A stretch of 64,000 bases of DNA from Trichoplax adhaerens (GCF_000150275.1 NW_002060959.1:184371-248370); one strand, 5' to 3'; positions 1-64,000 are shown, counted from the stretch's first letter. The notes: generated by a model not told the origin, from the sequence alone. Numbers and translations are program-made.

Positions 1-1034
1 TATAATTACCAAAGAAGTAGCAGCCTTACAGCAAAATTACTTCATTAACTACCTTATGGGCGTCACCAAATGTGATGGGATGTACGCAATCTTACTCATT
101 CGAATGAATTTTAATGCTATGTTTGGATAGGGAAGTTTGACAAAAGAAATTATCGAGAGACTTTGGTACCAAAGCTGCTTGTATCAGTGTGTTTTATACT
201 GTTTCTGCTACATGATTAATGTTATCTATCAATAATTATACAATTGGTCAAATTAGGCGTAGCCATACTAGTACATTATTCAAATTCTGAATTAATCGTA
301 CAAAAAACGAAGACAGTTTTCGAAGAATCTAACAATAAATCGAAGGCATTGGCTTTTATATTTATGGCACCCATTCTACTTAAAATGATACTATCATCGT
401 AAGGAAGCCTTTCAACTTCGATTCTATTCCATAGAATTATCAAGTTCATTAGCATTTCAACAATACAAAAAGCTGGTTAGCGGTCTTAAACAATACTATT
501 AGCATATGCGTGGACTACGTAAGAACGACGTTTTTGATCCTTATTAAGAAGGCTTTATGTGATTGTTATTTATCTTATTTTATTATGGAAAGATAGTAGA
601 AACACAATTAATTGCAACTATGATTCAACAAATCCCATGAAAGACATACATTATCGAAAAGTACAACGAATTAATGCCGGAATCCAATGAATCTAATAGA
701 AGATATACATCACATAATGGTTAACAGTGTGATCATTCATTTAGTGGCCTGAGAGAAAATAATCTCATTATTGCTGTTTTCTGGTCCCAAGAGAAATATT
801 TTATCTTGTTCTACTATCATTATACTAAAAGTCTAACGATTTGGCCGACAATTTATTCTTGTCATTAATTACAGGTGGAAATAGTGGAATTTTAAACTGC
901 ACGTTTTAGGACATAACATTTCCGTTGTCAAGATCGTCAACAGAGGAAAAATATCATTTAATGTTTTCTGAAGGAGAGGTTTAAAATCGTTTTAAAATTC
1001 GCCATAAATTAGAGCTGGACACCAGTATGTGGAG

Positions 1035-2639
1035 ATGGAGTCGAAACTAATAGACGATAACTTAACAGAATATTTTCCTGAAGACATTGACTATGACGAA
1101 ACCACTTTACTTAATCGTAAAGAGCCAGAGCAGAAATCTCTTTCACCGCCATTGAATTTGGATGAATTTATTGATGAAATAGAGTTTGGATTGTTCCATT
1201 TTATTATTGTTGTTGCTAGTGGACTATGTTATTCCACGGTTAGTTTATTGACTCAAGCGGCGGGTTTAGTTATCATCGCTGCCTGCGATTTAGATACTGA
1301 TAACCATAATCAAATTTGGTGGGTCTTAAGTAATATTATTGGTACTTTAATTGGCAGTGCTATATTAGGACGATTAAGTGATGCCATAGGAAGGAGAAAA
1401 ATTCTTTTATTATCCACGTGCTTAAATTTAATTGTAACTATATTATCAGCATTCGCCTACAACTACATCTTAGTGCTTATATTTGCCATTTTTAATGGAA
1501 TTGGCTTTGGCGGTATATTTACTTCTGTTCACGCATATTGCTTAGAGTTTTTCCCACGTAAATATAGAGGCAAAGCCATTGGATGCCTAACTGCTTGTAT
1601 AATATTTGGTAGTGTCTACAGCAGTGGGATGGGCTATATCATATTGCCTCATCGATTTCACGCTCCGTTAGGAAAAATTTATTTCTCCAGCTGGCGTCTC
1701 TATCTACTGGTTTGCACATTGCCCATAATAATTAGTTTTTTACTCCTTCTTTGGGCTCCAGATAGCCTTCGATTTAGGATTAAAAGAGGAGAAATGGAAA
1801 AAGTGATACGAATTATTAATAAAATATATCGTACTAATTCTTATTGCCATCGCGATGGCCACCTGTATCGTCTGGTTACGCCTCCAGATTTAAATAAATC
1901 TCAGAGAAAAGACAATCATGATGATAAAAATATCCAATTAGCAAATGAATATAGCTTTAAATGTCATTTTTCACAAATAATCCAACGACAAACACTTTTA
2001 AAAATTATTGCTTTATCGGTTACTTGGTTTGGATATTGCTTCTGCTTTTATGGTCTATGGACAATGTTACCACTATTAATTTCATTTTATCTTAATGGTA
2101 ACACATGTTCCGGTCATTATCATAACTTTACCACGTTATTTAATAATCAGGAAAATCCGGGCCATTCGGTCTGTCTTAATAGTCAAAATCGTGCAACTTT
2201 GCTGATTTATGTTCTATTTGGAAACTTACTTTCGATACCTGTTGCTTTGATATGCGTTTTGTCAATTAATTTTATTGGTCGTAAGTGGTTATTTTCCTTT
2301 CTAGCTTTTCTTAGTAGCATTATTATATTGCTAATTTGGCTGATTGATACAGCATTGAGTACGCTGATTTTAGCTTGTTTCTTCGCTGGAGTTTTAATTA
2401 ATGGATGGATTCCACTGAAGCTCTTAAGCTCAGAATCATTCCCAACGGAATTTAGATCAACTACTTTAGGTATATTCACAATATTTGGAGGCATCGGATC
2501 GCTATGTGGAATATTTTCATTTTCATCGTTATTTAAAACCAATTGTAGCGCATCTTTCATATTATTAATAGTTAACTGCTTAGTATCAGGGCTAATGCCT
2601 ATAATATTTCGTGATACGACAGATCTTGCTATTAATTAA
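1035..2639 (+). CDS. MFS transporter, SV2/SVOP-like, single coding exon
   Basis: About 12 hydrophobic segments. Contains MFS motif A (LGRLSDAIGRRKILL), LEFFPRKYRG, SWRLYLL, PDSLRF (PESPRF-like) and ESFPTEFRSTTLG; the N-terminal IDEIEFGLFH resembles SV2/SVOP. The ORF-track start at 1029 is GTG; the first in-frame ATG is 1035. Confidence 0.9.
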   Translation: MESKLIDDNLTEYFPEDIDYDETTLLNRKEPEQKSLSPPLNLDEFIDEIEFGLFHFIIVVASGLCYSTVSLLTQAAGLVIIAACDLDTDNHNQIWWVLSNIIGTLIGSAILGRLSDAIGRRKILLLSTCLNLIVTILSAFAYNYILVLIFAIFNGIGFGGIFTSVHAYCLEFFPRKYRGKAIGCLTACIIFGSVYSSGMGYIILPHRFHAPLGKIYFSSWRLYLLVCTLPIIISFLLLLWAPDSLRFRIKRGEMEKVIRIINKIYRTNSYCHRDGHLYRLVTPPDLNKSQRKDNHDDKNIQLANEYSFKCHFSQIIQRQTLLKIIALSVTWFGYCFCFYGLWTMLPLLISFYLNGNTCSGHYHNFTTLFNNQENPGHSVCLNSQNRATLLIYVLFGNLLSIPVALICVLSINFIGRKWLFSFLAFLSSIIILLIWLIDTALSTLILACFFAGVLINGWIPLKLLSSESFPTEFRSTTLGIFTIFGGIGSLCGIFSFSSLFKTNCSASFILLIVNCLVSGLMPIIFRDTTDLAIN

Positions 2640-4332
2640 CCAGTTATCATAAATATGAAACAGGATTTATTTATTCAATTATATCGGTACTTGATTATAA
2701 TTATAAGCTATCACAGCGAAGGTAAAACTTCTATATCGTCATACCAACGTCGTTATTGTCAAATTTTATTTTCCAACCTTCTTTTCTGATATAGATTTAC
2801 CGTTATACTGTATAATGCGACATCTTCACAAGAAAATACTATAACTCGATGTGCTAGGTATTTATTACTGAATACTGTAACTATGGATTTAATCAAAAAC
2901 AGAGACAAGCCGTATAGATAGAGAATTTCGAATGCCACATATTGAATTAATTTACAAAGTCATTTAATAGAGACTGGTCAAGATGGGTTCATATCCTAAT
3001 GAATTTAAAGTAAATATGAATGTTTTAGAGTTTTAAAATTTTTGCAAGAGATCTTTATTTCTTAGAGATTTAAGCATAGACAATTAGATACCAAGTGAAA
3101 TGCAAATTTTTAATACTATAAAGATCTCCTATCAAAAATCGCTGTATCTTATTATAAGTCTTCTAAGTTTTCGTAAAGCAATAATACATGCGATACGAAA
3201 ACCGAAAGTGATCTTGCTATAGTTGTAAGGAGGTATAGACTTACTATATCAGTTATATGAGTCAATGACTATCGTAGCATAATTTTTCGTTGAGGCTAAT
3301 TTGAATTATGATGCTGATATTACAACTGATGTTTATGGGTATAGCTGAAAAAATTTGCTTGAAAAAATAAAATAAAGCATGTTTAGAAAACCCCTTATTA
3401 AGAAGTATAGTTATTTAAATCTACAAATAAAATTATAGCTAGGCACACTGTAATAGTAGAACGAAAGCGGTGATATCAACATGGTACATATATTCTGAAA
3501 TCATGGTTGTTGAATTATTTTGAATTTACAAACATACGGGATACTATACGACTCTTTAAAGCAGATTAGTTAGCAAGAAAATTAGGCAAAAATTTATCAT
3601 GTAATTTTAGGAAAAATGTAATACGGATTCGAATTTGAGGTAATCTCTATACAAATACCTTAATTTCTCATATATATTATATACTGCCTAAGTTGCACAA
3701 ATAACTAAATGAATCTTTAAAGTCATACTGCAACATAAACAGAAGGATGCTGGTACTTATTTATGGATGATATTTCACAAAGTAGTTGGTCTTGCTTTTT
3801 ATGCAATAAATTTAGTTTCAGAAGTTAAGGTTGTGCCTATCCATCACAAATAGAGTTAGTAGTAGCTTCGGTTGTGTGTTTGTCTGGAGATGTTCTGAAA
3901 GATCTGAGTCACATTTGAATAAATATGATAAACATTAGTAAATTAAATTTAATGAAGCTCAAAGGTTATAGTGACACTACTTATATCTTGAACATGCCGG
4001 ATTATACTTAGCTGTAAATCAAAAACAATATAAGGCCGATTTACGTATGAGCTCATGGCTAGTAATAGTAATTTGATAACTGTGAATCAATAAATGTTAA
4101 TGCACAAAAAGAGGAACACTAGTTGTCGAATGATATAATAGTGTTCCTATGTGCGATGTAGTGTACCGTATTCTTGCCCTCTTCTTATATCAATGTACGC
4201 TTCTGCAATTGTATAATCTCTACTTAACGATGTAATGACTATTCTAAGACTATCGTAGTCTACATAAAATTTTTGCTTAATTTTGACGACGAATCCGCAT
4301 TTGCGTAGAAATTAATATGGTTATTACTTTCT

Positions 4333-4560
4333 GTAGTGCTTAGGTTTTGCAACCCTATAGTTAAAAAGCCGAATGGGAAAAATTTCGATCGTGTATCGAC
4401 TTTCGTAAGCTCGACGTATGTACGCTAGTAAATACTTTTCCATTGCCACTGATTGATGATCTGTTGGATACCATAGGAAATGCGAGGTACATAACCACGC
4501 TAGATTTGTCCGAGAACTTACAATTAAAGTCGGCTCATTCAGACTCGTATACGATGTCAA
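4333..4560 (+). mobile_element. Degenerate Ty3/Gypsy LTR-retrotransposon reverse transcriptase fragment
   Basis: Manual translation gives SA*..VKKPNGK (VKK at 4360), a frameshift in the A-run near 4381, then FRSCIDFRKLDVCTLVNTFPLPLIDDLLDTIGNARYITTLDLS. This matches the Gypsy RT signature VKKxDGxxRxCxDYRxLN...PLPxIDxLLDxLxxAxxFSxLDL. Confidence 0.85.
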
Positions 4561-7500
4561 TGTCTGGCAATAAAAAGTACAAAAAATAAACTTCATCCCA
4601 AAATGTGAATATTAGTATTATTTTAGAAAGTAATCAAGTCTGACTTGATAATCTATGACTTACATAGACTGAATTGAACAAGGAATCTACCATGGTCTAG
4701 TAACTAATTCTTTCTAAGGATTAATCGATGAAAATTGTGATCTCAATCTTTTATTGCAGTATACTACTATGGATAAAATGTACCGTAACATACAGCTTCA
4801 AGATCTTCGCCAAGATATTTTGAAGTAATCATATTAGTTATCAGTTAGTTACTGATTAGTTACTGATAGTTTCCGTTCATCAAACGATTTTCAGTAGTGA
4901 ACTACTGCCTCTTTGCCAGGATGTACCTAGCGATAACAGCCATAAGAGCTAAGGACTAATTTGGTTATTTCTATGGTAGCCGGTATTTATCGTTCATTAG
5001 TGGTCTCAATACGATGTTTACAGATTACCGCAATAGGCAATAATTGACTAGCTTAACCACCCTTACAAAATAGCATGTAGCAAGTCGGAATGATTAAGTG
5101 GAAAGCTCTTGAAAACGTTTCTTAATAGATAATAAATTTAATTACCGAACTGAGTTTTAATGATCAACAAATTTCAGAATTACTATTTACTGCAATAGCC
5201 TTAGAACTCTTATTATCTATAATATTTATTTAATCTTGAAGATCATTGCTTCTTGCTATTTGCAGGGCTCACTATTTAACCGCTCTGCTGAAGGTATTAA
5301 AGCTACAGTTATTTGATCGTCAACATGATCGACGGACATTTGACTATAGTTAAATCTAGAAATGTTTTTTATGTATACTTTAGATTTGTGAACCAAGAAT
5401 TAACTATAAACCTTCTTCGAGGCAAACGATCCTAAAACTCTCTAAAAGTCACTTGATACTGCACTTACATACTCATTCTTAGATATAGCAGTACACATAT
5501 CAGTACTAATTATAAACACGATAACCTAAACATCCCAAATTACAATATTTATTCCTTTTTAATAAAAAAAAAAACTTGTAATTCTTCATTGCAATATACG
5601 CTCATTGCCGATTGATGCTAGTATCTGAGTGTACTTTGACAATCAAAATAATGTTTATAGTAACTTGCACTGTAGCGATCATGAAGTAGTTGTATTACTT
5701 AATCGTACTAAAAGTCAGAAATTAAAGATTGCTCTAGAATATAACGACTACAGCTTGCGTAATATCCCAATTACCATATTCAAACAATTTTAACTACAGT
5801 TACTCTAACGCTAAGATATATAGTGATATAGCGCAATCATAAGCCTTATCAAAATCTGGATGGCTATATAAATATCACGCACTGATATATAGTTCTATAA
5901 GCAAATTTTATTTTCGAATAATATGTTTATTTCTCTTCAAGCTTGCTTTCTATTCTAAGGAAGGAAGGAAATGAGCCGTTCGCATATAAGTCAATTATAA
6001 TTATTACATTCGTCTACATTCTACAGTACATTCAATGCTATTGTACAATGTACATTACACGTTAGTCCAATTTTACATAAAAATTGGTAAGCATCAAAAT
6101 TGTAATAGCTACAGATATCATTCATATTTTATGTTACAAACTTACATTTATCACACTTTCGTAAGCATAGTATAGTTTGTAATACTGCTTGAATTAAGTA
6201 ATAAATTTTGTATAGCGAGTAAAATAACGTACAGTTTATTAGAATATTGCAACGTAACAAAGAAAAAGCAGATTTAATAGATAATATGAATCTGCTAGCT
6301 TGAGTCAGTATATGTAAACATATGGTAAGTCTCATATAAGTACAAGATGAAGGCAGAAATGTAAGAGAAGGATTGACATAAAATTATACCGCTCATAGGA
6401 AGGACTCAGAAAAAAACTACAAACTATTCACTTAACAACAAAAATCCGTTAAAATTGCAGCAAATGAAGCTTGCTTATCAGTAAGTTACATGTGAGAATG
6501 TGTATTTTAGGCAAATATAAAACGCGTGTAATTGTGTTGCTGCAGGCATGATAACTATGTTATGGCGTGTGATAGTACATAAACGTAATAGATGCATTAA
6601 GCATATTAATAACTCTAAATATATAATAATTACCTACTGTACTATCATCGTATTTAATAACAATTCTTCTGCCTAAAAATTTATTTATCATAGCTGTATA
6701 GAGCGTGGTAGTATTAGTGTTACGGTAACAAGGCACCGTAATGTAATGAAGTTAAATTACATCTAGAATGTTCCATTAATAAATGTCACAAGTTTAGAAT
6801 GTAACACGAGATCTTATTCTAGAGCACTAGTTAACGTATAAGCTGGATTTACTTTCATCTTCAACGTCCATATCTTATCGTAGCATCTTTTCCAGTCTAT
6901 TATATACAATAAGTTCCTATTAAGTTTCAATCCTGATAAAAAAGTTATGAGATGAAAATGTGATTGTTTTAGACCAATAGGACCTTGATAGAAATATTAA
7001 TTACTAATTTATAAATGAAAAGAAAGGATAGCTCAAAAAGGCTTCATGCTTTAAATATTAAAATCTATTGTAGGAAGTAAAATTAAATCTCACTCGTGAT
7101 ACTTCGTATATCTAAAATACTCATGCTGGATATATGTAATATTTAAAGCTGCTTTAGAACATTCTACTAAATTTTACACTCAATCTTCTTGCAAGATCTT
7201 CATACTTTGGCAAATTACGAGGTTTTATTCATATATTTTATTTACTAACACAGGCATTTTTTGTTCTGTTTATACTGCTTTTATTTTGTGTACAAACAAG
7301 ACTTTAGAACAATCTAACATAGAATAAAATTTTAAGTAATATAGCATGATCCGTTCCCCTTAAATTTCATTTCATACAACATTGGTCGCGATTAACAGCT
7401 ACATTAACGACCAAATATATCTAATAAGAAAGTGTTCCTAAAACATTTAATAGTAATTAGCGAAAGTGCTAGAGTACTATCTTTTATAATGTTGTAACGC

Positions 7501-7764
7501 TAATTTTATATTGAAGCTGCTTTAGTCAGCGTATCACTGAAATTTCAGTTATGACCGTTGGTGTAGCTTCGAACTAATAACCTAACTTAATGCTATATAA
7601 ATTATTTGAATGTCAAGTAGCGGAGCTTGAATACGCGTAAGAATATTCTTGCTAAAATCACGCGACATCTCTCACAGCACTTGATTAATATTGCTGTATA
7701 ATGGGACGTAACCGTAACTGCACATTTGGAAATTGAGTCGGAGTACCTCAAAGTCAGAGCCCAT

Positions 7765-7813
7765 CGTAGGTTATAATACTATATAACGTAGGTTATAACA
7801 CTATATAACCTAC
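7765..7813. repeat. 22-bp tandem duplication with an internal inverted repeat
   Basis: cgtaggttataatactatataa and cgtaggttataacactatataa differ at 1 position and are followed by cctac; gtaggttata...tataacctac forms a 10-bp stem. Confidence 0.8.
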
Positions 7814-8643
7814 CTTCAGATACAGTTTTAGTATTGTCTATTCATGAGTTAATTTGTATGGATTTGCAATGGAATATTTCAGTGAATAATAACATTGCAT
7901 TCATTTGTAACTAGCTTTAACTTTTTAGTTCCATACTTACTGTACATACGTATATGAATTTTAAAATTTGTATATTCTTGAAATGCACCATTAATGCCCG
8001 GAAAGGATACATGAGATCGAGCACATCACCATTTGCTTGTTTCTTATACGACTAGTTTTGGGACCGTTCACGAAGTTAAATTTGTGATCAGAAATCAATC
8101 AAATATTTGAAATACTCTTTGTTAACCAATCTGCAGCTGATGCACTTTTCTTAGTTTGTTAACATCCGATATCGTAGAGTAAGCTATTCTCAATTTACAA
8201 ATGAATGTAATCGCAGTAAAATTGATAGTGTAGCTACTATTGTCTCTAATTATTACTATAGCTGATATATTTAACAAGTTGTCACAACTCTTTCTTGCGA
8301 CAAAGGAAACGTAAACTAACGAAGTAAAGCATCTCTCGTGTAACTTTAATAACTCGATTTACTTCTTCCAGTATCTCCAGTTTCTATGATAGTGATATAG
8401 AACAACTTGATTTCTCAGTTGAACTCCACATATAACAGAATATATTACACCATTCTTCACTGTACGAGTCTTGCGCTATTCTTGAGTTAACTACTGATTT
8501 ACTCCTAAAAATACACACGCTTAAATCGATTTTTATAATGAATTTTCAGTGTTAATTAGTGAGAATTAAGTTAGCGTTATCACTATAATACATTACTAAA
8601 TATGTAAATAAATATTCTCATCATTAGATAGCTACAAGCTATC

Positions 8644-8780
8644 ACACACAACATATAGCCTTATTTGATTATTGACTAATTAACGGTTACTTATTTGATA
8701 ACGGTGTAGTATGACACACACACGACCTATAGCCTTATTTAGCTATTCATTAGCAGTTGCTTATTTGGTACAGTTCTAGT
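8644..8780. repeat. Imperfect ~70-bp tandem duplication
   Basis: Two units with a shared skeleton: acacacaacatatagccttattt...gttacttatttgata..tagt and acacacgacctatagccttattt...gttgcttatttggta..tagt. Confidence 0.65.
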
Positions 8781-11642
8781 TAATTGCCTAATTACAGAAA
8801 CTTCTTGGTATAGTTTCATCTGTTTCATTTAACAGTAACTAATATTTGTCGTACAAAGTCATAAGAAACCTTCTGTGCACATGTTTTTGATCATGTAATA
8901 GCGTTAAGATGTAGCAAACTACATCCATTCTTTGCTATGCGATTTGCTACTTGTATTGAATTAAAGATACTTATAATATGTTATATGATTTTTAGAACTA
9001 TCCAAAAATTCACGCCTGATTTAAAATACAATTTTTTTAATTCTTAAACGAATGCATACGATTTCTTAAATTCTAAAACGAATAAATAAATACGTTATTA
9101 AATCGTTTTACAGACTAAAAGTTTTTTAAGATATAATTGTATAAATCAATGAATATCTAGTAGTCTCGTCTGTTAAAAGTACATTTATGCTTTACAAAAT
9201 ATAAATATAATATTGTGGATTACGACTAGTGTGATGAAAGAGTGTAATTATACTAACTTATTCACATTATGTGTATAAATGAATGTAACTGACAGCCATA
9301 TATGGTTCCGTTTTCGAATATTGTACTAATGTAATTTTTACTCTTGAGTAGAGTATTGTGCAGGATTTTTTGATTGTCTTCTTTGTTAGTTGTAGAGAAT
9401 TGTTGTTCTAGAGTGCAAGTCTATTATCCAGTTTATCTTAGCCTATTTCAACTATTCTTGCACGGAGAAGATAAATAGGATTCTTCTCCGACAGAAAAAC
9501 TGATATTAATTGTTACTTCTAAGATTTAGGGCCATGTCAACCATTGTTAGATTCATGGGAGATTTGCTCTACCGCATTTTAAAAACCTATTCATTGCCTG
9601 TTGAATTCTATTTCGTTCTTTCGTTTTGTCAGATTAATTTTTCTATAACTATATCATTTTCTTTTCGGTAAGAACACTGATGCACATTGAGGATATAACA
9701 TTTGGTTTAATGCATTGACGATTTTGTATTACTTTGTTTGTTTCTAAGGCACAGGCAAATTGATTTACGGTCTTAACGAGCATTTTGATGTTGCGCTATG
9801 AAAGCGAATAGTAGTACTGATCGTTTTAACAACTAGTTAGGGATCATAAAGATTCTTGATTAATCTAGACGGTTGTCATATAGCACTAAAATTGATAAGA
9901 ATTACAGTTTAGTATGTAAGATTACGTGCAAACCACCATTCGTAACAGCTACTTATTGGTAGAAGGCCTAATTTATATTTTAAAGTATTCTTTAACAAGG
10001 CATCAAGAATTACTTATCTTTGAAACACTCAATCAAAAACGGTTTGATAAAAGATGTTGTCATCAAACCATTTAATTTTGAGCATATTTTCTATAGCCAT
10101 TTATAACGTATATTGTAAAGTTTTAGCTACGAACTCTGAAAGGTCAAAATTTTTTCATATACGGATTTGTTTGAGCTACAAGCAAATATCTTTATATTAT
10201 ATTCGTGCCCGATACGAGACTCTAAGGTTATACTGAATCTACGTTACGACTGCATAGGATTAGGATATTCACTTTGCTTCCAAAAGTTTTACCTAATGTC
10301 TTATGGGAGAACTGATGTGTAAGTTTTCTATAAGTATGATAAAAAGGCCTCTTAATTTCTTTAGTTATCTCATATCGGTATCTCTATAATGTCTAAATAA
10401 GTAGTAGAGTCTATTATACTCTTCCACCCGTATAGAAATAGGATATTAACGATTCCAATCCTTCGACTTCAAGCTTGTGGGTATTACTTAACTACTCCCT
10501 GATATCGATATTTGTTAATCAAAAATTTTTCGTCATCGCTTAAGCGCTATCCTTTAACGTTATATTAATTATTCATCAGCGAACATAATGCAAAATCTTT
10601 TCTATTAATATTCTACCATATTTACTATGGTATATGATATACAGTGCGTATATATTACTGCATTTTTAGACAATCAAAGACAAAACCTTCTAAGTTAACT
10701 TTTGGGCAAGATAAATTTATTATTGTCATTATTGTTTGCTAGGCGAAAAAAATGAATCACCAAAGGAATAACGATTGCGTACGCGATTACTTTTCATATG
10801 GTCAGAAACTGAATGATAAATGTAGTCATGCATGTATGTTTGTATAACTACGTAAACCTTCAGTAATTTAGAGCATAGCGATTGTTACTATTAGGCTCAC
10901 CGCTTATTAATCTTAGCAATTAAAATTAATGCCCATACCGGACAACAAAGGAAGCTACTAAAGTAACCATTACATATTGCGATTGTAACATAGCAGATTT
11001 ATAAAGCAAACCAGCATATTCTGGTGCTAAGATAGTAGTATGATATTGCATTTAAAGTATTATTAACTTTCATAAATTATCGATATATTAAAACGAATGG
11101 CCGAGGATCTAATCCAAGGGCAATTCGAATATATTTAATGAACGGATATGGCATCGAATTGGCACCTTTATGTAATTAAATTATCCTCATAATTGAGATT
11201 AGAAGAAATGCCAAGCAAACTAATTGTGCAACAATTAAATCTTTTACATAAATAAATAAAGTGAGCGTTAGTAAAGATGATAACAGTCAAGAATTCTAAA
11301 ACGCAATATTAGACATACTAGGCCATAGCCTAAACAGTTTACATAGACATATTCTTTAAAGGCATTAAAAATTGAAGTAATAACTATTCATCATTACTGA
11401 AGTAAAAATCGTTGTTACGAAAGAAATTTCGATTTTAGCATTGGTATGCGATCGAAAGTTAATGCATTATTGAAAAATAAACGTTAACATTCTTTTAACG
11501 AATAATGTCCTGGACAACATTTCAGGTAAAGCAAATAAGCTAAAGCTTATACTTCTTCCAGAGTTGGGGATCGATTATGGCACTTTGTATGATATTTTTT
11601 AGCTGCAATAAATCTGTAGCTTCAAATCCATCAATTTTGCCT

Positions 11643-14600
11643 TTATAATAACACCACTAAAGCTGCAACAATAAGCGTTATTAATTTATAATTTCCGTAG
11701 TCGGGCCTATGAGCAGCATTAACATGAGGACTATCCAAACATTGGCTGCTGGTAATACAGATTTTTTGCGATGATATAAACGGCGTTGACCAATGCTTTG
11801 TAATTTCACCACCTGGCCGAAAGACACCACCGATCCCGAAAAAGAAGTAATGACATCCTTCTAAGCTGATATCTGTTTCTGTATCGTTAGTAGTCACATT
11901 ACGATAAAAACGAAAAGTGGCACGACCATCAATAATCGAACTACTTATTAAAAAGACATTTTGATTGTACTGAGAATCCATCTGCGCATAGTGATTGCTA
12001 GTATTAACTGTTAGATAGCGATCATAAATTGTAGGAGCATCATTTAAGAACGATGCCACGATAGCATCAGAATTATTCATATGGCGATCGTCAGATATAC
12101 CCATAGCAATCCAGCGATCAGTTCTTGATGCCATTGTTATTTCAATTCGGCCATCCTTATACACTTTCCAATTGAGTTGATTCTGACAGATACCAATATC
12201 ACAGCCAGTAATCCAACTACCGGAACAATTATCAAAGACAAGACTATCTTTTCGAGCACCAACATCGGGTGGAATATCATCTGAGCATATGCTTGGGAAG
12301 ATACAAATAATTTCCGATGTAATGCTTGGCTTTAATGGATGTTTACTTAAAATTCCAGTATCAGGATTAAAATCGCCACCAACTGCTAAGAAAAAATGGT
12401 TGCAGCCAAATAAAATAGTATCCCCTTGTGAATCACCAGTAATAATATGACGATAGAAATTGAAAGTAACTTCGCCATTAATGTTAGAACTATTGATAAG
12501 GTAAGCATCGTTGATAGCATCTACCTTTGGTGTTTTATAGCCATCAATAAAACTATCCATTAATGTTGGCGTGCTATTATAATACCAGCCAACGATAGCA
12601 TCTGTATTGGGCATTTTTTCCTGATAAGAAAAGCCAAGAGCAACCCATTTATCGGTTTTCGACTTCATTTGAAAATGAATAGTTCCGTCATTATATACAT
12701 TCCAATTCACTCGACTCTGGCAATCTCCATTAAAACATCCAGTTCTCCATTGGCCTGAGCAAGCCTTTAAAGTTAACTTTTCAAACTTTGGAGCCTTATG
12801 TTGTAAACATTGGCTACCATTGATACAAATCTTTCGACTAGTTATATGAGGTATCGTTGGGTGCTTTGATATAATTTTCGTTCCAGGATCAAAATCGCCT
12901 CCTACTCCATAAAAGAAATAATGACATCCTTGTAAACTGATGTCACTAATACGATCAGTGGTTGTTAAGTTACGAGCAAAACCCAACGTCGTGATACCGT
13001 TTATTTGAGATCCGTTAATTAAATAGACATTATCTTGAATGTCAATAATTGGTATAGTATTTATGATATATCGATCTGTTATAGTTGGCTTATTGTAAGC
13101 ATACCATCCTACTATGGCATCAGAAGCATTCATCTTTTTATCATGTGAAATACCTAATGCAATCCATTTATTGGTCTTAGACGCCATTTCAAAATGGATT
13201 GTTCCGTCACCATATATCTGCCAGGTTAATTGATTAAGACACTCACCACTACCGCATTGGGTGCTCCAACTACCTGAACATGCACTTGTATGGAGCCGTG
13301 CATCGTCGAAAAAATTCAGCGATAGTCTTCCGCGATTAGTCATGCCGTGATACTTTAACTCATCCAAATCATAATAATTATCTTGTCGTGGACTACTCTG
13401 AGAACCTGATGGGAATTGAAGAGATTGGGGCAATTTTGCATCATATGCATAAATAATATCCATAATGCTATTGGTTATGTTATGATCACTACTTTCATTA
13501 GCTACTAAATTTCGACGCCATCGCAATGTAGTGATACCATTAATTTCAATGCCGACAGCAGCTGTTAAGCTGTCACTACCTTGATAAAATGAATCCTCCC
13601 TTGGTGAACTACGATCGCGCGAATAATAATCGAATAAACGAAATAAATTACCTCGAGCACTCCCAATTACCATATCCATACAGTCCATGGAGTGATTTAC
13701 CCGTTTATCAGTCTGACTATTTGGTTGTGAGTTAATTGGTGAAATTAATAATCCTTGCGCTGCTCCAGCTGGGAAAAGTTGACACGATTGTTTTAATTCA
13801 CGTGGACGCCAACCCAATCCCAGCCAGCTCATAGTTTTAGCTTGGTGGATAACTTCAATCTCATTACTCTGGCGTATTATTTTATACCAAATTCGACTGT
13901 TTGAATCTAGTTCGGAATAAGTATGCTTTGAGACATCATCTGGCATTGCAACGGTCAATGAGGAGACTTTAGAACATTTATATCCGTAAAAACCAGGTAA
14001 ACAATAGCACTGTTTGAGTGGATAGTTATAATTTTGATTAATGATCAAGCAACGACCATTATTATTGCAATCTGCTTCATTTTGACATTCATATTGGTAC
14101 TGACAGCGTTCGCCAGTTGCAGTATTGTTAGTACAGAAACATAATGGCAAATTATTAGTACAATGATGATTTATGATGCCATCGTTATAACAGTTAAGTT
14201 CATGACATGAAAATTTAGCAATTTCAACATCAGCACAACTCCAAACAGAGTAGGGACTAGGATAAAAATTCCTATCGGCACCATAATGAATTAAGCGAAT
14301 AATACAATGTTGACAAGAAAAATCTTTAGGCAAACTAATAGTGTAATTTTGAACGATTGAGATATTTTTCGCTGGATTAGAATTGGCATTGCTATTAGGC
14401 GCCAATTCATATGCAATCGATCCATTAAGAAATAGTAGCTGAATTTTAAAATCGCCGCAATCCGATAAAGCCATATGCCATGTTACATCAACATTGGAAC
14501 CAGTTATTAGCTTAGTCTTGAAAGTTGTTTTCATGGCATTTTCTGGCATTCCACAGGGACTTTTCGTGGTAAGATTAGTTAAAAAATCGAAATCATATTG

Positions 14601-14690
14601 TCTTGCTTTCGGATAAGTTAACCGAATATGTCCATCAACTAAATACGATGTAAATGTTCCGATTACAAACAGCAAGCCGATAGCTTTCAT
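11643..14690 (-). CDS. Secreted, probably GPI-anchored protein: signal peptide, LPMO-like (His1) domain, 2 EGF-like, 4 DOMON; single exon
   Basis: Signal peptide aa 1-20 ends VDG|H. The N-terminal domain runs HIRLTYPKAR...PCG...VTW...CQHCIIRL...WSCADVEI. EGF-like Cys patterns are CFC..TGERC and CNNNGRC...CYCLPGFYGYKC. Four DOMON units carry W(L/I/V)(G/A)(L/M)G, Met-x-x-x-D-x-x-x-G and a late His. The protein ends in a hydrophobic tail (LITLIVAALVVLL) with no cytosolic part. Confidence 0.88.
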   Translation of the reverse strand: MKAIGLLFVIGTFTSYLVDGHIRLTYPKARQYDFDFLTNLTTKSPCGMPENAMKTTFKTKLITGSNVDVTWHMALSDCGDFKIQLLFLNGSIAYELAPNSNANSNPAKNISIVQNYTISLPKDFSCQHCIIRLIHYGADRNFYPSPYSVWSCADVEIAKFSCHELNCYNDGIINHHCTNNLPLCFCTNNTATGERCQYQYECQNEADCNNNGRCLIINQNYNYPLKQCYCLPGFYGYKCSKVSSLTVAMPDDVSKHTYSELDSNSRIWYKIIRQSNEIEVIHQAKTMSWLGLGWRPRELKQSCQLFPAGAAQGLLISPINSQPNSQTDKRVNHSMDCMDMVIGSARGNLFRLFDYYSRDRSSPREDSFYQGSDSLTAAVGIEINGITTLRWRRNLVANESSDHNITNSIMDIIYAYDAKLPQSLQFPSGSQSSPRQDNYYDLDELKYHGMTNRGRLSLNFFDDARLHTSACSGSWSTQCGSGECLNQLTWQIYGDGTIHFEMASKTNKWIALGISHDKKMNASDAIVGWYAYNKPTITDRYIINTIPIIDIQDNVYLINGSQINGITTLGFARNLTTTDRISDISLQGCHYFFYGVGGDFDPGTKIISKHPTIPHITSRKICINGSQCLQHKAPKFEKLTLKACSGQWRTGCFNGDCQSRVNWNVYNDGTIHFQMKSKTDKWVALGFSYQEKMPNTDAIVGWYYNSTPTLMDSFIDGYKTPKVDAINDAYLINSSNINGEVTFNFYRHIITGDSQGDTILFGCNHFFLAVGGDFNPDTGILSKHPLKPSITSEIICIFPSICSDDIPPDVGARKDSLVFDNCSGSWITGCDIGICQNQLNWKVYKDGRIEITMASRTDRWIAMGISDDRHMNNSDAIVASFLNDAPTIYDRYLTVNTSNHYAQMDSQYNQNVFLISSSIIDGRATFRFYRNVTTNDTETDISLEGCHYFFFGIGGVFRPGGEITKHWSTPFISSQKICITSSQCLDSPHVNAAHRPDYGNYKLITLIVAALVVLL

Positions 14691-17600
14691 TTTTGGCTGA
14701 CTAAAAATGAACTTATCCTTTAGTGACCAAGAATTGAAGCTTTTAAGCTTGCATCAAATTTGATAGATTAAATAAATAGAACGAGTTACTGCTTTTATTC
14801 AAACAAAGAATCTTACGTCCAACGATAGAAAATAGCATTAAATGTGTTATTTTTTTCTCATGATTTGTATTAAAACAAGGACCCCAACAGAATATACTGT
14901 AGATTGGAGACAAGTATTGAATGGTAGTTATAGTTATTCATTTTCATTTTGAATGGATTCTTATAGCTAGGCAGGCTATGTGTAGTAATCTACAGTATGT
15001 TGCACTCTATTACTTAATTTGTTCCTATTGTATTTTCAACGTTAGGATATTACTAAGTTGAAAAGAGTCAATTTTATTTACCGAGTAATATCTATAAATG
15101 AATAGAATAGAGGCAATTATCCTATTCCATACATTTTCTCTACTAGCCAGCAAGCCAAAAAAATACTCGCAAACAATGATCTTATTTATTATGATGAACA
15201 TGCATTGCCTTTACTTTTGTTGTTTTGTACCGTTATAGCCAGAACACAATAGGTCAAACAATATAGTACGGTCTACATGTAGATAAAGTATTGTAGGCGG
15301 GTAATTTCGAGGAAGAAAAAGATAGCTCTTGTTGGTTTTAATATAAAAATGTTATTAATAACTACCGTAGCGCGCTTTACTGGTGATAGAGTAATAATCT
15401 GTGGTGCGATGAATTCAATTTTAATGCTGCAAAAGCGACAAAGTAAAAATTATTGATAAAATCAGCGAATGCTGCCTTGATACGCTCGTATATTGATATC
15501 AATTAGACTCTGAAAAGTGCCTATATCAAGCTCAAATCGAATGATACTAATAGTAAATTTGCAATTTAGTTAATGCCATTAATAGTGTACATACCGTGTA
15601 GTATTTATTATCATTAATAACTTTGTTATCCAATGAAGCTATTTTAAATAATTTATTATTCTTGTTGAAAGTAACGCTATTCAGTTGATAGAAAAATATT
15701 AAAACAATACATGCTATCGGCTAACTATCAGAACTACGTATAATTTGTCGTCATTGAAAAAGATAGAGAGGGGGTAGAGTTATCCTCATCGATAAAGCGC
15801 TATATGGGTAAGAAAGAAAATAAAATCTTGCAAATGGCCTTATTGGAGAAGAATTCCTTGCAGCTAAAAAATATAACAGAGCTTTCTGAGATTTTGACAC
15901 CATTCCACTGCATTATTTTTATTGATCAGTTGACTTTATTTATCGTGACATACTATCCATAAATCAAAAAATTTAAATAAATAACACATGTAGGTAGTAA
16001 AAGAAATATGTAGGGAATTAGATAATTACTTTGTATTGGTTTCATTATAAGAAGATAAATATTGAAGTAGTTGATATCGAATATAGTAAATTATCAATAC
16101 CCAAACTAGTTTCTATACTTGTTTATATCGTAGAATTAATAAATGCATAGATTTAAAAATTTGTTTTTATCGCTGCTATTAGACCATTTCTTAGATTAGG
16201 AGTCGATTAAGTACAATTTTTTGATTATCATTAAGGTTATCGTCAAATTAAATTGATAGAATAGCGCGGTAATTATCTCTTTATTTATTAAACTTCTCAT
16301 GTTTTCAATCGGATTGACGTTACAGACGTCAAAGCTATCAAATTATGCAGCTAAAATAGCAGAAAGTATTTGGTTCTTTAATATTACTTCAACGAACTTA
16401 CTGAATTGCTGCAAATAATAGGTAGGCAATGAAACATAGTAAAATAAATTTTGTAACAAATTATTTAATTTTGCTACTTCAAAAACAGAATAATCATCTC
16501 TAAACAGTGACCTAAAGCCTATTTTCAAAGCTTACAACACTGAATTATAAATATTATCAAATTATATTACAGTAATGGAAAAGTTTGGCAAAAAAACTAT
16601 TCATGATTGAGTGAAAGGATACGTTTCAGGTAGCAAATAGTTTCCTATCCGATATTTGTTAAAATGATCTTCCTAATGTTATTTATGATCAGTACATACT
16701 CAAAGTATATAGGAAATTCATAAATGGATCATTACATTATACCTGAAATTTATTTAACTATCTTTCTACACTAATAGCTCCAGTATTCTAGGTACCAATC
16801 GAACTACTACCAATGCTTCTGTGTGACCATGCTTTTTTTCTAGGATATTATCAATTTTAAAACACAATTCCAGTCGACGGCTTGGCATTGTCTCCTTTAA
16901 GAACAATTTTCAGGCGTTGTTATACTATGACTTGTACTTGTTTACAGTGGAAGACGTCACATTAAATTTTTGTCTTCAATAAAAATAATGCATGTAAATA
17001 GACTGACAATAAAGATAATACATATGATCTTATGGATATATGAAGATTATAAAAATTAGCTTTAGGCTTTGTAATTACTTCAATACAAAAAGTAGCTAGG
17101 CCAATTATTCTTACCTGCCTTGTATCTTTTAGTGAAGTAAATTACTGAAAGTATCGTTATATTATTACAAGTCTACTCGGTAAAAATTAACCGCTTGCCG
17201 ATTTCTTAAATCTTGGTACGCTGCATTCCATCCCTGCTTAAACTCATTCAATCAATTTCCCTGCGTAAATAATTCTACATTGTACAGAACAGATAAAATA
17301 CTAATTAGTATCTGCAGGAAAAGTTTAAATGGTAATCAAGGCTAAAGTACTATATACAAAATTTACTATTATATGAGCAATTGAGTTGAATTTATTTGGG
17401 AAATATAAATTTCTAGCTGCCGTCTTCATTTTGTATAATTCTTTATTTTGGGTAGCAATATTATGATATTCATTAATTATTCAACAAAAGCAGCGATACT
17501 ATATTGATTAGTAAACTTAGCTCAAGCCTTTATTGACTTGGCTTTAATAATTCATTAATTTTTTTACTTTTCGTTGATTCCACCATTCAAATTAATAATT

Positions 17601-20600
17601 ATCACTAAAGTGAGGATAAAATTGCATCTGTGATCTTATTTTATTGAACTATTTGTATTTAGGCCTGCATGCTAAAGAACAAGCCTAGCTGTCATTCATG
17701 AAAGCTATCAAAATAGCAAGTGTATTCGAAACGTTTTGAAGTGTTTCTGTCGATCTGATATAAAATGCAATATAATATCGATAATCACTAAAAATAATTA
17801 ATATAACATTTCATCATCACTATTGGGATGTTAATTACTTTATATTGTAATAGTGTGGCGCTGTCTTTTGTATATTGATGTTAAGGTTGGTTTACTTACT
17901 CTATCAGCATCAAAATTATTCCATTAATTGATTAGCGAACAACTTACTAATCTTATTCCTTGGCTATCATAAAGGCCAGCATTTTTTGGTAAAATAATAG
18001 ATATCTTGGAAATTAATAAATACTGGATGATAATTTACTAGAAAAACCATAACTTTGTAGTTCAACCTCGGTTAAGCGAACCTAAAGGATTTTAACAACT
18101 TTATTACTTCTGTTTGCTATTGTATATAGGTTTTCGTTAAGCACACAGAGCAAAATCAAAATCTTTTAATGGAACATGTAAAGATCATCCTCTGTGTTAT
18201 CATTCTTTTTTTTAATTTTAGCCATTTTGACTTTCTCAGGTAGTATTTCCTTCTACGTAATCGTCTATATCAGGTACAAGTTCTTTTTCAAAATTCTAGC
18301 AATGCCAGCGGATACTATACTATTAGCAACATGAAAGCGTCCATTATATTTATATTAGATATAGTTAGCATAGTTACGGCACAGATGGATGGTATTATTA
18401 CTTTTTAATGATATTTATTCAGCCAATATAGCCTATATATCCTGATCGAAACGATCGCTATGACAATATCAAAAAATTACACATTAGCTATTTTGAGATG
18501 ATCAAGATTGATCATGGACTTCTTGATAATCATGGTTGCTTCAATGAGCCCATTGTAGCAAAAAATTTTTAAAAGACCTGTTTACCTTCAATAAACCTCC
18601 TTCACACAATATTTTTTAAATCGCTGATACGCATTTATAACGTTTTCAAATCGTATACAACTTTCAGTAAGGCCAAGCATATAAAAATTTTACATATTCA
18701 CAAATCAAACACAAGTACAGTTGAAAATAAATATGTGCCGGATTACAAAAATGTATCAGTTCAAATTAATGCAATGAAACAATATAGCGTAGATATTGCT
18801 TGACTTGTCCTGCATTTGAAAGAGGCTATCAGTTGTTTATGATTGAATATGGATTATTCGTTTGCGTGTTTACTTTCTATAAGAAAATATAATAATTTTC
18901 GGAAGTTCTCAAGAAAATATCTATTGATTTAATAAGAAATCTTCACAAAATCATTTTTAAATACCTGAAAAGCCGTTTCGAGAATTTTAAAATTGACAAC
19001 TAATTCTAAAAAAATCAAGTACATATCGAAATTTTAAGTCATTGAAATAAATTTAATCTCTACAATAAATGTTTATGATTTAGTTTGTAAACGAGTTTAT
19101 TGCATAAAAATATAATGTCATGACATACGATCGTAAAATTCTATTTCTGAGAGGATTAGCTGATTAACGATAAACAATTAATTCGATGTTACCAACTTCA
19201 TTACTAGTAACGTTCAGTATAAGAATCTTGCAGTTCTATGATAGTTTTGTGTATAATAAAATAATAGATCCATATATACCAAAACCTTCAAGTAACAGAA
19301 TTGGATACACCATTCAATAGAAAGTGAAGGCACCATATTTGTAAATTAACCACCCTATAAATAAAATAAAGCAATTGATAATCAATACAATAAGTTCACA
19401 GTTAGATTTGGAAGACTTGTATCATTTGCCGTTGAAACAAGAGAGTGAGAATTATTGAAATTTAATAAAGCGAGATTTTGACAGATTGGTCAATTGTTAT
19501 CACAGTATAATAGAGCTGGAATCAATTTTTTAATACCGTTCGTTGATAATGATAATTTTAAAATTAGAATATATATCACAGCACAACGACGAATTTATTC
19601 CTGATGTAATTTAAGAAACAAACGGAACTTAATATTGACAAGAAATAAAAGTTACGTTATCCTACGTAATGTTATAGATATAACTATATCATAGCAGTCG
19701 TTATTAATTCGCTTAAAGTACGTAAAGTACTGTAATATACCTTCTTTATTTATGGTGATTAAATTAATTTATTTTAGGTACAATACCAGTACCAATAATA
19801 TCACATACGGATAAGATGATAAGATGCTATTTCTAAATATAATAACACATATTTATACCCTGAAGAGCGTATTAAAATTAACGCCTGACAACAATCTGAG
19901 TAGAATGATATAAAATGAAGCTATAGCATAATAGCCTGAAACCTTGAGAAGAGTAAATAAATGCTATCAAGAGAATTTTCGAAAATTTCGTTTTTCATAA
20001 GCAGTATATTCTATTTTCCAGATTTTAGGCATTTTATACTATTCAGAATAAAGCTTGCTCTGCTTTATTGTATAACCAGAAACTCATTGTCTAGCATTTC
20101 TTTTATATAAGACCTTGCCTATAGTGGATATTTTGATAGAAACAGTTAATATTGCTATAGATAGATTTATTTTGAAGACAATAATCTCCATTTTAAGCTG
20201 CCATTTAAGAAAAGAATTAATGGAAATTTTAAGAAAGTTATGCACATGATATTGCAAGCAGTAATTAATTAATAGGATGGAATTAGCATGTCAGTGCTAT
20301 CTAAGATGGTGGTTTATGACATAAATGAGATGAGCAACAATGATTACTTTATACCTTTTCTCAACTTATATTTTTCATTTTAATAAGGCTAAAGTTATAA
20401 ATTAAGAAATAAGTAATATTTAGGCCATAAAAGTAAATATTTCGTCTATAATTCCAAACTCAGCGACACTGTTCGAGTCTAATAAATTTCAATACACTTT
20501 GCAATAATTTGCAATATTTCTTTTCACAAATCAGATGAATAATAAAATGCAATTTTTTCTCGAATAAAATAACATGCAAATGAATCAGTATCCGCCATCA

Positions 20601-23600
20601 AGCTGTTTTGGTTATTTATTTTACAGGGTAACATCTTTTATTTATTCCTGACGGCATAAAATTTTATCACATGATTAATTACGTCATTGAGTTAAGAAAA
20701 AAAGGCGACTTAGATCAATTTCAATATAGGTTAGACATAATGGATATAATTATACTTATGACTAATATAGTCTAATAAAAATCCTTTAATAAGATTATCA
20801 TACTGTTATACGGATACTTATCCACGATGATGCAGTAAGACTCTTCATTATTTCACTTTCACCGACATTATGAACAATAACATCTGATTAAAGAAACAAA
20901 ATTAAGCATCGATATGGAAATTCTTATTTAGAATAACTCTCGAGCGGATATCATCCGCGATTGAAACGTCTCGTACTATCTAGTTAGCATTCTAGATAGA
21001 TTCATTGTTGAAAAGATTTCATTTAATTGATTTCAATAGCGTAAAACTATAATTTGGGCTCTTACATCGTAGGTTGAAACGGCAGTTTTAGAAGCATTAA
21101 TAAGACTAATTTCGTATCAGACCAGGTATATACACATGTGTAATGGAAATTTGTAGCATGTACCAAAATAGAAAAGAATTGCTAGCAAAACCTGATCGCC
21201 TCTTCATTACAAAACCAATCGTTAAACATTCTTAAACAATAATGTAACTTTATGATTTCCAATAATAGCTATATTTTTCCAAGTATTTTAAACCGTTCGA
21301 TTAATTAACTCTCGTACTAGTATATGCATTTATACTCAATAGCATGAATACGATATTATACTCATGCAGTAATATCAATACGCTAAAATTATTTCAAATT
21401 CTCCCAATAGAATATCCATAGCTTGATCAGAACTCTTAAATCACTCTAGCAATCATAGCGATACCCTACCAAAGCTAGCGCTATCATAGTTAGGGCTAAT
21501 TAAGTGCTACATCAGGAAGTTACTATATATTTTATGAAATAACTTAAAGTAAATTGAAATTATATGCAAAGTAAAAATTGATTAATTAGAGATTATACTA
21601 CGATGAAACTGACAAACGATGGATCATAGCAGATCCATAAATAAATTCTGGAAGTTACGTAGCATATATTATATTGGCTGCTTTATTGTATGTAATTAAC
21701 AGAAATAGGTACTACAAACGGAGACGAACGGAGAATTATTTTCCCACAATTCTTCAGTTTGGAGAGAAACTATGACGTCATGGCTATCGGTCTTCAATAG
21801 TGAAATATCGTCAGCCCTAAGTGTATATCAGACAGAGCGATAAAAATCCATAACTACCTAACTTTAATTTTAAAAGCATTGCTTGACACGATTATTTATA
21901 AATCAGCAGCTGTGATATTGCTGTTGATGTAACTTTCTTCTGTTTGAAGAAATAAACAATCAAATTGTGGCATGGCTAAGTATGATAGAACCGTAAATCT
22001 CAGCATAAGAAGGTATTCAGTTAGAATATCGATGATCATAAAACTGTACGATGATGAGTTACTATTGCTAAAAATAGTAGTGAAAAACAAATACGTAACT
22101 CATGCAATTAGACACCCTAGTCCGTTATATTATATTATAGTTAGTAATAATCGCAAAAATACGGTATCTGCCATACATTCTTCCAAGCTTTAAGGGATAT
22201 ACCAAAATATTTGCCACTGATTATAATACTATGTTCCTAAGATAAGGATAAGATATTGCTCTGCTGATTGCAGTCGCAAATACAACGAAAAGTTCTCGTA
22301 TGTATGCAGCTTTTAAAGATTTAGTAATTCTTTTTGTGAATGTTTCCGTGATTGTATTTATCTAGAGCAGAGCGGTGTATATTTTCTTTTAAAGATTATC
22401 CTGCATATCTAATTTTCCTGCAAACTCCAGAAATTCATTATTTGCTACATCGTAGCAATATAAGCAATAACTAACGTGTAAGTTTTGCGATATATTGCAT
22501 TGAATAGTTTTTGTTGTTCTTTATTAGCTAACATTAATTTGAATGGAAGAGTTCCAAGAACTGTTGACAATATCTGTTAAGGCTTCCAATCTATTAAAAA
22601 GTATTTGGTTTATCCAATAAGAGATATTCAACTGGCAGCAATTTTTTCTGGAATTAGATAAAGATTAAGGAAGCTTTTAAAATTAAAAATCAACTTTGAC
22701 ACGAAAATAAGCTTTTCAAAAATATAGTACCCTTTACTATTGCCTACGTCAAATTTGATTATGGCAAATGCATGCTTCTAGCGCACTTGGGAAAATCAAT
22801 TCTGATAAGTGATAATGTTCAAAGGATTTTCTTCGAAATACTCCAAGTTATAATTGCCAAGCCCAACCGTTTCTGCATAAGAACTATTGATTTACTGGTA
22901 CCGTAATAAATAGCTTTTATGCAACGATAATGAGAAATCACAAGAATCAGATGGCCTACTTAAGGTGTAGGGCTAGTTAGCTAGTCAAGAAAAATGATCA
23001 TGTATTAGTTTTATTTGGAAAAGTAAAATAGCTATATAGCGTAAATCAGAAGTACTACGCATAATTTATCAATGACGCTTAAATTTATAACTAACGACTT
23101 TACATATATAACGTGCAACATTGGCCCTCAGTTGACACCTAGATCAAGTTTAATTCGTTGGACTTTTTGATAACGCCCAAATTCCATTAAATTCCAATTC
23201 TAGCCATTAAATTTCTAGCATTGAAATTTATTGACATTCCTTACTTAGAAATAACATAAAAAAGTATAGAAAAATTTATGATATCACCTTTTACTTCCTA
23301 AATAAGGATATATAATTATCGAAAAATTTAAAGGAGAAGTAAATGAAAGATTACCTAGAAATATAGATAACTCAGTTTTTAGAGATATATGACCACCAAT
23401 TTGATTGAACTGCAGTCACAAAGCGACCTGCATAGATAAATATGTATCTACTCGTTAGAAAGAGCACATAAATCACTTGAAATATTAAATTTCAAAGTCC
23501 TCAGTTTTCATATAGTAATGTTAGTATATTCTGTTATATAGAGCATGCAATTTAATTTTTAAGCATAGACATTAGGATAATACGATGTCCACATGATGAG

Positions 23601-23716
23601 ATTAAGTCGAATAAAAGCTTAATTTCTGTAATTATAGTATCTCACGACTATTCAATCTAATCTAGTCTAATTCTCACAAAATAGTCATCTCAGGCAGCTA
23701 CAGCTTAGAAAATGGA

Positions 23717-23872
23717 TTTTATTACAGAGTCAAGAATAGTAGAGCAATAATTAATCAGAACAAGAATCTAATCTAAAGCATTCTGAGCTTGAATTAAATG
23801 AAATCTCGTATAAGTTCATTTCAACAGAATTTAATAAATATAATTCGTTTTAATCTATTTATTATAGATATC
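23717..23872. repeat. Dispersed repeat, copy 1 (copy 2 at ~54518-54675)
   Basis: Identical 21-mer aatagtagagcaataattaat at 23735 and 54537, followed by collinear aagaatctaat, tgagct, aaatga(a/g)atctc, ttcgtt..aatc.attta. Confidence 0.8.
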
Positions 23873-26585
23873 TGCTGATAGAAAGAATTGAATCATCAAG
23901 CTGAAGACTTTTCCACGAACTGATCACTGTCACATATTGGCTAACTACCTTATAGATCTGTGTTATGATAAATGTGCCGTTATGTAAATACATCTCATGT
24001 GTTATTGTTATTCTGATCTTATTGATATTATTGTAGGCATTAAGATACATCTATATATGTACTTGTTAGTTGTTTTTATGAATAGTATTAATTCTGTCCC
24101 TCGCGTAATCCCAAAGATCTAACCTGTTTGCGCTATACTATTTACCTGTCAACAGGCTCAGAGATCGCTATATAAATGAGCGCATCTCTTGCTAACGGTA
24201 GTATTATACCTCGTCTCTCTCTTGTTATCCTCTCTGTCTTTCTTTAATAAACATAGTTTTCTTGACTGTGAGTCGTACGTCTCTGCATACAACAGAATAT
24301 ATTACATCACCACTATGTTTTACGGAACTAATCAATCTGCTTAAAGTTTTGGTACTCTTCTATTAATTAATATATAGCACCGTATGGTGCTATGCATCTT
24401 AACTATTACAGTATACCTAGTATAATAATTGATTCTCGAAGGGAAATGCGTAAGTAGCCAATAATTGTTGTATCGCATGACGAGGACCGGGGTACCAGTA
24501 CTAATTCCCTTAGCAAAATTATAACATTATCTAGTATTAGCATAGCGACAATATTTATTCTTAGAAACCAAACTACGTCATATTCAGCTATCGTAGCAGT
24601 AAAATATGGAATACGTCACTATCGTTTCGGAGTTTCAATTTCTGGAATGTTAACAGTTTGATATGTGCGATCAGTCAAATCCTAAAACCTCGATAGAAGC
24701 TTTAAACCCAATAATTGGCTTTGAACCTACATTAGAGAGCTTTAAACTGATGAATACACGTAATATGCTCTAAAGATAGCGCTGTATTACCAAACATGAT
24801 CGGCTTAAAACTTAATTTTCAGTACCAGTAGGTATTTTATGTTAAGTATTATTTACCTTACTACAACTTCTGCAGTATTTAGAATTGTCAACCTTTTATC
24901 TTTACTATTGTAAGAAGATTATATAACATTCACGAGCTGTAAAGCCAAGCGACCGGGTAAATAATAATCAATCTCTTCTTGATATCTTAGAAATTAATGG
25001 TAATTGCTAAGGACAATTATTAAATTGAAATTGGATGATCTAGATCAATGTTCAATTAGCCAAAATAATCCTTAGCCTCAAAAATCGATTTAAAATCTAT
25101 TGTAGTATGTAGGTTCTTAACCCTTTACTTTATTAAGATATATTGTTCTACACTACACACTATCACTGTATTCTGTAACACAACTACTTTAATTAGCTGC
25201 AATCATTACAACCTTCCTTCAAATTCATCAACTTAATTACTGCATGCCCTTGTTAAAATCAAGGTAAAATTTTTTATTTACTTAATGAGAAGGTTTTATA
25301 GTTCAGCTAGGTATTATTACCATCATAAAATGTGCCTAACAGTGTATAAATAATGACGCAAAAATTAATTAGGTTAGTCGAGCAGAATAAATATTTAAGA
25401 ATTGCATAATTGCATTTAGTAATTCTAGTAATTATTCAGAATTAGATGGAAAGAAAACCGAAAGTATACCAATATTCATTTGTTTGCTGCTGAAATATCA
25501 CCTATCTCATTTAAATTTATATCAAGCTTGTAAATAAGCTAATGGAGGAGAAAATTTACTGAGTTTGAAATCTTTCAGCTATGTTTTACGAGTCCAAATG
25601 TTCATCAAAGTGACAGAAGTTTGTACGGTACCCAATACTTCAAGTTATGCACTGGAACACCTACAGCGATATCATTTGTTAGCATCAGATTTGCTATACA
25701 AATCTGAGATATCAAGTATATAAGTTGATTACTGTAATGTACTTACGTCCGTCAGTTTACACTACAGCCAATTTATGAACAGTAATTCCAATATGACATT
25801 TGAAAGCTAACCAAAACAGCCAATTGACGGCTAAATACGGAGATGGGAAACTCATTTTTTCTAAATACTACCACGAAGCAGCCTTTGTGAATCAATCAAA
25901 AGTTTACTATCTACTCCGTGTTGATCTTTGTTTAATCCTCCAGACCTGCATTAGAATAAATTAACTTATTATAGTATTTACTATAAGTAAGAGATAAATG
26001 ATAACGTTTATAGTTAAAGTCTTTATTGAACCAAATTATGAATTAGGATAGTGTACTCTACTACAGCATAATTGAAACTCCTTCTAAAAGAACAATATCA
26101 ATACCTTTATTTAGCTCTATGACTTTACACTGTTCATACAGATGCAAGGACTTATTCTCTGGATAGAACTTAACTACCATAACCCATAAATCTCGCAACT
26201 CTTATAACATATTAATATTAACAGCGTATTTACGCTGATTTAATTAAACCAGCAAATGCAAACTAGCACCAAACCACATTGAATACAGCAGTTTCCTCCC
26301 ACTTTGTATCTCATAAATTCTGTATTAAATGATCTGAATACATGTAAGAAATGACGAAAATTTCAGTCCGAAATATGCTTTATACTGCATCTAACCAAAT
26401 AGATGCGCTCTCATCGTCATGAATAGTTTCCCCAATTTAGTGAATAACTTATTGAAAAGACTGTCTGTCGGCCTGCTCGACTGATTATAGTTTATTGATC
26501 TATTAACAATGTAAAATAACGCACTTTCGGATACATTCAAAGATCTCTAGGAATCAGCAAAATGTACAAGAGATCTGGTACAGAA

Positions 26586-26608
26586 TAGCCAATGGGCGTG
26601 GCTAAGAT
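26586..26608. promoter_or_regulatory. Adjacent CCAAT box and GC box (NF-Y / Sp-KLF type); candidate promoter of the NB-ARC gene
   Basis: tagCCAATGGGCGTGGCtaagatg sits in an otherwise AT-rich background ~1.3 kb upstream of ATG 27938. Candidate 5'UTR donors (~26780, ~26810) and acceptors (~27809, ~27884) lie in between. Confidence 0.4.
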
Positions 26609-27937
26609 GTCAATCAGCCAGCTAAATAATGATAATTAATTAATTATATTATAAATACTGCACGTAAATTATGTAACGATTATCGAAACTATTTTCGTTA
26701 AATTTTTAGATGATAGTGGGCTTTTCGCAGATTAGCCATCTATTTCGTACTAATGATTTAAACTGGATGCTAAGCTGAAGGTAGATAGCCACAATCCCAA
26801 TATCAAAAGGTATCAGATATCTTATATTTAAGATACAATATTATCATATTCTCTTAAAAATTTTATTTGCAGTATATTTATAACAATTTTGGTAATTATA
26901 TTCATATTTTTCGCTATCAAAATCAGCTTCATTTCATGTAAATGCCGAGCTTAAATAAACTATTTATATTCTTTCCTTTGATATTTATATCGGTACATAG
27001 TGCTGTTGTAGAATAAAATCGATATATTATGCAACATTAAATTTATTGATTTACCTTAATACGATATTTTGAAGGTTAATGTAGGAATAATTATTCATTC
27101 AAAGATATGAGTCATATACTAAATCTATATCTATCATTGCTTCAGGGAGAAAGTAAAAAAGATCATTTGTGGGATAAAGATTTTTAAACAAAAAATGGGG
27201 AGATATCCTGCTATATTTAATTGTAGCACAGCAAATACTACAGTATTTAAGCCGAGAAAAAATTGATTATAATATTAAAATAGCGCCATGCAGAAAATAC
27301 AAAAACGGCTACTTCAATATAACCCACATGATAAAATCAGATGAAGACATTACTATAGTTAGCAACAATTACTTAGCTAATGACCTTGTCTAATAAATGG
27401 AGCAAATCAATTTAATTGTATCTCATTGCCTTTCTTTCTATATAAGAGTCTTTCTCCAATTTAGTCTTTATCTGCACCTAAAAAATTTAATTACCAATAT
27501 AAGATTAGTAGACTTGCATCGTAATTCCATTTGCACTAATGAGCTGGCAATAGAGTCTTATCAATAGCTTGCAATTAAAGTTCTAATACTGTTCACCTCA
27601 ATTCTTCTATCTATATTTTCTATAAATAAAGAATAAGTATGTGTATAGCAGGTAATTCATGTCAATCTTAATATCTATTAACTTTAAGAATTTATAAATG
27701 AGATTATGTGATAGTTAGAACTAACATTTACGAATGAATTGCAAGTACTAATGCTACGTCAAATTACCCATAATTTATCTCTTATTGTCCTATTTTGAAT
27801 TAATTCTAGCACAGCTAAACCGCAATAGAACACTTTTTACTGGCTTTCAATAATTTTCAAGCTATAACTTGCTAACTTATTTTAGCTCTTGCCCCGTGAA
27901 TCATACTTTGGCTTATTTGGTACTTACTTGAATCATC

Positions 27938-30900
27938 ATGCTAAGTGATTCAATCGTTGAAATCTTACGCCATTACGCTCAGGAGTTTAAAGCCACCATT
28001 CCTATTTCAGACATTTTAATTGCTCTCAAAATACACGGAGTTTTAGGATATGGTGATATAAACCGAATCAAGGAATTATCTGTGCTAGATGAAATGAATG
28101 ATTATTTTCTTGGGATCATCTTTGATAAATTCAGAGATCAAGAGTTTTATATACTATGTGATATCTTAAAGCAGCACAATATTAAAAGTGTGCAATTGTT
28201 TGGATTTCAGTTAGAAAGAGACGCTAAAGGTAATAATTATATCGCAGCTACCATGTTTCTTGTTTTATAAACTCGAGCTATAATACTATTTATAGTTAGG
28301 CAAAATCTTATCATTTTTAATCTTTACTTTAAAATCTACAAGTAATTGATATCTGTAATTACTAGAATAGATTAATTTGCAGAAGATATTATTGCGCTAA
28401 TAAAATAACGAGCCTTTACAGACTATCGTAGATCAGATCCATATAATCGTAGAATTGCAGATATAGTTTATAGAAAACTTAATTATTAGGCCTATATTTA
28501 ATTGAAGAGAAATCTCAAAGGAAAAGTGTCAATAACATAGAAGATCCAGTATCCCCAAAATCGGATACTATTCAAGCCGGTGAGTACGATATTATATAAA
28601 TAGATAATCGACCACAATTCTATGTTAAATGATGGCTATTAGTAATCAATAATTAAATTTTAAACTTAATTACATTATCTGTTTAACCTATAAGAGCAAG
28701 CGATTTACTGCTAAGCTTTCTAAAAAGTAAAGAAACGATATAAATGATATTTCTTCATTTGGAATCTATATTAAACAGAAGACATTGACAAGTATGGAAA
28801 GAACGTAAGCGTCACCATTGAAACCGTCGCAAACACTCTAACTGATAATGAGTACCTAGCCCTCGGTAAGAAATTACGCTAATGGTACAATTCACAAAAT
28901 ACAGTAGAGCTTAACATTATCTATGAGTATATGTTACGATGCGTAAGCTCGTCCAAATTATTCTTTAGAAGGATAGTTTTATTTTATGTGCGCTAAGAGT
29001 TTCTGACGAGACTATAAAAGGCTGGTGCCTGAAGACCCCTTTTTAGTTAGTTAGTCGATTAGATAGTCAACTAGTTTATCAATTGCTATTGAATTGTAAA
29101 GACTATTATCTTGGGTGCCAAGATTTCTTCTGTAATAAATAGTAGAAAACCTCTGACTACCTCATCTACACTATCCGTGACGCCATAATTATACTATAGT
29201 ATTCGGTCATTGGAACTGAATTATTTGGTGATATAGCTAATCTCACCTCTTTAAGTCAGTAAGTGGCGTTCTCCGTAAGGATTGGTGTGTGTAGACTACT
29301 TTATCACTAGTGATGTGTGACAGTATAATATAAGCAATCCATTTAGTGCAATACAACGAATAATTTTTAATTCCTTATAATCTCAAAGGGAGGTTGCTAG
29401 AACAGAATTCAGCTCGAATTTAACTAGTTTTAGTAAATTGCCACAATAGATATCTGTTACATTATTACCAACCAGTAAATTAAAATCAACTACTTAATTG
29501 GAATGAATCTGCTAGTAAATCAAATATTAATATGAATATTAGTATTTTATTGGCTTAAAGTTATTTCCACTCTAGCTTGTTACAATCGTAACTATAACAT
29601 AGTGATGAACAAACTTTATTAAATTATAACATATTAATTTTATTACGTAGATGCTAAAGCAGCTTCTATTCTTACTACAAATTCTTTACTGTCTAAAATT
29701 GTCCGTCGATTACATCACAATCTTAATGGTGAGATTATTCAAAATCAAGAATATTGGAAATGTATCAACGATCTTTACTCTTTGACCCCTTTTCAAGATC
29801 ATGAAATAGAGTCCATACTCTATTTTATTGTGAACCTTTGTGACTTCCAAAAAATACTAGATACCAAATGGCTCTATCCATTAGCTAGAACCGCTCGAAT
29901 TTTAATATTCAAATCATATTCAAATTTAAAAACTAATAGAATCAATTTCCACAGACTGTCATTGTATATACATACGGTATTAATTCGATCGCAATCAATT
30001 CGTCATTTTCGTAGCATTCCACAGAAAATCTTACCCCTTGAATTACTGATTACTGAGTTAAACATCATCGACTACCAACTCCGTAACATAAGCAATGAAA
30101 AGCTTTATCAAACCGAATTTGAGCCGTTTATTTCGTTTTATTGTCCTCAAAATCCAAATAAACCATCTCAAATGGACCGAAAGACTTCAAAGATACAATA
30201 TCAGATGTGGACATTATATGAACAACTCGATGAACAGAAGGAACATTACGCTGAACTGACTTATTTGATCATTGATACATTATCCACTATGATCAAAAGT
30301 AGCAAAAATTCTTCAATTCAGAAGCAATGTTACTTATCTATTACCGTTGTGGATGAAAAAATACAATCAGCAGATCACGAATATGGGATGCAGGATTATT
30401 TTTTTCAGCTCATCGATGAAGATATCAACAGTAATTGTATCCAAATACTACTAGCTAAATATATCATTGATGGGATTGATATTTTAGAATCCAAAACTAC
30501 ATTACTGCCATCATTGTACGATTGCATAGCCTCTGATTTACGTCACATTCGGTCTATAAATATTTGTATGCCTTATATTGACGACATGCTGAAGGATCTT
30601 AGTTACAGCAGCACAGTCACGACGACATCGGCAAATCACATCATGGAGTTATCTGGCCTTTATTTTACAGCGCTGGCAAATATGGGTAATATTCCATCGG
30701 TATTGAATGCTAGCGAAAAAATTGTCACTAGCCATCTGCAGAAGCATCTTCTAACAACCGAAATGAGTGTTAACCACTCTTCCAATGTGCAACCACCTCT
30801 GGTGGTGTTATTGCCGTCTCCAAATATGGAATTTGTTGGACGACAAGATTTACTTCAATTGATGAAACAGAATCTCGACGTTAACAACAATTGCTCAGTT

Positions 30901-32877
30901 TCAATGGTCAGCTTAGTCGGATTTGGAGGAGCAGGTAAAAGTACATTAGCTTTGCAATACGCACATAATCATATTAAATCACGAAGCTACGATGTTATTG
31001 CATGGATACGTGCGGAAACATTAGTTTCTCTACAATACGGACTAGTTTCATTAGCAATACAAATGTCTCAACATTTGTCTCATACCAGTAGTACATGTCC
31101 GGCATTACATACTCTAACATCTATATTAGCTAAATTTCAAGCTGATTCACCAATCAAGTCTAGTAGTTGTCGGAGTGCTATACTAAAAATTAATGCTTCT
31201 ACCCAAGAAATTGAAAGTGTAGTATCTAATGCTATAAAAATTCTGGAGACCTTCCACAATCTGAAGTATTTACTAGTATTTGATAATGCTGAAAATAAAG
31301 AACTGGTATCCGAATATTTTCCACTCTATGGTAATGGCCATATTATAGTTACTTCCCGTAATCTTAGTTGGCAACATCAAATTGATGTTTCTTTATTCGA
31401 TCGCGCATTATCTATTGAATATCTGACATCGGCATTATCGTCAAAGATCCAAGATTTGACAAATAATGCAGGCTTAAATGCATTAGCTGATGAATTAGGT
31501 GATTTACCGTTAGCCTTATCTCAAGCAGCCAATTACATGAAGCAAAACAGAATTGTTATTGATAAATTCGTTAAAAAGTTGGTCACTCAAAAAATTGCAG
31601 CTCTGCAAGTGTCAGCCTCAGCACTAAACGATTATACCCAATACAGCCAGAAACAATTTATGAATAATGGTAGTCAACACCAGTTAGCTATTAATTATCA
31701 AGAAAATCAGGAGCAAATGACTGTTTATATGCATAGACGATCTGTTTCTACAACTTGGAGTATGCACATGGATATTATTAAACGCGAAGATAAAACTGCT
31801 CTACTCTTAATGCAAATTATGGCTTATTTGTCCCCTAATGATATCCATTTAGCGCTTTTAAGAGAAATTCTACAAACTTTCGCTGAAGATACGGATGATT
31901 ACAAGAAAGAAATGCAAAACATTGATTCTTCTTTAATATTGTTAATTAATTATTCTCTAATTAATGGTCACAATGATACTTACTCTTTACATCGACTCTT
32001 ACAGTGTGTTATCAGACACAATAATCAACAATATAATCTTGATGTTACTATCTTACAACATTTATTCAACTACTTAGATCATCGCTTGACAGTAGTAAAT
32101 CGTGGTATGGATGGATGGTATTCAGGTGCAGATGTCATTACTCATGCAGAACTATGCTATCAGCATGCAGCTCATAGGGATTCATTTTTTCCAATGAGAA
32201 TCAAAATACTGAGACATCTATGTTATTTCCATGTGAGTACTAAAAATTATCGTAAAGCTAAAGTGTATGTAGAAGAAGCAATGCAGCTAATGGATACTAA
32301 GGAAGTTCAAATTAATGAAAAAATAAGCAAAGAAAACTCTGATCCGTATCTCGTTGACTATTATCACGATAAAGCCTTAATTTATTTTTGTTCCGGTAAA
32401 ATCGATGTATTTCCAATAAGAAATACTACAGCGAGGCAACGTTTATCAATAGCTTTAGATTTATTATTAAAATACCCATCTAACCCAATTGATTTAGCTG
32501 AAGTATACATAGCGCTCGCGTCAACAATAAGTGAAAATAAGAAAAATTATCAAAATTTGCATCAATATCTAGCGCTAGCAAAAGAAATATTAGATTCTCA
32601 TCCGATACCTCAAGATGTACATTGTCGATACTACAACCATACTGGACTATTACACTACTATGAAAATAATTATGATATAGCAATTAAGAATTGGCAATTA
32701 GCAGTTAAAACCAAGTCTGATTTGGTAGGAAATTGTCATTTAAGTATAGGTTTATATTACAGTAATTTAGGCCACGCATACTCCGGTTTACAAGACTATG
32801 CAAGCAGTTTAAGATATTTCGAGAAAGCATTAGAAATGAAATTAAATTACTCACAATTAAAGTGCTTACGTATATAA
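27938..32877 (+). CDS. CARD/death-fold-like, NB-ARC (STAND ATPase), TPR protein; 4 exons, ~1231 aa
   Basis: Exons 27938-28229, 28490-28579, 28779-28865 and 29651-32877. All introns are GT-AG and phase 1, giving one open frame of 3696 nt. Motifs: FVGR, Walker A GFGGAGKST, Walker B LLVFDNAE, IIVTSR, GDLPLALSQAA, YSLHRLLQ (MHD position), and C-terminal TPRs (YYSNLGHAYSGLQDYASSLRYFEKAL). Exon 1 encodes a ~95-aa helical CARD-like unit. Confidence 0.85.
28932..29190 (+). mobile_element. Solo-LTR-like element in intron 3 of the NB-ARC gene
   Basis: Begins TGTTACG, has TATAAAA at 29013, ttagttagttag, AATAAA at 29134 and a degenerate end cataat; tata is present on both flanks. Confidence 0.35.
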
Positions 32878-34642
32878 GAAATTATATCCAGCTTATGAAC
32901 ATTACTAAATCCTCTATTATCTATAATGAGACAATGGGGAATAGACTTAATTTGCACAAGGAAGACAAGAAATGAATTACCATCTGTTTTTCTAACATGT
33001 AGCTCTACTTCCTAATATATAAAATTAGTGGCTCAAGCTAAGCCAAATATTGCAATACTTATTATATTCATTTTTTGTATGAATATCCATAGGCCTATGT
33101 AAGACGGTGTAATATTTTATTCTAAGTTGATGATATATTTAGTAATGTCTACTGTAGTTATAGTATTTAAGGTGTGATAGATATTCTGTTAGATGCTTAA
33201 GTTTTAAATATAGCTAGCTTAGTAACTGCATCCTTTTGAAGAGTAGTGCTACAGTGCTCAGCCTAGAGCTTCACATGAAAGATGTAAACTATCCTGTATT
33301 TAAGATTCTAATACTGAAGTGTGTAGTCAGTAAGGTGCTAAGATTCTTAACGCGGAAATATGTATAAGCGGGTAGTTTAGTAAAATAGTTCTTTTTCGTT
33401 AGAGGTCCTTAGCTTATCGATTACGTAGTATCTTTGTAAACGAGGTTTTGTTCAATAAATCATAATTTTCTAAAGTCTTGGACATTCTTTATCTATCAAC
33501 CTCACAGCCTATTATGATAGAAGCTGATTTATAGTTTTGCCTGTAAGGTTGCTTAGTGTATTGCTTACCTATTTTAAGTTGGCCTGGGTAAATATTCTGT
33601 CTTTATATATGCTTACCAGTGCATAGTATCTACAAATTAATGATAATTACAAATTTATGGTCATACCAAATGACTTATAATTATCGCATAGGCCGCTATA
33701 TTAATTTATGGCATGGTCGTGCGATGACAGAATAATATTTAAACATCAAATAAACTTTCTGATATTAAGAATTTCACTGCAGTATTTGAATCTATGCTGT
33801 TCCATACCTTAAAAATCTGGAAAATAAAATTAATTCGAAAGAAGACATCTGGTAGATAGCAGATCGAGTCGGTGTGTAACCTGGGCATATCACTTTTTAT
33901 ATAATAAATTTTTTATCAGATTTTGACCGTAGAGAATCTCATACATCGCGAAACGTTTTCATTATCGATTTTAAAACTCACAGTATCAAATTATAGATTG
34001 AAATGATACTCTATGGGCTCAAAAATGATCTGATTTATAGTTCATTAAATTCGCAGGTATAATCATTTGCCTTCTGAATTCTTCCTTTCCCTTAACTAAA
34101 TACTATAGATATACTAGTAAGTATTGTCGATATATCGAAAAATGAAATTTTAACAGCGACTTGGCTAACGTATATTAGTACCTTATTATGCCAGTTGAAA
34201 CCTTTTTATCTACCTATCTGGTTGCAAGAGGTTAAAATTTTTACACGATGATAAGATCTTCCATCCTTTTCGGTATTTCTTTTCGATTGGTCAGATACGT
34301 TTATTATTATTAAACTGTATCAAAAATTATCCTATCTTGTATCATCCTAATCGAATAGTTTAGTTAGCATGCATTCCCTCCATATATTCTTATTTCCTAC
34401 TTTATACTACATTTATGATATTTTTTATCATCGCCTCTTCAATTCAAGATCACCTTTATATACCGAATACTGCCCAATTTGATACTTGCAAAATTTTTTA
34501 AATGCGTATTAATATACACACACTCTTTAGCAGCGTTGCACGTATTCCAATAAATATAAAGGTATCACTCTTAATTATTTTTCTCTATATATAATTAATT
34601 ACTGCAGTATCCTGCTTATATTGAAGTAAAAAAAATTAAATC

Positions 34643-36446
34643 ATGGCAAATGCCAGTGGACTCTCGGGTGCTCCATTACCAAACAGGAAATCATCTGCAA
34701 GCGAAACAACTACCGATGAAGAAGAAAGTGGTTCAAGTGTACTTTCAGAAAATAGCAGCTCTAAGCCGTATGCAATAAGAAGATAATTCATGAATTTTCA
34801 ACTTGCTTCACGGTTTTTGTACCATACTTTATTTCTAAGAGGGACTAAATTATTTTAAAATTAAAAGTACTTGCTTAAATCGTTCTATGTCTTAGAATGC
34901 CAAGTTTTTCCTTGATTGAATATGATACGATTTCCGAATTCTATAGTCATCGACAGAAAGCAGCCTATCTGCTGGTATCAAAATCAACTAACTACTCTTA
35001 TTTCTTGGCAATAAGTTACTAAGTAGTGAAGCAATGCGATATAAAGCTATTTCAAGCTAAGATTAGTTTTAAGAATCAAAATTAATAAATTATAATCAAT
35101 AGATGAAGCTTTCTGTATCTAGGTAATTATTCAGATAGCTCGTCGATTGCCTAAGCAATTCATGAAGAGTTTTAGTAAGCTTTTTATGACAAAAGTAAAA
35201 TTTGAAGGAAATGATCGTCAATCATCCTTATAGAAGTATCTTTATTTCAAATTACTGTGTAGGATCAGTTATCAGACCTAGATATGCCTATAATATTTTA
35301 GGATTAAAGTAAGATATCCCAACAAAGAGTGAAAAAATACCAATATAGTTTTAGCTTGATTCAAGTTCATTTTTTTTATAGTTGTCGTTGTGCCGTGCAG
35401 TTAGATTTGAAACATGACTGTTTACTTTCCGTGATTATTTACTTCTGTCCCCATCATAATCCACAATTTTAAAGATAAATTTCGGATCAGCACGCGTTAA
35501 TTGAATAACTTAAACTTTTTAAAAATTTCATACCTAAATTCTTCACCTAAAATCTGGTGAAAACTTAATAAACCAGCTCAATATTGATGCAAATTTGAGT
35601 AATAATTCATTAGTAAGTCAAACATTACTATAAAGTCATGAACACAATTAACTAAACTGAATCTATGTAAAAAAAACCTTGTTTTCAATAACTTAAATTA
35701 TCTTCCACTTTAGAGGACCTATGGTTTGGTCAAGCACTCATAATTCGTATCTACTACGTGAAATCTTTGCTAATAAACCGTGGATACATCGTTTTCAATC
35801 TGTTGATAGAGGCGCTGTCTGGCGAAAAATTGCTGAGAATTTAAACGCATGCCAATCAACAATATTCCGCGTTGATCATAGGAGTGTTCGCGACCATTAT
35901 AATGTCTTAAAAAATAAATACCACAAAAAGCAAAGGGATAAAACCTGGTCAGGTGGAATTGGGTTAGAAGAAATGGATGATGAGAGATTACTAGCTGAAA
36001 CTATAGACAGATTTGCGGAGTACGACTGGCAACACCGTAAGAAACAACGAGCAGCATTGCAGGATAAACAAAAGAAATCACAGCGCACATTGATGGAGAA
36101 CCTTAGTAAAACATTTAACAGCCGAGACCGTTTGGAAAATGATGGGGATGAGCCTGCATCTCCTAGTAAAATCGCAATCATGGATACCAGCATTTGCCTT
36201 ATAACAGAAAAAAGTGATCGGGATCGACAACTAAAACTGAAAGAGATGACACTTTTATCTGACTTATATAAAAACTTGATGGAGAAAATACAGGAAAACT
36301 TTAAAGAACAAAGGCACACTCAAGAAAAATATCTGGAGGTTATAGAGGAGAGTCAAAGGCAAACAAAGACATTAATTAGTAATCAACTTGAAATGATACG
36401 GGTGCTAGCTAACATACTAGAAATGCAACAGGAAAAGTATCAGTAA
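34643..36446 (+). CDS. Myb/SANT-like (trihelix-type) DNA-binding protein with C-terminal coiled coil; 2 exons, ~285 aa
   Basis: Exon 1 is 34643-34767 (MANASG...SKP, donor gtatgc). It joins in phase 2 to exon 2, 35714-36446 (acceptor ctttag), in frame with the ORF at 35721. The pattern W..H...LLREI....RGAVWRKIAENLN....FRVDHRSVRDHYNVLK is Myb/SANT-like, and the C-terminus is E/Q/K-rich with heptads. Confidence 0.8.
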
Positions 36447-39400
36447 TTACTAGAAAGAAATTACCATAAAGCATGAATTAATAATATCAAAACTACAGTA
36501 GTAACAAATTTCAAACTGCCCATCTGAGAAAATCATTTAACTCAAGCCTTATTTGCACTATTTATATCGTAATAAGGACATTCCGAAAGATATCTTGTTT
36601 ATAAACTTTAACTGTCGAATAAGCTTTTTTCTGGTAACGTAATAAACATGAAGTAACTAATATTATAAATTATTGTATTAATATTCCTTTCAAGAGTGTT
36701 TTATACTGACGTATAGTAATTGAAATAATCATCTGGTAAAGCTTGTCAACATTTATTAAATCCGAACTTGAAGGCTAATTACGCAAAGAATAGTACATTA
36801 TTTGTGCAATTGATTAATGCAATATGAAATCGACAATACTACGCGTATGTTATGAAAATAAAACCAGAGCAAGTAAATTTACGTTTCTGTTTTCCAATTG
36901 GTTAAAAAGAAAATGCCAGTAAAAACGTAGTTATCAAGTAGAAATAATGAATGGAGCTAGGTTTTTGTCGATAATGCTTCCGTGTGTAGAACGAGCAGGC
37001 AATTTTGCAGCCATTTATAAGAGAACTTATCATACTACAACAAGCTATCGGCTTATAATCTATATTTAATTAATAACTCTTTACGCTATTTTAAAAAGTA
37101 ATATCCAATAAAACCTTACTTATTATTCGTTAAAAGTGTTTCTATTTGAATCACTATATTATATTGGCAGTGGCAAACAGTTACTTTTAAGCACACTTCT
37201 GTAAATGTGTGATTTATAAAGACCAAGGGCAAATGCGAATTGATTTTTTATCACTGATTAATTGCAATTTAAATGCAGTCCTTTGATAATTTCACGTTTC
37301 ATATTTTAAGGTACGGTATCATGAAGGTCAATCACAAGAGTATGTAATTATATATTATATTTTCGGAATTTACAATAGAACTAATAATTTGGCAATCAAT
37401 CCTTTTCTGCTACTAAAATAAGACAATTTTTCAAGTTAAACAATTGCAACTCTGCAAACGTTTTAATGATGTAATAATGGAACAATAATTTTAAAGGAGA
37501 AAACTTCGTAACATTACAGTAAAATAAATCTTCGGATAACCTAAGCTAGAGAATAGGACATCCAAAGCTTAAATTCTATGATAAGATTATGTAATTCACA
37601 CAACTTTTTCAACTATATGCTCTCTTCGTCCTACTACTAATTTATATTGAAATCTAATTGCTCTGATATCAGCTAATAGCTAGTATTTATAGGAAATTTG
37701 AAAACTTGCTATACTCTGATGATAATACAAAAGTTTTAGTGATAGCATCAGTTATGAGGGATATTTGTTAAAAAACAGCAAAATCCAATTTTTCTCTATA
37801 GAATTATAGTAATGTTTAGTTTAACTCACAATGAAAAAAACATTCTCATGACTATGGGATTGACTTAGCAAATACAAACGATATTACTTAAAGAACTCCT
37901 ATCTTGGGTATAACATTAACTTCCAAAAAGGTTGCCCTTTGAATCTGTACGCATTTAAATCCAAATTAGTTTACTTAAGTACAAAAACTAAAAGTTTTTC
38001 TTTATGCTTATTCTTTAATCATAAATTAGATCCTTTGATATGGATGCACGCATTCACTCTTAAGAGAGATTCGTAAAATTTCCTTAGCAATTGTCTCCAA
38101 TTATTAAAAAAAATTTCTATTTATTTTGCTGCACTTATGTACCAGAATAGATAATAACATAAACAATGAAATTTTTACGGTATTAAACTAGCTAAAAAAG
38201 CATTGCAATTCAGATTCAATGCCACAGCTTGCACAGTTACGAAAATGAGTTCTAGGATATGTCATTCAACAGGCTTTTACGCATAAATACTGGTGTAAGA
38301 GCATACATCCGGTTACCATATATATAATCCATCTGAACTTGTGATGCAGTCGTCATTTTACTAGTAATAAATATCTCTGCCTAACGATTATTTAAGATAT
38401 TTAGTTGATGCTATCGGTTGAAATCATTATTTCTTTAATATACAATAGCACAAAAATCACTAGTTCAAATATGAATAAGATCATTATAATTAAGATTGCG
38501 TCACATAACATTAATAAATTTTGCCTTTAGCTATAATTATTATTATTATAAATACTAAAGTTGCAGTTGAATATATGAAATGCGATCTCAATTTACTACT
38601 TATCACAATAGTGAATAAATATTAAAGCAGCATGATACTATATAGATAATAAATGTCTCTACTCACCGCAAATAAGAAAGATTTTACATTCATCTGCCAT
38701 TATACCGTATTAAGCTTGGTAAATAGTTTTTCTCTAGAAAGGAATAATTAAACTTCGATATAAATAATAGTTAAACAATTTCCAGTCCTATTATAAATGT
38801 TTATTATCTTGAATAGGCAAGTATCACAAAACAGCTTTGCAACAAGATAACGCAATATACGATCAATAAGTCAATTCCTTGAACCACGTATCAAGGAACG
38901 ATATCTGCACTATCACAAACACTTTTGCTCTACTAGCAGACTACACAAAGACTTAAACGCCTCGTATTTTACGTTAAACACTAAGTTGGAGAAATTCTTC
39001 TTTATTTCACGATATACTGCATTTATATACTATTCCTCAATAGTTCATGAGTCATAGTTAATACAATTAACATTAGAATCATATACTGAATTAGATATTA
39101 ATTTTAGCTACTGCTCCCTTAATGCAGACAACAGTATTTACGAACATAGACATGTAATGACTAATACAGAATAGTCAGATTAGGATATGTCCTATCACGG
39201 AACATTTCCATGATAATTTACAGTCTACCATAAGTAAATTACAATCACAATGATTCGAACTGTAAGCAGATGATTTGCATTCCCTATTATAACTATTAAT
39301 TTCAGTATATGTATAAGTGTCACTGTCATAAAAAGTCAGTGCTATGTTAAAACACAGTATATCCGAATTAGAAGTTAACTAAATAAGGATAGTCTAACAG

Positions 39401-42400
39401 AATTATCCTAACATAGTTATTTTTACTGTAATATAGTATTTAACACTGTAACAGCAAGCCTAATTCTGTAAATATTCATCTTCAAATGTGATATTAAACT
39501 TATCGTACTGAAATAATGATACATTCTCATTCATTTAATCGCAATCCATCCCAGAAGTTAATATCGAATAAATCGTTAGTAATATAATATCATTTATTTG
39601 CTTAAGAAGATGCTTAAGTCCATTTTACTGTGTACCACTACTGCAGACTTGGAAAACTTCGCATTATAGATAGCAAATAAAACACTCAGTATAAATTTTT
39701 GACGATCACCTGATCTATTTCATTAATCGATTGAAGGCGTAAAAACAGCATATTTACTGTAAATGATTTTTTCAGCTGGTTTACAACAATATATGGGAAT
39801 TAATTGAGTTTAATGATTCAAATTACTTTATCAGATAAAAGTACCTCGATCCCGAACTGATTATGTTCTCTGAGCATAGAAAGACTTATAAAAGCAAAGT
39901 AGAAGTTTTACTCACGATTAATCTACCTATATCATCAATTATATTGATATTATCCTCCAAAAGATTGAATCAAAGTAAATTGAAATCTTCTTTTCAAGCA
40001 ATAATACTAATATCCACAGCTTATCAGGAACACTGTATGTGACTAATTGATTATCATCATACAATTTTACAGCATGCACGCCGTAAAATGTTCTTTGTTA
40101 AATTTTATAGATTACCAAATTGGTTGGTATTCTTATAAGTCTATCCTGGTAATGCTAAAGCAAAAAAAAAATGACCTCTAGAATACTCGAGATTCAGTAA
40201 ATAAAGTATACATTTTAAGTAGAGTCAACTTAGTTCTTTTTCCCCAATAGCTTCTAAATCTAAGATATTACCCTAATGAAATATCTTAAAATTGTTAAAT
40301 AAATAAATGCGATATTAATAGAGAAGTTAATTTTCAATTATTTTTAAACCGATATAGGCTTCTATTTGCCTATCAAACAAGCATTAATTGCCGTTGAATG
40401 CAAAATACATTTCCATTAAAAATTTAGCAAACAAACATAGAAAGAATTTCTAAGCTAACAATAGATGTTATTTGACATCTTTTCGTTGATCTCCGGAAGC
40501 ATTTAAAAGGCAAATGCAAGACTGGTTATCCGTATGTTTAATTAATCGACGGTAATTTTTACGTTCACTATACATGAAGAATTATCACAATGCGTTAAAA
40601 TTTTTTGTTTTGTATCATGAATGTCGATCACCGGAAAGCAATGGCACTTTTTCTCCTCCTTTCTTCTTAAATACTAGATGTATTGAAATTTTCAATCAAA
40701 AATTAAAAGGAAATAGTACTTAAATATGTTGTCACGAATAATATTTCCTTCAAGGATAAAAAAACTCAATATTTTTAAGCAGCTTATTATTATATTATAA
40801 GAATACCTAGCCTGGCATACTTGAAAAAGAAAATAATAAGTCGCTAAAAATCCAATTTTTATAGATAATGCTCAAATACTTAAATTAAGCGCAATATTCT
40901 CTCAATAGTAATCACGCTATGGTTGCATTAAAACCCCATTTGAACGGAAATGCAACTTGCAATCTTAAATCTAGATTTCAAAACTATTTATAAAATTGAA
41001 CCTCTAGAATGAACTAACAAAGAAATTACCCTAATCCTATCATATAATCATATCGATTCGCGAAAGCTATTACTAATTGTCTATTTAATATCTCAAGATT
41101 CACAATTTGATAAAACGTTAATTTATTATTAAATGCGATCAAACCATATAGATTGAAAAAGTTGCAAGGTCTTCCACTAGGTAATCAAGTTCAAGAATAG
41201 CTTTTATCGTTGGCTTTAAACGATAGATTATAGACTAGTTGATATTAAATAAAACTGTTGAATTCATTGTAATAGTGATTATGATCAGTAGAACAATTAT
41301 CAGGGAAAAAGATATAATTTAACTTATATCCGTATTTGAGCGCAGCTATCTAAGTAAGTACCATGCGTTATATAATAAAAAAATAGACATATGCGTAATA
41401 TTAGTAAGTAACTATGAAAATCATTCCCATATTAATTTTTTTGCCAACCATAAATGATGTTTACTGAAATTGCTATTTCATATTTGAAAGGAGAATTCTA
41501 ATTGGTTAGTAATAAATATTTCACGCAATGTCAATATTTTTAAATAATTTCTCAATTGATGAGTAAAATAAATCCAACATTAAAACTTATATTAATATTT
41601 TCAAAACAAAATTGACAATGCTTGCTGAAATAACTTTTGCCAATGATTTTAGGCAGAAATTATTTCAGCAATCATTAATGCTATATACTATACTAGATAG
41701 ACATGTAGCCAAAGCACTACCAATAAAATTTAACAGTTGGAGAAACTGATTCATAGATTTAGATTCATATTGACGGATAACCTTTATTGCTCCTCTATTC
41801 ATCTATTTGATGAATCGAAAGCACGCATCTCCGATAATACAAGTTATCTTCAATTTTACGTTATTTCAAATACATTTTCATTACGTATTTATAATAAATT
41901 GTTCTAATCTTGAATTAAAGATTCTCAAAGTCAGACAGCTTCAATACATGGTTAGATATCATACTTATTTACTGCTTGTATGTATCCTCTAAGATACTAC
42001 TCAAAAATTTATTCGTACATCGCTGACGATATACGTAGACGAGTCCTAATATTGATTTATCACGCCTATACTAAAGCTATCTGTCGTAATAATTCAATTA
42101 CAAACATTTTAACTATACTTTCTCCAGTAGTAGGAACAATAACCATACCTAGACTCTATTTCAAATGCAACTATTAATGATGACAAGTACAGTTCATATC
42201 GAGTTTGTTAGTACGAAGCCGAAGTACTCGCCATAATAGTAAACAAATATAATTATGATCTAATAATGATTATACGAGTATAATTGGCTATATAACAGCA
42301 TTTTTTCCTATACGGGTGTTTGCTGATGGTCAATTAATTGATTGTTATTTCATACTACTTTCCTACCCAATATGAGCCTAAGCTAAAATAAATAATTATA

Positions 42401-42679
42401 GCGGCTTAGCAAAAGATAACTCATACTACGATCATAGGCAAAATTGTGGTATAAATTCAATTGCTATAATTTACGCATTAAATCTGATTTAGATACCAGA
42501 TTACTACAATAATTACGAAAGGTACTTAATGATCATTCTTAAATCCATACAACGTAAGATCGATTTAATCTAAGCTTATCATATCTTTCATGGTTCTGTA
42601 TTTCTGTAACTACAGAAGCAGGCATTAATAATAATCTTACTTCTCGCGTAACTCTCGAATTCGGAACTTAGTGGCTATT

Positions 42680-43320
42680 AATAACTTTAATATCGGAGGA
42701 AATGACAGATAAATTTCATTGATAAAATCTGAATAATTTATAAATTTATACTATAGACTATAGAATATAGTAACAAATTATATATCTCTCAAGATGAAAT
42801 GGATATAATAATTGATGGAACAAATTTAGTATTTAAAAGCTATACAATTCCGAGAATATCGTAGTTATGACACAAAAGAAAGCGGAATATTTACGAATAT
42901 TGATAGGATAAAGTATTGTATGATGGTATGTTAGTAAATAAAGTTAAACCGATTTTAAAATTAAAANNNNNNNNNNNNNNNNNNNNNNNNNNNNNNNNNN
43001 NNNNNNNNNNNNNNNNTCATTTTGAGTAGAGAGTTCGGTATTGAATTGGAAGATACGTATATTAAATTAAAGATATTTAATACGCGGAACGACAAACAAA
43101 CATTTATTTATGCAAGTTGATTCCTTAAAATTACTAAATTAATACAATTTTATCGAGTTATGTTCGATGATGCTATAATTTTAATTAATGGAAACTGCGT
43201 ACAATAATTTTTAGTTACAAATAATGTAGGACAGGATGAGAATATGGAAAGTGCAATCTTACTGCCTATAGCTTTACGTATATTTCGTTCCTTTCTAATT
43301 GATAATGTAGGAGCGTAGCA
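42680..43320 (+). mobile_element. Degenerate non-LTR (LINE, RTE-like) reverse transcriptase fragment spanning the scaffold gap
   Basis: After the gap one frame reads LSREFGIELEDTYIKLKIFNTRNDKQTFIYAS*FLKITKLIQFYRVMFDDAIILINGNCVQ*FLVTNNVGQDENMESAILLPIAL. This is collinear with the LINE RT consensus (KxREFxxxLxxxFIDxxKAFD...GIPxKLI...INGxxxxxFxVxxGVRQG..LSPxLFxIxL). Before the gap, GGNDR*ISLIK and MLVNKVKPIL fit the upstream RT blocks. Confidence 0.5.
42967..43016. other. Assembly gap (50 N)
   Basis: Run of n characters; the true length is unknown. Confidence 0.99.
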
Positions 43321-44988
43321 TCACGTATTAGATAATTAAACTAATATCCTACTATAATATTAATAAGTTGATATTGATACTATACTTAAAATAAGAGTAA
43401 CACTTTTAATCTAAAATGTATAGCCGCAGTAATTAAATCTCGAAGTATTATCTCCAAGTGCTTATAATAAGATCACGTTCAATATCACAATAGAAGAATG
43501 ATGTAGATTTTATACTGGAAATGAAAATGGAGTAAAGCTGTATTCTCATTGAACCATATTAAAGAAATTTAACAACCTAAGGGATACAATTAAAGTTCCA
43601 TCTTAATATTATTCTATATTAAGGTTAATATAGTTCTGTTTTTTAATGTATTGTACTATTTGCTACTATTAATAGCATTATTTATATATATATAACATTT
43701 TATAATTGTTATCAAACTATTAAATGCATTAATTTTATAACTTCCAGGGAAAAAAGTGTCAAGGATGCGTTACCCTAGTAGTTTGCATAATAATATAACA
43801 ATTGTTAATTTCCTATTTATTAACCTAAACGACCTTAATCGTTTTATTCTTATAGGGTATAAAGGTAATAAGATCTTTTCAATCGGTTAGTGGATCAATT
43901 TTTGCGGAAATTATTAATTAATAATCAATAACGGATAAATTTATTTAATTATAGCGATTAAAGTATTTAGTCAATATACAAGACCGGAAAAGTAATAAAA
44001 TATTGATGTGATTAGTGTAATAAAATCTTTTGTTCATGCCAACTTTTGTATTTTTCTACCTTACTGTCGTTTAGTTGATTAATTTTCAATCTCCAGCTTA
44101 TTGGCAAGTATATTTCTATAGTAAAGATAAACTTTATTCAGCTATTATTTCTCTACAGGTCTGTGTTATAATAATCAGTCAATATACGGCTAATACTTCA
44201 ATGGCCAATTTAATCGGACTCAAAATTATTAATTAACTGCAAAGATTGAGTAAAATCCAATTCTAGGAATGCCGTGTTTCAAACCAGATCCAATGCACTA
44301 AAAAATAAAGTGAAGTACTGTAAACCTATATAAGGAAAATGAAACGAACCCAATATATTTAATCGACCAATCCTATACGTACTTATCAGCTTTCTACCTT
44401 CGTAAACATGCTTACAAACTTTTCCCTTTAGCTTCCTTACTTTAATTTCAATTGGCAGCTGTATCAATAAAGAAATAAAAATATAGAAATCATAAATATT
44501 AACATGTTTATCCGCTTGCTTAAATTTACTCAGTAAAGTGGAGTACTTGTATGTCTACGCGTTTATTTGATTGCTAGTGCTCCATTACTAAAATGCTTAA
44601 CTGACCAGACCTTTAAAATATATGTCGTGGCTTACTGTAATAGCAGCAGTCTGAGCTTAGCAAGGCCTCGATATAGCATAAAACATTGTTAAATTTTTTG
44701 TTTCGTTGCTTCCTTAACTTTATTAGCCTCCGTTTAGAACTTATTTAATCTCCGCCTGTAAAAATCAGCACAAGTATTCCAAGCACTACAAATCTGAAAT
44801 ATCTGGTGAATTTTGCCAATTATTTTAATCCCTTATTTTGTTATATTCTATGGCATGGTAACAGCTTTAGAACATTTTTACTAAGTAGGACACAATTCTG
44901 ACTTTCAGTTATCATCGTTCAATCCAAGAATAGAACTGCACTTATTTCAATTTAAATTTTTTGGCCGATTACAAAGATAGACAGCAAG

Positions 44989-46572
44989 ATGACACTAGCA
45001 CAAGTAATTGATACTTTAGTGCCAACTTTTATTCTTGAAAAAGGCTTTAAAGCGCCATCACTGCCTTTAGTCCTCGTAACGATGGTTATTAGTTCTGTTT
45101 TTTCCGTTATCATTAAAAGAAGGAAATATATTTCTCAGTATTTTCGCATTCGTAAAGCATTGCAACACTTTCCTGGCCCAAAACCTCACTGGCTCTTTGG
45201 AAACATTTTTCAACTGGGAAAGCCTAATGAAAATCGTATCAAGCTAATCCATAATCATGTTAAAAAATATGATAAATGTTATACGTACTGGTTTGGAATA
45301 TTTCCAGTTTTGATATGTAGCCATCGCGGTGCCGCAAAATCAATCATAAAAGCTTCGGTACCGAAAGAAAGCTGGATCGGCAATTGGATGAGACCTTGGT
45401 TAGGTCATGGATTAATTCTTGCCAGTGGTAAACGTTGGGCAAGAAACCGAAAATTATTGACATCAGTATTCCACTTTCATAACTTAAAATCATATCTGAA
45501 AGTCTACAATGAATGCGCTAATGTTTTAGTTAACAAATGGCGGCAATATGCTGATATGCCGCATAGTTTTGATGAACATCCTGATATCAAAATGCTATCT
45601 TTCGATATCATATTACAATGCGTATTTTCTGTCAAGACAGATTGTCAAATAAATAAGACTCATCATCCATATCTTACAGCTGTCCAACAATTAACGCGTC
45701 TTGTGATCGATAGAGTATTAACATTGCATCATTACATTGACTGGATTTATCTCATATCGACAAAAGGGAAGCGTTATTATGATCTATGTGATGCTGTTCA
45801 TTCATTTGCCGATCAAATAATTCAAAAACGAGTTGAGAATTTAAGATCTCATAAAGACAACAAAATGACTGATCAACAAAAACATAAGAGGATCGATTTT
45901 ATTGACATCTTATTAACTGCTCGCGATGAAACCGGTCAAGGTCTTAAGCTACGCGAAATTCGTGATGAAGCCCACACATTTATGTTTGCGGGATATGATA
46001 CTACAGCAAGTGCATTAGGTTGGACTTTATACTGCTTGGCTAAATATGGTGAGCATCAAACTAAAGTGAGAGAAGAAATCGATGTCATCTTTAAGGATAA
46101 AGATGACGTTGAATGGGACGATTTGTCGTCCTTAACATACACTACCATGTGCATTAAGGAAGCAATGAGATTATACACAACAGTACCTAGTGTAGAAAGA
46201 AAATTAAATCGCGACATGACAATTGATAACAAGTTCGTTCCAGCTGGAACAACGGTCCGTATTTATCTTCACGCTTTATGTAATCGTGAAGATACATGGG
46301 AAAATCCTACAGAATTTGTACCTCAACGCTTCAATACTGAAAATTCGAAACTTCGAGATCCGTATGATTATATGCCATTTTCTGCAGGTCATCGTAACTG
46401 TATCGGTAAACATTTTGCCTTGAATGAAATGAAAGTAGCAGTGTCAAAAATTTTGCATCATTATGAGTTAGAAATTGACCATCAACGATTAGCAAAGCGA
46501 TATCACGCCATCGTAAGTCAACCGGAGAATGGGTTATGGATTAAAATTAAAAATCGTCAAAGGATACATTAA
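44989..46572 (+). CDS. Cytochrome P450, CYP4 clan (copy 1), single coding exon
   Basis: N-terminal anchor followed by PGPKPHWLFG, WARNRKLLT, I-helix EAHTFMFAGYDTT, KEAMR, PQRF and heme motif PFSAGHRNCIG. Confidence 0.95.
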   Translation: MTLAQVIDTLVPTFILEKGFKAPSLPLVLVTMVISSVFSVIIKRRKYISQYFRIRKALQHFPGPKPHWLFGNIFQLGKPNENRIKLIHNHVKKYDKCYTYWFGIFPVLICSHRGAAKSIIKASVPKESWIGNWMRPWLGHGLILASGKRWARNRKLLTSVFHFHNLKSYLKVYNECANVLVNKWRQYADMPHSFDEHPDIKMLSFDIILQCVFSVKTDCQINKTHHPYLTAVQQLTRLVIDRVLTLHHYIDWIYLISTKGKRYYDLCDAVHSFADQIIQKRVENLRSHKDNKMTDQQKHKRIDFIDILLTARDETGQGLKLREIRDEAHTFMFAGYDTTASALGWTLYCLAKYGEHQTKVREEIDVIFKDKDDVEWDDLSSLTYTTMCIKEAMRLYTTVPSVERKLNRDMTIDNKFVPAGTTVRIYLHALCNREDTWENPTEFVPQRFNTENSKLRDPYDYMPFSAGHRNCIGKHFALNEMKVAVSKILHHYELEIDHQRLAKRYHAIVSQPENGLWIKIKNRQRIH

Positions 46573-49500
46573 TTTTAGCCATTACAATTAAATAACACTA
46601 TTGATTCACATAATTATTATGCGGCAATAAAAAGAATTTATAACTGATTATTTTTGAAAAAAGTAGCAATTATAGCTACATTCAATAAAAAGAATGAAAT
46701 TAAAAATTTCAAGTTTTAATAAAAAATATTACGTGTTTCATACGGGTTGTTTTCATCCTAAATGTTTATCATTTTATTTAAGTGATTTATTAAAAAGTTC
46801 ATTGTAATATACCGTGATTACGGTATGGCAGCTCAGCCTTTACTAAGGTAATATGTCAATTTAGTTTGTATCCCGCTTTGAGAATTTAATTATAAATGTG
46901 TATGATATAAAATTAAGTTATTCTGATCCAAATCTAATTATAGTACTAGCTATGATTAGCTGATAGCCATATATATTCACTGAATGAAAAAATGTCCAGC
47001 ATTTCAATTTAATTCAAATTAGAAATAAAAAATTTTGATTTAAGAGGTATGACAATCAAAAGAAATTAATTTTATTGCATTGGCCCAATATGACATTTAG
47101 TCGAATGGTAGTAAGGTAATAAGGTTCATGAATATCGTTTTCGTACAATTTTTTAATTTATTAGCATAGATAGAGAAAGTCGTTAATGTTTCATAGTTAA
47201 TAAGCACTGCGAATTATATTTCATGGTAGTCTAATTATGCATCTTCATAAATAGTGTCATTGCTAGCTAGCACTATATTTTAAATGAGTAGCATATGAAT
47301 TTGAAAAGTGCGATGTATGAATAGCCCTTATGCCCTAGCTACTTTAAAATGATGCTTGAAAAAATAAGCTGAGTTAAGGTTTACGGTATAGTACATCAAA
47401 CCCTTGAGGCAGGTAATGCTTTGCCAAGTTTTAAATAAAATATTTTATCAAAATATTTATGATTACTCTAAGATATATAGCACTTGCGTTTATTACACAC
47501 GTTTTTGCTCCATTTACAGCTAAATACTCATGTTCTTAAGCTCTATTAAAGTCGATATGAATGATAAAAGTGATAGCATATTGCCAAACTTATACTTTGG
47601 CGTGATTGTAATCGAGAATTATTAAATAAAACAGACATTTAATTGCTACTCAATTGCAGTGCAGTCTCAAATTGGCTTAAGACAAAAAATGATAAGATCA
47701 TGTAAAAATTATTACCGTTGAACATTTAATTGCTAGATTGTACTAGTATCTACTCTCAGATGATATTTATGGTGCATATTGTGGCCTTTTACGACCATTA
47801 ATATATTAGAATTTTAAAAAATTATAAGATTGCGTTAAGTTAAGATTATGAAGAATATATTAAGAAACTTTAAATAGAAGGGATGTCTAATAGTAATGCA
47901 TAATCGTATCGTATATTTTAGGAAAATTTTTAGCTTGATCATGCACATTAACCGGCAAGATATGATTGAATTTATAAAAATAATCTTATAATTAATTATA
48001 TCTAAATAGCGGATTTTGTTGTAGACCGAAAATAGGTAGCCCTTCGTATTATTAGACGAAATAAGTTTCTTATTATACAATAAAATAAGGTTTCACTTAA
48101 AAACTACTTATTGTTTTAATGTTCTTAAGATGCTATATGGTATTGCGATAAAGTATCTCCTAAAGAATAAAAAAAGAACTACAGTTTCTTTTAAACTTCA
48201 ATTTATGACATTCATTCAGTTCGTGTTACAACTACTAAGGACTGTATAGCTTTTACAATTCTAATCTTAGACATATTTGGGACTGTACTACATAAATTTA
48301 CCCAATCAATTAAATTTTTATCACCGGTCAATCGTGTGCAACCTCAACACTTTTAGACCTAATTGTATTAGGTTGCTAATTTCTTAGATTATCATTGAAT
48401 TATCACGATTGCTAAAAATGTGACTACTCAAAAAATAAGATTCACCGAGGAATTTTTTTTGAAATCATTACAATATTTATTAAGCAATAGTTACGCCCCA
48501 TTGCTTGATTACACATTATCTATGTACGAGATTATACGTTGCCAACATCGTATAGGATAAGGATAATAGTGGAGATAGAATTGCAAGATAGGAATTGGCT
48601 TATAACGATATAAGGCGATACCATATTGTTACAGAAAAGTAAATATAACGACAAATCATTCATTAAATATTGTTTCCGCACAATTTAGCTTACCTTGAGC
48701 ATGTCTGTGCAATGTTATGCTCTCTTTACAAAATTTGGAAATACTATCTATAGAGTAAAGCGTAGTACTGTAAATTTCGAATATCATCGACTGATATTGT
48801 TGCTCCAATTATGATGTCTATAATAACCCAAAGACTATGAATTAGGGTTCTATGTACTACCAGTGCATTACTCCTAATGTGGATAAAAATATTCCTTAAA
48901 GTTTTCAACTCCAAAGCAATCTTGTAATTGCGAATTGGCAAACAATATGAATAAGGTTAAGTAGTAGTTGCACTTAGGTTCTATCGAATTTTGTTAAATT
49001 AAAGTTGAACTTGTAGATTTTGCGAATTGAATCAATGGAACGATTTATTAGTATGAAAAATTGAATGTTGAGGACGAGTGTGGAAACACAAAACTAATCC
49101 TAAACTGATGTTTTAACAACGTGCAACAAGGTCAAAACTAATTTCAAATTTTAAATCACATGTTAACTCTTATTGTAGCCTAGCATAGCACATGCCTATA
49201 CTGTCTACAGTATTATATTAACTATAGCAGATGAGTACAATAATTAATTTTAGTACATTATGTTTAGATTCTAAATTTTATTTAAAACTTTATTGCAATT
49301 CTTATTAACAATTGTTAATACTAACAGAAGTCATTAAATCAGCAATACTACCATTATTGCTACGTTCAAACGTTTATTATAACCCTTACACGCTCTCTAT
49401 ACAGTCTATTTTATGAAAGATACTTTATTGCAATTAACCAGTTTAAGAAAATTACCTGTAACAAGTCGTATCCAATTCTGGATTATTAATGCTGTTAGAA

Positions 49501-49774
49501 GTTATTTGTATCAGTTATAAATACTAATTATTCAAACAATTATCGTAGTTTAGGCATTCCTTAGATGGTGCTTGTTATTTAAAGTAATGCACAATTGCAA
49601 ATAACCATTTTTAACCATATTATACGGTATACATTAGAAATCTCATCTAAATCTTGATTTATTGGCGGTAACTGAAGTCATTGTATCAGCAATAAATACT
49701 TGCATAACAGATTCGATCAAGAATTAAATGCTAAATAGGCCAATCTCGAATTGAATCGAATGTTGGACACTTAG

Positions 49775-49960
49775 GCAGTATATCGCTATAGAGACTTAAA
49801 AGTTGATACTGCATATATACGTAAAATCTCGATATAAATTATTTAATACCATACGCAAGTGCAGTACTAATTAATTGACCACTGGCATAAACATTTTTAT
49901 GTCCGTCAGTATATTAACTCTTGTCTGTCTGTGCATTGGACGGAGTCATAACTATATACC
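49775..49960 (+). pseudogene. Relic of a class A (rhodopsin-like) GPCR, ICL1 to TM3
   Basis: Three blocks in the correct order across frameshifts: AVYRYRDLKVDTAYI (ICL1-like), PY....IN*PLA*TFLC (ECL1 WPxG..xC, with TGG>TGA) and SVSILTLVCLCIGRSH (TM3, DRY position). Confidence 0.4.
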
Positions 49961-50514
49961 AATAATAGATATCTGGTCTTAATAATCGGATACCAACAAC
50001 GAAAGCAAGTTCTGCATTTGTGAGAAATAGTCTGCTGGAGGTTTTACTTCAGTCACGGTGTGGTAATCTCTTTACTAACTGCATTTTGTTTGCTAGATTG
50101 TTTAGTATTGTGAGCTAGCTATTTAGACCAGAACAACAAAGTACTTACGAACAGATTGAAATTAAATGTAAGTCTACATAATATTCACACGAAGTAATAT
50201 TCTTCATGGTTATCACATATTGAGAAGTAGTGAATTGCGTCTATTTTGCAAGCATTAAAAACTAACATTATCGTCATTGGTCTATCCAAGGTAAGCCATT
50301 TTAAAATTATACAGCCCTTAATCAGCAAGGCTTAGAACAGATTCAACCTTAAAGATTGATCAGTATCATGTTTCAGACCGTTCTTAGGAAGTGATGCATA
50401 ATTATAATGATTAGTATGACTTTATGCATTAAATTCTACATTTATAAAAGAAAAGGATAGCTTGTTTTAGGGTGTAGCAGACGCTATTCGAAAGAAATTT
50501 ACTTGCAGCTACAA

Positions 50515-52011
50515 ATGTCTATCCTCGTTGTTACCCTGACACTGATCATCGGCTATTTAGCTATTGTATTCATCCAAAAGAGAAAAGCCATAGTACAGCA
50601 CCTCCGTATTCGAAGGGCTTTAGAACAATTTCCATGCCCTCCAAAACATTGGTTGTTAGGCAATTTAGTACTGCTGGGAAAGCCAGATGAAAGACATATC
50701 CAACTGAAGGAGCATTACGTTAAAAGTTTTAAGACTTGTAGCGTTTATTGGCTGTCTATATTTCCTATTTTATCCATTAATCATAGCAAAGCTGCAAAAG
50801 CGATTATAAAAGCATCGGTGCCCAAAGGAAGTTGGATATATGCGTGGGTTAGACCTTGGCTTGGACGAGGATTAATATTCGAAAATGGTAACAGATGGAA
50901 GAGAAATAGGAGATTATTAACTCCTTCATTTCATTACGAACGACTTCAATCTTATTTAACTGTTTTCAATCAATGTACTGACACTATTATCCAAAAATGG
51001 ACAGAACGGAGTCAAAATAACCAAAGTTTTAATGAGTTCGAAGATTTAACGCTACTATCATTCGATTCCCTTTTGCAATGCGCCTTTTCAGTTAAGATTC
51101 ACTGTCAAACAAGTGGTAAAAATCACCCTTATGTGGCCGCGATACACAGATTGACTCGGTTGATTACTGATCGAGCATTTACATTGCTTCATTATATCGA
51201 ATGGATCTATCGGTTATCTTCCAAAGGTCGAGAATTTTCTCAACTCTGCCATTTTGTACATCAATTCGTAGAAGAGATTATTGAAAAGAGAAAAAAAGAA
51301 TTAGAAAACCAAGAGCAAAATAATCGAAAAGAACACTATGATTTCTTAGATGTTCTATTAACAGGACGCGATGAAGATGGCAATGGTTTAACAGTTCAAG
51401 AAATTCGCGATGAAGTGGATACCTTTATGTTTGCAGGCCATGATACTACTGCCAGTGCACTCAGTTGGACATTTTATTGCTTGGCAAAATATCCTCATTA
51501 TCAAGAAAAAGTTCGCCGCGAGGTTGATGTCTTTATGAGCCATAAAAATGACGTTGAATGGAATGATTTATCCGAAATGAATTATACCACTATGTGTATA
51601 AAGGAGGCTTTACGCTTGTATACTGTTGTGCCTGTTGTAGAAAGGAGAATGGACCAAGACATGATCATTGATGGTAAATTGGTTCCTTCTGGCACTATTA
51701 TCAATCTTGAATTATATTGTATTTGTCATCGTGAGGAGAGTTGGCCTAATCCTAACGACTACGACCCGGATCGTTTTTCTATAGAAAATATAAACAATCG
51801 CGACGCATTTGAATATTTACCATTTTCGGCTGGCCAAAGAAATTGCATAGGCCAACAGTTTGCTATGAACGAAATCAAAGTAGTCGTTGCTAAAATAATC
51901 CATCACTTTTACTTGGAGATTGATCCGAATTACGATGTTAAGCCCTATCATTCTATTGTAAATCAAACTGAAACTGGATTATGGATTAAGGCCAAGAAAA
52001 GATATTTTTAG
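50515..52011 (+). CDS. Cytochrome P450, CYP4 clan (copy 2), single coding exon
   Basis: Motifs PCPPKHWLLG, WKRNRRLLTPSFH, EVDTFMFAGHDTT, KEALR, PDRF and PFSAGQRNCIG. The ORF-track start at 50503 is TTG; the first in-frame ATG is 50515. Possible 5'UTR intron (donor gtaagc at ~50291). Confidence 0.95.
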   Translation: MSILVVTLTLIIGYLAIVFIQKRKAIVQHLRIRRALEQFPCPPKHWLLGNLVLLGKPDERHIQLKEHYVKSFKTCSVYWLSIFPILSINHSKAAKAIIKASVPKGSWIYAWVRPWLGRGLIFENGNRWKRNRRLLTPSFHYERLQSYLTVFNQCTDTIIQKWTERSQNNQSFNEFEDLTLLSFDSLLQCAFSVKIHCQTSGKNHPYVAAIHRLTRLITDRAFTLLHYIEWIYRLSSKGREFSQLCHFVHQFVEEIIEKRKKELENQEQNNRKEHYDFLDVLLTGRDEDGNGLTVQEIRDEVDTFMFAGHDTTASALSWTFYCLAKYPHYQEKVRREVDVFMSHKNDVEWNDLSEMNYTTMCIKEALRLYTVVPVVERRMDQDMIIDGKLVPSGTIINLELYCICHREESWPNPNDYDPDRFSIENINNRDAFEYLPFSAGQRNCIGQQFAMNEIKVVVAKIIHHFYLEIDPNYDVKPYHSIVNQTETGLWIKAKKRYF

Positions 52012-53941
52012 CTTTGATGCTAGCTGTATCGATGATGAACATTAACCTAAATCTATTCCTTGTAATAAAGACTATTGCACTTATGATATTAATGCTACTG
52101 CCTGTGATAACAGTCGTAATATTAGTTATGGCTTAAACTGTTTGAAAATTGTGATATATTTACGGTATTTTTTAAGCAGTGAAGTATGAAATTTATAAGC
52201 TTTAAATTTGGTTTATAGGATGTATGCAGAATTACATTAATTTTAAGAGCAGCTAAGATAGTTGATAATTAGCGCAAAATTGGCATGTACGCGAATCTTT
52301 TTCATTAATGTGCAAAATTCATAACATTTTAAGATCATTGTGCAAAGAATTCGCAAGGATTACATAATTTTTAGAACGATGCTTTTGGAAGAGTACTTGA
52401 AGTTCAGATATTTATCATCAATCTGTATTACATTCTCGTTTTTAAACGATAACTGTCAAAAATTTTTGATGATAATCTTTTATTCTGTATTGATCTACGG
52501 TACCCTTTATAGAAAAATTTTGATGCTGGTACTGTTCTTATCAAAATTTTATTTAATTGAAGTATAATAATATAGGGCAGCAACAATCAGATAAAGAGCA
52601 TTGTCGCCTGCAATTATAATTAGAAGCATTGCCTTTATCAGTTAAGCTAATTGTCTAGATATTCTAAATAAGAAGGCTAAATTTTTATCAATTATTATAA
52701 AAATACTAATCAGTTTATTGCATGCTCTTGTAGTGGAATCTGATTTTGCAGTGTTTTGCAAGAGATTATAATAGCCTAATGAATTAGCTAAGTCCTATTA
52801 TCTGGTTTATCTTGGCTATCTTCGAATGTTTTCATAGTAAGGTGAAATCAGCTGTTAAGTACTTGTTGGTCGTACTATTAAACGTGTTTTGCATAACTCC
52901 AATAAAACTTTAAAATTTGAAGGCGATGTACACCGTAATTTGGCTATCATTCCAATGACATAGAATAGCTTTTGCTAACTTTAGTAAACAGAATAAATTT
53001 GATAGGATTTAACTAAGGTAGGTCTTTCATGTCTATAATGGTTTAAATTTGATAACATTGCTAATAGTACATACTTAGTATAGTGTTTATTTCTAAATAC
53101 GGTATAGTCTATTTCTAGTAAAAGTATTAGTTTTCACCGGATTGTAGCATAATTCTAAGACTGCAACATAGCACTAAATATGTATGATCTATATTTAACA
53201 ATTTACTCTTAGGAAATATCTTGCACTCTAGCTAGTATATACTGAAGCACTAGCTTAACATAGAACTAACCTATTTTCATGAATCAGTCAGGCCTATAAA
53301 TAGTTTCCTCCTGCTGTGCTCCTAACATTATAAAAGCTATCTTCTTTCGTCTGTCTCGTTAGTTAGTTCTGGTAGCTACACAGTAAGCTTGCACGCTTTG
53401 CCAATTCTACACTATTATAGTTATTCGACTGGTCACGTCGTTACTTGTACAATAATTTTACATCATTATTCTCTTACACTAACTCAATACAGGTTACTCT
53501 TCCTTTAACTATTCTATTATACTTTATTGCAACATATGTCAAACTTTCAACTTTCCAAAACATCACTCTTAGGAAACTGATAATCTGAATTCGTTATAAT
53601 TCTCGTCGAAAGATATATGATAATCTCAAAGCTAACTTCATCACTTTATAGTCAACATGATAGTTCTATTTTATTGATCATACAATTAATGTTTAAAGAA
53701 TGTATCAAAATTCTTTAGAAGTACCAATCAATAGTATTATATACTACGCTATATTTGCTAGATTATACGATGCAATACTTTATACAGTGTCAGTCAGTTA
53801 TAGTACAGTTGCGATTGCTTTTGTGTGTTTATGCTAATTCAGTAATACTTACAGTTAGTGCGTTACAAATTGTTCTTGTCACAGGTTACAAAATAATACT
53901 TGTGGTTGAATATTATTAGTGTTTTACATGTGTTAATTCTT

Positions 53942-54080
53942 CGTTGTAATGGTGTATTATGCTGCATACACTAGCGAATTCACTGTTATACAAACTTGAG
54001 TGTGAATGGCGTACGTATATAAGCCGCCGCTTTTCAATAAAATAAACAGAGAATAGGAGTTAGTAGTTAACTTTACAACA
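53942..54080 (+). mobile_element. Short solo-LTR-like element
   Basis: Termini (c)GTTGTAA...TTACAACA are inverted. TATATAA at 54016, AATAAA at 54036/54041, flanks tctt/actt (a target-site duplication with 1 mismatch). Confidence 0.35.
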
Positions 54081-54517
54081 ACTTTAACTACACGTACAAT
54101 CTTTTGTCTTCCTAGCTGATGGAAAGTAGTACAAACCTTACAATATGATTGTTAGTATTAACTCCAGATAGTAATACACAACAAATAGCTCTACTGCGGT
54201 ATAATGCAAGAATTGATTGATATTCATGGCGAGAAATAAAGGTAACAAACTCCTTATCTATCCATTACTTTAAGTCATGTTTGCAATCAATCCACGTAAA
54301 TGGTACCTAACTCAACAAAAAGCTCCAATCCATGATAGTGTAAATAGATATCGTTTTATTCAGAATTTAATACTTCAGCGTAGTAATTACACATACGTAG
54401 GCAGACCACATTGTAAGGCATTTTAATTTTTTTATCATTTGCAATTAGTCTACATATCATTGCTCTCTATCACATTGTAATAAAAGTATTTCACAAATAA
54501 TAGTCTTAGTAAAAGGC

Positions 54518-54675
54518 TTTTATTGCAAGCTTTAAAAATAGTAGAGCAATAATTAATTACTGTAAGAATCTAATCCAAAGTATCGTGAGCTCAAGGTGAA
54601 ATGAGATCTCTAATGTGAGCTCATCTCCGCAATTCTTGAATACATTTCGTTTAATCCATTTATGACGACATTCTA
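54518..54675. repeat. Dispersed repeat, copy 2 (copy 1 at ~23717-23872)
   Basis: Same orientation as copy 1, with the shared 21-mer and collinear downstream blocks. Confidence 0.8.
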
Positions 54676-56906
54676 AATTACAATCAGACTTGAATCAACT
54701 TAAACCTTATCCTTTTTTGAAATATATCATCATCACGTTCTATAATCCAAATCAATTTACTTAAAAGTACCACTACTCTTCTACTAGTATTCAGCACGTT
54801 CAGTGTTGAGTATTTTCACAATTATAGTATATCAGGTCACATAAATCTTGTACTATAATTAGTGAACTGGCTAATATTAGTCATAAACAACCTCTAGTAT
54901 AGTAGCTAGCAATCATCTACTATAGTATTAGCATCCTAGAAATATCTATTCTTTATAGCCTAAATAAATGAAATATAGCTACCAACACAATCAAATATAT
55001 CTATCATTATACTAAAATATAATTGTATCATTATACCGTATAACATAATACTATTTTATACTTACTATTTATGGTTAGTCTAACCTTGAACTACTAGAAG
55101 ATCTTATTCTAGTCCATGATTTAGCTTATGCAAATGAAGAAGGTGGGTAAAGTGGGAGGCGGCAGCGGACTTAATAACTGAAGAGGATTGAGGGATACTA
55201 ACTGGCCTGTAATATACCAGATACGTGCTTTACTCTTTTACCTACAGTAGTACTGCATAGTAGTCCCTACTGGTTCAATAACGGTACATTCCGGAACTGA
55301 TAGTACCGTAACATGCCGAAAGACCGTTATCTATTTATTTACAATTTCTGCTAGCTTTGCAAGCCAATGCTGATGCTATTTCTTGCCGAATTATAACCAA
55401 ATCCATATAAAATTGCAAGCTATTGGCTCACAATCAATAACTGGTCGTGATACTTCGCACACTTATCTACTACTCGTGAATAAACTATTTCAGTATACTA
55501 CTATATTTTACTCGTACACACGCCAATATACCCTGTATATAATATTAAGGCTGTGATTCAGTAAATACTAAATAACCGAGCGTAGACCTGTTAGAATCAA
55601 ACAAAGATATACATTAGTAAATCTGGAATAGCGGTATGAATTCTAAAATGGTAGAGACATAAATGTTGACCTATTCCACTAGCTTTCACAAATTTATAAT
55701 TCAGTGTGATACAGATTTACGAATTAATTAGCTAGCATAGACGTATACAACAGGAAGAAAACATAGATATTCCTTCTACTTATTATCGGAAATTAAAGTA
55801 CGTGTCTTACATACTTTTCTATCTTGTTATTTATATCTTTATTTATCCATCCATCTATTGACTTAAGGGTACACATCAATCTGTCTATTCATATTATACT
55901 TGTATAATATGTAAAAGTATCTACGTAATTTTACAGCATTCAATATTCATCAATGCACCATTGATACAAATCTTATGATTTTCATTTGTATGTTGATTTC
56001 TTGTACTCAATTTATACCACTATTAAAGCTTTCCACTACCTATATTTATTTCGTTTTTACCAAGCCATAGAATTTATATCTAGTAGAAATTAAATTTTGG
56101 ATAACATATAAACTTCAATGTCTTATCAAATGATTTGCGGTTAGCAGATTTACCGTCGATACATCAGGTAAAGCAATACTTTAAACTATAGCTTCAGCCA
56201 TATAACCACCAATAGCAATTTAACTAACATTAGGTTTATGTGAGTGTTTACATAATGTAAGACTACGACGGAAGTAATTCCATCATCAGTGAAACCCGTA
56301 TTATTAATACAAAATATTTAGGGCAAATGGAACGAAACCTAACTTAGCGCCGCTATCACAACATACTTTCAAATAAACCCACAAATGTATCTACCTATAG
56401 TAAACTTCATCGATATTTTCAATACTATAATATCATAGATAAAACTACCAATCAGTATTCATGATTCATTACATATTCTATTATAATTATAAAATCATTC
56501 AAAAATCTAATAAAAATTTATATTGTAGATCTGGAACGGTTAAACTACTTCCCTTATTTGTTCATATACGCTCATAATATCATTTCAAGCACCGGTAACA
56601 CTTGACCAGTCGTAGCAAATATTATTTTTATTATATATGTTATCATTCTGCATACGTATGAGGCAGAAAAGCAAATATAGCACATACGTCATAAAGGTAT
56701 AACTATAAATAAAATAATAGAAATAAATGTTTATCCACTCAACCAGCTGTAAAAATTACCATAACTAAGAGTGATATGGATAGGCAGACCCAATAAACAT
56801 ATGCGATAAAAGATTGTACATTCAAGGAAACTACTCTTACATTCTAACTCTCTTCTAATTCAAGTTTTAAGTTGAACTACTGGTTTGTAAATTTGTGGAG
56901 CTTGTC

Positions 56907-58421
56907 ATGCTATCCTGGATTGAAGCAATATTCACTATTGTAATTGCATTCATCGTAATCATCGTTATAAGGAATAGAGGAGATATTATACAATATTTTA
57001 GAATATGGAAATCACTTCGAAAATTTCCATCACCTCCATCACATTGGCTAATGGGCCATTTGTTACAGCTTGGTAAACCTGATGAGGCTTGCATTCAAAT
57101 GCTCGAGAAACGTTGTCCCAGTTATGATACGTGCTTTGTCCATTGGTTTAGTATTTTCCCCGTTCTTTGTTGTAACAACAGTGATGCAGCTAAAGATATC
57201 ATTAAAGCATCGTCACCTAAAGGTAGCTGGTTTTATAAGCTGGCTACACCGTGGCTGGGGCATGGATTGATTGCAGAAAATGGTCCTAGATGGGCAAGGA
57301 ATAGAAGATTATTAACACCAGCATTCCATTACGATATTTTAAAGAATTATGTACGAATTTACAATGATTGTATAGATACCATTATTACCAAATGGAAAGC
57401 CCGAGATGATAAAGGAGAAAGCTTTGACACTTATGAAGACCTGAAATTGTTAACACTTGATGTTATATTACAAACTGCTTTTTCCATAAAGTTAGATTGC
57501 CAAACAATAGGTAAATATCATCCCTACATCACGGCGTCAAGGCAGCTAACGCGCTTACTTCTAGAACGAGTTCACTTTTTACCTTATTCATTCGATTGCA
57601 TTTATCGATGGAGTCCAAGCGGTAAGAAGTTTTTGAAACTTTGTCATTACGTAAACCAATTTTCTGATGAAATCATTAGCAGGAGAAAAGAAACATTAAC
57701 GAATAATAATATAAATCAACAAAGCAGTCAAAATAGGCGAGGGAAGCATATGGATTTTGTAGATATATTATTACAAACACGCGATGAAGATGGATATGGT
57801 TTAAACGTTCAAGAAATTCGAGACGAAGTCAACACATTTATGTTCGCTGGCCATGATACAACATCGAGTGCATTAGCTTGGACACTCTATTGCTTAGCTA
57901 AATATCCACAACATCAAGATAAAGTTCGAGAAGAAGCCGACGGGATTTTATGCGATAAAGATAATATAGATTACGATGATCTACATAAACTAAACTATAC
58001 TCACATGTGCATTAAAGAAGCTATGCGAATATATACACCAGTACCTACTATAGAAAGAAAGTTAAATCAAGATTTGACAGTCAATGGTATGCTGGTTCCA
58101 GCAAGTACAACTGTATTTTTACAACTTCATACCTTATGTCGAAGATCAGAAGTATGGCCTAATCCATATCAATATGATCCGCAGCGATTCACAGCTGAAA
58201 ACATTCAAAATCGGGATCCGTATCATTATATACCATTCTCCGCTGGCCAACGTAATTGTATTGGCAAAAATTTTGCTACAGACGAGTTAAAAATTGTTGT
58301 TGCTAAACTTGTCCATCACTTACAGATAGAAATTGATCCGAAAATGCAACCAACGCGTTATTATGCTATGGTAAATCAGCCAGATAAGGGAATATGGCTT
58401 AAAATTAAGAGACTTAAATAA
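56907..58421 (+). CDS. Cytochrome P450, CYP4 clan (copy 3), single coding exon
   Basis: Motifs PSPPSHWLMG, WARNRRLLTPAFH, EVNTFMFAGHDTT, KEAMR, PQRF and PFSAGQRNCIG. The ORF-track start at 56895 is GTG; the first in-frame ATG is 56907. Confidence 0.95.
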   Translation: MLSWIEAIFTIVIAFIVIIVIRNRGDIIQYFRIWKSLRKFPSPPSHWLMGHLLQLGKPDEACIQMLEKRCPSYDTCFVHWFSIFPVLCCNNSDAAKDIIKASSPKGSWFYKLATPWLGHGLIAENGPRWARNRRLLTPAFHYDILKNYVRIYNDCIDTIITKWKARDDKGESFDTYEDLKLLTLDVILQTAFSIKLDCQTIGKYHPYITASRQLTRLLLERVHFLPYSFDCIYRWSPSGKKFLKLCHYVNQFSDEIISRRKETLTNNNINQQSSQNRRGKHMDFVDILLQTRDEDGYGLNVQEIRDEVNTFMFAGHDTTSSALAWTLYCLAKYPQHQDKVREEADGILCDKDNIDYDDLHKLNYTHMCIKEAMRIYTPVPTIERKLNQDLTVNGMLVPASTTVFLQLHTLCRRSEVWPNPYQYDPQRFTAENIQNRDPYHYIPFSAGQRNCIGKNFATDELKIVVAKLVHHLQIEIDPKMQPTRYYAMVNQPDKGIWLKIKRLK

Positions 58422-58742
58422 TTATACCGCGAATAATTCGCTCTAAGTACGATCTTAGCCGCATTTCTTATGGTTTGATATCAAATAAATAACTACTGGT
58501 CAAGTCTCGATAGCTATTAGCCCGAGTTCTTCAAGATCGAATACTTCCAATATGTTGGCCACTTACGAAGAAATTTTAAAAAATTTACAACGCATAATTT
58601 CAAAATTAGATTTCAACAAATTTTTATTAGTTATTTTCTGACATTACAACAAATGAATATAGAAATTTTTTCGTATTATTTATCTAATACCAATCTTAAA
58701 ATAATTGCATAAATTTGAATATCGATTAAGTAGTTGCAATAT

Positions 58743-61700
58743 TTATGACCGTTTCTTTCGTCTCCTTTTTGTACTACGATCACGAACTTCTTCTTCCAAC
58801 CTATGTTCATGTGATGTATTTAGGGCGTGACCAGTTTCTTTTATATGCTGAAATAATTTATTGCGCGTTGAAAATACTTGCATGCATTTATTACACTTTA
58901 TTTGTATAGCAGTTTCTTCACTATGTTCTTCCTGTATTAGATAAGACATAGTTTAGAATCAGAATTTTCGAAGTGATAAAAGTACTTTCTTATGCGTGAG
59001 AAAATAAGCTTGTCGATATTAATCTGAAACACTTTTGACGATGAAATTTGACTGCTACCTTTTCGTTCGCCGCCTCGGCTCCTCTACGAGCTTTTCGAGC
59101 TTCCTTAGCCTTTTTTCCTTTTAATTTCTTTGCCTTTGTAGTACTATGTAATAACCAATGATAACATAATTGATAAATTTTCATGCAGATAGAAGACAAT
59201 CCCTGTAAATAGGTGTTTAGCTCACCTTCCAATTTCCGCAGAAGTATTCACATTATCAGTTTTATCTTCGGCTTCTAGAATAGGTTGCGAATCATCTTTG
59301 TCTTCCATTATTTCGCCGTGTGCCGCAGTAGACTCCTTAAACATCTAATTAAAACTCTCTAATTTAATAATTACTTATATTATTCTATACTCTACTCAAT
59401 ATCAACTACAAAATAAAGTGATACGATTTATAAATTAATTTAAGATAAATAAAACCAGATAGTAGCGCCATCGCATAAAAACTTCAGAAATAATTTCATC
59501 AATGCAGCTGACTGCTCTCTGACCTGATCCTGTCTTCGTTTCTTTTTCCGTTGTTTCTTAGATAGACTACATTTAAATTTTAAAGAAACAAAAAAAATAA
59601 ACACAAAAGAGTAAATTATATATTCGATAATTACTAATGCCATTAAGACAGATACAAATAGTAACAGCTACCCTGATTTCATACAGTTTATCAACGCACT
59701 TCTCGATAAGCATCTAGCTATTTTGATGTAAAGTATTAAGTTACCTAACTTTCGACATTTTCGTAACTATATCATCATTTTCACTTCCTTCCGTGGACCT
59801 GTTAGAACTTTTACATGACTTAAACATTAGCATAAGCACATAAGCCGTAAATGAATTATAAAACTGAGTAAAACCATTGGTTACAGATGAGCATATGCAT
59901 CAATGTTATTCAATAATGACTACTTATTATCGTCTTCAATTTATACCTTACCTTAAATTTGGCACTTTATCCAATAATTTCTCATCGTCACTCAGATCCT
60001 TGGATCTGGCGTAGTTTATTTCAGTAAAAATGATTTATGTTTAGTCAATTTAATACAACATTTACGGCACGGTTATTTCATTTCTAAAAACCTTGCATCT
60101 GGCGCACTAGTTGAATCATTTGTTAATTCAAGTGCTTCGGTATCTGATAAACAAGATTGCAGTCATTTATGTCAGGCAATGGTACAGCTATGCTAAGTAT
60201 TTAAGCCGGCTAAAAATAAACCATTTGTTTGTTTATGTTACCACTTTGCTCATCAGCAAATATCGCATCCTCTTCTTCTAATTCATCTACAAGCAATGCC
60301 AGTAATTCCTGATGCTTCCGTGATCTTTCGTGATTTCGAAAGCTATGAGATAGAAGAGTATACTTCACCTGTGATGATATTTTAACCTTAAAAAATTGTA
60401 CGACATATACCTCATAAATGACTTACGCCTTAATAGTTTTAAAGAATTTATTGCATACAATGCAGTTATAGCCATCGCCCGCAACGTCGCTACCAGCTGC
60501 CAAATCAGGTTATGAAATCGATTTAATGTAAGCACAAATTTAAAACAAACTTTCTATCGATATTATGATTGAGAGATTGAAAGAACTTACAACTATCATC
60601 ATTTCGCTTTCCTCCGCCAAACTCATCATCAAGAGCTGACTCAATATCCACGAAGTCCTGCAGGAAATCCATTCGCAAACATTACAATACTAACTACAAA
60701 TTTCAATCAATAGAGAAGGAAACTGTTGGCGATGAATATACCTTCTCAGATGTAGCAGTCCATTCTTGCTCTTGATATGCCTTTGAAAGTCTTCCAGAGG
60801 TCAAATAAGCAAATTTAAATATAATTCATAATTACAAGTATAGACATTACTTTTGCAATACAGAATAGTTTATTTACTCTGCTTTTCGTCTCTTCTCTTC
60901 TAATTGCTTTTTCTTGAAGGCCTCTTCCTTTTCTAGTCGTTGTTTTTTCATAAGTTCCTATGTTTCCGAAATAAATAACTGTAAAGGTACTATCGCAGGC
61001 AATAATGAAACGTACAGAAACCTATGAGCAATTCAATAAACGAATACTATTTCGGCTGTATACCAAATGTGCTTTAACTCTCTTATCTCGTTTCCTCAAA
61101 TAAGCAACAAGTTCCTAAGTTAGGACGAAACGTTACATTCTATTTAGGTATAGAAAGTAGTTAATTAAGACCAACATTAAATCTCCTTATTATAATTACC
61201 CTAATATTTTCATTGCGCTCCTTTCGAGCAGCATCTCGTAACTTTTTATTTTCTTTTTCCATTAAGCGTTGTGTTCTTCTATTCGGTGCCTTGATAGCAT
61301 TTTATAATTTCATATTTTATTACTTTTAAGGATGTTAGAAGTCACATCGTGACAGTAATTAATTGCTAAATAAAAAATAATAATATAAACGTTTATAGAC
61401 CAGCGAATAGACTATTTACCTGCCTAGTGTCGTATTCTTCCAGCCACACAAAAGAAAATGCACTGCTATAACTTTGCCAGTAAGCATAAAATACGCGAAC
61501 AACCTATGCATTATAGAGTAATAGATTCGTATAATCTTTATCACCTGTAACCCTAATAGATCATGGCTAAAATCAGTAGTAAGGCAAAGAGATTTAATGA
61601 TTTACAACTATACCTCATCATAGTCACTGTTGGAAAATCCTGTATTACCAAAAGTGCCATTAATAAAACATTTTTTAGAAATAAATACAACTATTAGTGT

Positions 61701-63603
61701 TACACTATGCCTAATCGTGTGAAAAGCAAGATCACTCGCATCAATTAGTTTATGTAATTCATTGCAAAATGGTTAACAGCTTACCGAAGCTGGGAGCAGA
61801 TTCCTCACTTTCTTTATATGGCTCTTCTTCCTTTGCAATTGTTTCAAAAACATATTGAAAAACTGCATAGAATCCCTAATTGATCAATTATTGATATCAG
61901 TTACAGTTCACATCGTGAAAATGTCCGTAACTGCAGATCAGGTATGACGTGATCCGATACATTCGATATTGAAATTTTTGCATCAATGTGTATAAAATTG
62001 ATCGCAAATGCATGGTTTTAATATGTACGGATAGCTTTTAATTAAGCTAATTTTCATCGGGATAAAGATTAATCAATTGGAAGGTGACTTTCTATAATAA
62101 GAGACCTATCTGTATAGCAAGGTTCATAAAGATTGGTCTTTTTTAAGCGTTTCACTTATAGATTTTAAAATTTAAACATGTCGTAGAAAACGGATCACAT
62201 TGTATAACAAGATTCGTGCGAGTGTACAGAGAATTTCAACCTATGCAGCTCAAATACCACTAATATATTTTTAAGTTAATGCGTTATTACCCTTTCAGAG
62301 ACTGATTTCGTCCTTAAGATTGGTCGCAACCAACGTTACGAATCTTACGGACAAAATCAGTCTTAAGGCCTGCCGTAACAAATATGCAAAGGAATATAAA
62401 GTCTATGATAACTAGCTGCTATCAGATTCCATAATCGAATTCTAATCTAACAATTTCATAAGCTTATTATTTTAAATACTAGGAACCTTCTCATCGTCTC
62501 CGTAGCCATTATATGCACTAGATTTAAAGAATTGCATAAGATTCAGAGAATCGTGCACATAGTCCTCTCCTATAACATGAAGAACAAGGAAAGGTATTAA
62601 TGAAAGGACATACTAGACTTTACTAGTGTAAATTATCAAGCATGGATTCAACGCCATGATCACAATAAGAGACTACCGCTCAAAAGAATAGGTAATCAAC
62701 CTGATTTTAAGCCAAAAGACAATTACATTTGAATAATCGATTTGAAAATCATTAAATTGTAAGACCTTGTTCTAGAAAGATGCGTGATCTATGTGCAAAG
62801 TCTACGATGTGACTATATTCAATCTTAAGAACTATTATTACTGATACAGCAAAGGTATTAAAAAAGCGACGAGAAAAATCGAATTAATTAAATAAATGTA
62901 GACATTCCTTTAAACATTAATAAAAAATTTTCTGATTTAGCTGCTACACAATTTGGTTGAAATCTATTTACCTTCGTGTAAAAGAGTTTCACGGTGTTTA
63001 TCGTACCTGATGATAGATTAAATAGCGACTATACATTAAACATTACAATCAAATTAAGTTGCAAAATCTTCGTTTTAAATGGCGCATAAAACCTTCGTAT
63101 CATAAATCAAGTTTTTAAACTAAACATTCCTGATTAATTAGTAATATCATTAATAATAATTCCCTTCTGTATCATAGAAAGTAATGAAGTGTCAGCTAAA
63201 TTGTGTAGTAAGCTAGTTGAGCAAGTAAAATACAAAAACTATGCTTATCCATTTATTCGCAAGTCATATATACAAGGATATAGTTTGAAAATGACCACTT
63301 AGGTTAATGTAGATTACACTAACGTTAAAGTTTTCACTCTACATGAAGCTAGATTAATATAAAAATTGATGACGAAATCTTATTTATTCCAAAGTTAACA
63401 AAATTTTAATCGATACATATAAATTACGGTTGCTACCCAGTATTATAAGTCGTGAGATCATTGGCACTTGAAAGAGTAAGAAATCTTTACAACTTAATCA
63501 TTGACATACCAAGCTCGTTCATGAGGATCGGAGAGAACTTCATATGCTCGTAAAATTTCAGTAAATAGTTGAGTATATTCTTCAGCCTGATTAATATTTT
63601 TAT
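58743..63603 (-). CDS. DNAJC21: DnaJ homolog subfamily C member 21 (Jjj1-like); 5'-partial, 20 exons in window
   Basis: Phase-consistent GT-AG exons: 63510-63603, 62972-63006, 62487-62569, 61785-61875, 61614-61639, 61420-61503, 61200-61289, 61064-61114, 60878-60957, 60742-60790, 60591-60657, 60427-60496, 60242-60342, 60092-60143, 59952-60005, 59745-59798, 59524-59566, 59226-59344, 59059-59143, 58743-58931. They encode the J-domain end (DKN...AYEVLSDPHERAWYDKHRE), GYGDDEKGFYAV, APNRRTQRLMEKENKK, and zinc fingers CIVCNKFFKTIKAFRNHERSRKH and CNKCMQVFSTRNKLFQHIKETGH. The start and the HP of the HPD motif lie beyond the window. Confidence 0.93.
62299..62363. repeat. Near-perfect inverted repeat (26-bp arms, 13-nt loop) in a DNAJC21 intron
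   Basis: Left arm agactgatttcgtccttaagattggt against the reverse complement of the right arm, agactgattttgtccgtaagattcgt: 23 of 26 positions identical. Confidence 0.9.
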
Positions 63604-64000
63604 CTATATATTGATTAGTAAGAAATACCGAGAAAAACCTTTGTGAGTAATCTGTATGATAAACAAGTGCCTATATCCAATGCCTACGTAAGTGTTATCG
63701 AAAACTGAATAATATCACATTACCATCAACGCGACAGAATTAATCGACATTTAATATCTAATACGAGCAAGCGACTGAAATTACTATCGTACTTAATCTG
63801 CCATGAGCGACTATTGTCACATACATAGCGATGATTCTGATACTATTATAAAAGATGTCATGGTAATTGATTGCTATTTAAATGGCTTAAATTAACTTTT
63901 CTAGTGCAAGACTTTGAGTAGAGTGATAGCTTACCACAATCCATTCTAACCGGCTAAAAGTATTATTATACCCAAAGTAGTGTTTGAATATCAAATGCTT

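What the first reader, a model, noticed from the sequence alone, without database searches (positions are those of the whole stretch)
11643..14690. Cell-surface LPMO-like domain fused to a chain of four heme-type DOMON domains: candidate self-contained oxidative enzyme
Seen in sequence: predicted signal cleavage (VDG|H21) leaves His as mature residue 1. It is followed by a ~137-aa Cys-containing domain (H..L..P..R, PCG, VTW, CxxC.IRL, terminal SCADVEI), two EGF-like spacers, four DOMONs and a GPI-like tail. Each DOMON keeps a Met and a late His (MDCMD/KYHG, KMNASD/SKHP, KMPNTD/SKHP, HMNNSD/TKHW). Established: His1 after a signal peptide plus a terminal C-x-D-V strand typifies copper His-brace LPMO/LPMO-like folds. 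Met/His DOMONs bind heme b, and the DOMON-type cytochrome of fungal cellobiose dehydrogenase is a known LPMO electron donor. Inference: one polypeptide joins a heme electron wire to a metal site on the cell surface. In an externally digesting animal it could serve oxidative attack on algal or biofilm polysaccharide, or metal acquisition. I recall uncharacterised invertebrate proteins with a similar N-terminus but fewer DOMONs.
Basis: partly seen in the sequence, partly recalled or inferred. Interest (0 to 1): 0.85.

Follow-up and report, generated by a model that had tools for sequence, protein, structure and literature searches.

The report
LPMO-like head on four heme DOMONs
A Trichoplax cell-surface protein joins a head shaped like a copper polysaccharide oxygenase (LPMO) to four heme-type DOMON domains, but two of the three copper-site residues are replaced in this copy, so it is a diverged member of the unstudied animal 'nahoda' family rather than a ready-made oxidative enzyme.

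Summary
There is one intronless 1015-aa ORF (window 11643-14690, minus strand). It has a signal peptide ending just before His21, a 138-aa Cys-containing head, two EGF modules, four Pfam DOMONs and a GPI-type tail.

The head has the LPMO fold. The best structural match is Thermobia AA15 (Z 12.9), and a family profile hits AA15 at E 3.8e-7. It is not a reeler domain. Each DOMON keeps a Met/His pair that is present in 157 of 163 family DOMONs. The Met aligns with the heme ligand Met83 of a fungal AA8 cytochrome.

The protein belongs to a pan-metazoan family (sponge to insects) whose insect members are named 'nahoda'. No functional study was found. The LPMO_10+EGF+DOMON group was already noted in print (PMC6950343).

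The correction concerns this copy alone. The second brace histidine is Asp77 (His in 58 of 63 relatives) and the axial Phe is Val149. Three other Trichoplax paralogues keep both residues. Asp77 is real: four runs covering two organisms show it, and the orthologue has CAT where this gene has GAT. The gene remains under purifying selection and lies under contigs from RNA-seq runs.

It most likely acts as a surface multi-heme cytochrome with a remodelled head that is not a canonical LPMO site. The scan had already found the paralogues on other DNA (s1-762644, s1-769143).

The parts
14631..14690 (-). Signal peptide, aa 1-20, predicted to be cleaved after Gly20
   Evidence: It has an n/h/c-region pattern with V at -3 and G at -1. 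His follows a signal-like segment in 62 of 63 relatives. No SignalP run was possible.
14217..14630 (-). LPMO-like head, aa 21-158, with His21 as mature residue 1
   Evidence: AF2 model pLDDT 85. VIA best match is 5msz TdAA15A: Z 12.9, 136 aa aligned, rmsd 3.2, residue 1 on residue 1. The Foldseek top 50 are all LPMO or LPMO-like. A family profile hits 5msz at E 3.8e-7. LPMO_10 scores 21.0 bits against a cut-off of 23. NCBIfam SCE4755 PMO-like scores 26.6 bits against 75.
14460..14462 (-). Codon GAT = Asp77, at the position of the second His-brace histidine
   Evidence: The family has His here in 58 of 63. This column aligns with His91 of TdAA15A (PMC5823890). The orthologue has CAT. None of the four runs shows a variant here.
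14244..14246 (-). Codon for Val149, at the position of the axial Phe/Tyr
   Evidence: The family has Phe here in 53 of 63. This column aligns with Tyr184 of TdAA15A.
13956..14216 (-). Two EGF-like modules, aa 159-245
   Evidence: There are 12 Cys in aa 162-239. The family profile matches Notch and teneurin EGF structures. Relatives hit Pfam EGF_Teneurin and EGF_TEN.
13281..13955 (-). DOMON 1, aa 246-470 (Met335, His448), with an internal loop
   Evidence: It is one of the four Pfam DOMON stretches. The MDC..D and ELKYHG motifs appear in the family consensus.
12792..13280 (-). DOMON 2, aa 471-633 (Met520, His610)
   Evidence: Pfam DOMON. Met and His are invariant in alignment A3.
12273..12761 (-). 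DOMON 3, aa 644-806 (Met693, His784)
   Evidence: AF2 pLDDT 93.6. VIA scores: DBH DOMON Z 16.6, CDH cytochrome 1d7b Z 14.3, CcPDH cytochrome b 6jt6 Z 13.7. The Met aligns with 6jt6 residue 65, which is Met83, a heme ligand.
11721..12227 (-). DOMON 4, aa 822-990 (Met871, His966)
   Evidence: Pfam DOMON; alignment A3.
11646..11720 (-). GPI-type C-terminal signal, aa 991-1015 (candidate omega site N991-A-A, spacer, 13-aa hydrophobic end)
   Evidence: By inspection. The paralogues end the same way. No predictor was run.

Best explanation
The gene encodes a GPI-anchored, glycosylated surface protein of Trichoplax. It is the four-DOMON paralogue within a placozoan expansion of the pan-metazoan 'nahoda' family.

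Its C-terminal two thirds are four DOMON modules of the Met/His type. These most likely each bind one heme b, like AA8/CDH cytochromes, plant AIR12 and CYBDOM proteins. They could be reduced from outside by ascorbate or by a membrane cytochrome b561.

Its N-terminal head is a compact domain with the LPMO fold, related to AA15 and AA10. In most family members the head carries a full copper His-brace (His1, His57, axial Phe129 in mature numbering). In this copy the site is remodelled to His1/Asp57/Val129, with an extra Cys58 and changed second-shell residues. The head is therefore probably not a canonical oxygen- or peroxide-activating copper centre.

Most likely the protein works as a surface electron-transfer (cytochrome) module. 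Its head would act as an altered metal-binding or ligand-binding domain. It might also hand electrons in trans to acceptors such as the intact His-brace paralogues or metal ions.

Shown here: the architecture, both folds, residue conservation, the reality of Asp77, and purifying selection. Inferred: heme binding, the electron source, the acceptor, and loss of LPMO chemistry.
For: - Architecture.
- LPMO fold of the head: family profile hits TdAA15A at E 3.8e-7, with family His57 on His91 and Phe129 on Tyr184. Foldseek returns only LPMOs. VIA Z is 12.9 over 136 of 145 residues.
- Altered site: Asp57, Val129, G60D, E119D, W120R and R115H. That is 8 mismatches in 35 conserved columns, against 0-2 for most relatives. 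Only 5 of 62 relatives lack His57.
- Not an error: there is no variant at 14460-14462 in four runs covering two coded organisms, and the orthologue codon is CAT against GAT here.
- Not a pseudogene: the ORF is intact. NG86 omega is 0.23 for the head and 0.11-0.13 for the other domains. An in-frame 3-nt indel separates the two organisms, and contigs from RNA-seq runs cover 11500-14708 but not 14719-14800.
- Heme-type DOMONs: Met is present in 236 of 238 family DOMONs and the Met+His pair in 157 of 163. The Met aligns with the axial ligand Met83 of the CcPDH cytochrome, where DBH has Leu. The motif S-x-D-x-x-M resembles the CYBDOM heme motif (PMC10691727). For the DOMON3 model, 8 of the top 10 structural matches are heme-b cytochromes. 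Relatives P0041 and P0017 exceed the Pfam CDH-cyt cut-off.
- Possible partners: cytochrome b561 genes exist in the genome, and the Mesostigma relative P0084 has head + 2 DOMON + b561 in one chain.
Against: - No cofactor was measured.
- The best structural and sequence match of the DOMONs is the heme-free DOMON of dopamine beta-hydroxylase.
- The window protein itself gives no Pfam CDH-cyt hit.
- His1, His72 (conserved in 40 of 63) and Asp77 might still form a working copper site. X325/Bim1 proteins use an Asp as an extra copper ligand.
- The head's overall divergence matches that of the orthologue, which keeps His57: the tip branches are 0.29 and 0.30. 'Decay' is therefore confined to the site.
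- DNA carry-over in the RNA runs cannot be excluded for an intronless gene.
Confidence: 0.6

Rival explanations
1. The protein is a working, self-contained LPMO. The four hemes deliver electrons to a copper ion held by His21 and neighbouring ligands (Asp77 and/or His72), and it oxidises food or biofilm polysaccharide at the cell surface.
For: It has the LPMO fold with His1 after the signal peptide. Heme-type DOMONs sit in the same chain. CDH-type cytochromes are known LPMO donors (PMC13575373 abstract). The head is still under purifying selection, omega 0.23. The family-level fusion to b561 also fits.
Against: The second brace His and the axial aromatic residue are both replaced, together with the conserved GG and E-W motifs. 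No characterised LPMO known to me lacks the second His. The copy falls below the LPMO_10 cut-off, unlike its three paralogues. No chitin synthase was found in the genome, so any substrate would have to come from outside.
Confidence: 0.12
2. It is a metal-handling protein. The head captures Cu(II) or Fe(III) at a His/Asp(/Cys) site and the DOMON hemes reduce the metal for uptake. This would parallel Bim1/X325 (GPI-anchored LPMO-like copper acquisition) combined with SDR2/CG8399-type DOMON reductases.
For: It has a GPI-type tail like X325/Bim1. There are weak BIM1-like Pfam hits: 17.1 bits here and 21.9 bits in P0084. X325 appears among the structural matches at Z 9.7-9.9. CYBDOM DOMONs have been proposed as the site of ferric reduction (PMC10691727). 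Asp and Cys are harder or different ligands that could suit capturing a metal rather than activating O2.
Against: BIM1-like scores are below the cut-off of 27. AA15 and AA10 structures match better than X325. No metal transporter is linked to the gene; the only neighbouring large ORF is an MFS/sugar-type transporter 9 kb away. There are no data on metal binding.
Confidence: 0.15
3. It is a non-redox matrix or adhesion protein. The DOMONs bind sugar or nothing, as in DBH and some bacterial DOMONs. The head is a carbohydrate-binding or protein-binding module.
For: The best DOMON match is the heme-free DBH DOMON at Z 16.6. EGF modules, many N-glycosylation sequons (19) and a GPI tail are typical of adhesion proteins. 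The number of DOMONs varies from 2 to 7 among relatives.
Against: The Met/His pair is kept in 96% of family DOMONs and DBH lacks it. Family members pass the CDH-cyt cut-off. The fusion to cytochrome b561 in P0084 is hard to explain without redox function.
Confidence: 0.12

Closest known systems
Insect/arthropod 'DOMON-like domain-containing protein nahoda' and its metazoan homologues (uncharacterised)
   Same: They share the order signal peptide, His1 LPMO-like head, EGF modules, then DOMONs. E-values are 1e-19 to 1e-34 against the first 240 aa. The family is found from sponge to hemichordate and arthropods.
   Different: The bilaterian proteins have 2-3 DOMONs followed by a SEA domain, a transmembrane helix and a cytoplasmic tail. 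This one has four DOMONs and a GPI-type end, and it lacks His57 and Phe129.
AA15 LPMO (Thermobia domestica TdAA15A, PDB 5msz) and AA10 LPMOs
   Same: The fold is shared (Z 12.9 and 11-12). Both have an N-terminal His after the signal peptide and the C-A-D-[VI] last strand, and there is a profile match at E 3.8e-7.
   Different: The head is about 138 aa against about 195 aa, with about 20% identity. It has Asp in place of His91 and Val in place of Tyr184. It is below the Pfam LPMO_10 cut-off. No activity is known.
AA8 cytochrome domains of cellobiose dehydrogenase and CcPDH; plant AIR12; CYBDOM (SDR2/CG8399) DOMONs
   Same: They share the beta-sandwich DOMON fold (Z 13.7-14.3). The Met aligns with the heme ligand Met83 of CcPDH, there is a conserved late His, and the motif is S-x-D-x-x-M. 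From my own knowledge, not checked here: AIR12 is likewise GPI-anchored and extracellular.
   Different: Here four modules stand in tandem with no flavin, PQQ or b561 domain in the chain. The sequence is closer to the heme-free DBH DOMON (E 6e-6) than to AA8 (E 0.05).
X325 / Bim1 LPMO-like copper proteins of fungi
   Same: Both are GPI-anchored LPMO-fold proteins that are not polysaccharide oxidases, and Asp takes part in the metal site. X325 is a structural match at Z 9.7-9.9.
   Different: X325 keeps both brace histidines and adds the Asp. The BIM1-like Pfam score here is only 17 bits against a cut-off of 27. X325 has no DOMONs.
Bacterial SCE4755 family 'polysaccharide monooxygenase-like' proteins (NCBIfam NF043005)
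   Same: They are similarly compact (146 positions) and are matched almost end to end by family heads at 25-50 bits. They are also the nearest feature-based clusters.
   Different: All scores are below the 75-bit cut-off. They are single-domain bacterial proteins of unknown function.

Membership tests
LPMO (AA10/AA15-type copper His-brace enzymes) | N-terminal His as mature residue 1 after a signal peptide | tested here: met
   His21 follows VDG. The aligned His follows a signal-like segment in 62 of 63 relatives. Model residue 1 aligns with residue 1 of 5msz. No SignalP run was possible.
LPMO (AA10/AA15-type copper His-brace enzymes) | Second brace histidine (His91 in TdAA15A) | tested here: not met
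   This position is Asp77 (codon GAT). The family has His in 58 of 63.
LPMO (AA10/AA15-type copper His-brace enzymes) | Axial Tyr/Phe (Tyr184 in TdAA15A) | tested here: not met
   This position is Val149. The family has Phe in 53 of 63.
LPMO (AA10/AA15-type copper His-brace enzymes) | LPMO beta-sandwich fold | tested here: met
   The Foldseek top 50 are all LPMO or LPMO-like. VIA Z is 12.9 to 5msz and 11-12 to AA10 structures.
LPMO (AA10/AA15-type copper His-brace enzymes) | Pfam LPMO_10 score over the gathering cut-off (23 bits) | tested here: not met
   The window head scores 21.0 bits and is absent from the own-genome PF03067 hits. The three paralogues score 26.6-29.3 bits.
LPMO (AA10/AA15-type copper His-brace enzymes) | Copper binding and oxidative cleavage of a polysaccharide | not testable with these tools
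   This needs protein expression, EPR or ICP-MS, and product analysis.
Heme-b DOMON cytochromes (AA8 / AIR12 / CYBDOM type) | DOMON beta-sandwich fold | tested here: met
   Pfam DOMON E 4.4e-76 with four stretches. The DOMON3 model scores Z 14.3 to 1d7b and 13.7 to 6jt6.
Heme-b DOMON cytochromes (AA8 / AIR12 / CYBDOM type) | Axial Met at the position of CDH Met65 / CcPDH Met83 | tested here: met
   The HMMER alignment puts the DOMON Met on 6jt6 residue 65, which is Met83. That alignment is weak (E 0.05). The Met is present in 236 of 238 family DOMONs.
Heme-b DOMON cytochromes (AA8 / AIR12 / CYBDOM type) | Axial His near the C-terminal end (CDH His163 / CcPDH His182) | tested here: inconclusive
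   A late His is invariant in all four DOMONs and paired with the Met in 157 of 163 family DOMONs. The Met-His spacing is 90-113 residues against 99 in CcPDH. No residue-level alignment to a solved heme ligand was obtained.
Heme-b DOMON cytochromes (AA8 / AIR12 / CYBDOM type) | Pfam CDH-cyt over cut-off (27 bits) | tested here: not met
   The window protein gives no hit. The orthologue P0002 scores 25 bits. Relatives P0041 (47.7) and P0017 (40) pass.
Heme-b DOMON cytochromes (AA8 / AIR12 / CYBDOM type) | Heme b bound and reducible | not testable with these tools
   This needs UV-visible spectra of the protein.
nahoda family (metazoan LPMO-like + EGF + DOMON surface proteins) | Homologous head + EGF + DOMON in this order | tested here: met
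   In the tree the placozoan copies are monophyletic, with the other animals on the other side of the split (both forks 100/100; root at the midpoint only).
nahoda family (metazoan LPMO-like + EGF + DOMON surface proteins) | SEA domain, transmembrane helix and cytoplasmic tail, as in the bilaterian members | tested here: not met
   There is no SEA hit. The protein ends in a 13-aa hydrophobic stretch.
GPI-anchored proteins | N-terminal signal peptide plus C-terminal omega site, spacer and hydrophobic end without a cytoplasmic extension | tested here: inconclusive
   The pattern is present by inspection (N991-A-A, 9-aa spacer, 13 hydrophobic residues). No GPI predictor was available and there is no experiment.
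X325/Bim1 copper acquisition proteins | Pfam BIM1-like_dom over cut-off (27 bits) | tested here: not met
   17.1 bits.

The most novel reading that the evidence does not exclude
The nahoda family, including this protein, would be an animal extracellular redox machine in which built-in heme-b DOMON modules feed a metal centre in an LPMO-fold head. That would make it the first LPMO-type protein to carry its own electron donor in Metazoa. This Trichoplax copy would have evolved a new His/Asp(/Cys) metal site that does different chemistry, such as metal reduction or peroxide handling, rather than being a dead head.
Probability: 0.15. Interest if true: 0.8.

Novelty: new variant of a known kind. 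Interest (0 to 1): 0.5.

Why it matters
LPMOs need an outside electron donor. Fungi supply one with the DOMON-type cytochrome of cellobiose dehydrogenase. A conserved animal family, from sponge to Drosophila nahoda, places an LPMO-fold head and heme-type DOMONs in one surface protein. In one alga the same chain also carries cytochrome b561. Together these suggest a complete path from cytosolic ascorbate to an extracellular metal site. No one appears to have studied this family.

Trichoplax offers a natural comparison set. Three paralogues keep an intact His-brace, and this one has His changed to Asp and Phe changed to Val while all heme ligands are kept. Comparing them would show what the head does and whether the DOMON chain has a role of its own.

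For this gene alone, the result is more sober. It is the family member least likely to be an active LPMO.

Tried and rejected
- **Reeler or another fold for the head:** rejected. Every strong structural match is an LPMO.
- **Asp77 as an assembly or sequencing error:** rejected. Four runs covering two coded organisms show no variant at 14460-14462.
- **Pseudogene:** rejected. The ORF is intact, omega is 0.11-0.23, the indel between organisms is in frame, and contigs from RNA runs cover the gene.
- **Faster overall evolution of this copy's head:** not seen. Its tip branch equals that of the orthologue, and head identity is 63% against 69-73% for the other domains.
- **Single-sequence search of the head against PDB sequences:** found nothing. 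The family profile was needed.
- **One wrong-frame reference:** one search failed and was corrected.
- **Literature:** 'nahoda' appears only in gene lists. A search for 'CG12781', a fly gene number I recalled from memory for nahoda, returned only two unrelated human-methylation papers, and 'CYBDOM'+'LPMO' found nothing. The abalone shell paper concerns a reeler-DOMON protein, not this family.
- **Endogenous chitin as substrate:** no chitin synthase match in the genome. This is weak negative evidence.
- **Residue-level structural check of the heme pocket and of His72 near His21:** not possible, because model coordinates are not exposed.
Full report
**What is there.** Window 11643-14690 (minus strand) is a single uninterrupted ORF of 1015 aa. 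Pfam finds four DOMON stretches (E 4.4e-76). Aa 159-245 carry twelve Cys in two EGF-like modules, and a family profile matches Notch and teneurin EGF structures there. The C-terminus reads N991-A-A, then nine polar residues, then thirteen hydrophobic residues, then the stop. That is a GPI-type signal by inspection. There are 19 N-glycosylation sequons.

**The head is an LPMO-fold domain.**
- On its own it gives no hit against PDB sequences and only sub-threshold family hits: LPMO_10 21.0 bits against 23, BIM1-like 17.1 against 27, and NCBIfam SCE4755 'PMO-like' 26.6 against 75.
- An exhaustive search found 226 representative clusters at E<=1e-3.
- In 62 of the 63 relatives that cover the whole domain, the aligned His comes directly after a signal-like segment.
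- A profile of 21 relatives hits Thermobia domestica AA15 (5msz) as the best PDB sequence, at E 3.8e-7.
- An AlphaFold2 model built on 62 sequences (pLDDT 85) matches only LPMO and LPMO-like structures in Foldseek.
- With VIA-align, 5msz is best (Z 12.9, 136 residues, rmsd 3.2, residue 1 on residue 1), followed by AA10, AA16, AA11, AA13, X325 and AA9.

**The correction: this copy has lost the canonical brace.** In the profile alignment the family's 'PH.GG' His falls on His91 of TdAA15A, and the Phe of 'F-W-S-C-A-D' falls on Tyr184. Together with His1, these are the published brace and axial residues (PMC5823890).

| Position (mature numbering) | Family (63 relatives) | Window protein |
|---|---|---|
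| His1 | 62 | His21 |
| His57 | 58 | Asp77 |
| Phe129 | 53 | Val149 |

- The window protein also has G60D, R115H, A117G, E119D and W120R, and an extra fifth Cys (Cys78) next to Asp77.
- It mismatches 8 of 35 conserved columns, where most relatives mismatch 0-2.
- Only 5 of 62 relatives lack His57.
- The genome holds three further paralogues on contig C1392, with 3, 2 and 2 DOMONs. All keep His57. Position 129 is Phe in two of them and Tyr in 61435. All pass the LPMO_10 cut-off, whereas the window copy is not hit at all.

**Asp77 is real and the gene is alive.**
- Contigs of four public runs, covering two coded organisms and including a DNA contig that spans the whole stretch, show no difference at 14460-14462.
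- The closest orthologue (P0002, 1013 aa, four DOMONs, Logan run SRR30664517) has CAT where the window has GAT.
- In a tree, the placozoan copies form one clade (100/100). The window copy and P0002 are sisters (100/100) on a long stem, with equal tips of 0.29 and 0.30. The His-to-Asp change therefore arose after that split and without general acceleration.
- NG86 omega against P0002 is 0.23 for the head and 0.11-0.13 for the EGF and DOMON parts. dS is 1.0-1.8, which is near saturation, so these are rough values.
- The two organisms differ by a few substitutions and one in-frame TTA insertion.
- Contigs from two runs recorded as RNA-seq cover 11500-14708 in pieces and stop about 18 nt upstream of the ATG, with nothing at 14719-14800. 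This fits transcription. DNA carry-over cannot be excluded for an intronless gene, and I could not lay a control stretch.

**The DOMONs look like cytochromes.**
- An alignment of six placozoan DOMONs keeps one Met and one late His invariant.
- Among 240 DOMON matches in all collected relatives, Met is present in 236 of 238, and the Met+His pair in 157 of 163 that span both columns.
- Against PDB sequences the best hit is the heme-free DOMON of dopamine beta-hydroxylase (E 6e-6), which has Leu at the Met column.
- The next hit is the cytochrome b domain of Coprinopsis PDH (6jt6, E 0.05), where the DOMON Met falls on chain residue 65. That residue is Met83, the axial heme ligand, paired with His182 (PMC6881789).
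- The local motif S-x-D-x-x-M resembles the 'SXDXXMGXD' heme motif described for CYBDOM DOMONs. In those, the Met and His align with the CDH ligands and are absent from DBH (PMC10691727).
- A model of DOMON3 (pLDDT 93.6) matches DBH DOMON (Z 16.6), CDH cytochromes (14.3-13.1), the CcPDH cytochrome (13.7), and the heme-b subunits of ethylbenzene dehydrogenase and nitrite oxidoreductase (11.1, 10.4). All else scores below 7.
- Relatives P0041 (seven DOMONs) and P0017 exceed the Pfam CDH-cyt cut-off. The window protein itself does not reach it.
- Heme binding is thus well supported by inference but not shown. The His ligand in particular rests on conservation and spacing only.

**Family and prior knowledge.**
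- Full-length relatives occur in sponge, placozoans, hemichordate, echinoderms, a tunicate, annelid, molluscs, priapulid, nematomorph, chelicerates, crustaceans and insects.
- NCBI names the insect proteins 'DOMON-like domain-containing protein nahoda'. UniProt labels some as 'Chitin-binding type-4 domain-containing'.
- Bilaterian members add SEA, a transmembrane helix and a cytoplasmic tail. The placozoan ones end in GPI-type tails.
- In the papers I could search, nahoda appears only in gene lists.
[quoted passage not shown] The architecture is therefore known to exist but is uncharacterised.
- One relative labelled Mesostigma viride (P0084) has head + 2 DOMON + cytochrome b561 in one chain, with b561 at 33.7 bits against a cut-off of 23. 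This is the strongest comparative hint that the head is served by a transmembrane electron chain.
- The Trichoplax genome has several b561 loci and no detectable chitin synthase.

**Most likely mechanism.**
- Shown: a secreted, probably GPI-anchored protein with an LPMO-fold head, an EGF stalk and four DOMONs that keep the heme-ligand pair, and a head site remodelled to His/Asp/Val.
- Inferred: each DOMON binds heme b and is reduced by ascorbate or a b561 partner. In canonical family members electrons reach a copper His-brace. In this copy the carboxylate ligand and the missing axial aromatic residue make a Cu(I)/Cu(II) oxygen-activating centre unlikely.
- The protein would then act mainly as a surface cytochrome whose head binds a different metal or ligand, or as a relay for other acceptors such as the intact paralogues or metal ions.
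- The varying number of DOMONs (2-7) argues against a precisely built four-step wire and for modular electron-accepting units. This too is inference.
- I put about 0.6 on this composite reading, 0.12 on a working LPMO, 0.15 on metal capture and reduction, and 0.12 on a non-redox adhesion role.

**Earlier scan notes.**
- The scan had already reported the paralogues on other DNA (s1-762644, s1-769143), and a follow-up agent gave the same family reading. I reached nahoda and the paralogues independently before reading those notes.

**Verdict.** This is a diverged variant, with an altered brace, four DOMONs and a GPI tail, of a known but unstudied kind. At family level it is of moderate to high interest. 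This copy is the least likely of the four to be an active LPMO, but it is useful as a natural mutant for comparison.

Noticed in passing
L008:1985-3328 (-) = G000:C1408 around 4191484-4192827: This is a fifth LPMO_10-like gene in the same genome (26.7 bits, over the cut-off). It is an intronless 447-aa ORF with His directly after a signal-like segment and a last strand reading C-S-D-V. It is followed by about 280 aa with no Pfam match and has no DOMON. It may be a different uncharacterised LPMO-like family.
   Followed up: partly
P0084 (905 aa, labelled Mesostigma viride in EukProt): The LPMO-like head (His1 and His57 kept), two DOMONs and a cytochrome b561 domain sit in one chain. This would be a head-CYBDOM fusion in a green alga, if the record is not contamination or a chimeric gene model.
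   Followed up: partly
window 1029-2639 (+): A 536-aa ORF matches Pfam MFS_1 (E 9e-32) and Sugar_tr (E 3e-25). It is the only other large ORF in the first 27 kb of the window.
   Followed up: partly
window 14457-14459 (-): Cys78 lies next to Asp77 and is a fifth, unpaired Cys in the head. The family has four conserved Cys there. It could be a free thiol near the altered metal site.
   Followed up: no
window 13704 and 14488: The second coded organism (B) carries an in-frame TTA insertion after 13704, seen in a DNA contig and in one of its two RNA-run contigs. It also carries a T>A change at 14488, in codon 68 of the head. Both keep the reading frame.
   Followed up: no
L005:2365-5043 (+) and L006:2968-5298 (-): The paralogues carry long acidic Pro/Glu/Gly/Asn/Ala-rich repeats inside DOMON 1, which the window copy lacks. 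The three full paralogous ORFs read here (the window copy and these two) are single uninterrupted ORFs, and so is the fifth gene (L008).
   Followed up: no
P0041 (2184 aa, Logan contig): This relative has seven DOMONs after the head and EGF part, then a SEA domain and a transmembrane region. It is the largest DOMON array seen in the family here.
   Followed up: no
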